Source of the DNA: a candidate division WOR-3 bacterium
GTDB lineage: Bacteria > Hydrothermota > Tepidihabitantia > SM23-42 > JAOAFX01
Assembly: GCA_039802265.1 (NCBI GenBank)
Contig: JBDRWI010000021.1
Span: 1 to 33,598 of the forward strand
Direction of reading: 5' to 3'
Length of the DNA stretch: 33,598 nt
The position numbers and the translations under genes are program-made. Positions 1-33,598 of this stretch are shown one piece after another. Every line of letters begins with the position of its first letter. Position 1 is the stretch's first letter. The notes under the pieces are model-generated. The model had not been told where the DNA came from. It ran no database searches and worked only from the letters and a program-made list of their open reading frames with translations.

Positions 1-251
1 TTTATTTGGTCATCTGTGAACCGTTTATGGAGTTGCTTACCCATAATTCTCCTTTCAGCACTTTTCATCGTGCTAAAAGGTATATCCATCAGGTATTTAC
101 CAGTCCACTTTTGATTTTTACTATACCCCTAAAAAAGTCCACTTTTAATTTTTACCTAACACAGTGAGAATAAGGAAGGATAAACCGTTTTTTTATTTTT
201 CAAAATGAATTTACACATAATTCTGGACACTACCTTTGGCAAAGATAGTTT

Positions 252-280
252 TTGACATTTTAAAAATTTTGATTATAATA
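252..280 (+). promoter_or_regulatory. Consensus sigma-70 promoter (TTGACA 252-257, 17-bp spacer, TATAAT 275-280) upstream of small ORF at 294
   Basis: Exact TTGACA-N17-TATAAT read directly in the sequence. A GAGGT RBS at 287-291 sits 3 nt before the ATG at 294. Confidence 0.6.
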
Positions 281-293
281 ACTGTGAGGTAGT

Positions 294-629
294 ATGAAAT
301 ATAAAGTAAACTTCACCTCACGTGAATGGGAGATAATAGGTGAAGGGTTTAATTTTGATGATTACTATGCTGGCAAATATGATGATACAGAGCGTTTATA
401 TTTTTCTCGCGAAGCCTGGCAAGGCGATATCCCGATATTCTTAAGTGATACTTATGCTTTCTCTCCGGATGAAATTCTTGTTCGTGCCAATGGTATTGTG
501 ACTCCGCAGTCAGTTTTTTCAATCTTTGGCAAAGAAAACCTTACCTTTGCTGAGATGCTTCAGGAGATATGGACTCGTCGTAAGGAGATTGTCAAGGTGG
601 TTCCCGGGGATAATAATCCTTATGAATAA
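294..629 (+). CDS. Hypothetical small protein (111 aa)
   Basis: ORF with perfect upstream promoter and RBS; no recognisable family motif. Confidence 0.5.
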   Translation: MKYKVNFTSREWEIIGEGFNFDDYYAGKYDDTERLYFSREAWQGDIPIFLSDTYAFSPDEILVRANGIVTPQSVFSIFGKENLTFAEMLQEIWTRRKEIVKVVPGDNNPYE

Positions 630-1050
630 GATTCAGTGTGTCCGTTTTGGCAGAACGCTTTTAATCGGTGAATTCTCGGCCGGGTCTTTTACGATTAAAT
701 TTAAAAAAATGTTCCGCGGCGAATCTCATTCAGACCATCCAGTTTAAATTTCTCTTTGGAGGATTGATACTCAATGTAATCGACATTTTGTCGTTGGAGT
801 ATTCAAGGTGTTTAAATTCCTCATTTATCCCATCATGGATTCTGTTGTTTTTTTAAAGTAGCACCGCTTGCGGCGCGGAAAAGTCTTCGGATTTAAAATA
901 ATTTTCAACATAGATCGAAGTCTGCCACTTGATTTTACGACAAAATCTTGATGGTAGGGATAAAACGGATGATGCGCTTATATGTGTACCTGAGGATTAC
1001 TTCTTCTTTGATGAAATTTATGTGTTTTCACGGAAAAAAATGTAATATTA

Positions 1051-1087
1051 CCCCAACCTTTTTCCTCTCCCATCAAAGGGGGAGGGA
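1051..1087. repeat. Partial copy of the G/C-tract hairpin motif (CCCCAACCTTTTTCCTCTCCCATCAAAGGGGGAGGG)
   Basis: Aligns with 17726-17765 of the right repeat copy. Lies just upstream of the SPFH promoter. Confidence 0.6.
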
Positions 1088-1110
1088 AAAGTGTATTCAC
1101 CACATCATAG

Positions 1111-1138
1111 TTGACTTTTGCTAATTTTTCTTTATACT
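1111..1138 (+). promoter_or_regulatory. Sigma-70-like promoter (TTGACT 1111-1116, 16-bp spacer, TATACT 1133-1138) for SPFH gene
   Basis: Hexamers read in sequence about 20 nt upstream of the RBS (AAGGGGG) and ATG at 1159. Confidence 0.5.
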
Positions 1139-1158
1139 ATTAATATAAAGGGGGAAAA

Positions 1159-1914
1159 ATGGGACTAACGACTATTTTGATAATTTTGCTAATTTTGATT
1201 GTTCTGAGTGCAATCAAGGTTTTGCGGGAGTATGAACGGGCAGTTATCTTCAGACTCGGTAGATTCATCGGAGTAAAGGGACCCGGTATATTTATCCTCT
1301 GGCCCGGGATTGATAAAATGAGCAAGGTCTCTTTGCGGATAGTGACGATGGATGTTCCACCGCAGGATGTGATAACAAAGGATAACATCTCGGTCAAGGT
1401 AAATGCGGTTGCCTATTTCAGGGTTTTTGAACCTTCAAAGGCAGTGCTTGAGGTTGAGGACTATCTCTATGCAACAAGTCAGATTGCTCAGACTACATTG
1501 CGGAGTGTGCTCGGTGAATATGAACTTGATGATTTGCTGACACAACGGGAAAAGATAAATATGCGGTTGCAGAAGATTATCGACGAACAGACTGACCCCT
1601 GGGGAGTTAAAGTTTCCACTGTGGAGATTAAGCATGTTGATATTCCCCAGGAGATGCAGCGGGCAATCGCCCGTCAGGCCGAGGCAGAGCGGGAGCGGCG
1701 GGCAAAGGTAATCCATGCCGAAGGAGAATTGCAGGCAGCAGAAAAGTTAAACAAGGCGGCCCAGATTATCGGACAGACACCCACGGGTATTCAACTCCGT
1801 TTCTTACAGACCCTTACTGAGGTTGCTACGGAGAAAAATTCCACAACAATCTTTCCGATACCCATTGACCTTTTTGCTCCATTCATTAAAAAATTGACGG
1901 AGGAGAATAAATAG
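1159..1914 (+). CDS. SPFH/band-7 (stomatin/prohibitin-like) membrane protein
   Basis: N-terminal TM helix, then the conserved SPFH core (RLGRF...[13 protein letters not shown]...) and a C-terminal coiled coil rich in AEAERER. Confidence 0.85.
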
Positions 1915-1919
1915 ATAGT

Positions 1920-2411
1920 ATGATTTGTCTCTTTCAGCAGACAGGGCTGGAATTCAAAGAGGTTGTTGAAGAGGCTTTGCGCGGAGTTTTAGGTAAGTCA
2001 GTAATTCTTAATGAAAAGTTCAATGTTCCATATGATGCATACAATCCCTTGCGTTCCCAGTATGAGGCAGAGAGAATAATTGAAAATGTATTTAATAAAA
2101 TGCCACTTCAGTGCAATATTGGTATTGTCATCGTAAACGTTGATATATATGCACCTAAAATGAATTTTATATTCGGTATGGCCGAGCCGCTAAAGAGGAT
2201 TGCACTGGTTTCAACATACCGCCTTGACGACAGAGAAAAACTAAAAGAGCGCCTTGGCAAGGAGATTGTTCATGAGGTCGGTCATCTTTTGGGGCTCGGT
2301 CACTGTAGTAATCCGGTCTGTGTTATGTATTTTTCTAATACCATTTATGATACCGACCGGAAAGCGAACTACTTCTGTGATTATTGCAGGAGGAAACTTG
2401 AAGAATTATAG
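1920..2411 (+). CDS. amzA: Archaemetzincin-like zinc metallopeptidase (peptidase M54)
   Basis: HEVGHLLGLGHC...C....CVM...C..C matches the HExxHxxGxxHCx4CxM...CxxC archaemetzincin signature. Confidence 0.7.
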   Translation: MICLFQQTGLEFKEVVEEALRGVLGKSVILNEKFNVPYDAYNPLRSQYEAERIIENVFNKMPLQCNIGIVIVNVDIYAPKMNFIFGMAEPLKRIALVSTYRLDDREKLKERLGKEIVHEVGHLLGLGHCSNPVCVMYFSNTIYDTDRKANYFCDYCRRKLEEL

Positions 2412-3468
2412 ATTATTCACACCCGGGCCAATTGATATTCCCGAAGTGGTGCTTCGGGCAACTGCCCAGAAATGCATTTATCATCGCGAGGAAAAATTCA
2501 GGTGGCTTTTAGAAGAAATTTCGGATTATCTTAAAAAACTGATAAGATGCAGTAATCGGGTTTATTTGCTTACATCTTCGGGAACCGGTGCAATGGAGGC
2601 AGCCGCAGTTAACTTACTTTCATCTTCGGACCGGGTGGTTGTGGCAGTTTGTGGAAAATTTGGCGAAAGATGGCTGGAATTGTGCAAGACCTATGGATTT
2701 AATCCAATTGTGATAAGAGCAGAATACGGCAAATCTGTAGGACCCGAGGCAATAGAAAATGTTTTGAAAGACGGGCCGGCAGTTATATTTACTACACTCA
2801 CTGAGACATCAACCGGGGCGCTGAATGATATCAAGAATTTCGGTGCGATTACCAGAAGATATGATTCTTATCTTGTTGTTGATGGAGTTGCGGGGGTAGG
2901 TGCTGATGAGTGTTATCTTGATGATTATCAAATTGATGTATTGGTTGGTGCATCTCAAAAGGCATTGATGGCTCCTCCGGGTATTTCTTTTGTGGCACTT
3001 TCAAAAAGGGCGCAGGAGAAGATAGGTAAATCTGATTTACCGAGATATTATTTTAACCTTGAAGCCTATGAGCGATTCCTACAGAATGGCCAGACGCCAT
3101 ATACACCGGCAATTACAATTCTCTATGGATTGAAGAAGGGGCTTCAGATGATAATGAAGACGGGCATTAAAAATAATTTCATAAAACATAAGAAGATGGC
3201 TGAATATGTTAGAGACCGGATAAGAAAGATGGGTTTGGAGTTATTGCCAGAAAATCCTTCAAATGCCCTGACGGTGATTAAGATGCCCCCCGAGATAAAT
3301 AGTTCCGATATAATTAAGAAAATAAAAGAGGATTACGGAATTCTCTTTGCCAATGGTCAGGGTGAACTAAAGGGTAAAATCTTGCGGATTGGACACATGG
3401 GGAATTATAATATTGCCAAACTCTCCCGGGTTATTAACATACTGGAGAGATATTTAAAAAGGAGATAA
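2399..3468 (+). CDS. Class V PLP-dependent aminotransferase (serine/alanine-glyoxylate or phosphoserine aminotransferase family)
   Basis: LFTPGP N-terminus, a GASQKAL PLP-lysine motif and fold-type-I length. The six-frame ORF opens at 2254 but overlaps amz there, so I placed the start at TTG 2399, which is preceded by AGGAGG (2389-2394). Confidence 0.75.
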
Positions 3469-3469
3469 T

Positions 3470-4474
3470 ATGAATAGATACATAAAATTGGGATATGAGG
3501 GAATTGAACTTGAGTTACCGGTTCATGCTCTCTATCTGTATCGTAGTGAAGAACAGCTCTTGGAAAATATCATTCCCCTGGTAAACGAAGGGATTGAGCG
3601 GAAAGAGAAGTGTATTTTTATGGGAAAAGAAAGTTGCGCAAAAAACCTTAAAGAGAAATTTAAAAAACAGATAGTAATTCCTGAAGAGAATGTTAACGCC
3701 GAGAATTTTTTGCCCTGGCTCAAGAACGAATATGATAAACTTGCAAAGAATTATCAGGGAATAAGGGTATTTGTTGAAGGTGATAAGGAATTTTTAAACT
3801 TCGAAGAAATCCTTGATGACTTTAATAGCCAGCCGGATTTGAAACTCTTTCTTTTGTGTCATTATGAAATTCAGAAAATAAATTCGGCCGAGATACTTGA
3901 GATCTTAAAGAACCATCCCTATGTCTTTGTTGAACATCTCTTAAAACCGAATTGCTTCTATTCCCGAATGAAACACCGAATCTGGCTTGACCCTTTGACC
4001 GGGATATTTAACCGGCGATATTTTGAAAATCAGTTGAGCAAGGAATTACAGCGGGCATCAAGGTATGAGCATCCGCTTTCCATACTCTTTATTGATATTG
4101 ATCAGTTCAAAAAGGTAAATGACGAATTTGGACATCAAGTCGGTGACCAGGCACTTATAGATTTGGCACAGATCTTAGAAAGGAATCTGCGGAGTGTAGA
4201 TGTTATCGCCCGATACGGTGGCGACGAATTTATTATTCTACTTCCGGAAACGAAGAAACAGGATGCAAAGAAGACCGCCCAGCGGCTTATCAATAGCATT
4301 CGTAATTATGACTTCTTCAAAGGTAGTCTGAAGGTAAAGGAGTTGACTGTCTCTATTGGGGTTTCATCTTTTCCGGAAGATGCGGGTGGTACTTACGAGT
4401 TAATAAAAAAGGCTGATGTAGCATTGTACAGGGTGAAGGACCAGGGTGGTAACGATGTGGCAGTATTTATGTAG
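3470..4474 (+). CDS. Diguanylate cyclase (GGDEF domain) with an N-terminal MEDS-like sensor domain
   Basis: RYGGDEFIILL GGDEF motif in the C-terminal half. The N-terminal 160 aa follow a MEDS-like pattern (HALYLY...LVNEGIERKEKCIFMG). Strong RBS AAGGAGA before the ATG. Confidence 0.8.
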   Translation: MNRYIKLGYEGIELELPVHALYLYRSEEQLLENIIPLVNEGIERKEKCIFMGKESCAKNLKEKFKKQIVIPEENVNAENFLPWLKNEYDKLAKNYQGIRVFVEGDKEFLNFEEILDDFNSQPDLKLFLLCHYEIQKINSAEILEILKNHPYVFVEHLLKPNCFYSRMKHRIWLDPLTGIFNRRYFENQLSKELQRASRYEHPLSILFIDIDQFKKVNDEFGHQVGDQALIDLAQILERNLRSVDVIARYGGDEFIILLPETKKQDAKKTAQRLINSIRNYDFFKGSLKVKELTVSIGVSSFPEDAGGTYELIKKADVALYRVKDQGGNDVAVFM

Positions 4475-4482
4475 GAGGTGAA

Positions 4483-4932
4483 ATGACGATTACACCCCTT
4501 GAGATTAGAAAACAGGAGTTTAGAAAGAGTCTGCGGGGATATGATCCCCATGAGGTTCGGTCATTTCTGGAGATGGTTTCTAACGAAATTGAAAATCTGA
4601 TGCGCGAAAATGCCAGTCTCCTTGAGAAGGTGAGGGACCTTGATACTAAAATTGGTGATTATCGGCGAATGGAGAAGATACTACAGGATACACTCACCAC
4701 CACGCAAAAGGCGACAGAGGAATTGAGGGAGGGGGCGAAGAAGGAAGCAGAGACAATCATTGCCAATGCCCGGGTTGAGGCACAGAGGATTTTGAGGGAG
4801 GCACAGGCTGAACTTGCCAAGATAAAAGAAGAGACCAAGATGGTTGAACACCAGAAACTTCTTTTAGTTTCAGAATTCAGGGGTCTGTTGGAGTCTTATC
4901 TGAGATTGCTGGAGCGACTGGAAAAGAAGTGA
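4483..4932 (+). CDS. divIVA: DivIVA-domain cell-division protein
   Basis: N-terminal LTPLEIRKQEFRKSLRGYDPHEVRSFLEMV DivIVA signature followed by coiled coil; RBS GGAGGTG. Confidence 0.8.
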   Translation: MTITPLEIRKQEFRKSLRGYDPHEVRSFLEMVSNEIENLMRENASLLEKVRDLDTKIGDYRRMEKILQDTLTTTQKATEELREGAKKEAETIIANARVEAQRILREAQAELAKIKEETKMVEHQKLLLVSEFRGLLESYLRLLERLEKK

Positions 4933-5741
4933 GAGAGAGATTAAAGAAGACAGTTGGTTATTTAAATAACTACATTAAAGAAAAGCCTATAACCGGCATA
5001 ATCCTGGGCACCGGCCTGGATGGCCTTGTTGGTAAGTTAAAGATAATCCACGCTCTTGATTACAAGAAAATTCCTGAGTTTCCGGTTGCCACTGTAGAGT
5101 TTCATAAGGGTAGGTTGATATACGGGTATTTGAGCAAAAAGAAGGTTATCGTAATGCAGGGCAGGTTTCATTTTTACGAGGGTTATTCCGCCTTTGATGT
5201 CGCCTATCCGGTGGTGGTTATGAAACTCCTGGGGGTGAGATATTTAATTGTTACAAATGCGGCCGGTGGGTTAAATCCGTTATTCGCACCGGGTGATTTG
5301 ATGCTGATAACCGACCACATAAATCTGATCCCGGATAATCCACTGCGTGGTCCAAACGAACTCAAACTCGGACCGAGATTTGTGGATATGTTCAATGCCT
5401 ATGACCACGGGTTGATAAAACTTGCCGAAGCCGTCGCATTGAAAAATGGCTTTTTATTAAAGAAGGGTGTATATGCCGGGGTGTCCGGACCAAATCTTGA
5501 AACCCGTGCTGAGTATCGCTTCTTGAGGAATATCGGTGGAGATGCAGTGGGAATGTCAACGGTGCCGGAGGTAATCATGGCACGCTATTTAAGAATGAAG
5601 GTTCTGGGAATCAGTGTCATTACCGATATGGGCCTTCCCGATGCCCTGAAGCCGGTTAGTATGGTTAAGATTTTTATGGCAGCCAAGCGGGCAGAACCAA
5701 ATTTGATAAAAATTATTGAAGGGGTGGTGGCAGGTCTGTGA
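4929..5741 (+). CDS. punA: Purine nucleoside phosphorylase, trimeric PNP/MTAP family
   Basis: GRFHFYEG, VTNAAGGLNP and SGPNLETRAEYRFL motifs. GTG start overlaps the divIVA stop. Confidence 0.8.
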   Translation: MRERLKKTVGYLNNYIKEKPITGIILGTGLDGLVGKLKIIHALDYKKIPEFPVATVEFHKGRLIYGYLSKKKVIVMQGRFHFYEGYSAFDVAYPVVVMKLLGVRYLIVTNAAGGLNPLFAPGDLMLITDHINLIPDNPLRGPNELKLGPRFVDMFNAYDHGLIKLAEAVALKNGFLLKKGVYAGVSGPNLETRAEYRFLRNIGGDAVGMSTVPEVIMARYLRMKVLGISVITDMGLPDALKPVSMVKIFMAAKRAEPNLIKIIEGVVAGL

Positions 5742-6628
5742 AAGGCAGCCGGTATTTTTGTCTTTTTATTTTTGCTGTCATATTGGGGTTGGTCCTCTGT
5801 TCCCAGAAGAAAGAAAGGATAAACAATGCACGGAGATTTATCAATGAATTAAACTACGAGAGGGCAATAATGGAGATTCTGAACTACCGAAATGAGAATG
5901 ACGCCGAGGTCAGTTATCTTTTAGGCTATTGTTATTTAAAGAAGAATGAGTATGAAGAGGCGGGTCGCTATTTTGAAAAATCACTCCAGATTTCTTCATT
6001 ATTTAAAGATAGCATTATTGCAGCTTATATCAGCATGGCAAAGAAATTTTTAAAGATTTCCGATTTGAATCGGGCATTAGTTTTGTATCAGGAACTTGTC
6101 AGATTAATCCCCGACTATAAAGAAGCAGACAACCTTTTTTTAATTGGCGATTTAAATTTTGAACAAGGAAATTTTCCGGCCGCAATTGCTGCTTATCAGA
6201 AGGGGTTTGAGATAGATACAGCATCAGCTATTGCAAAAAAGGCAATGAAAAATTATATAAAGGCCTTAATTGAATGTGATAGTCTTAGACTGGCCTTAAC
6301 CCTTGCTGAGGAAGAATATAAAAAATCCAAGACTGCCGAGAATATAATCAGGTTGGGTGAGATTAAATATCTGCTCGGTTTAAAACTCTTTAATAGCGGT
6401 TTTCCCGACAGTGCCCGGAATTTACTCTCGGCTGTTATTTCCCTACAGGAGCCTAAATCACTCATTGACGATGCCTATTTTTATATGGGCGAAATCTTTT
6501 ATTCTTTGGATAGTCTTGACCAGGCAATTGATGCCTATAAAAGAGTAATAAGATTGAATCCCTATCAAAAGGGTGAATTGGTGAAGAAGGCACAGGAAAG
6601 GTTGAGGGAGATAAGGGAGAGGAAATGA
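5738..6628 (+). CDS. TPR-repeat lipoprotein
   Basis: Signal peptide with lipobox-like LVLCS, then repeated TPR-like helices. GTGA overlap with the upstream stop. Confidence 0.6.
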   Translation: MKGSRYFCLFIFAVILGLVLCSQKKERINNARRFINELNYERAIMEILNYRNENDAEVSYLLGYCYLKKNEYEEAGRYFEKSLQISSLFKDSIIAAYISMAKKFLKISDLNRALVLYQELVRLIPDYKEADNLFLIGDLNFEQGNFPAAIAAYQKGFEIDTASAIAKKAMKNYIKALIECDSLRLALTLAEEEYKKSKTAENIIRLGEIKYLLGLKLFNSGFPDSARNLLSAVISLQEPKSLIDDAYFYMGEIFYSLDSLDQAIDAYKRVIRLNPYQKGELVKKAQERLREIRERK

Positions 6629-7362
6629 AAAAAGGTCTGAAATTAGTAATATTGTTAGTCTTTTTTATTGGTATGTGTAGCAAGCAGATACTTACACCAC
6701 TTGCACCCGAGGATGAGTTTGAAAGGGCAATGGAATTCTTTAAAAATAAAAAATACGATATCGCTATCCAGGCGTTTGAACGTATTATCTTCTATCATGC
6801 GGGTAGCGAGTATGTGGATGATGCCCAGTTTTATCTGGGGCGCTCCTACTTTGAAAAGAAGGATTACAATCAGGCAATAGTTGAATTTGATTATCTTATA
6901 AAGAATTTTGCTAATTCACCCTATCTTGAGGAAGCATACCTATTTCGTGCCAAGTCAGCACTATTAAAATCACCAAGTTACGAAAAAGACCAGACCGAAA
7001 CGAAAGAGGCAATCGCATTGTTTGATGAGTTTTTGACGCGATTTCCCAGTTCAAGATTTACTGAGGAGGTGCGGGGTTATATCCTTTTTGCCCGTGACCG
7101 GCTTGCCAAAAAAGAACTGGAGAATGGTAAGTTGTATATAAAACTTAAGGAACCGAAGGCAGCGATGTTATATTTTAAGTATTTAATTGAAAACTATCCA
7201 GAGACATCTTCGGCAAATGAGGCAAAATACCAACTGGCTTTAATCTATGAACAAAATAAGGAGTTAGACGAGGCGTTGAATCTATATAAGGAATTGCTGG
7301 AGGATGTAAACTGGAAGGCAAAGGCAGAAAGCAGAATAAAGAAAATAGAAAGCAAAAAATAA
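6625..7362 (+). CDS. bamD: Outer-membrane assembly lipoprotein BamD/YfiO-like (TPR)
   Basis: Lipoprotein signal (FFIGMCSK). Length and TPR pattern (YYLGRSYFEKKDYNQAI...LFRAKSA) are typical of BamD. ATGA overlap with the upstream gene. Confidence 0.55.
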   Translation: MKKGLKLVILLVFFIGMCSKQILTPLAPEDEFERAMEFFKNKKYDIAIQAFERIIFYHAGSEYVDDAQFYLGRSYFEKKDYNQAIVEFDYLIKNFANSPYLEEAYLFRAKSALLKSPSYEKDQTETKEAIALFDEFLTRFPSSRFTEEVRGYILFARDRLAKKELENGKLYIKLKEPKAAMLYFKYLIENYPETSSANEAKYQLALIYEQNKELDEALNLYKELLEDVNWKAKAESRIKKIESKK

Positions 7363-7369
7363 ATATAAA

Positions 7370-7990
7370 ATGCCGGCGCATAATTCACTGAGAATCGGTA
7401 TATTGGGTGGACTATTTGACCCACCGCATATCTATCATTTGATTTCCGCCCAGTGGATTTTACAGGAGTTTGACTTAAAGAAAATAGTTTTTGTTCCAGC
7501 CTATAATCCCCCCCATAAAAGTAAATATTCTTCCTATATTCACCGATTGAGAATGATAAAAATGGCAACAAGGGGGAACAAAGACTTTCTTGTCAGTGAA
7601 GTTGAGCGGTATGTTAAAGGCAAGACCTATACAGTTGAGGTGATAAAAAGATTGAAAAGTCAACAAAAATTTCTTTTCCCCTTGAAGATTTCCGACTTAA
7701 AGGCAGTTGAATTTTACCTGATTATCGGGGCTGACCAATGGAATGAGATAACGCACTGGAAGGACCCGGCGCGACTATTCAAAGAGTGCAGGATAATTGT
7801 TATGCCGCGGCCCGGTTTTAGAATAAAAAGGATAAAGCCATTTTACAAATATATCTTAATAAGTAATACACCACTTATGAATATCTCATCAACAATGATC
7901 AGAAACCGGATAAAAGAGGGACTTAGTATTGACTACCTCGTGACGCCTGCGGTAGGGCGCTATATAATCAGGCAAAATCTTTACCGATAA
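7370..7990 (+). CDS. nadD: Nicotinate-nucleotide adenylyltransferase
   Basis: IGILGGLFDPPHIYH (GxFxPxHxxH) nucleotidyltransferase motif at the N-terminus. Confidence 0.8.
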   Translation: MPAHNSLRIGILGGLFDPPHIYHLISAQWILQEFDLKKIVFVPAYNPPHKSKYSSYIHRLRMIKMATRGNKDFLVSEVERYVKGKTYTVEVIKRLKSQQKFLFPLKISDLKAVEFYLIIGADQWNEITHWKDPARLFKECRIIVMPRPGFRIKRIKPFYKYILISNTPLMNISSTMIRNRIKEGLSIDYLVTPAVGRYIIRQNLYR

Positions 7991-8036
7991 TAAACCAGAC
8001 TACCCTTTTTTTGTCTAAAGTTTAAAAGGAGAAGTG

Positions 8037-8369
8037 ATGGCAAAATTCTGGAAAGATTTTTCCAAATGGCTGGAAGATGCATCAAGGGTTCTGAGTAAAG
8101 AGGCCGGTGACCTGACGCTGAAGGGAAAGTTGAAACTGGAGGTCTTTGAGTTGAAAAGGCGATTGCAAGAACAGTACAAAGAACTCGGTGTAGCAGTTTA
8201 CGAGCAGATCTCAAAGAAGTCTGGTTCAGTTGTAGTAACTCCTTCAATAAAAGGCATTTTGTCAAAGATCAAAAGAATCCAGAAAGAAATAAAAGAAAAG
8301 GAGAAATATTATAAAAAGATAGGGGAAGATAGCTGCAAAAAGACTTATGGTAACGCGAAAAAGGAATAA
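8037..8369 (+). CDS. Hypothetical coiled-coil protein (about 110 aa)
   Basis: ORF with AAAGGAG RBS; no family motif. Its last 30 nt lie inside the left inverted-repeat copy. Confidence 0.45.
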   Translation: MAKFWKDFSKWLEDASRVLSKEAGDLTLKGKLKLEVFELKRRLQEQYKELGVAVYEQISKKSGSVVVTPSIKGILSKIKRIQKEIKEKEKYYKKIGEDSCKKTYGNAKKE

Positions 8370-8567
8370 AAATGGTGATTAGAAAAAGGGCTGTAAGATT
8401 GATTGGTGATTCAAAAAATGCAGATGCATCATTTATGGTGCTTAAAATATCGTAAGTTTTACCTCCTTCTTGATGGGGGAGGATAAAGGTGGGGGTGAAA
8501 GATAAAATACCCCCTCACCCTTGCCCTCTCCCACAGGGGGAGAGGGATTTGATATATCCGAGGAGGT
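8340..8567. repeat. Left copy of a 230-bp inverted repeat with three GC hairpins (8462-8482, 8488-8519, 8524-8546), ending in GAGGAGG 5 nt before hsp20 ATG
   Basis: Manual alignment with the reverse complement of 17652-17890 gives about 5 substitutions and 2 indels. Contains a 27-codon ORF (8372-8455) with its own AAGGA RBS. Confidence 0.9.
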
Positions 8568-8571
8568 TGAT

Positions 8572-9021
8572 ATGGCAGATAAACAATTAAAGCGATGGGA
8601 CCCGTTCAGGGAATTGATCTCCCTGAGGGATGATATGGACCGTTTGTTCAGTTCGTTTTTTGGAAGACCATCGGTTGAAGAGATGGAAGGGGTCTGGGCG
8701 CCGGTGATTGACCTTGAAGAGGATAATGAGAACTTTCTGGTTAAGGCAGAACTGCCTGGATTGAAGAAAGAGGATATAAAGATTTCGGTACGGGGTAACC
8801 TACTCACACTGACCGGTGAGCGAAAACAGGAGACAGAGACGAAGAATAAGACCTATCACCGGGTAGAGAGGTTTTATGGAAAGTTTTCAAGGACGATTAC
8901 CCTGCCCAGTGAAGTGGATGCGGATAAAGTGAAGGCGAGTTATAAGGATGGTCTGCTTACCATCACCCTGCCCAAACCCGAGACAATGAAGCCCAAGGAG
9001 ATTGAGATTGAGGTGAAGTAA
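8572..9021 (+). CDS. hspA: Small heat-shock protein, Hsp20/alpha-crystallin family
   Basis: Alpha-crystallin-domain pattern (FLVKAELPGLKKEDIKISV...LTITLPK). The true ATG is at 8572; the ORF-track extension from 8521 is repeat sequence. Confidence 0.85.
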   Translation: MADKQLKRWDPFRELISLRDDMDRLFSSFFGRPSVEEMEGVWAPVIDLEEDNENFLVKAELPGLKKEDIKISVRGNLLTLTGERKQETETKNKTYHRVERFYGKFSRTITLPSEVDADKVKASYKDGLLTITLPKPETMKPKEIEIEVK

Positions 9022-9030
9022 TAAAAGAAA

Positions 9031-9082
9031 CAGGAGTGGCCGGGGAACATTTAAATTGCTCCGCTACTCCTGTTTCTTAATA
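9031..9082 (+). terminator. Long stem-loop (12-bp perfect stem AGAAACAGGAGT/ACTCCTGTTTCT, 28-nt loop) between hsp20 and htrA
   Basis: Inverted repeat read directly. The 3' flank is A-rich rather than U-rich, so function as an intrinsic terminator is uncertain. Confidence 0.35.
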
Positions 9083-9096
9083 AAAAAGGAGTTTTT

Positions 9097-10590
9097 ATGG
9101 AAGGAAAGATTTCTTTTAAAGCGGCCGGGATAATCGCCGGAGCGGCGGCGGTGTTTGCCTTTCTCTTTGGTTTGATTATCAGTACCGGTATACCAGGGCT
9201 TGCAAATCGCACTGAGGCAAGTCCTGAAAAAGCTGTTCAGGTACCTCTGGTAAATGAGGAAGGGGAGAGCCCCTTTACAAAGGTGGCTGAGACTGTTTCA
9301 CCCGCAGTGGTGAATATTTCTGCCGAGCGCAAGGTCAAGACCAACATTCCAAATCTTGAATGGGAATTTCGCGGACCTCTGGAAGAATTCTTCAGGGATT
9401 TCTTCAGAAACTTTCCGAGATACGAGGGTAAATCACAGACCCTGGGCTCGGGTTTTATTATTTCAGAGGATGGCTATGTGGTAACGAACCATCATGTAAT
9501 CAAGGATGCCTCGGAGATTATAATAAAGATGACCGATAAGAGGGAGTATAAGGGCGATAAGGTTAAGGTCATCGGTTCTGATCAGCGCACCGATGTGGCA
9601 CTGCTGAAGATTGAAACCGATGAGAAGTTACCGTATTTGAAATTTGGTGATTCAGACAAGATTAAGGTTGGGGATTGGGTTATTGCAGTTGGTAATCCGT
9701 TCAATCTTGAAGGGACGGTTACGGTTGGAGTGATTTCGGCAAAGGGAAGGAGCAATATTCCACTTGCCGAGGGTCCGGACTTTCAGAGTTTTCTTCAGAC
9801 CGACGCAGCCATAAATCCAGGTAATTCCGGGGGACCACTTTTAAATATTCACGGTGAAGTCATCGGCATAAATACGGCAATCACCTCTACTACCGGTGGT
9901 AATATCGGGATTGGATTTGCAATCCCCATAAATCTTGCACGGACAATAATTGATGAGCTGAGGACAAAAGGTAAGGTTACCAGGGGCTACTTGGGTGTCT
10001 ATTTAGGCGAGGTTGATGAAGATATTAAAGAGGCGCTGGGCCTTTCCAGTACCGAAGGTGTTCTGATAAATGAGGTTGTTCCCAATTCACCGGCCGAAAG
10101 GGCGGGCTTAAAGGACCGGGATGTAATAATTGAGTTTGATGGCAAGAAGGTGACGGATGTCCAGTCATTCCGGATTATGGTTGCCTCAACTCCTGTGGGT
10201 AAAGAGGTGAAATTGAAGATTATCCGTGATGGCAAAAAAATAGAGAAGAGTGTCAGGATCGGTGAGATGCCTGAAGAGAAGGTTGCAGTGAAGGAAGAGC
10301 GAGGGCTGGAAAAGGAACTTGGGTTGACGGTCGTTGAGCTTGACAATCCCCGTGCCCGTAATTATAATCTGAATGTGAAAGAGGGTGTTTTGGTTATTGA
10401 TGTGAAAGATGATTCACCCGCCGGAGATGCCGGGATTGAGCCCGGAGATGTGATTGTTGAGATTGGGAATGATAAGATAAAGAATCTTGCCGATTATCGG
10501 CAGGCAGTGGCAAGATTAAAGAAGGGTAAGCCGGTTATCTTTCAGATTCAAAGAGGAGAAAGAAAACGCTATGTGGCAGTGACACCTTAA
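9097..10590 (+). CDS. htrA: HtrA/DegP-family periplasmic serine protease with two PDZ domains
   Basis: N-terminal TM/signal, catalytic-triad context (TNHHV...DVALLK...GNSGGPLLN) and two PDZ-like segments. RBS AAGGAG. Confidence 0.9.
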   Translation: MEGKISFKAAGIIAGAAAVFAFLFGLIISTGIPGLANRTEASPEKAVQVPLVNEEGESPFTKVAETVSPAVVNISAERKVKTNIPNLEWEFRGPLEEFFRDFFRNFPRYEGKSQTLGSGFIISEDGYVVTNHHVIKDASEIIIKMTDKREYKGDKVKVIGSDQRTDVALLKIETDEKLPYLKFGDSDKIKVGDWVIAVGNPFNLEGTVTVGVISAKGRSNIPLAEGPDFQSFLQTDAAINPGNSGGPLLNIHGEVIGINTAITSTTGGNIGIGFAIPINLARTIIDELRTKGKVTRGYLGVYLGEVDEDIKEALGLSSTEGVLINEVVPNSPAERAGLKDRDVIIEFDGKKVTDVQSFRIMVASTPVGKEVKLKIIRDGKKIEKSVRIGEMPEEKVAVKEERGLEKELGLTVVELDNPRARNYNLNVKEGVLVIDVKDDSPAGDAGIEPGDVIVEIGNDKIKNLADYRQAVARLKKGKPVIFQIQRGERKRYVAVTP

Positions 10591-10593
10591 AAT

Positions 10594-11448
10594 ATGATTA
10601 GACCGGTTAGTGAGCGGGGATTAAGGCAATATTTTGAAGAGGTCGGTAAATATCCACTACTTGATAAAGAAGAGGAAAGTAGATTAGCAAAAAGGTTCAG
10701 AGAAAAAAAAGACCAGGAGGCAAAAGAGAAGTTAATACTCTCAAATCTAAGAATCGTTATCTCTATCTGTTCAAAATTTCATAACTGTGGTTTGAGTATG
10801 TCTGAGCTCATAAATGCGGGTAATCGTGGCCTCTTACGGGCGGTTGAGAAATATGATGAGAGAAAGGGCTATCGATTCTGCACCTATTCAGTCTGGTGGA
10901 TAAAAAGGGCAATTTATGAGGCAATAAATGCCGAATTTGGAGTCATCAAAAAGAGTAGATTAGCCCGAAGAATTCAGATGTTTATTGGCAAATTTGTGCA
11001 GAATAAGGGTCGGGAACCCACCCTCCAGGAAATAGCCGAGGGGTTGAAAGTTGATACAATGCATGTCAATCGAGCACTTGCAGAGTTGATTCCATTAATT
11101 TCCCTTGATTCAGCATTTGAACAGGAAGATGCTGATACACCGTTTATTGAAAAACTACGCCTTGATGAATCAAGTTCAAAATTTTTCGGGCTGGAATCCT
11201 TTATTGCCCCAGCACCCGAGGAAGTATTTGAAAAGAAACTGGAAAAGGAAAGCCTGAATGAGGCAATAGGAACACTTCAACCCCGTGAACAGGAGATTAT
11301 AAAACGGAGTTTTGGGCTTGATGACTACGACTGCCAGAGTCTTGAGGAAATCAGCCGGATAATGAATATCACCAGAGAACGGGTGCGGCAGATAAGGGAT
11401 AATGCCCTGAAGAAGTTGAAAATGTATCTGCGGATGAAGCGGCGTTAA
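10594..11448 (+). CDS. RNA polymerase sigma factor, sigma-70 family (alternative sigma, group 2/3 size)
   Basis: Region 2 (GLLRAVEKYDERKGYRFCTYSVWWIKRAI) and region 4.2 HTH (LEEISRIMNITRERVRQIRDNALKKL). No RpoH box. Confidence 0.8.
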   Translation: MIRPVSERGLRQYFEEVGKYPLLDKEEESRLAKRFREKKDQEAKEKLILSNLRIVISICSKFHNCGLSMSELINAGNRGLLRAVEKYDERKGYRFCTYSVWWIKRAIYEAINAEFGVIKKSRLARRIQMFIGKFVQNKGREPTLQEIAEGLKVDTMHVNRALAELIPLISLDSAFEQEDADTPFIEKLRLDESSSKFFGLESFIAPAPEEVFEKKLEKESLNEAIGTLQPREQEIIKRSFGLDDYDCQSLEEISRIMNITRERVRQIRDNALKKLKMYLRMKRR

Positions 11449-11554
11449 TTTGTTGTATTGTTATAAATCCGCAGTATGAAATTCTAAAGAATTATATACC
11501 CAACTCTGTCTACCGGCAGACCAAACTCGGTTGTCATACCCTAAGGATTTAACT

Positions 11555-11569
11555 GAACCCTGATTAAAT
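11555..11569. terminator. Short palindrome CCTGAT-TAA-ATCAGG between the convergent sigma-factor and hslV genes
   Basis: Perfect 6-bp inverted repeat with a 3-nt loop; a weak candidate bidirectional terminator. Confidence 0.25.
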
Positions 11570-11592
11570 CAGGAGAAGGCAAATTATCTTCT

Positions 11593-12117
11593 TTATAACT
11601 CCTCAATGGATATCTCGGTATTCGTATAAATACATATCCCCGCGGCAATTCTTATTGACTCTTCAACAATCTCCCGTGCTGAAAGATTGGAATACTTAAT
11701 CAATGCCCGGCAGGCAGCAAGGGCATAGGGCGAGCCTGAGCCAATAGCGACAATTCCATCATCGGGTTCAACTATGTCACCGGCACCGGAAACCACATAG
11801 GCATGTTCTTTATCAAGGATTGCCAGAAATGCCTCCAGGCGTCTTAGAATTTTGTCCTGACGCCAGTCCTTGGCCAGTTCAACTACACTGCGGGGAAGAT
11901 TGCCCCGGAACTCTTCCAATTTTGCCTCAAATCGCTCAAAGAGGGTCAGCGCATCAGCCGTGGCACCGGCAAATCCAACGAGGATTTTATCGTTATACAT
12001 CTTTCTAATCTTTTTGGCATGGTGCTTCATCACGGTTTCCCCGGTGGTTACCTGCCCGTCACAACCAATTGCCACCTGTCCTTTGAATCTTACACCAATA
12101 ATTGTTGTTCCGTGCAT
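11593..12117 (-). CDS. hslV: ATP-dependent protease subunit HslV (ClpQ)
   Basis: Collinear match along the whole length to HslV: TTIIGV N-terminal Thr, [38 protein letters not shown]. Confidence 0.9.
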
Positions 12118-12124
12118 AATTTAA

Positions 12125-12152
12125 ATTATATCCACCAAAATAGCGATGTCAA
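12125..12152 (-). promoter_or_regulatory. Consensus sigma-70 promoter for hslV (TTGACA, 16-bp spacer, TATAAT), with the -10 only 7 nt from the ATG: predicted leaderless mRNA
   Basis: Minus-strand reading TTGACATCGCTATTTTGGTGGATATAATTTAAATTATG. No SD is possible in the 7-nt gap. Confidence 0.5.
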
Positions 12153-12180
12153 CAAAGGATAATTCTGTATCCCAAAGCCA

Positions 12181-13596
12181 TTAAATTTTTATGACCTTTT
12201 TTATCTGGAGTATTTCGCCCCGCGATTCTAATTGAATAATATATATCCCATTGGGCACTCTTTTCTGAGCATTGTCCAGACCAGACCAGATGATTTTGTT
12301 TTTCGGTTGCATCGGTAGCGCATTCCATTGTCTGACCAACCTGCCAGTTACATCATAGATTTTCAGACTGATAGACGATGTTTGCCAATTACGGGTAGAA
12401 AGTTTTGTATCTTCTATCCCATAGGTAATACTTAATTCGGTAGTAAACGGATCTGGATTGATTTGAAACATTATCCGGGGTAAGTAATGGCGTGCCTCTT
12501 CCATTCTACCGAAATTCATATAACTCCCATAAATATCCCAGTCGCCATTTCGGTCGGTTTGCCACAACACCCACAGGCAAAACTCACTCTGGGTCACGAC
12601 CGGTAGAATATCCCGGGCATAGTGTGTATCAACATATATTGATTCCCATCCGGGTGAATCAAAAAATGTGTAGATATCCTCATTACCATTCCGAATCGAA
12701 CTGTAGGCCGATACAAGAGGCATCCAGCGGGTTACGGCTATGAAATAAAATGGGCAGGGTGTAGTATCGACTACATTGTTGAAGGTAACACGAAAGGCAT
12801 TGTTCAGTGAATCATAACCAGTCCGATAGATTTCCCAGTTTCCATCCCGATTGGATTCCCAGAAAACCCATACCCCGTAAGTATAAGAGAAGAAACTATA
12901 GACAGCAATCTCTGGATTCAGATCATCGGCGGGGTCGGATGTTATCCGCTGAGCAGTTTGCCATGAACCTCCAATGTATTCATTGTAGTAGACATCTCCA
13001 TTTTTCTCCCAGACGACAAAGGGGTGTGCGTAACGCAAATTTATCCTGGGATTGAGGTTATCATAGAATGAGTCAAGGGTCACTGACATAGGAGCTGACC
13101 AGGTTGTGCCATCATAGTAAGAAGCAAGGATATTTACTGCTTCCGCCATTGGTCCACACTCCCAGACAACCCAGACTGTATCATTAGTAACGCATATTGA
13201 TGGAGATTTATCATCAAATTGGGAATTGGTTAGCTGATAGGGGGACTGCCAGTGGTTTGTGGTATCCCCCTTTGCCACAAAGATATTCCAGTTTCCCGCA
13301 CTATTATTCTGCCAGACACACCAGAAACAATTTCTTGAATAATCATAGGCAACACTCGGATTAATGTCTGAAACAGTATTGTTTGTTATTCTAATTGTGT
13401 CACTCCAGAATTCGCCATAATTGAAGCGAGAAAATATCTCCCAGTTATTGTTAATGTAAGACTGCCATACCAGACAGGCATAGGGTACCTGGAGGCGGCA
13501 GATTTGAGGATTCCTGTCATCAATCCCAACGATTCCTAAATTAATGGGTGTGGACCAGAATTGCAAGGGAAGTATTAATAAAAAATAGGAAGCCAT
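12181..13596 (-). CDS. Secreted Trp-rich beta-propeller repeat protein with T9SS C-terminal sorting domain
   Basis: Signal peptide; repeats of about 45 aa ending in W.VWE/W.SP; C-terminal 80 aa end ...KIYDVTGRLV...GIYIIQLES...KVIKI, typical of a Por/T9SS CTD. Start moved to ATG 13596 (RBS AAGGAGG). Confidence 0.7.
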   Translation of the reverse strand: MASYFLLILPLQFWSTPINLGIVGIDDRNPQICRLQVPYACLVWQSYINNNWEIFSRFNYGEFWSDTIRITNNTVSDINPSVAYDYSRNCFWCVWQNNSAGNWNIFVAKGDTTNHWQSPYQLTNSQFDDKSPSICVTNDTVWVVWECGPMAEAVNILASYYDGTTWSAPMSVTLDSFYDNLNPRINLRYAHPFVVWEKNGDVYYNEYIGGSWQTAQRITSDPADDLNPEIAVYSFFSYTYGVWVFWESNRDGNWEIYRTGYDSLNNAFRVTFNNVVDTTPCPFYFIAVTRWMPLVSAYSSIRNGNEDIYTFFDSPGWESIYVDTHYARDILPVVTQSEFCLWVLWQTDRNGDWDIYGSYMNFGRMEEARHYLPRIMFQINPDPFTTELSITYGIEDTKLSTRNWQTSSISLKIYDVTGRLVRQWNALPMQPKNKIIWSGLDNAQKRVPNGIYIIQLESRGEILQIKKVIKI

Positions 13597-13618
13597 CGAG
13601 GTCCTCCTTTCCAAAAAT

Positions 13619-13646
13619 ATTATACCCCATTTTATCAATTCGTCAA
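13619..13646 (-). promoter_or_regulatory. Consensus sigma-70 promoter (TTGACG, 16-bp spacer, TATAAT) for the T9SS beta-propeller gene
   Basis: Minus-strand CTTGACGAATTGATAAAATGGGGTATAAT, followed by an AAGGAGG RBS. Confidence 0.5.
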
Positions 13647-13676
13647 GGTTGGCAATTCACTTAAAAAGAGGATATC

Positions 13677-13697
13677 ATGCCCCGAAATTAAGGGCAT
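13677..13697 (-). terminator. Hairpin ATGCCC-N9-GGGCAT followed on the minus strand by a T-rich tract, downstream of thyX
   Basis: Inverted repeat read directly. Minus-strand 3' flank is GATATCCTCTTTTT. Confidence 0.35.
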
Positions 13698-13743
13698 TTT
13701 ACCTTTACATTAACAGCGGGGAAATGTAAAATTTAGTATTATA

Positions 13744-15261
13744 TTATCCTGGTGGCGGAACCGCAGTTACCTTTGGATATTTGCCATAGATTTTGTAATA
13801 AACTTCTGGATAATCTGATTTACTACACAGTAGCCGGCTGGTAACAGGAAGGATCCTTTTTGCCAGTTTTGACATCTTATGCACCGTATCTCTGATATCC
13901 CACTGTGCCGTTGGGTCTTCGCGCAGCCTTGAGATGTGGTATAACTCACGCAGATTTAAACTCATCAAGACCCTTTTACGATGGCTATTGGTAAGGATGT
14001 AGGAGCCAACACCCGGGTATTTTTTTTCTATTTTATTGTAAAGGGAATTCGTTCTTTCAACAATCTCCATAAAATTTTTTTCTTCACCAATTTCTTTGAT
14101 TGATTCCGGTATGGTATTTCCCAGCTGGGGGTTATATTCCTGGGCGATGATTGTGGCAATGCGGTGCCTCTTCAACTGGCCAAAAGCGGCAGCTGAGACA
14201 GTAAGGGAATAGGTGAGATTGGTAAATTCAAATTCCCTCAGGACTGTATCATAAAGTTCAAGATAATGGCAGGCTTTTTTGAACAATTCCAATTTCTGTT
14301 TCTCATTCATTTTTTTGATGATACTCTGACAGCGCTGGTAATCAATATTTTTGATTTTAAACAAGATTGCCGCAAGGACCTTATCATCACCATCCGATGT
14401 ATAGTCAACAAGACTCACGCCTTCATCAGATAAAACATCACTCCTGCATTTGATCTTTAGTGTGTCTTGATTCTTTCTTGAGAATGCACCATTTATATAT
14501 TCCCGGAGCATGGGATATGTCAGACGGTCATAGTCATTCGCCTTAAAGAATAAGAGTAGTGAGGGGGCAATCCGTCGGGTGGTGTGGAATAGTTTTTCAC
14601 CGAGTTGGTTTATCTCTTTTAGTTGATGGCTGGCGAATCGCCGAAGCATCAATTCCAGATTTCGGGCGTTGATTGTTGCACCGAGCTGGGTTTTTGTTGC
14701 CAGGGGCAGGATATAGCGGGCATCCTCCTTTGCGAGATTTTCCAGCTGGCGTTTGCCCTTTGGTTCGTTTATTAAGTCTGGAAATTTTTTTTGATTCAGG
14801 GATATCAACTTATCTAACAGGTTCAAATAAAAACTTTGTTGAAGTTTAATTAAATTCAAATATTGACCTAAAAGCGAAGGATTTTTCAATTCCTCAGGTA
14901 TAAAAACGCCCCCCTTGAAGGTGACATAGCGCTGTGATTTCTCGGTATAGGAACAGAGCCGATGCCCTTCCAGTTCTTCAACTGCCCGCCGGGAGATGCC
15001 GATGATATCAAAATTGAAGACCGCATGCTCGGCGATTGAGTGGTGGCTCATCTCAAAGATAATCCTTCGATTTGATTTACGGGCATTTTCCACCTCGGTT
15101 CTTGCCTCTCTTCTCAGTTCAATTACTGAATTGGGGCTGCGACTTATCCGGGCATACGCTGCAGAGATTGTTTCAGGGGTGAGCGGTATTCCATTATGTT
15201 CCTTATTCAGTTCTTTGAGTATTTCTGTATCAACATTATAGCCAGCAAGAAAAACCTTCAT
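13744..15261 (-). CDS. thyX: Flavin-dependent thymidylate synthase ThyX-like, tandem (duplicated) Thy1 domains, 505 aa
   Basis: First half has HHSIAEHAVFNF and ...GHRLCSYTEKSQRY (ThyX motif, first R replaced by G). Second half has LKRHRIATIIAQEY (intact RHR, degenerate SxRY). Confidence 0.7.
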   Translation of the reverse strand: MKVFLAGYNVDTEILKELNKEHNGIPLTPETISAAYARISRSPNSVIELRREARTEVENARKSNRRIIFEMSHHSIAEHAVFNFDIIGISRRAVEELEGHRLCSYTEKSQRYVTFKGGVFIPEELKNPSLLGQYLNLIKLQQSFYLNLLDKLISLNQKKFPDLINEPKGKRQLENLAKEDARYILPLATKTQLGATINARNLELMLRRFASHQLKEINQLGEKLFHTTRRIAPSLLLFFKANDYDRLTYPMLREYINGAFSRKNQDTLKIKCRSDVLSDEGVSLVDYTSDGDDKVLAAILFKIKNIDYQRCQSIIKKMNEKQKLELFKKACHYLELYDTVLREFEFTNLTYSLTVSAAAFGQLKRHRIATIIAQEYNPQLGNTIPESIKEIGEEKNFMEIVERTNSLYNKIEKKYPGVGSYILTNSHRKRVLMSLNLRELYHISRLREDPTAQWDIRDTVHKMSKLAKRILPVTSRLLCSKSDYPEVYYKIYGKYPKVTAVPPPG

Positions 15262-15262
15262 A

Positions 15263-16351
15263 TTAAGGGTTATTTTTCAATTTTGTGAAACGTTTTTTAA
15301 TATCCATTGCCAGAAACTTTAAAGATGAATACATGTCAAGGGCACAGTCCCGATAAAAGGCGAGGTCCCTTCCCACTGGGTCCGGGACTTCATTGTATTT
15401 TGTGCGCCGCTTGTATTCCTTCAATAAGAATGTCTTGGCAACCGAATCGGCCGAGATTTCCAGCACCGTCTCATAATGGCGATACTCCATCACCAGTATC
15501 AGGTCAGCCCAATCAATAAGTTCTTTATTGATGGGTCGGGAGCGGTGGTTATCAATGGACCCGCCAAATTCCTTTACCACAATCCGGGCATTGGGGGAGG
15601 CAGGAAGTCCATCAATTGCGGCTGTTCCAGCGGTCTGGACATCCAGATAGTCTTCTGGAACCATCGTCTTTATTATGCCCATTGCCATGGGACTGCGACA
15701 GGTATTACCGGTGCATACAAAAAGGAGGTTAAATTTTAATGAATCGCCAATTATTATTCTTCTTCCATAGACCTTTTCGATTTCCAAAATAGGCACCCTG
15801 CCCTTGCGCAAAATTGTTGGTGGGGTTGTGGTGAGGTCAAGGATGGTTGATGGTGCTCCTTTGAGGATACCACCGTCAATTATCAGTTTAATTTCCTTAA
15901 AATTATCAGCGATCTCCTGTGGTGTTGTAAAAGGAGGCTGTGCCGAAAGATTTGCACTGGTAACAATAAGGGGATTGTCATAGCAATTCAATAACTTTAT
16001 GATAAAATGGACATCCGGAATTCTTATTCCAATTTTCTTTTCCGCTGCGTCAATGGGGGCAGCTGGATTTCTTTTTAAGATAAAAGTAATTGGACCGGGC
16101 AGAAAATAGTCGATGAGCTTCCGTTTAGTAATAATTGCATAATCGGGGATATTCTTTTTTGATATAAAAAAGGTGTATGGTTTATTATCTCTCTTTTTTA
16201 ATGAATTCAGTCTTTCTTTTGCACTAACGTAGGTCGCATCTACGGCAAGGCCATAGACGGTATCGGTGGGCAGGGCAATAATCGCTCCCTTTTTCAAGGC
16301 GTCAACTATCCTTCCGTAGAATTCTTCCGAATCGTCAATCTTTATTATCAT
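15263..16351 (-). CDS. tsaC: Fusion protein: Sua5/YrdC-type threonylcarbamoyl-AMP synthase (TsaC) N-terminal domain and low-molecular-weight protein-tyrosine/arginine phosphatase C-terminal domain
   Basis: N-terminal ...ALPTDTVYGLAVDA (YrdC/Sua5 motif). C-terminal half has LLFVCTGNTCRSPMA (LMW-PTP CX5R P-loop) and a later DP motif. Confidence 0.75.
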   Translation of the reverse strand: MIIKIDDSEEFYGRIVDALKKGAIIALPTDTVYGLAVDATYVSAKERLNSLKKRDNKPYTFFISKKNIPDYAIITKRKLIDYFLPGPITFILKRNPAAPIDAAEKKIGIRIPDVHFIIKLLNCYDNPLIVTSANLSAQPPFTTPQEIADNFKEIKLIIDGGILKGAPSTILDLTTTPPTILRKGRVPILEIEKVYGRRIIIGDSLKFNLLFVCTGNTCRSPMAMGIIKTMVPEDYLDVQTAGTAAIDGLPASPNARIVVKEFGGSIDNHRSRPINKELIDWADLILVMEYRHYETVLEISADSVAKTFLLKEYKRRTKYNEVPDPVGRDLAFYRDCALDMYSSLKFLAMDIKKRFTKLKNNP

Positions 16352-16354
16352 CTT

Positions 16355-17644
16355 TTATCTTATCTTCCTCTTTCTCTTCATTTTCTTCATTCCAGAACTG
16401 CCGATATCCTTGCGGTAATACATTCCCGGAAAGTGAATCTTTTTAATTTCCTCATAGACTTTCTGTTTGGCGATCTTCAGATTGTCCGCTGCGTAGACGA
16501 CATTAAGTACCCTGCCGCCGGCGGTGATGAGTTTAGAATCGTCCAGTTTTGTTCCGGCGTGGAATAGAAGTGTTTGCGAATCAAGCGGTTCTTTTATCTG
16601 GATTTCTTCTCCAACTTTGTAGTCAAAAGGATAACCAGCCGAGGCAAGGACAACACAGATTGACCATAAATTCTTTATTTTAACCTGGAGTTCTTGAACT
16701 TGATTTTCAATTACGGCAAGGAAGATGTCAATTATGTCGTTCTCAATTATGGGCATCATTGCCTGGGTCTCAGGGTCCCCGAAACGGCAGTTGAACTCCA
16801 ATACCTTCGGTCCGGATGGAGTAAGAATAAGTCCGGCATATAAGATTCCTTTATAGACAATACCACAATCATGGAGGGTAAGGATGGTTGGCTGAATTAT
16901 TACCTGCTGGATAATACTGGTGATCCGCCGATTTGTGGGATATGGGGAATAGGCACCCATCCCACCGGTATTTGGTCCCCGATTGCGGTCGTAGAGTTTC
17001 TTATGATCCTGGGCAGATGGCAAATAGGCGATCTTCAAACCATCGGTAAGGGCAAAGACCGAACATTCCTGACCGCTCAAGAACTCTTCAACAACGATCT
17101 TTTTCCCTGCCTCACCCAGTTTGTGCTGAACGAATATCTCGTCAATAACCTTTTCGTATTCATTCTTGTTGTTCACAATGAAGGTTCCCTTGCCGCCGGC
17201 AAGTCCGGCTGCCTTTACCACAACAGGAAATTCATTTATCGACTTGGGGTATTTTAATGCCTGTGCCGCGCTGTCGTAGATCTGAAATTTAGGGGAGGGA
17301 ATGCCATACTGGTGCATAAATTCCCGGGCAAAGGATTTATCTGCCTCAATCCGGCTGGCATTCTTTGTTGGTCCGAAAATTTTTAGTCCTCTTTTGTTGA
17401 ATTCATCAACAATTCCCAGGGCAAGGGGTAATTCCGGTCCCACCACAGTCAGGTCAATGTGATTCTGCTGGGCAAATTGGGCGAGCCCGGTGATATCAGT
17501 GGGTAAGATGTTAACACAGGTGGCAAGTTTGGCAATGCCCGGATTGCCGGGCGCCGCATAAATCTTCTTCACCTTCCTTGATTTGTGAATCTTCCAAACG
17601 AGGGCATGTTCCCGTCCGCCACTGCCAATGACCAGAATATTCAT
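16355..17644 (-). CDS. purD: Phosphoribosylamine-glycine ligase
   Basis: MNILVIGSGGREHALVWK N-terminus and ATP-grasp core. The ORF-track start at 17698 is repeat read-through; the true ATG at 17644 is preceded by GAGGAGG. Confidence 0.9.
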   Translation of the reverse strand: MNILVIGSGGREHALVWKIHKSRKVKKIYAAPGNPGIAKLATCVNILPTDITGLAQFAQQNHIDLTVVGPELPLALGIVDEFNKRGLKIFGPTKNASRIEADKSFAREFMHQYGIPSPKFQIYDSAAQALKYPKSINEFPVVVKAAGLAGGKGTFIVNNKNEYEKVIDEIFVQHKLGEAGKKIVVEEFLSGQECSVFALTDGLKIAYLPSAQDHKKLYDRNRGPNTGGMGAYSPYPTNRRITSIIQQVIIQPTILTLHDCGIVYKGILYAGLILTPSGPKVLEFNCRFGDPETQAMMPIIENDIIDIFLAVIENQVQELQVKIKNLWSICVVLASAGYPFDYKVGEEIQIKEPLDSQTLLFHAGTKLDDSKLITAGGRVLNVVYAADNLKIAKQKVYEEIKKIHFPGMYYRKDIGSSGMKKMKRKRKIR

Positions 17645-17651
17645 TTTAGAT

Positions 17652-17890
17652 ACCTCCTCGGATATATCAAATCCCTCTCTCCCTGTGGGAGAGGGCAAGG
17701 GTGAGGGGGTATTTTATCTTTCACCCCCACCTTTATCCTCCCCCATCAAGGGGGAGGATAAAACTTACGAAATTTAATAATATTTTAAGCACCGTAAATG
17801 GTGCATCTGCATTTTTTGAATCACCAATCAATCTTACAGCCCTTTTTCTAATCACCATTTTTATTCCTTTTTCGCGTTACCATAAGTCTT
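17652..17890. repeat. Right copy (inverted) of the 230-bp repeat; contains a perfect CCTCCCCC-ATCAA-GGGGGAGG hairpin
   Basis: Reverse complement aligns with 8340-8567 at about 97% identity, with a 10-bp insertion. Ends in the GAGGAGG used as purD's SD on the minus strand. Confidence 0.9.
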
Positions 17891-17923
17891 CTAAACAGTG
17901 TTTCTAATTTTTGTAGTAGCGAA

Positions 17924-18685
17924 TCAAAAACTTTTTTTTAAATTTGACGAATGTCCAAAATTATTTCGCACATTTTTCATAATCGTTTTGAAGACATCAG
18001 GTGACTGTTCAATAACACTACCCAGGACAATGAAATCGGCTCCCGCGTCAAGGATTCGCTGGGCATCAACCGGGGTCTTGATTCCGCCCCCAACGATTAG
18101 CGGGATAGATATGTTCTTCTTGACTGCCTTGACAATCTCTACCGGAACCGGCATCTTTGCACCACTCCCAGCCTCCAGATAGATAAACTTCATTCCAAAA
18201 TATTCCCCAGCCAGGGCATGAGCAATCACAATTTCAGGCTTTGAACGAGGTATGGGTCGGGTGTTTGAGATGTATTCGGCTGAGGTAAAACTTCCTGATT
18301 CAATAAGGATATAACCAACAGGAATTACCTCAATATTGTATGACTTTATTAAAAATACTGCCTTAACCTGTTCACCAATCAGAAATTCGGGATTTCGACC
18401 GCTGATCAGCGATAAAAAGAATATGGCATGGGCAGATGGGGAGACCTGATGCGCACCGCCCGGAAAGATAATTATTGGTACGTTGGCTTTTTTCTTTACA
18501 GTGGCAACGAATCTGTCAAAATTGGGGGAGATCAGGAGGGAAGAACCGATTAAGATTGCCTTAACACCTTCTTTGCTCGCCAATCGGGCAAGGCTACCGG
18601 CAGCTTTTATTGACATCCGGTCCGGGTCAAAGAGGGCAAAGACCCCGGGTTTTGACCGCTTCAGTCTTTCGTAGATTGCTGGCAT
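17924..18685 (-). CDS. pcrB: PcrB/GGGP-synthase family prenyl-glycerol-phosphate synthase (TIM barrel)
   Basis: Conserved collinear blocks: ALFDPD, ILIGSSL, YLEAGSGA, PLIVGGGIKTPVDAQRILDAGADFIVLGS. Confidence 0.75.
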   Translation of the reverse strand: MPAIYERLKRSKPGVFALFDPDRMSIKAAGSLARLASKEGVKAILIGSSLLISPNFDRFVATVKKKANVPIIIFPGGAHQVSPSAHAIFFLSLISGRNPEFLIGEQVKAVFLIKSYNIEVIPVGYILIESGSFTSAEYISNTRPIPRSKPEIVIAHALAGEYFGMKFIYLEAGSGAKMPVPVEIVKAVKKNISIPLIVGGGIKTPVDAQRILDAGADFIVLGSVIEQSPDVFKTIMKNVRNNFGHSSNLKKSF

Positions 18686-18691
18686 TTCTAA

Positions 18692-18720
18692 ATTATAATC
18701 ACTTTTCGGATAAAAATCAA
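18692..18720 (-). promoter_or_regulatory. Sigma-70 promoter for pcrB (TTGATT, 17-bp spacer, TATAAT) with only 6 nt to the ATG: predicted leaderless mRNA
   Basis: Minus-strand TTGATTTTTATCCGAAAAGTGATTATAATTTAGAAATG. Confidence 0.45.
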
Positions 18721-18840
18721 GGGTACGATTTAAATCAAAGAAAATAATCTTACCGAGATTGGGTTATTTAATCAAAATAGCATATCTTACCCAAAACTTT
18801 TAAAACATAGGCACCCCTGGATATACTCTATCCGAAAGGA

Positions 18841-19589
18841 GTGCCTATGATTACCATAAGTATTCCGGAGGAAGTATACACCATGAAAGCCAAAAGGTCA
18901 ATAATTAAAAACAATGCCTTGCTTTATCGCAAGGCATCAAAGAAACAGAGAAAAGAAATCCTTTGTGCGCCTTTATCAGTGAGAATCAATCATGGATACT
19001 ATCAGGCATCAGCCAACAAGTGCTTGCTGGATTTTCCAGGGCGAAAAGAACTGATTTAAAGCCACTCCACCATATTCCCGCACACATCAAAGAACTTATC
19101 TCCACCATCAGCCCGGCGACGATTGAGCAGCTATTAAAACCCATAAAAGACCAATACAACTTGCCTATCGGTATCGTCCCCATCCCTGTGCTACGGACTG
19201 GACTGAAGTGCGGGCTACGTTCGCGGCCTTATCATAAAAACGACAATCCGGTGGTGGAGAGTCGGAATTTTACCCTGGTTCGTGCCCATGTTGGTTATCG
19301 GCGGTATGATACTGATGCAGAGTATGAAATCCTGGCTGAATTATGTCCATTACTATCAATGCTACACAATTATTTTATGCCGACGATGATGTTAGTTAAG
19401 AAGGTGCGTGTGGGTGGTAAGGTTTACAGGACTTATAACATTGATACACCTTATAATCGGGTTTTAAATTTACCCGATGTTTCGGAAGAGAAAAAGCAGA
19501 TGCTGCGTGAGCGTAAGGCAGCGCTTTCATATCCTGAGTTACTACAAAGAATTCTGGAAAGATTCTTATCTTTTTCCACTGGTGAATGA
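18841..19589 (+). pseudogene. Two overlapping ORFs in different frames (18841-19059 and 18963-19589); possible frameshifted remnant of a mobile-element gene next to tRNA-Ala
   Basis: Basic N-terminus (KAKRSIIKNN...KKQRKEIL), then a frame switch. C-terminal ...GKVYRTYNIDTPYNRVLNL... vaguely recalls transposase C-termini. No catalytic motif recognised. GTG start. Confidence 0.25.
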
Positions 19590-19704
19590 TGGATTGAAGA
19601 TTTTCTCCCGTGGTCAGTTATACTGGTAAGAATAAACAACAAGAATGTGATTTAACATTCTGGATTGACAAATCAATAAAATTGTATAGAATTAGACTTA
19701 AATC

Positions 19705-19777
19705 GGGGCCGTAGCCCAGTTGGGAGAGCGCTTGACTGGCAGTCAAGAGGTCACGGGTTCAAGTCCCGTCGGCTCCA
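19705..19777 (+). tRNA. tRNA-Ala (anticodon GGC)
   Basis: Manual cloverleaf: acceptor GGGGCCG/CGGCTCC with the G3:U70 Ala identity pair, D-arm, anticodon loop CTGGCAG, T-loop TTCAAGT, discriminator A. 73 nt, CCA not encoded. Confidence 0.9.
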
Positions 19778-19806
19778 TCAGTCTAAATTAAGAAAAAGGA
19801 GCAGAG

Positions 19807-21087
19807 ATGAAAAATTTTAACGCTCAGAATAGCATTAAAATGTTGTGTGGGTTACTGGGATTTCATTATTCGGATTATGGATTTATCCGCGTGCTGGTCA
19901 GCGGTGCCTTTTTGGTATTCATATTGGCTATGACCATTGCAGGATGTGTTGCAAGTCAACCGGTTAAGCCAACCGAGACCGAGACAGGCGCGGATAATAA
20001 ACTCAAGGCAGAAGAAGAGTATTCTATTGGTTTTGAGTATATAAAACAGGGTAAGTATGACGATGCCATAGTTCATTTTAATGAATCTACCAAATTATGG
20101 CCCAAATTTTATGCGGCGTATATCGCCCTTGCCCAGTGCTATAGAGGTAAGAGAGATCTGGTAATGGCGGAATCACTCTATCATCAAGCAAAGCGGATCG
20201 ACCCGAAGGATACAAGGGCTTATGAGGGGCTCGCCGCCCTTTATACCGAGCAGAAGAAGTATGGTGAGGCAATAAGTGAATATCAAACCGCCTTGATGTT
20301 CGATTCTACCAATGTCAATATTTTAAATGGACTTGCCTTTATTTATAGCAAAACCAAAGATTATGAAAAGGCATTGTCACTCTATTCCAAGAGTATGCGT
20401 TATGAACCGGAAAACCTCTCGACGATCAAGGCAATTGCCAATATATATGTAGAGCGGGGTGAACCGGAAAAGGCAATCACCTATCTTGAAACCCTCAAGG
20501 AGAAAAGGCCTGAGGCAATAGATGTTCGGGAACTTCTGGCAAAGACCTATCTTGACTTGAAGCACTATGATAAGGCAATTGCTGAATACTCTTTTTTAAT
20601 TTCCAAAAAGCCAGATTTTTATTTCTATCACCTGCAATTGGGTTTGATTTATAGCCGGCAGAAGAAATATCAGAATGCGGAAAGAGAATATCTGGAGGCA
20701 AGAAAACTTGCCCCCAATGACCCGCTTCCTATCCTTTATCTTGCCGACTTGCAGATTATGCGGGGTAAATTGGGTGAAGCCGAGAATACCATAAGGGAGG
20801 CAATGAAAATTTCTTCAGATAACAATTATGCCTATGTCCTCTTGGGTGATATTTATGAACGAAGGGGATTCCAGTCAAAAAGTGCCTGGGATAAAAAGAA
20901 GGGGAAGTCAAACATTCAGACTGCAAAGACCGCCAGAAATTACCTGAATCAGGCTATCGGTTATTATTCAAAGGCGCGGGATAGTGAAGATTTTGCTTCT
21001 TACGCCGCAACTGAAATTGAGAGGTGCAATAACTGGATTAAACAACTTAATGAGGACATATGGTTCTATGAGGGAGGGAAGAAATGA
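19807..21087 (+). CDS. TPR-repeat protein with N-terminal membrane anchor/lipoprotein-like signal
   Basis: TM segment ending in AGC, then about 9 TPR-like repeats (AY.G.A..Y....Y..A pattern). Confidence 0.65.
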   Translation: MKNFNAQNSIKMLCGLLGFHYSDYGFIRVLVSGAFLVFILAMTIAGCVASQPVKPTETETGADNKLKAEEEYSIGFEYIKQGKYDDAIVHFNESTKLWPKFYAAYIALAQCYRGKRDLVMAESLYHQAKRIDPKDTRAYEGLAALYTEQKKYGEAISEYQTALMFDSTNVNILNGLAFIYSKTKDYEKALSLYSKSMRYEPENLSTIKAIANIYVERGEPEKAITYLETLKEKRPEAIDVRELLAKTYLDLKHYDKAIAEYSFLISKKPDFYFYHLQLGLIYSRQKKYQNAEREYLEARKLAPNDPLPILYLADLQIMRGKLGEAENTIREAMKISSDNNYAYVLLGDIYERRGFQSKSAWDKKKGKSNIQTAKTARNYLNQAIGYYSKARDSEDFASYAATEIERCNNWIKQLNEDIWFYEGGKK

Positions 21088-21452
21088 ATTCCCGGGGAAT
21101 ATCCGGTTTTGGAATTATTTTTATTATCATCGTCCTTCTGGTTATCGGGTATGTCGGTTATCAGATTTTTCGCATTCAATTTACCTATTCCGCCGTGAAA
21201 TCAAAGGTTGAAGATGCAGTTGAATTGGGCCCCCTCAGAAGCGATGCCGATATTATCAATGAACTCTTAAAGGATTTTGAGGAAATGAATGTCCATCTTG
21301 ACCCGGCATATGACACAATTTACATTGACCGTGGTATTCCAGACTCTTTTCGCATTTATGTAGCCTATAACGATTCTTCAAGTATCTTCGGCTATATGTA
21401 CCGCCGCCATCTTATTGTGGATGTAATAATGCCGATTCGGGCAGGACTATGA
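21084..21452 (+). CDS. Small membrane-anchored hypothetical protein (122 aa)
   Basis: N-terminal TM helix (FGIIFIIIVLLVIGYVGY). ATGA start/stop overlaps with both neighbouring genes. Confidence 0.5.
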   Translation: MNSRGISGFGIIFIIIVLLVIGYVGYQIFRIQFTYSAVKSKVEDAVELGPLRSDADIINELLKDFEEMNVHLDPAYDTIYIDRGIPDSFRIYVAYNDSSSIFGYMYRRHLIVDVIMPIRAGL

Positions 21453-21958
21453 TACTCCACAAACCGGTATTGCTGCTCAATCAAAATTACGAACCACTGA
21501 CGGTATTGAAACTAAAAAGGGCTATTACCCTGCTTTTTTTAGGAAAGGTTGACCTTATTGAAAATGATGATAAGAATATAATTCATTCAATGAGTTTAAA
21601 CCTGCCTGCACCATCGGTTTTGAGGTTGAGGTATTATGTGCAGATAAAGAGAAAGGATATTCCATTAACCAAAAAGAATATCATAAAAAGGGATAACCAT
21701 ACCTGTCAGTATTGTGGTAAGAAGACCGGGATCATGACCACCGATCATATCATTCCCAAGGCCCTGGGTGGTGAAGAGACCTGGGAGAACTTAGTTTGTG
21801 CCTGTTTAGAATGTAATAATCGTAAGGGAAACAGAACCCTCCAGGCCGCCGGTATGAAATTGCTGAAGAAGCCTAAAAAACCTAATTATTTCACCTTTGT
21901 CCTGCGCGAGATTGGTAATCCGGATGAACGATGGCGGCCCTATCTGTTTCAATCTTAA
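21449..21958 (+). CDS. HNH endonuclease-domain protein (169 aa)
   Basis: CQYCGKK...DHIIPKALGG...WENLVCACLECNNRKGN: CxxC...H..N...CxxC..N HNH/zinc-finger motif. Confidence 0.75.
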   Translation: MILHKPVLLLNQNYEPLTVLKLKRAITLLFLGKVDLIENDDKNIIHSMSLNLPAPSVLRLRYYVQIKRKDIPLTKKNIIKRDNHTCQYCGKKTGIMTTDHIIPKALGGEETWENLVCACLECNNRKGNRTLQAAGMKLLKKPKKPNYFTFVLREIGNPDERWRPYLFQS

Positions 21959-22008
21959 CAAAAATTCAACACATTGGAAAAAATCGTCAGCGTAAATTTT
22001 AATAATTT

Positions 22009-23325
22009 ATGTCCGTTTTCTTATTTTTTTTATTAAATAATATGCCTCCTCAGTCATTTACCATAACGGTTACCGGTAATCATTACTATTCAGAGTCATA
22101 TTTAACCGGCGGAAACAGAAGATTCAAGAACCTCAAACAGGTGGAAAGGCTTATTAAAAGAATTCTTGAATATTACAATAACGCGGGCTTCGCCTTTTGC
22201 CGGATTGAGCCCGAAGTGATTTATGAAGACAGCACAGGCGGACAGGTGGTGTTGAGAGTTGAGGAGGGCGAACGGGTAATTATCAGCGATTATATCTTCA
22301 GGATAAAAGGAAAGACCGATATTTCACAGTTACGCCGATTTCTCCGCCTTAAATTGTCGGATTACTTTTCATTAAAAGAGTTGAATCGGGTCAAAGAGAA
22401 GATAAAAAGGAGCGAGCTCTTCAAGGATGAAAAGGAAGAGATTATAAAAAAAAATGGTCAATACTACATTTTTTTTGATTTATTGGAGGACAAAACCGAT
22501 TTCATTGCCGGTGCTGGTTCACTTGCCCAGAACAGGGCAAATTTCGCAATTAGTCTATTTTCAATTAACTTCTTTGGTACACTGCGTCAGTTAAGATTCG
22601 ATTTTGAATCAAATCTTGCACCGGAAGAGAAAGACATTCCGAGAAGGCACTTTCAGGTTGGTTTTACTGAGCCGGTCATTATTGCACCGGTTACTTTCAA
22701 GACAAATCTGATTCTGGATACCAGGGACACCTCGCGATTGTCATTCATTGAGGCACGCCTTGTCTCACCGGTTACCGATTATCTTAGTCTTTCCCTCTTT
22801 TCGGGTATAGAGATGATTTCGTATCCTTCTCAAATTAACCCTGAAGATTTTACAAATACCCTATTGGGTTTAGGGCTTGAATTTAACTATAATTTTCAGG
22901 GTCTATCCACCAATCAAAAATTGGATTTTGATTATCTCATCCGCGCTAACGAAAGATACCGGTTCAAGTATGACGGAGAATTTACCTTCTTTTCAATCTC
23001 CTTAAGACCCCACTGCTGGTGGGTGAAGACCGAAGCTTTTGATGATTTTGACTTTTACCGCCTGGGTGGAGCCCAAACTTTGAGGGGTTACTGGGAGGAG
23101 GAGTTTATTGTTCGCGAGTTTGTGCTCTTCAATATTGAATACAAAAGGTATCCCATATATCCAATCTTTGATCTCGCGTTTACGGATGATACTCTTTTAT
23201 ATTCTTATGGTTTGGGAATTGATGCAAGTACGAATCTCGGTGCAGCATCGTTGATATTTGCCTGGCCAAGAAATGCAAAGTTTGGGGATGGGAAAGTTCA
23301 TTTTCTCTTAAAAAAGGGATTTTAG
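22009..23325 (+). CDS. Omp85-family outer-membrane protein (POTRA domain plus surface-antigen beta-barrel)
   Basis: POTRA-like N-terminus (FTITVTGN...QVVLRVEEGERVIISDYIFRIKG), conserved barrel motif RLGGAQTLRGY and a C-terminal aromatic (…KKGF). Confidence 0.6.
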   Translation: MSVFLFFLLNNMPPQSFTITVTGNHYYSESYLTGGNRRFKNLKQVERLIKRILEYYNNAGFAFCRIEPEVIYEDSTGGQVVLRVEEGERVIISDYIFRIKGKTDISQLRRFLRLKLSDYFSLKELNRVKEKIKRSELFKDEKEEIIKKNGQYYIFFDLLEDKTDFIAGAGSLAQNRANFAISLFSINFFGTLRQLRFDFESNLAPEEKDIPRRHFQVGFTEPVIIAPVTFKTNLILDTRDTSRLSFIEARLVSPVTDYLSLSLFSGIEMISYPSQINPEDFTNTLLGLGLEFNYNFQGLSTNQKLDFDYLIRANERYRFKYDGEFTFFSISLRPHCWWVKTEAFDDFDFYRLGGAQTLRGYWEEEFIVREFVLFNIEYKRYPIYPIFDLAFTDDTLLYSYGLGIDASTNLGAASLIFAWPRNAKFGDGKVHFLLKKGF

Positions 23326-23344
23326 ATTTTATAAGGGGGTCTTT

Positions 23345-24715
23345 ATGCTTTTGTTAATTTTATTCTGTGCCATAATACCGCTTGATTCACCACTAATGAT
23401 CTCCCTGGAATATCTCCAGGTACGGGGACTGGTGGAAACTCCGTTAATTAAACCCTATGAATTTTTTGCGGTTACGCTGGAAATTCAGAATCTTCTCGTT
23501 AAAGATGATTTCAGTCGTTTAGACCAGAAGTTTATTTCACTATGGGGACCATTCGCGGCCAAGTCGTCCGATTTTTATACACTCTATCACCTCTATGGAG
23601 ATGTATACTATTTTAGTGACTACACATATTCTGGCAACATTTCCTTCATGCTATCGGGGAGAATCATAAATAATGTTTCATATAATCAGGGTTTGAAATT
23701 TAGATTTGGCTCCCCAATCGACAGCACTGGTCCGAAACCCTGGAAGGACTTTGCCCAGGGTTACCTAAACGAAGGTAACCTGAGAATAGCCAATGAGAGA
23801 ATTGCCTTTATAGTTGGCCGCCGGAACATCTTTCTTGGACCGGCAGATGAATATAGCCTTTTACTTTCGCCTGTTTCTGAAGGTTACGATGGTTATCTCT
23901 TTTTATATAATGGTAAATACTACGAATTTTCTACTACATTTTCAATCCTTGATATTGAAGAAGAAAGGTTCATAGCAACCCACCGCCTGGGTTTGAAATT
24001 GAATTCCTTTAGGCTGGGATTTTCTGAGGCGATCCTGTGGGGAAACCGTCTTGAGCCGGTATATATTAATTTTTTTCTACCCTATTACCTTAGCCAGTGG
24101 GGGATAGACAAAAATGATAATATTATGTGGTGCTTTGATGGGGCATTAAACTTTATGAATACCTACCTTTATGGAGAATTTTTAATTGACGACTATCAAT
24201 ATAGTGAGCCGCCACCCGGCTATACCGAATATCCCCATAAACTTGCCTTTCAAAGTGGTATGAAGGCGATTATCAGCGATGTATTCTATTTCCGATTGAG
24301 TTATACATTCGTTGACAAATGGGTCTATAGCCATTGCATACCCCAGAATATCTATCAGCGGGACAGTATCTGCCTCGGCTTTCCAATGGGCAACGATGCT
24401 GACCGAATTTCAATTCTCTTAAAATTCCTGATTCCTTCCGGTATCTTTCCTAAGTTAAATTTAGAATTTTATAGAAAGGGGGAGGGTAGTATCTTTTTGC
24501 CCTATGAAATAGAGCGGGGACCAGCCTATCCTCCGTTTCCTTCCGGTATTGTGGAGAGTTGTTTGACAATTACCCCTGGGCTTGACCTTTTTTATGGCTC
24601 AAGATGGTATTTTGGTATAGAGGGGGGAAAAAAATATTATAAAAATTTTGGACATCAAACAGGGAATGAAAAAGAAGGCAGGATTTTTAATTTAAAGGTT
24701 TTTGTCTTATTGTAG
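23345..24715 (+). CDS. Hypothetical large outer-membrane/secreted protein (456 aa)
   Basis: Hydrophobic N-terminus, aromatic-rich beta-strand-like composition, no family motif recognised. RBS AAGGGGG. Confidence 0.45.
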   Translation: MLLLILFCAIIPLDSPLMISLEYLQVRGLVETPLIKPYEFFAVTLEIQNLLVKDDFSRLDQKFISLWGPFAAKSSDFYTLYHLYGDVYYFSDYTYSGNISFMLSGRIINNVSYNQGLKFRFGSPIDSTGPKPWKDFAQGYLNEGNLRIANERIAFIVGRRNIFLGPADEYSLLLSPVSEGYDGYLFLYNGKYYEFSTTFSILDIEEERFIATHRLGLKLNSFRLGFSEAILWGNRLEPVYINFFLPYYLSQWGIDKNDNIMWCFDGALNFMNTYLYGEFLIDDYQYSEPPPGYTEYPHKLAFQSGMKAIISDVFYFRLSYTFVDKWVYSHCIPQNIYQRDSICLGFPMGNDADRISILLKFLIPSGIFPKLNLEFYRKGEGSIFLPYEIERGPAYPPFPSGIVESCLTITPGLDLFYGSRWYFGIEGGKKYYKNFGHQTGNEKEGRIFNLKVFVLL

Positions 24716-24718
24716 TCC

Positions 24719-25219
24719 TTGCCTGTTGACTTTTTCTTATTTTTGACTATCATTTGCTATATGCTATTTATCTTCTTATTTAACTTCTGGGCGGGTATTG
24801 AGACGGGATTAGTCCAGCCGGTTTTTGGTCTTGACATCAACCACCAGGGGGGGCTTGTCTACAGGATATTTTGTGGAAGGGATTTCAATATCAGTAGTAT
24901 AAACCTTGGTTTCAATGGTTCCTATTATGCGGGCAAAAATGCTGGTTATTCATTTATGACCTCTGGTTTCAGGATTGAAATGTTCAAGTTCAGGTGGCGC
25001 TATTCACCATATTTTGGTTTTGGTATTGATTACATAGAAAGAGAATTGCGGGGTAATAAAGAGTGGGGACTGGGGTTTGCCTACAGTCTTGGTATTAAGG
25101 TAAATTTCCATTTTGACCAGGTAAATATCTACCCGGCATTATTTTATGCTGGTCTAACCGATTTTAAAACTGCTGCAGGCACTTTGGGTTTGAAACTGGG
25201 CATAGGATATGAATTCTAA
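24719..25219 (+). CDS. Small outer-membrane beta-barrel protein (OmpA-like or OmpW-like, about 8 strands)
   Basis: Alternating hydrophobic/aromatic pattern; C-terminal ...GIGYEF with terminal Phe. The true start is probably an internal Met. Confidence 0.4.
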   Translation: MPVDFFLFLTIICYMLFIFLFNFWAGIETGLVQPVFGLDINHQGGLVYRIFCGRDFNISSINLGFNGSYYAGKNAGYSFMTSGFRIEMFKFRWRYSPYFGFGIDYIERELRGNKEWGLGFAYSLGIKVNFHFDQVNIYPALFYAGLTDFKTAAGTLGLKLGIGYEF

Positions 25220-25859
25220 TTTCGGGCGGTACTTAAAATTATGGTATCAGTTAATTATTCTTCTGTTATTTGTCTTTTGTGAAAACCACATTATTGAACG
25301 CTCCACCGGTGATTACTTTCCGACTGAAGAAGGAAACTGGTGGTTTTACAGCAATAGTGACCTGTACCAACCAAAGACCCTTGAGGTGAGCGTGGAACCA
25401 AAAGATACACTTTTGGAGATTGAATGCTATCCCTTCAACTACTCAGGAGACTTCCATTATTTTGCCATTGACCAAAATGGTGTTAAGGAATATATAAAAA
25501 TTGTTCAGAACTACGGGGGGAATGATTATATAATATTAGAGGGATTTATAAGACGGCTTGAGTTGCCATTGGTCAGAGGTAATCTTTTTATTGATTCCCT
25601 CGTTGATTCACTGGACTTTTTCGGTGAGTGGATAAAGGGAAGTTATAAAATTGAGGGATATGTGTCGGACTATATAGTAGATAAACTATATGGCACAATC
25701 TATAAAGTAATCCGGACTACTGTCCAGACGATAAGGACGGCCGATTCCGCATTTACCAAGGAAGAATACCTTGAAGAATACTACGCACCGAATATCGGAC
25801 TGATAAGATTCAAGACAGGAGAGGATGAGTTTAAGCTCACCGATTACAAACTCAATTAA
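25209..25859 (+). CDS. Hypothetical secreted protein (216 aa)
   Basis: Signal-peptide-like N-terminus; no motif recognised. Confidence 0.4.
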   Translation: MNSNFGRYLKLWYQLIILLLFVFCENHIIERSTGDYFPTEEGNWWFYSNSDLYQPKTLEVSVEPKDTLLEIECYPFNYSGDFHYFAIDQNGVKEYIKIVQNYGGNDYIILEGFIRRLELPLVRGNLFIDSLVDSLDFFGEWIKGSYKIEGYVSDYIVDKLYGTIYKVIRTTVQTIRTADSAFTKEEYLEEYYAPNIGLIRFKTGEDEFKLTDYKLN

Positions 25860-26535
25860 AAATAACATTTCTTGCTTATCTTTTCAACCGAAGAACATCC
25901 TTATAGAGATCTATGAGCGATTATATAATAGATTCGGTCCCCAGCACTGGTGGCCCGCTGACTCACCATTTGAAGTAATGGTCGGTGCAATCCTTACCCA
26001 GAATACGAACTGGCAGAATGTTGAGAAGTCAATTCGGAATATAAGAGAGGCCGGTCTTCTGGATGCGAGGCTTTTATTGAAAAATAAAAAGAAAATTCCC
26101 GAACTGGTGAAGCCCTCGGGTTACTATCGATTAAAGGCAGAGCGGCTGGTAAATTTTCTCCAGTTTTTTGTCAACAAATATGATGCCGATGTTGATAGAT
26201 TAAAGAAGATCAAGACGGAAAAACTGAGGCAGGACTTACTGGGCGTAAAGGGTATCGGTCCTGAGACTGCCGATTCCATTTTGCTTTATGCCCTCAATCG
26301 GCCGGTTTTTGTAATTGATGCCTATACCCGACGCATCTTCATCCGGCATAAAATAATTGACGAAAGATTTAAATACGAAGAGATACGGAAGTTCTTTGAA
26401 GAAAATCTTCCCGCTGATTTCAGGCTCTATAATGAATACCACGCCCTTTTAGTCAAATTAGGTAAAATTTTTTGTAAGAAGAATGAACCCCTTTGTAATA
26501 GCTGTCCTTTATTCAATCTTTTCTCAAAGCCCTGA
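25825..26535 (+). CDS. HhH-GPD superfamily DNA glycosylase (endonuclease III-like)
   Basis: FEVMVGAILTQNTNW..., an HhH motif (LLGVKGIGPETADSILLYA) and a catalytic Asp (VIDAY). C-terminal CX6CX2C has only 3 Cys, so the Fe-S cluster status is unclear. Confidence 0.65.
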   Translation: MSLSSPITNSIKNNISCLSFQPKNILIEIYERLYNRFGPQHWWPADSPFEVMVGAILTQNTNWQNVEKSIRNIREAGLLDARLLLKNKKKIPELVKPSGYYRLKAERLVNFLQFFVNKYDADVDRLKKIKTEKLRQDLLGVKGIGPETADSILLYALNRPVFVIDAYTRRIFIRHKIIDERFKYEEIRKFFEENLPADFRLYNEYHALLVKLGKIFCKKNEPLCNSCPLFNLFSKP

Positions 26536-27700
26536 TGGTACGATCCAGGGTGTCTATCTCAATCCCTATCAGGCATCCAAGAAGGACTACCTCGAGAAGA
26601 TCTTCCTTATTGCTGATTCAGGATATATAAACACGATTGTCGTTGATTTAAAGAGTGACTACGGCTATCTCTGTTATGAATCAGAAATCCCACTGGTAAG
26701 AGAACTGGGGGCATTCAAAAGATACATTGACCTTGATTATCTTATAAAAAATTGTCAGGAAAAGAATATCAAACTAATTGCCCGAATTGTCTGCTTCCGG
26801 GATAATTATCTCGCCCTTTATGAAGATTGCGGGATAAAAAATAGAGATGGAAATATCTGGTATGATCGTACCAAAACTGCCTGGCTAAATCCCTATAACA
26901 AAAAGGTCCACCGCTATCTTATCAGCATTATTGATGAAATCCAGAAAAAGGGTGTTAATTCATTTGCCCTTGATTATATCCGTTTTCCCACTGATGGTGA
27001 TTTAAGCAGTATAATCTGGCCGGAAGGTGATGGACCAAGGTATAAGCCGATCATCCAATTTTTAGGAGAACTAAAGAACCAGGTTAGAGGGGCTGAGATT
27101 GGGGTCTGTATATTTGGTTATTCAGTCTGGTATGATTTAAAGAATGAAGGACAGGAGGTATCAAAATTTGGCCCGGTTGTTGATGTTGTGTATCCGATGC
27201 TATACCCTTCCCATTTCCATCCTGGTTTCAAAAGAGAAGTTTCTGAATACTGGCGAAACTACTGGATTTATTTTGATTCCGTTGAAGAGGCATTCAAAAA
27301 ACTGCCGCGCCGGGTTAAGGTAATTCCCTTTGTTCAGGGGTTTGACCTTTATGCCGAAAATTATAATTACGATTATATATTTTCTCAGATACTTGGCGCA
27401 ATCTGCGCTGATGCGGATGGCATACTAATCTGGAATGCCGCGAGCAATTACTCTACTTCTTTTTTCCCTTTGAAGTGGGCACATAATTTAATCCAATACC
27501 AATTCGCTCAGAATAGCCTAAATATCCGTAGGAGAGACCTACTGCGCCAATATCAAGATACCACCCTGGTGTTATCATTATCTCAATGGCAAAACCAAAT
27601 GAGAACCCCGATACCCCCAGGTCCTGATAACCGGTCTGAAACCCAGCCATTAAGGAAAATCCGGAGATTTGTGATTCCTGACCAAATATTGCCTTGGTAG
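26483..27700 (+). CDS. Putative glycoside hydrolase-like TIM-barrel protein (DUF4015/GHL family)
   Basis: Recalled family blocks: IVVDLKSDYGYL, LIARIVCFRDN, WLNPYNKKVHRYLISIIDEI, FALDYIRFP. The last 80 codons or so overlap the convergent porV-like gene and look low-complexity. Confidence 0.5.
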   Translation: MNPFVIAVLYSIFSQSPDGTIQGVYLNPYQASKKDYLEKIFLIADSGYINTIVVDLKSDYGYLCYESEIPLVRELGAFKRYIDLDYLIKNCQEKNIKLIARIVCFRDNYLALYEDCGIKNRDGNIWYDRTKTAWLNPYNKKVHRYLISIIDEIQKKGVNSFALDYIRFPTDGDLSSIIWPEGDGPRYKPIIQFLGELKNQVRGAEIGVCIFGYSVWYDLKNEGQEVSKFGPVVDVVYPMLYPSHFHPGFKREVSEYWRNYWIYFDSVEEAFKKLPRRVKVIPFVQGFDLYAENYNYDYIFSQILGAICADADGILIWNAASNYSTSFFPLKWAHNLIQYQFAQNSLNIRRRDLLRQYQDTTLVLSLSQWQNQMRTPIPPGPDNRSETQPLRKIRRFVIPDQILPW

Positions 27701-28442
27701 CACTCTTCATTATCTCGGGTTCACGAATGAAGATTTCGGTTCCGACGGAAAATGTCGGTTGATAATCGGGATAGATTGAATAGTCCAGGGCAAGTGTCCA
27801 GTGGTTTTCTCGGAAAGGTATCTTGATTGCCAGTCCCTGTCGGAAGTTGACCGGGGGATATTCCCATTTACTGATAAATTTCCTGGGTGTACCGACATTC
27901 TTCAAGACACTCCCGATGTAGATAAAATTTATCGGGTTCAGGATAATACCGAAGTCGCAGAGGACACCATAGGCACTCTCATCATATAACTGACTGCGTA
28001 CAATCTTACCACAACCACCGAAGGAAAGCAGTCTTCTTTTGCCTATTCCATTGCCATAGCCGACATTCAAGAGCATATCATAATTACGGAACTCTGAACC
28101 CGGTTCGCCAATCTCACTATACTCTATATCCTTTGCAGTAAGATAGGAAATTCCAACCCCGAGGCCGCCTGCTTTTTTACCAAGCAGGATTGATGAAGTA
28201 AGATTGTAATATTGCCAAGTTGAGAGATGGGACATTGCCATTCCTGAGACATAATAACTATTTACTATTCCGAGTCCGGCTGGATTCCAGAATACCGCAT
28301 TGCCATCATCACTGAGGGCAGTAAAGGCATTGCCCATAGCCACGGGTCTAACACCCACGCCAAGTTTTAAGAATGTATAACCGGTTGCACCCGGTTGCCA
28401 GATCTGGGTCGTCAGACTTAGCAGGATAATTAAGTTATACAT
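27453..28442 (-). CDS. porV: T9SS-associated outer-membrane beta-barrel protein, PorV/PorQ (FadL-like) family
   Basis: N-terminal region FLKLGVGVRPVAMGNAFTALSDDGNAVFWNPAGLG matches the conserved PorV/PorQ pattern (...R..AMG.A..A..DDA.A..WNPAGL). Length about 330 aa. Confidence 0.55.
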   Translation of the reverse strand: MYNLIILLSLTTQIWQPGATGYTFLKLGVGVRPVAMGNAFTALSDDGNAVFWNPAGLGIVNSYYVSGMAMSHLSTWQYYNLTSSILLGKKAGGLGVGISYLTAKDIEYSEIGEPGSEFRNYDMLLNVGYGNGIGKRRLLSFGGCGKIVRSQLYDESAYGVLCDFGIILNPINFIYIGSVLKNVGTPRKFISKWEYPPVNFRQGLAIKIPFRENHWTLALDYSIYPDYQPTFSVGTEIFIREPEIMKSATKAIFGQESQISGFSLMAGFQTGYQDLGVSGFSFGFAIEIMITPGWYLDIGAVGLSYGYLGYSERIGIGLNYVPTSKGKKK

Positions 28443-29527
28443 TATTTAAATCGGTCTTTCAATTTATTGAGAACCTGGGGCAGGGTGGTATATTCCATAT
28501 CACTCAGTGGTAGGCGCTGGGGTTCAAATGGACCGTGCCGGCGAATGTAGTCCGCGATCTCATTTGCCTTCTGCCTGACATGGTCATAACTGGGGTCTGC
28601 AAACATATCACGCGGTCCAATCAATGTCCCATTGGCAATCTGAAAACCGAGGGCAATAACTCTGGGTGGGCCATCAAACCGGGTTGGATTGGCATCCTCT
28701 ACCGAGACGGGCATAAATGGTCCCCAGTGTGAACCGCGCATCCAGCCGGTAACCATATAAGGTAAGGAGAATGGTTCAAGGACTTCACCTACAGCCGGCA
28801 GTCCGCTCTGGCACCGCACAATCATCACCGGATCATCCTTACCCACATATCTCCCCGCAATCAAATTTACCCTCTGGGTTGAAGTAGTTGCCGCAATCGT
28901 CCCATCTTTTTTATAGACATTCTTTATTATATAATGTTCGGAGGCACCAATAAGGCATAACAAATCATACATATCTTCCGGGGTATTCAATCTTGCATTC
29001 TTATCCTGAAAGACATCGTGTACCTCAAAGACAAAGCCATCATGCATACTCGGGTCAATGACAAGTCCAATTGTATTAAATGGGTCGGCAAACATCTTAA
29101 AAAGGGGATAGTTCCAGGCACCCGGTGAGGTCTTGTCCGCGGCAAAGATAATAACCGGCTCGCTCTTTCGTTCTTCAAAGGTCATCTCAGCACAGCCCGG
29201 TCCCATTCCCTTGACATTCCCGGAGAATGCATCAGTAAGCAGGTCCTGTCCGGCACCATAGAGTTTCAGTTCCTTTGCCAGATTGGTGCATTCAACAAAT
29301 GTATCCCAGGCAATCTTATGGATTTCGTTAGAGTCGTTACCCAGACGATGGCTCATTATCAGTTCCAGGTCGTCACCACAATGGGTGACATGAAAATCAA
29401 CGATAACACCTTTCTTTTTCTGTTCGTCAAGAACTTGCATTGCCCTGGTTATGATATTGGGATGCATACTTGAATGTCCCACATATCCACCAATATCGGC
29501 CTTAATTATGCTTAAGGTTATTGCCAT
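28442..29527 (-). CDS. fbp: Fructose-1,6-bisphosphate aldolase/phosphatase (class V FBPase, archaeal type)
   Basis: N-terminus MAITLSIIKADIGGYVGHSSMHP... and length about 360 aa match the bifunctional FBP aldolase/phosphatase family. Confidence 0.75.
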   Translation of the reverse strand: MAITLSIIKADIGGYVGHSSMHPNIITRAMQVLDEQKKKGVIVDFHVTHCGDDLELIMSHRLGNDSNEIHKIAWDTFVECTNLAKELKLYGAGQDLLTDAFSGNVKGMGPGCAEMTFEERKSEPVIIFAADKTSPGAWNYPLFKMFADPFNTIGLVIDPSMHDGFVFEVHDVFQDKNARLNTPEDMYDLLCLIGASEHYIIKNVYKKDGTIAATTSTQRVNLIAGRYVGKDDPVMIVRCQSGLPAVGEVLEPFSLPYMVTGWMRGSHWGPFMPVSVEDANPTRFDGPPRVIALGFQIANGTLIGPRDMFADPSYDHVRQKANEIADYIRRHGPFEPQRLPLSDMEYTTLPQVLNKLKDRFK

Positions 29528-29732
29528 TTTTCCTCCTCAATCATTGAGGAACTATTATATAAATTATAACCCCGATGTCAATATCACTAAGACCTGGTTA
29601 CTACTCACTTTTTTCTGCCATTTGATAGGAGTTTTGATTCTACCGGATTAAGGTGGGGGTGGAAAATCAACAATCCTTTCAAATATTGCCAACTTAGGTT
29701 TCAAAAAGTAGGGAGGGTCAATAGAGGGAATA

Positions 29733-31019
29733 TTGACATCTAAATTAGAATCAGTAGACTTATCATCTATGCTCGGGCTATTGAAAAAGAGGGGTCTGGT
29801 CTTTCTTGCCCTTTCCAGTGGAGTCTCTCAACTCGGAGACCGACTTACCCATATGGTCATCATTACACTCATCGGTGCCCAGTATCCGGGAAAGGTTTCT
29901 GCTTTCAGTGAATTCGCCATTACCTTTTCTCTGCCCGTAATAATCCTTGCGCCGTTCGTGGGGGTTTTGGTGGACCACTGGAATAGACAAAAAATTTTAT
30001 TCCGCTGTCACCTGATTCAATCAATTTTAATCTTCCTTACCCCAAGTTTTATATTAATATCCAAAAGCCTCATCCCAATCTGGATTCTGGTTTTTGTCTT
30101 TTTTGCCCTTGATGTCTTTAACAATACCGCAAAGAATGCAGTGGTTCCGGACCTGGTAAAATATGATGAACTCGTAGGAGCAAATTCCCTGATCATTACC
30201 ATTGCCAGGATTGCTACATTTTTTGGAATGGTCGGTGGTGGATATCTGATTAAATGGACCGGCTGGCGATTGGGATTTTATATTGATGCCTCTACCCATT
30301 TTGTAGCGGGTTTACTGGCACTGGGAATGGGTACATGGGTAATGTTTGAACCGGCAGTAAAGATGGGATTTTCACTCCATAGGGAATTAAAAAAATCCTT
30401 CAGGATTTTCTTACTGGACTTGAAGGAGCTGGGCGAGTTGTTATTAAAGGACCGCGTCGTTGATTTTGTCCTGATTTCAGTATTTATCCTGCCATTTTCC
30501 GCAGGGGTTGCCTACACCGTAATTATATACTTAATTCAGCAGGAATTCGGTATGGGCACTGCCGGTGTGGGCTGGATGGGTGGGATTATCGGAACCGGTA
30601 TGTTTACCGGCGCAGTTATCATCGGCTTTTTAGGACGAAGGATAAGTCGGGCAAAGATAATAATCTGTAGTATGAGTATTCTTGCCCTCTTCTTTATAGT
30701 TGGACCATTTTTTGTTAATCCGGTTTTTCTTTATGTAATTGCCTTCATCACCGGTATGGTCTTCTCTTTTATTGGTATTGCCCAGGATACAATCTTGCAG
30801 GAAGATGTAATGAAGGGAATAAGGGGAAGAATATTTGCCACCAAGGAATTTATTGTCAATCTTGCCTTTCTCATCTGTGCGGTTAGTATCGGATTCGTCT
30901 CAAGTATATTGAAACCTTATGGAATTTTACGAATTGTGGGCGCAATTATTGCCATAATTACAGTCTTATCATTCTTTATAAATCTTTCCATACCGGCAGA
31001 GATAAGAAAGAAGTTGTAG
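29733..31019 (+). CDS. MFS-family transporter (12 predicted TM helices)
   Basis: Repeated hydrophobic helices and an MFS-like loop motif (GRRISRAK). TTG start; an alternative ATG lies at 29769. Confidence 0.7.
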
Positions 31020-31027
31020 TAAGGAGG

Positions 31028-31429
31028 TTGTTGATGAAATATCGTAATCCATTTCCAACCGTTGATATAATCATTGAGACACCCCAGGGCATCGTTTTGA
31101 TTAAAAGAAGAGACCCACCATACGGCTGGGCATTGCCGGGTGGGTTTATTGAATATGGTGAGTCGGCCGAATCAGCAGCAGTCCGTGAGGCAAAGGAAGA
31201 GACAAATTTAGATATCAAAGACCTGCGCCAGTTCCATACCTATTCCGAGCCGGACCGGGATCCTCGGTTTCACACCATCTCGGTAGTCTTCATTGCCCGG
31301 GCTGATGGAATTCCCCGGGCCGGTGATGATGCAAAAGGCATCGGATTATTTACTGCAGAAAATTTACCTGAAGACATTGCCTTTGACCACCGCAGGATTC
31401 TTGAGGACTATTTTAGATATAAATCCTAA
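31028..31429 (+). CDS. NUDIX hydrolase
   Basis: Nudix box [24 protein letters not shown] (Gx5Ex7REUxEExGU). Strong RBS AAGGAGG. Confidence 0.85.
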
Positions 31430-31528
31430 TCACAAAACTCTCCAGATATTCAGAAAGAGATTCTCTGACTCCCGTTATATGGTAATTGGGTTTAGGTTTG
31501 TAGATTGGATAGGGATATATAATTTTGA

Positions 31529-33481
31529 CTATCTTATCAGTATCAGTTTCTTTATCGCTTCAATTTTCTGTTGTGAACCTGTGGGTTGTAATACCATCTT
31601 CACAAAGTAGACCCCGCTTGACAGGTCGTTTATTTCAATCTTATGCCTTCCGGGCAGTATATCTCCCAGATTTATCTCCCTTGTCAATCGCCCCACCACA
31701 TCATATACATAAAGGACCAGTCTGCCCTTTTGATTTAATGCGCAGATTAAATTAATGTTTCGGGCAGGATTGGTGGTGATAATCAATCCATTGGTGAGAT
31801 CCTTACGAAGATTCTCTGCTATATCGGTGTGGATATAAGATTGGCACAGAAGCCAGGTATTGGGGTCAAACTCAATGGAGTCCACATCCTGACTTACCAG
31901 CAGTTGGAGATTGGTCACGGAACTGTTAATCGGAATATTCAATAATGAATCAACATTTCCCATATGGATTAGAATCTGAACCGGCATATGAAAAACCGGT
32001 GGGGCATTGGTCTGGTCTTGATGAATGCTAATATTCAAAAGATAATTGCCGCCTGCTGGCTGACAGTCCCAATAGACATTATAAACCGGATAACCCTGGT
32101 CATAGACCCATTCATCAAAGAACCAGGTCAGGTCAGTTCCATATGCCTGACTGAAGATATTTTTTAAATCTTCGGTGCTGGCACAACCATATTCAAAGGA
32201 GTCGCGATAGACACTCAGGGTATTAAAAAACGCTGTGGGATTTAGGTATCTGAGCATATGTAATACCCAGGATCCCTTGCAATAGGTATGCCCCCAATTA
32301 AACAGTTCACTCAATGGTGGGTCATAAATTGGGTGGCGCCACTGGGCATCGTCGTTGAAATAGTCCTGCCGCCTTGATTCCATTGTCGCAATAAAATATT
32401 CATAACCAAACCTGAACCAGTTATAATTTGCATCGCTGTATGTTGCAAATCCCTCGTTTAGCCAGATATCCCGAAAGTCAATACAGGTTACCATATCTCC
32501 CCACCACTGGTGGGCAAGTTCGTGTGCCATACCATTTTCTGAGCTGTTCAATACCCACCAGCGATGGATTGTGGTCTGCTGTTGATGCTCCATTCCGCCC
32601 CAGGCAAAGGGATAGACTGCATCCTGACCATAACGGTCAAATGGATAATCACCATAAAGGGAGTCAAATAGGTACATTGCATCAGGTAGATGGGAAAAGG
32701 CATATAAGGACTGAATGGAATCCTCGGGCCAGATAAAATGTCTAAGCTCTACTGAGTCCCCATCCGGGTCGTGATACCACTGGGACCATTTTGCAAATTT
32801 TGAAATACCGAAGTGTATCAGGTAGGTGGTAATTGGCCTTGTCTCTTCGTAGGTCCAGGTCTTTGTTCCATCCGGGTTATTAACAACACTCAAAAGATTC
32901 CCATTGGCACAGACGACAAATGAGTCCGGGGTAGTTACCTTTATGATACACCCCTGGTCAGACTTGTCAAAGGGTTCGTCAAAACATGGCATCCAGCGTC
33001 TTGCATCCCAGGGTTCACCCAGGGTATAGGCAATGGAATGCAAGGTGTTGCTATTATAATTTTTAGGCCAGTAGCAGAATCCAGTCTGGTAATTCGTCAC
33101 ACCCCAGGAGCCGTGATAATACACATAGATACTAAAAGAGTCACCATAGTTGTAAGTCTGGGGCAGATTGATATGCAGAGTCTCGCCCGCTGTGGAATAT
33201 GTTACAGTTTGATTATCAACCATTACCGAATCAATCGTCAGGGTATAACTGTGCAGGGTTGCTACATTCAGTCCATTGGTATTACTCCGGCATTTGATTT
33301 TATTAAGCCCGTTGAGTGTACGGCCGGTCATCGGAACATTAACATCAAGTTCATATTTCAAAACATCGTATGAGTGGAGTGATTCTGCCCGAAAAGGAAC
33401 AAAATCATTCCCTAAATAGATATATTTTGCCTCACAGACCTGGAAGGTCCATTGAGAATAAAGAATCAAGAGAAGTAGCAT
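31529..33481 (-). CDS. M1-family zinc aminopeptidase (aminopeptidase N-like) with T9SS C-terminal sorting domain
   Basis: HELAHQWWG HExxH zinc motif with a downstream WLNEGFA glutamate. Signal peptide. C-terminal ...LVLYVYDVVGRLT...GVYFVKMV...LILIR CTD. RBS AAGGAGG. Confidence 0.8.
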   Translation of the reverse strand: MLLLLILYSQWTFQVCEAKYIYLGNDFVPFRAESLHSYDVLKYELDVNVPMTGRTLNGLNKIKCRSNTNGLNVATLHSYTLTIDSVMVDNQTVTYSTAGETLHINLPQTYNYGDSFSIYVYYHGSWGVTNYQTGFCYWPKNYNSNTLHSIAYTLGEPWDARRWMPCFDEPFDKSDQGCIIKVTTPDSFVVCANGNLLSVVNNPDGTKTWTYEETRPITTYLIHFGISKFAKWSQWYHDPDGDSVELRHFIWPEDSIQSLYAFSHLPDAMYLFDSLYGDYPFDRYGQDAVYPFAWGGMEHQQQTTIHRWWVLNSSENGMAHELAHQWWGDMVTCIDFRDIWLNEGFATYSDANYNWFRFGYEYFIATMESRRQDYFNDDAQWRHPIYDPPLSELFNWGHTYCKGSWVLHMLRYLNPTAFFNTLSVYRDSFEYGCASTEDLKNIFSQAYGTDLTWFFDEWVYDQGYPVYNVYWDCQPAGGNYLLNISIHQDQTNAPPVFHMPVQILIHMGNVDSLLNIPINSSVTNLQLLVSQDVDSIEFDPNTWLLCQSYIHTDIAENLRKDLTNGLIITTNPARNINLICALNQKGRLVLYVYDVVGRLTREINLGDILPGRHKIEINDLSSGVYFVKMVLQPTGSQQKIEAIKKLILIR

Positions 33482-33598
33482 CTTACCTCCTTATAAGTAA
33501 AGTGGGTGTTCGGAAATTCCGAAACACCGCATTTTCCGTCATTTGCGAAGCGCTCATTCTTTTAATTACCTCCATCGTTTTATCCCCCACCCTTGAGG

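Follow-up and report, generated by a model that had tools for sequence, protein, structure and literature searches.

The window analysed here, a stretch of 33,598 nucleotides from a candidate division WOR-3 bacterium, raises the question of why two nearly identical sequences stand in inverted orientation around a block of 9.3 kb, each of them directly in front of a gene start. The left copy (8340-8567, + strand, 228 nt) lies between a small upstream ORF and hsp20 (8572-9021, +), and the right copy (17652-17890, - strand, 239 nt, with an extra 10 bp) between a PcrB-family gene (17924-18685, -) and purD (16355-17644, -); both downstream genes were identified by Pfam. A repeat search and alignments agree with the sequence-only reading that the two are reverse complements with 5 substitutions, one 10-bp and one 1-bp indel. 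The similarity falls into two collinear inverted arms, 8340-8450/17780-17890 (111 nt, 98%) and 8457-8567/17652-17762 (111 nt, 95%), and the 10-bp indel is what separates them. Identity over such a length cannot have a chance origin. Both copies run out into the same end, ...GATATATCCGAGGAGGT, as had been noted, and the start codons follow: the ATG of hsp20 (8572) 5 nt past GAGGAGG (8560-8566), and that of purD (17644, - strand) 8 nt past the GAGGAGG which is its Shine-Dalgarno sequence (SD) at the inner edge of the right copy (17659-17653, -). The arms are inverted only because hsp20 and purD face each other.

The genes of the block had been called as housekeeping functions, and Pfam supports these calls: HSP20, an HtrA-type protease, a sigma-70 family protein, an HslV-type proteasome subunit, a T9SS cargo protein, ThyX, Sua5/TsaC fused to a LMW phosphatase, and PurD. 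No recombinase turned up when Pfam was run on the nine genes of the block and on the two ORFs upstream of the left copy, nor among the precomputed hits outside the right copy, which on that side cover PcrB only. The picture of two copies bracketing a block did not hold when copy number and downstream genes were checked in related assemblies. The repeat is present in four other assemblies, as expected of the duplicated, mobile-type element that had been suspected. Short-read contigs break inside it; one contig of 9343 bp in GCA_039802345.1 has an end in each of the two repeats and consists of precisely the block between them. In L040 a third copy, which has diverged further, separates an MFS gene from a T9SS gene of 914 aa; it precedes the same gene in L025 and L043, and L005 has a further, unplaced outer flank (X) giving an X-repeat-purD junction. 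One WOR-3 lineage thus has three or more copies, and probably at least four, of a non-coding dispersed repeat of 228-239 bp, a count to be read as a lower bound, as the genome and metagenome collections searched contain no closed genome of the lineage. The inverted pair does not mark out a special cassette, and the block of 9.3 kb is ordinary.

The relatives also reveal what the sites looked like without the repeat. The hsp20 site is empty in L035-L039, where the upstream ORF ends ...AAA GGA GGT TAA/TGA and stops 1 nt before the hsp20 ATG. The purD site is empty in L048 and L049, with PcrB, the ancestral upstream neighbour of purD judging from the neighbourhood in relatives, stopping 11-43 nt before the gene. 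At the empty site of the 914-aa gene in L045, GAGGAGGTTTTATG comes directly after the promoter that belongs to the gene itself. In the window, the small conserved upstream ORF (8034-8369, +; annotated from 8037, 110 aa) has its last 9-10 codons (8340-8369) encoded by the element. That the left copy takes in the last 10 codons and the right copy has an intergenic outer end had been seen correctly, and the left copy had been taken as the ancestral one for this reason. The comparison contradicts this: besides the empty hsp20 sites, an alignment with 12 non-identical homologues (P0002-P0019, P0001 being the protein of the window itself) shows the C-terminal KTYGNAKKE in none of them. The left copy is therefore also an insertion, which replaced the ancestral ...K-G-G end of the upstream ORF; the ancestral GGA GGT TGA codons persist 3' of it. 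Filled and empty sites together show recent insertions into tight operon junctions or short leaders. They leave an ambiguity of at most 1 nt (A) and no target-site duplication, no terminal inverted repeats join the two ends of the 230-bp unit, and no transposase or other mobilising enzyme for the repeat was identified.

All three junctions abut (G)AGGAGGT, with the element at the 5' edge of the SD. In the 33.6 kb window AGGAGG occurs only 19 times, both strands counted; six of these are intergenic, including the two at the junctions and one inside the left copy. It had been proposed that the element supplies the SD, and the repeat identity does span the SD of both hsp20 and purD. The proposal fails for hsp20 and the 914-aa gene, where GGAGGTTGATATG and GAGGAGGTT, respectively, are already found in element-free relatives, with GGAGGTT at the same position; therefore the repeat did not create these two ribosome-binding sites. 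Nor could the suggested supply of a promoter be upheld. A consensus scan of the element in the gene direction found no sigma-70-like promoter, and at the third site the promoter of the gene lies just outside the element; clear TTGACA/TATAAT promoters are in use in the lineage. Three sites are a small sample, and the SD adjacency could in part reflect selection, in a compact genome, against insertions that are disruptive. The tail of the element plus SD (25 nt including GAGGAGG) also stands ahead of unrelated genes in two other metagenomic organisms (L052, L053), which, as far as sequence can tell, would fit an SD-carrying as well as an SD-targeting element. It is conceivable, though we think it rather unlikely, that the WOR-3 unit is a non-autonomous element homing to the SD and integrating at or through AGGAGG; perhaps such homing extends to the wider hairpin-plus-tail family of L052 and L053.

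The repeat consists of two different halves. The AT-rich 5' half (8340-8449, + in the left copy) is lineage-specific; database searches gave no match in other phyla and the consensus scan no promoter. It contains a short ORF of 27 aa in the left copy (8372-8455, +), 41 aa in the right (17733-17858, -) and about 23 aa in the third, which is probably non-coding, because indels truncate each copy's version differently. The 3' half holds two intrastrand-triplex motifs with G/C tracts in palindromic arrangement, both of the BoxC/PIT/TM class (TMECO family; Holder et al. 2015, PMC4666352, and the earlier work of Bachellier and of Hoyne/Maher cited there). Motif A of the left copy, CCTCCTTC-ttgat-GGGGGAGG-ataaa-GGTGGGGG (8462-8495, +), has a core common to several phyla, and a motif search placed its counterpart in the right copy, CCTCCCCC-ttgat-GGGGGAGG-ataaa-GGTGGGGG, at 17724-17757 (-); both are a variant form. 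We tested motif B against the TMECO pattern CCCTCNCCC N3-6 GGGNGAGGG N3 GGGNGAGGG, the consensus from PMC4666352. The left one (8512-8546, -) is an exact match, with 0 expected in shuffles, the third copy matches too, and the right one (17673-17707, +) has one mismatch, G to A in the hairpin. In both A and B the third strand mirrors the purine strand and every position is an allowed triad (G.G-C, A.A-T or T.A-T); in A these are G.G and T.A. The tail ATTTGATATATCC (8547-8559, +) comprises the last element-specific bases, and is followed by GAGGAGGTTGAT (8560-8571, +), which holds the hsp20 SD and the relic GGA GGT TGA, the codons and the stop that closed the ancestral upstream ORF; the boundary of the element at this junction is within or immediately 5' of AGGAGGT. 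RNA folds of the copies reach -76 and -81 kcal/mol, with z-scores of -4.1 and -4.5, and no Rfam family matches the repeat.

The motifs are not confined to this lineage. A 45-nt core variant is found in viral contigs and in six or more further bacterial lineages (84-100% identity), its carriers including Atribacterota, Deltaproteobacteria-type MAGs, Omnitrophota, Actinomycetota and Peribacteria. In a deltaproteobacterial MAG the triplex core lies inside a TA-flanked MITE with terminal inverted repeats. The window itself has a solitary triplex-motif-like unit outside any 230-bp copy, CCCTCCCCC-tttgat-GGGAGAGG-aaaaa-GGTTGGGG (1050-1088, -), and a fragment of the cross-phylum core, GGATTAAGGTGGGGGTGGAAAAT, upstream of a MFS transporter gene (29645-29681, +). 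In some occurrences elsewhere the G-rich third strand of the core stands 4-6 nt before a start codon.

Taken as a whole, the locus is very probably best explained by a recently inserted dispersed triplex-motif repeat that abuts the SD and is most likely selfish or neutral. A co-opted regulatory cassette, i.e. a shared promoter, leader and ribosome-binding module which co-regulates hsp20, purD and the T9SS gene, is improbable. In its favour, the element stands directly 5' of three gene starts in one orientation, its RNA folds stably, its tail and SD recur before genes of other organisms, and the Neisseria repeat REP2 shows that a repeat can lack terminal inverted repeats and yet carry a promoter and a ribosome-binding site (PMC3184786). 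Against this, a lineage with such clear TTGACA/TATAAT promoters shows none of the sigma-70 kind in the gene direction of the element, the ribosome-binding sites are older than the element, and the three downstream genes are unrelated in function. Furthermore, the predicted folds show no SD sequestration common to the copies, Rfam gives no match, and members of the class in E. coli lacked promoter and terminator activity (PMC4666352), a result that may or may not transfer to WOR-3. Several of these points bear also on the idea of an RNA thermometer or stress leader of hsp20 that was secondarily copied elsewhere, which we regard as extremely unlikely. The C-rich CCUCC tracts upstream of hsp20 could in principle pair with a GGAGG SD, but the minimum-energy folds pair them with the element's own G tracts, and neither a Rfam match nor a conserved SD-sequestering structure of the ROSE or fourU type was found. 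The element precedes purD and the T9SS gene as well, and stands before hsp20 in none of the relatives examined.

The copies could also flip the 9.3 kb block, as the sequence-only reading had suggested, and thereby swap the upstream contexts of the hsp20 and purD operons. Inverted homology of 228-239 bp at 95-98% is enough for RecA-dependent inversion, and triplex-motif loci in E. coli are prone to rearrangement (PMC4666352). Other copy pairs have mixed markers: copies in two MAGs join PcrB-type 5' to 914-type 3' markers in the SNP table, and there are alternative junctions, PcrB-repeat-914aa in these two MAGs and X-repeat-purD. It seems from these markers that copies do exchange sequence between strains. 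The alternative junctions stem from short-read MAGs, however, where gene conversion or graph mis-joins are possible, and the junctions that inversion predicts, ORF111-repeat-purD and PcrB-repeat-hsp20, occur in no assembly. Both spanning assemblies retain the ancestral neighbours (ORF-hsp20 and PcrB-purD) and the other contigs are compatible with that orientation; together with the absence of a recombinase in or beside the block, this makes an invertible segment very unlikely. There is next to no chance that the pair is an artefact, collapsed or falsely duplicated in a metagenome contig. Short-read assemblies do break or switch path within the repeat, but both junctions keep the gene neighbourhoods of element-free relatives, and the option is effectively refuted by the differences between the copies (5 substitutions and 2 indels) and by the independent assembly GCA_965649065.1 (L003), which has both at 100% identity in the same arrangement.

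Among known systems the inserted triplex-motif repeat is closest in build to BoxC/PIT/TM. It shares the order of C-strand, loop, purine strand, loop and mirror-image G/T third strand, an exact consensus match (left copy), and the palindromic-pair layout also seen in the mrcB-hrpB spacer of E. coli K-12. Like that class it is intergenic, placed as an inverted pair (with the left copy's 5' half reaching into the end of an ORF), conserved across distant taxa without an associated transposase, and linked to strain-level rearrangement. It differs in its host, WOR-3, TMECO having been reported from 262 genomes of proteobacteria, and other G/C-rich motifs from cyanobacteria (PMC4666352); in motif A, with 8-nt stems of CCTCCCCC/GGGGGAGG/GGTGGGGG composition; and in that the motifs are part of a larger, sharply bounded unit of 230 bp whose 5' half is AT-rich. 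The E. coli motifs have no orientation or gene association (PMC4666352), whereas the filled and empty WOR-3 sites show precise insertion at ribosome-binding sites. REP2 (PMC3184786), a 120-150 bp class without terminal inverted repeats and with internal stem-loops, is similar in that it directly precedes ORFs, has the ribosome-binding site as its 3' end and resembles a 5' untranslated region that has been copied. Unlike the WOR-3 repeat, it brings along a promoter and a start codon, and the genes that it marks are co-regulated; no promoter was found in the WOR-3 repeat, whose binding sites pre-existed and of which 3-4 copies are known, and the two have no sequence similarity. MITEs such as Correia, Chunjie and Rickettsia RPE (PMC10969869) are likewise small, non-coding, strongly folding and multi-copy, with filled and empty sites, and promote rearrangement; Chunjie sits in operons without destroying them and RPE can add residues to host proteins. 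The WOR-3 unit, in contrast, lacks their terminal inverted repeats and target-site duplication. REP/BIME/REPIN elements are also GC-rich extragenic palindromes, often in inverted pairs between co-transcribed genes, but the DNA examined has no REP-type sequence and no RAYT transposase, and the WOR-3 unit is much longer and apparently low in copy number.

If the repeat behaves as its position suggests, host mRNAs would carry it in the intercistronic stretch before hsp20 and before purD, and the 914-aa gene would have it as a leader of roughly 230 nt; the transcribed element is predicted to fold into very stable stem-loops. With SD and start codon left intact, the downstream genes should therefore still be translated, while the former translational coupling of the upstream ORF to hsp20 would be broken and the C-terminus of the ORF changed. 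The element could have entered either by SD targeting or by joining via AGGAGG microhomology, and 230 bp of homology would permit recombination among the copies. The triplex of the E. coli motifs was formed in vitro and undetected in vivo (PMC4666352).

BoxC/PIT/triplex motifs are strikingly conserved and widespread, yet their function and means of spread are obscure, and no sign of mobility was detected in their surroundings in the published study (PMC4666352). The WOR-3 lineage offers clean before and after sites for a 230-bp motif-pair unit at three loci, with exact boundaries and in each case at the 5' edge of the SD; a 45-nt core variant is also nearly unchanged in several candidate phyla and viral contigs. 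One insertion came between two genes that were presumably coupled in translation and gave a protein a new C-terminus. For genome scanning the lesson is that an inverted repeat pair here marks no cassette. If SD homing were true, it would be the first defined insertion rule for an enigmatic cross-phylum repeat class; it would place the element always between the upstream part of a transcript and an intact ribosome-binding site, so that triplex/BoxC-type repeats could spread within operons without killing genes. The WOR-3 sites give a tangible starting point for studying both the movement of these repeats and their effects on operons.

The inverted repeat that the sequence-only reading had described holds up in the alignments. 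The left copy (8340-8567, + strand) and the right copy (17652-17890, - strand) pair over the arms 8340-8450/17780-17890 (98%) and 8457-8567/17652-17762 (95%), with a 10-bp indel between them, and they differ as claimed by 5 substitutions, one 10-bp and one 1-bp indel. Both end in GATATATCCGAGGAGGT, followed 5 nt on by the ATG of hsp20 (8572) and 8 nt on by that of purD (17644, - strand). Pfam bears out the gene list given for the 9.3 kb block between the copies, and no recombinase was found among the block genes.

The explanations to be weighed for this arrangement are an assembly artefact, an invertible switch, a REP2-like regulatory cassette, an RNA thermometer, and the insertion of a mobile or dispersed unit. 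NCBI annotates proteins of the window as candidate division WOR-3. Exact-protein look-ups led to four further assemblies, from this population or one very close to it. In GCA_965649065.1 (L003) both copies are present, 100% identical and in unchanged arrangement, and in GCA_039802345.1 one contig (L001) of 9343 bp is exactly the inter-repeat block, with both ends inside the repeats. Contig ends inside a real repeat are usual for short-read assemblers. The independent assembly with both copies, together with this contig, excludes the collapsed repeat that had been considered. An inversion of the 9.3 kb block, also proposed, would create new junctions at the repeats, and these were present in no contig. 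In two relatives the purD site has no element and the PcrB gene (17924-18685, - strand, in the window) precedes purD by 11 nt (L048) or 43 nt (L049). PcrB and purD are therefore ancestral neighbours, and the orientation of the block in the window is the ancestral one.

There are further copies, and the repeat is not a two-copy bracket. The other copies were reached through a 41-aa ORF predicted by gene callers within the right copy, and then by look-up of a 914-aa protein with a T9SS tail. On one contig (L025), and in a second MAG (L043), the 914-aa gene takes the place of purD after PcrB and the repeat. In GCA_965649065.1 (L040) a third, more diverged copy separates an MFS transporter gene from the 914-aa gene, and Logan contigs found with the 914-aa protein begin within the repeat. 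In L005 another outer flank of 25 nt, here called X, is joined to the repeat and then to purD; X had no match in any fetched locus. Every copy has its first base at the same point (AAGACTTA...) and extends to ...TATATCCGAGGAGGT. The unit has three or more inner and four or more outer contexts and is therefore a dispersed repeat, and the bracket arises only through the convergence of two target genes. A 300-aa tyrosine recombinase (Phage_integrase, XerC/D size; L040 1598-2500) is encoded some 5.5 kb upstream of the third copy; it is probably a housekeeping enzyme, with no link to the repeat established.

The copies also exchange sequence, as molecules combining PcrB-type and 914-type markers probably exist. 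In the SNP table, L025 and L043 carry PcrB-type markers on the 5' side and the 914-proximal ones (one C fewer, and G) beyond a switch point that differs between the two; in L025 the two types are 9-45 nt apart. In L005, T/T 5' markers and flank X are joined to purD-type 3' markers. These mixed junctions come from short-read MAGs, where gene conversion and a real PcrB-914aa rearrangement look alike.

Relatives show what the insertion sites looked like before. In the closest relative (L035, 84% identity) and in a more distant species (L036-L039, 68%) the hsp20 site has no element, and the small upstream ORF stops 1 nt before the hsp20 ATG, with the junctions AAAGGAGGTTAATATG and AAAGGAGGTTGATATG. 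The window instead reads TGCAAA-[element]-(A)GGAGGTTGATATG, so the insertion point lies between the Lys codon and GGA GGT TGA. The old last codons, stop and Shine-Dalgarno (SD) of the ORF are still present 3' of the element, while its 9-10 new codons and new stop come from the element. The homologues end ...YKKIG-x-K-G-G, and among the 12 non-identical ones in the alignment none has the KTYGNAKKE tail of the window ORF. The C-terminus of one protein has thus been altered by the insertion, and the left copy is not the ancestral context that it had been taken for. For the 914-aa gene a relative has TTGACA-17-TATAAT-agtcaa-GAGGAGGTTTTATG and the filled site TTGATT-16-TAAAAT-aaaga-[element]-GAGGAGGTTATATG. 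Comparison of filled and empty sites gave no target duplications, and a search of the 230-bp unit gave no terminal inverted repeats.

All three insertions adjoin the 5' edge of (G)AGGAGGT. It had been proposed that the repeat supplies the SD of both genes, and the repeat identity does span GAGGAGGT, but at two of the three sites the same bases were in the same position before insertion, so the element did not create the binding sites of hsp20 and the 914-aa gene. The junction AGGAGG may be native DNA, or element DNA fused to it via 6-7 nt of microhomology, and the two look the same at the level of sequence. With both strands taken together, the window contains just 19 AGGAGG sites, of which 6 fall between genes; among these 6 are both junctions and a site within the left copy. 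It is very unlikely that random insertion would hit the exact SD edge three times, and selection in a compact genome may have contributed. The 25-nt tail GAGGGATTTGATATATCCGAGGAGG, behind a related C/G-tract hairpin, also occurs in two further metagenomic organisms, where the genes that start 5-6 nt after it are unrelated, a 102-aa ORF downstream of glnA (L052) and a TspO gene (L053); the search pattern itself contained the SD, which makes these matches compatible with a native or an element-borne SD. An 18-nt tail without the SD gave 11 matches in viral contigs, which we regard as chance or coding since none has the upstream hairpin.

A promoter within the unit had also been presumed, and the sigma-70 scan gave no site within the element in gene direction. 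The only hit, 17670-17643, overlaps the purD start codon and is thereby unable to serve purD. The 5' half, about 110 nt and AT-rich, has no promoter consensus and was seen in this lineage only; a 24-nt pattern from it had no match in JGI metagenome contigs. A small ORF in this half (27 aa, 41 aa, and by eye about 23 aa in the third copy) was rejected as coding because indels shorten it differently in each copy. A stable fold is predicted for the unit (-76 and -81 kcal/mol, z about -4). Rfam at gathering thresholds returned only a tRNA in the whole window; with the cut-off relaxed to E = 10, its matches in 8250-8650 were all spurious (miRNA and snoRNA).

The 3' half contains two intrastrand-triplex motifs. 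Motif A reads CCTCC(C/T)(C/T)C-ttgat-GGGGGAGG-ataaa-GGTGGGGG on the gene strand, in oligonucleotide form CCTCCCCC-TTGAT-GGGGGAGG-ATAAA-GGTGGGGG, and motif B reads CCCTCTCCC-cctgt-GGGAGAGGG-caa-GGGTGAGGG on the opposite strand. Motif B is an exact match to TMECO, the published E. coli consensus of a class formerly called BoxC or PIT elements (Holder et al. 2015, PMC4666352). Each motif has a third strand that mirrors its purine strand and gives allowed triads only, and this accounts for the imperfect complementarity of the middle 'hairpin' (GGTGGGGGT/ACCCCCTCACC). The mrcB-hrpB spacer of E. coli K-12 has the same palindromic-pair layout as the WOR-3 unit, and on a Klebsiella plasmid a stretch of 42 nt matches motif B at 90%; the BLAST matches in phages and plasmids were all short and confined to the triplex-motif part. 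Such motifs are highly conserved and widespread without an associated transposase, form triplexes in vitro that were not detected in vivo, and mark loci that are more rearranged between strains (PMC4666352); an earlier PIT study, as that paper summarises it, found no promoter or terminator activity. Outside the 230-bp copies, the window has a solitary unit of this kind at about 1050-1088 (- strand), upstream of a Band 7/SPFH gene (CCCTCCCCC-tttgat-GGGAGAGG-aaaaa-GGTTGGGG), and at 29645-29681 (+ strand) a lone 23-nt core fragment, GGATTAAGGTGGGGGTGGAAAAT, which lacks the hairpin and precedes an MFS transporter gene by about 50 nt. The element-free relative L037 has its own triplex-type unit (9150-9225; also in L036, L038 and L039) in the hsp20-htrA spacer of about 500 nt, CCCCCTCAC-...-CCCTCTCCCC-loop-GGGGAGAGG-ataa-GGGTGAGGGG, so motifs of this kind are common between the genes of WOR-3.

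A degenerate 23-nt pattern from motif A was searched against species-representative genomes (18 stretches) and viral contigs (9). The genomes belong to Atribacterota, several Deltaproteobacteria-type MAGs, Omnitrophota, Actinomycetota and Peribacteria; no WOR-3 genome was among them, and as only other phyla matched, a genome-wide copy number cannot be derived from this search. The homology extends over 45-65 nt at 84-100% identity. In the deltaproteobacterial MAGs (L007, L009, L010, L011, L014, L018, L020, L023) the core sits within a TA-flanked unit of about 165 nt with terminal inverted repeats TTACTCCGGCAA.../...TTGCCGGAGTAA and at least 8 copies in one MAG, many at contig ends, and by these features it is a true MITE carrying triplex motifs. 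Chunjie, with 9-bp direct repeats according to a review (PMC10969869), does not fit the TA flanks. In three Atribacterota MAGs (L006, L008, L013) and viral contig L031 a start codon follows the third strand AAGGTGGGGGTGA after 4-6 nt, and this strand is presumably the ribosome-binding site. The Atribacterota ORF begins MEKLWGGRF, an N-terminus that looks ArgH-like. A different short palindromic motif (cattgcgagc...gaagcaatc) is found repeatedly in one intergenic region of WOR-3 (L045 2320-2560), with similar sequence just upstream of the core in L013 and L021 (Atribacterota and Actinomycetota contigs).

Other features were seen in the window and its relatives. A perfect TTGACA-16-TATAAT promoter (12125-12152, - strand) is followed after 7 nt by the hslV ATG, a TATAAT lies 6-7 nt before the PcrB ATG (about 18686-18710, - strand), and another precedes the ORF at 294; these positions suggest that leaderless mRNAs are common in this WOR-3 genome. 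ThyX is of double length (505 aa, two Thy1 stretches; 13744-15261, - strand) and a Sua5/TsaC domain is fused to a low-molecular-weight phosphotyrosine phosphatase domain (15263-16351, - strand), both kept in relatives. L036 and L037 (5764-7224) have a 486-aa reverse transcriptase (RVT_1), absent from the window, just upstream of a nadD-like gene; our guess is a group II intron origin.

A structured, non-coding, multi-copy unit has thus recently inserted at three SD edges. It lies between formerly coupled or closely spaced cistrons, or, at the third site, between the -10 box of the 914-aa gene and its SD, and would be co-transcribed with its host genes, leaving translation initiation intact but uncoupled from the upstream ORF. 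Most simply it would be selfish or neutral DNA that also offers homology for recombination. The inverted pair is real but largely explained, and what merits follow-up is the precise and repeated insertion at SDs and the nearly identical cross-phylum core, not the 9.3 kb block. The unit is a new lineage-specific variant of the BoxC/PIT/triplex motif class, with MITE-like behaviour and REP2-like placement.

Follow-up and report, generated by a model that had tools for sequence, protein, structure and literature searches.

A Dispersed Repeat with a BoxC-like Three-Hairpin Core Adjacent to Shine–Dalgarno Sites in a Candidate Division WOR-3 Bacterium

Organization of the Locus

The window analyzed in this work is a DNA stretch of 33,598 nucleotides, an entire contig from a MAG of a candidate division WOR-3 bacterium (assembly GCA_039802265.1, contig JBDRWI010000021.1, positions 1 to 33,598 of the forward strand). 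Two copies of a repeat unit were found in it (Table 1). The left copy was located upstream of hsp20, the first gene of the hsp20-htrA-sigma cluster, and supplied the last ten codons of the preceding ORF (8034-8369). The right copy was located downstream of pcrB and preceded purD on the minus strand. The segments 8340-8567 and 17652-17890, which include the adjacent Shine–Dalgarno (SD) sequences, constitute an inverted pair, 95–98% identical, with 9.1 kb between its members. A first-pass annotation, made from the letters of the window alone, had described in the left copy an AAGGA motif, a 27-codon ORF, three hairpins, a tail, and the SD sequence of hsp20; all of these were present with the coordinates and sequences given there.

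Three parts may be distinguished in the unit: an AT-rich 5′ part of ~120 nt, in which the small ORF incidentally lies; a G/C-rich core of 90 nt; and a 15-nt tail. The core can be described as two hairpins, each composed of a homopyrimidine and a homopurine arm and accompanied by a G-rich segment mirroring the purine arm; the middle hairpin is formed by these two mirror segments, which are mutually complementary. The alternative pairing of the G5 and C5 tracts, anticipated in the first-pass annotation, was recovered in the minimum free energy (MFE) structure of the left copy, where the 5′ arm of H1 pairs with the 3′ arm of H3. Each of the G-tracts had a complementary C-tract partner.

Two smaller pieces of the repeat were also present in the window. 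The fragment reported earlier at 1051-1087 proved to be a degenerate solo half-element occupying 1049-1087 on the minus strand. The second piece, at 29645-29661, comprised a linker and a mirror segment.

Table 1. Coordinates of the repeat copies and of their parts in the window.
Feature	Position	Strand	Details
Left repeat copy, 222 nt	8340..8561	+	Between the 3′ end of ORF 8034-8369 and the hsp20 SD; boundaries identical in 8 copies
AAGGA, RBS-like	8361-8365		Precedes the ATG of the small ORF
Small ORF MVIRKRAVRLIGDSKNADASFMVLKIS, 27 codons	8372..8455	+	In the AT-rich 5′ half of the unit; TAA at 8453-8455; judged non-coding
Three-hairpin G/C-rich core	8460..8549	+	90.3 bits against covariance model R1; BoxC-like double triplex-motif module
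Hairpin H1	8462-8482		CCTCCTTC / TTGAT / GGGGGAGG; 8 bp, two of them G.T
Hairpin H2	8488-8519		GGTGGGGGTG ... CCCCCTCACC
Hairpin H3	8524-8546		CCCTCTCCC / ACAGG / GGGAGAGGG
Second triplex-type motif	8462..8497	+	Hairpin CCTCCTTC/GGGGGAGG with mirror segment GGTGGGGG; read directly from the sequence
Exact TM_ECO pattern match	8512..8546	-	Pattern CCCTCNCCC-N3-6-GGGNGAGGG-N3-GGGNGAGGG from PMC4666352
AU-rich tail ATTTGATATATCCGA, 15 nt	8547..8561	+	Links H3 to the SD; kept in 8/8 copies
GAGGAGG	8560-8566		Preceded by the tail ATTTGATATAT after H3
GGAGGT, SD of hsp20	8562..8567	+	Present once in both the filled and the empty site; hsp20 ATG at 8572
Right repeat copy, 233 nt	17658..17890	-	In the pcrB-purD spacer; 10-nt and 1-nt insertions
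GGAGGT, SD of purD	17652..17657	-	purD ATG at 17644
Three-hairpin core of the right copy	17670..17759	-	95.3 bits against covariance model R1
Degenerate solo half-element	1049..1087	-	CCCTCCCCC-TTTGAT-GGGAGAGG-AAAAA-GGTTGGGGT; weak covariance model match at 996-1089, 17.5 bits, E 0.04
Fragment GGATTAAGGTGGGGGTG	29645..29661	+	Linker and mirror segment, without hairpins; below the covariance model threshold

Copies of the Unit and Their Ends

Further copies were located by means of the gene-caller annotation of the 41-codon ORF of the right copy, which is recorded four times in one MAG (ABIL70_04300, _06135, _07980, and _08020). At least eight distinct copies, 92–100% identical, were found in this candidate division WOR-3 species. 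In the alignment of eight, their ends were identical: the unit starts with (A)AAGACTTATGG and ends with ATATATCCGA, with GGAGGT immediately next, and its length varies from 222 to 245 nt. The copies were all taken from MAG assemblies; one of these (GCA_039802285.1) has chimeric junctions across the repeat. A sister-MAG contig (L001, 9,343 nt) begins and ends within the two window copies, a pattern typical of repeats that short-read assembly fails to span.

Seven of the eight copies lie directly 5′ of GGAGGT, with the ATG of a co-directional gene 3–7 nt further on. The seven downstream genes are functionally unrelated and encode Hsp20, PurD, the aconitase small subunit, two proteins with Por_Secre_tail domains, a CarboxypepD_reg/OmpA-like protein, and an M14 peptidase. 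The remaining copy lacks a downstream gene and faces the 3′ end of the convergent phoU; its SD is decayed to GAAGAGAT. In the window, GGAGGT occurs at 13 sites, 5–6 of which are SDs.

Terminal inverted repeats were not found (AAGACTTATGG... and ...ATATATCCGA do not form an inverted pair), and there was no target duplication common to the flanks of the eight copies. A classical MITE was rejected on these two grounds. The AT-rich 5′ half of the unit gave no matches in the metagenome scan, and a blastn search against ~250 loci returned same-species contigs only.

In one copy (L262), a perfect TTGACA-17-TATAAT promoter was found ~30 nt upstream of the unit, and the unit is thus expected to be transcribed there as a 5′ UTR from this native promoter. 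The promoter scan revealed no sigma-70-type promoter inside the unit, though the organism uses such promoters. As to the features of putative mobile promoters, a homologous upstream region before non-homologous genes was present, and a sigma-70-type promoter within the unit was absent.

Empty Sites in Related Genomes

Filled and empty sites were compared at three loci. In relatives with Hsp20 proteins 95% or 79–81% identical to that of the window, the gap between the upstream ORF and hsp20 was only 1–17 nt (e.g., ...AAAGGAGGTTGATATG). The empty hsp20 site in the relatives reads ...AAA/GGAGGTTGATATG, while in the window 222 nt (8340-8561) stand between AAA and GGAGGTTGATATG. The pcrB-purD gap was 11, 43, and 39 nt in relatives versus 279 nt in the window; this site was too diverged for the exact junction to be read. 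The purD genes of the relatives have weaker SDs (AAGGA, GGAGT). The third empty site was found at an ortholog of the M14 peptidase gene (...GAA/GGAGTACAAATG, with the junction GAA/GGAGT).

By this comparison of filled and empty sites, both copies in the window are lineage-specific insertions. The orthologous hsp20 and purD loci lack the unit, which excludes it as a regulatory leader inherited from the ancestor of either gene.

Structure of the Core and Its Family

The 92-nt core folded much more stably than its dinucleotide shuffles, with z = −3.65 for the left copy and −4.73 for the right copy. Forty family members of other phyla and the two window copies, but no E. coli sequences, went into covariance model R1; against it, the core scored ~90 bits (left) and ~95 bits (right) with E about 1e-15. 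The core is a quasi-palindrome, and therefore the reverse strands also scored 60–70 bits (61 for the left copy). The two strands of the right copy folded with −51.9 and −52.4 kcal/mol.

The TM_ECO pattern had one match at 8512-8546 (minus strand) versus 0 expected in shuffles; in the right copy it had one stem mismatch, which is allowed by the definition of the pattern. The BoxC pair between hrpB and mrcB of E. coli (NC_000913.3, 164544-164632) was detected with R1 at 71.6 bits (E 2.4e-11), and this inverted TM_ECO pair has the same hairpin / G-arm...C-arm / hairpin layout as the core in the window.

In the family alignment, compensatory stem changes were found in H1 and H3. At the outer pair of H1, 37 sequences have TA and 27 have CG; at the outer pair of H3, 55 have CG and 12 have TA; and at one inner pair of H3, 63 have TA, 5 have CG, and 2 have GC. 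In addition, the segment before H3 co-varies with the pyrimidine arm of H3 as a mirror repeat in at least four sequence classes (CCCTCACCC with CCCTCTCCC, CCCTCCCCT with TCCCCTCCC, CCCCCATCC with CCTTCCCCC, and CCCTCCCT with TCCCTCCC); mirrors were perfect in 14 of 33 own pairs versus 5.7% of cross-class pairs. In the window, GGGTGAGGG mirrors GGGAGAGGG, and GGTGGGGG mirrors GGGGGAGG (code G·G-C, A·A-T, T·A-T). Such mirror covariation is, at the level of sequence, a signature of the triplex motif that goes beyond what hairpins alone explain.

With the fixed wobble of H2 set aside, 30 G.T and 19 A.C pairs were counted in the family, giving no clear RNA-strand signal. Among the copies of the species, the hairpins and the remainder of the unit decay equally fast; in one copy (L257), a 12-nt insertion disrupts H1, and H3 is weakened. 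The equal folding of both strands, the absence of orientation bias, and the unprotected hairpins indicate that the core acts as a palindromic repeat at the DNA level. Not the core but the longer unit, with its GGAGGT flank, accounts for the strict sense orientation observed in this species.

Scanned for the H2 pattern, representative genomes yielded at least 118 loci, and most of the matches listed had the order H1 - ATTAA - H2 - linker - H3. According to record titles, the hosts among the matches listed included Syntrophaceae/Thermodesulfobacteriota, Atribacterota, Nitrospiraceae, Brocadiaceae, Syntrophomonadaceae, Thermotogae, Dehalococcoidaceae, Rhodospirillales, and others. A half-element consisting of H1, ATAAA, and GGTGGGGGTGA was present at no fewer than 120 metagenome loci, often alone, with GC content from 25% to 65%. 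Among the copies listed, the core was almost never found inside a long ORF, the exception being a likely spurious ORF. For 71 listed copies from other genomes, the flanking ORFs were scored as co-directional (18), anti-directional (20), divergent (7), or convergent (3). No conserved flank was found beside a 195-nt Syntrophaceae composite with the same core. Phage carriage of the repeat was rejected, with only 2 viral contigs matching the H2 pattern.

Small ORF and Search for Regulatory Signals

The small ORF comprises 27, 41, or 45 codons depending on the copy, and its stop is located before H1, in the H1-H2 linker, or beyond. The two nonsynonymous changes noted earlier in the right copy were confirmed (S20P and M22T); the insertion regarded there as in-frame is 10 nt long and shifts the frame past the stop, so that the ORF of this copy has 41 codons. 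Changes among the copies include V2L, V8I, S14F, D18V, A19V, S20P, M22T/I, L24I, and S32R. Comparison with the L257 copy gave ~4 nonsynonymous versus 2 synonymous changes, which is consistent with neutrality. Neither a Pfam match nor a regulatory codon run was found in the ORF. From these features, it is judged to be non-coding and not a conserved peptide.

At the Rfam gathering threshold, the whole window yielded one tRNA only, and a local E-value scan against Rfam returned sub-threshold miRNA-like hairpin noise only. An RNA thermometer upstream of hsp20 was rejected: the SD is in a loop of the MFE structure, and the element is absent in relatives. A promoter in the hairpins was also rejected; CCCCCTTGAT resembles a sigma-32 −35 element and is not accompanied by a −10 partner, and the promoter scan found none in the unit. 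Coding through the hairpins, with the 3′ arm of H1 as the SD and a GTG start in H2, was dismissed on the ground that the length of the H2 loop varies across the family by non-multiples of 3.

Comparison with Known Repeats

TM_ECO is a G/C-rich intrastrand triplex motif described earlier as BoxC and PIT (Holder et al. 2015, PMC4666352). The name PIT elements is that of Hoyne & Maher (2000, 2002), and the BoxC family is listed with a length of 56 bp and about 32 E. coli copies (PMC2267715). TM_ECO was reported from 262 proteobacterial genomes, and loci bearing it are more rearranged between E. coli strains (PMC4666352). By CD and NMR, the single-stranded E. coli sequence adopts a stable triplex in vitro; in double-stranded DNA it is a duplex, and an in vivo footprint was not found (PMC4666352).

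The core studied here shares with BoxC/PIT/TM_ECO the exact pattern, the homopurine/homopyrimidine arms, the combined mirror and inverted symmetry, and the paired-inverted arrangement, and the E. coli element is also detected with model R1. Both occur between genes in multiple copies, with no orientation bias across genomes (PMC4666352 for TM_ECO). Judged by sequence, the core is a member of the BoxC/PIT/TM_ECO class of bacterial interspersed repeats; the fallback reading of the first-pass annotation, a DNA-level repeat element, was right. The host is different (candidate division WOR-3), with further family members in many uncultured phyla. The left hairpin also differs: here it is CCTCCCCC/GGGGGAGG with the mirror GGTGGGGG, without a second CCCTCNCCC unit. 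Unlike BoxC, the core lies within a longer species-specific unit with fixed ends, which abuts SDs; BoxC is found 10 to 310 nt from ORFs with no trend, and SD abutment is not reported for it.

IS200/IS605-derived PATEs are target-specific non-autonomous elements without inverted ends. The unit resembles them in its precise ends, lacking terminal inverted repeats and target duplication, in a short fixed flank at one end (GGAGGT in 7/8 copies), in a stable hairpin (here H3) ~15 nt from that end, and in an orientation fixed relative to the target strand. In contrast to PATEs, no obvious hairpin is seen at the left end; a hairpin is located near one end only of the unit, unlike classical IS200/IS605 ends. 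To our knowledge, the 5-6 nt GGAGG(T) is not a described IS200/IS605 target. By its ends and flank, the unit may be called PATE-like, as a likeness and not as an established membership.

ERIC, the Correia elements of Neisseria, and pneumococcal BOX and RUP are transcribed intergenic repeats in operons and 5′ UTRs. Like the unit, they are small, structured, multi-copy, co-transcribed with their neighbors, and often intercistronic; unlike it, they have inverted ends and/or TA duplications, and their sequences are different. We know of none among ERIC, Correia, BOX, and RUP that sits systematically against the SD. What is known in the unit is its BoxC/triplex-motif core, and the unusual point is the position of the copies exactly beside the RBSs of unrelated genes.

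Origin and Possible Function of the Unit

We interpret the feature as the interior of a species-specific, non-coding dispersed repeat that is non-autonomous, inserts adjacent to SDs, and has a BoxC-like core; this is probably correct, with an estimated probability of roughly 0.78. By analogy with target-specific single-strand transposons, the unit would be a non-autonomous mobile DNA element inserting next to GGAGG(T). Selection would remove insertions at coding GGAGGT sites, leaving copies at SD sites in a fixed orientation. The hairpins would then be the repeat's own palindromic, triplex-prone structure, probably recognized or used in mobilization, and not a switch of hsp20. When transcribed as part of a 5′ UTR, the core is predicted to fold into three stable stem-loops and to leave the SD free. 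GGAGGT may be either the native target beside the insertion or the right-end 6 nt of the element, carried as cargo; the weaker SDs of the purD relatives fit an element carrying its own SD. A bolder proposal, which we put forward tentatively and hold to be rather doubtful, is that the unit represents a new kind of mobile element homing to the SD (GGAGG), with its BoxC-like hairpin/triplex core recognized in single-strand transposition.

The first-pass annotation had favored a leader-peptide attenuator or riboswitch-like expression platform, in which translation of the 27-codon ORF would choose between the hairpins, and H3 with its U-tail would terminate transcription before hsp20. The RBS-like AAGGA, the ORF, the three hairpins with alternative pairings, and the short U-containing tail are indeed arranged as in attenuators of the trp, his, leu, and pheA type, where a small ORF is followed by several alternatively pairing hairpins upstream of the gene, and H3 with AUUUGAUAUAU was flagged as terminator-like in a lax scan. 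However, chance alone would give 1.3 such sites in the region scanned, the tail (AUUU) contains three U only, no U-tail is conserved across the core family, and the alternative pairings follow from the repeated arm sequences. Unlike the attenuators mentioned, the unit has no regulatory codons, no conserved ORF, and no strong U-run; the ORF length and stop position vary by copy, with changes that fit neutral drift, and there was no Rfam match. The same unit precedes at least seven unrelated genes and is missing at the orthologous hsp20 and purD loci. The attenuator was thus not upheld, and its probability is close to negligible. The same annotation had disfavored a strand-specific RNA leader, which holds insofar as the unit is not a regulatory leader; however, in this species the whole unit is strongly strand-specific relative to the genes and abuts the SD, and it would thus be transcribed as a 5′ leader.

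The main live rival to an SD-adjacent mobile repeat is a portable functional 5′ leader with its own strong SD (GAGGAGGT) and three stabilizing stem-loops, retained as an mRNA-stabilizing or translation-initiation cassette that would protect or tune the mRNA of any gene downstream of the insertion; we regard it as unlikely. Sense orientation in 7/8 copies and retention of the SD, located 3–7 nt from the ATG, would also be expected of a selected functional RNA leader. Moreover, the SD has decayed solely in the copy without a downstream gene, the relatives of purD have weaker SDs, and two SNPs in the 5′ half as well as CC>TT in H1 preserve G.U pairs in the sense RNA; the L262 unit, placed between a consensus promoter and the SD, would be transcribed. 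However, insertion next to GGAGGT combined with selection against coding insertions gives the same pattern, as 5-6 of 13 GGAGGT sites in the window are SDs. The hairpins do not appear to be protected, as seen from the broken H1 and weakened H3 of L257, and G>A changes, which break pairs of the sense RNA, are as frequent as C>T. Across phyla, the listed copies of the core have no orientation preference, and PIT elements had neither promoter nor terminator activity in E. coli, as far as the work of Hoyne & Maher (2002) is represented in PMC4666352. A quite improbable alternative is a recombination/inversion module, the two inverted copies serving to flip the 9.1-kb hsp20...purD segment. The identity of the inverted arms flanking this segment (95–98%), the ends of contig L001 inside both copies, the chimeric junctions in one assembly, and the association of TM motifs with local genome rearrangement in E. 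coli (PMC4666352) are consistent with it. Against it, all recovered hsp20 and pcrB-purD junctions have the orientation of the window, short-read assemblers yield breaks and chimeras at 230-nt multi-copy repeats, and at least six further copies are located elsewhere, which makes the inverted pair incidental.

Significance

Recognition of the repeat removes a false regulatory annotation: hsp20 and purD of this bacterium have no attenuator here. The four 41-aa "hypothetical proteins" of the ABIL70 annotation are the translated repeat, and short-read MAG assemblies are interrupted or wrongly joined at exactly the positions of the repeat. The BoxC/PIT/TM class is far wider than the Proteobacteria and Cyanobacteria of its description, and it is modular, occurring as solo units, paired units, and nested insertions. 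With its filled and empty sites, identical ends, and GGAGGT flank, the species represents a clean natural experiment for the study of the insertion mechanism. If an SD-homing element were confirmed, it would provide the first mechanistic handle on the spread of the BoxC/PIT/TM class, whose function and mobilization have been unexplained since the 1990s, and it would explain the near-identical cores in WOR-3, Atribacterota, Thermodesulfobacteriota, and Proteobacteria.

Insertions Around the hsp20 Cluster

The ORF preceding hsp20 codes for a protein of 111 aa, for which no Pfam match was found; the inserted unit supplies the final ten codons of this ORF (KTYGNAKKE*). The ORF upstream of hsp20 stops, in relatives, at or within the hsp20 SD, 1–17 nt before the hsp20 start; thus, tight spacing or coupling was lost in the window.

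Relatives lacking the unit before hsp20 carried another insertion, of approximately 510 nt, in the hsp20–htrA spacer (contigs L122–L125); this spacer is 75 nt in the window. The insertion holds a nested structure resembling the intrastrand triplex motif (CCCCCTCAC..CCCTCTCCCC-GTTAAACC-GGGGAGAGG-ATAA-GGGTGAGGGG) and further GC hairpins, and a 70-aa ORF was called inside it in L124 and L125. In a close relative, the hsp20 cluster is preceded, at a distance of about 1 kb, by a reverse-transcriptase gene (RVT_1). Since its neighboring genes differ between L122 and L123, it may be a mobile retroelement.

Coordinates of the unit-associated and neighboring features
Feature	Location	Details
ORF upstream of hsp20	window 8034-8369	111 aa
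Inverted unit copies with the hsp20-to-purD segment between them	window 8340-17890	segment of 9.1 kb
H3, rnk leader match	window 8524-8546 (-)	RF01771 positions 75-97
Near-consensus sigma-70 promoter	window 19664-19695	TTGACA-16-TAGAAT; upstream of tRNA gene
Near-consensus sigma-70 promoter	L262:2411-2439	TTGACA-17-TATAAT; upstream of unit
hsp20-htrA insertion	L122:10450-10962	~510 nt
RVT_1 reverse-transcriptase gene	L122:7448-8908 and L123:7448-8908	486 aa
Unit junctions	L135:1-30 and L263:84-115	assembly GCA_039802285.1
Three-hairpin module, IMG/VR contig	L132:82-166	41 bits

Junctions at Unit Copies

Every recovered junction of the segment between the inverted copies had the orientation of the window; therefore, these junctions gave no evidence of inversion of the hsp20–purD segment. 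Both ends of the sister-MAG contig (L001, 9,343 nt) fall within the inverted copies. In assembly GCA_039802285.1, purD was joined to the left flank of the unit copy of an OmpA-like gene, and the gene of a 914-aa Por_Secre_tail protein was joined to the pcrB-side left flank. The purD-side copy of this assembly had mixed SNP alleles. Either the repeat was mis-assembled here, or unit copies have really recombined with one another.

Promoters and Rfam Match

Near-consensus promoters precede the tRNA gene and the unit of locus L262; thus, this WOR-3 lineage uses canonical promoters. H3 gave a sub-threshold match to the enterobacterial rnk leader (15 bits; gathering score, 50), a model which may include a BoxC-like hairpin.

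The Core in Other Carriers

Only two viral contigs matched the H2 pattern, among them L132, in which a recognizable module was accompanied by weaker copies nearby. Some family members (L021, L026, L040, L052, L064, L070, L084) contained a second palindrome within the loop of H1 or H3 (e.g., CCTGCCTGCCGGTAGGCAGG or CTGCCTTCGCCGAA..GCAGGCAGG), which points to a different hairpin repeat having inserted in nested fashion. In Syntrophaceae UBA2188 and close relatives (e.g., loci L030 and L059), the same three-hairpin core was found in a composite of approximately 195 nt, represented by 24 near-identical copies with sharp boundaries (L049, L050, L061, L079, and others). The core is flanked there on both sides by hairpins of the CCCCGCAGC..GCTGCGGGG type, which look like imperfect inverted ends. 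The composite constitutes a separate vehicle of this core, specific to that lineage.
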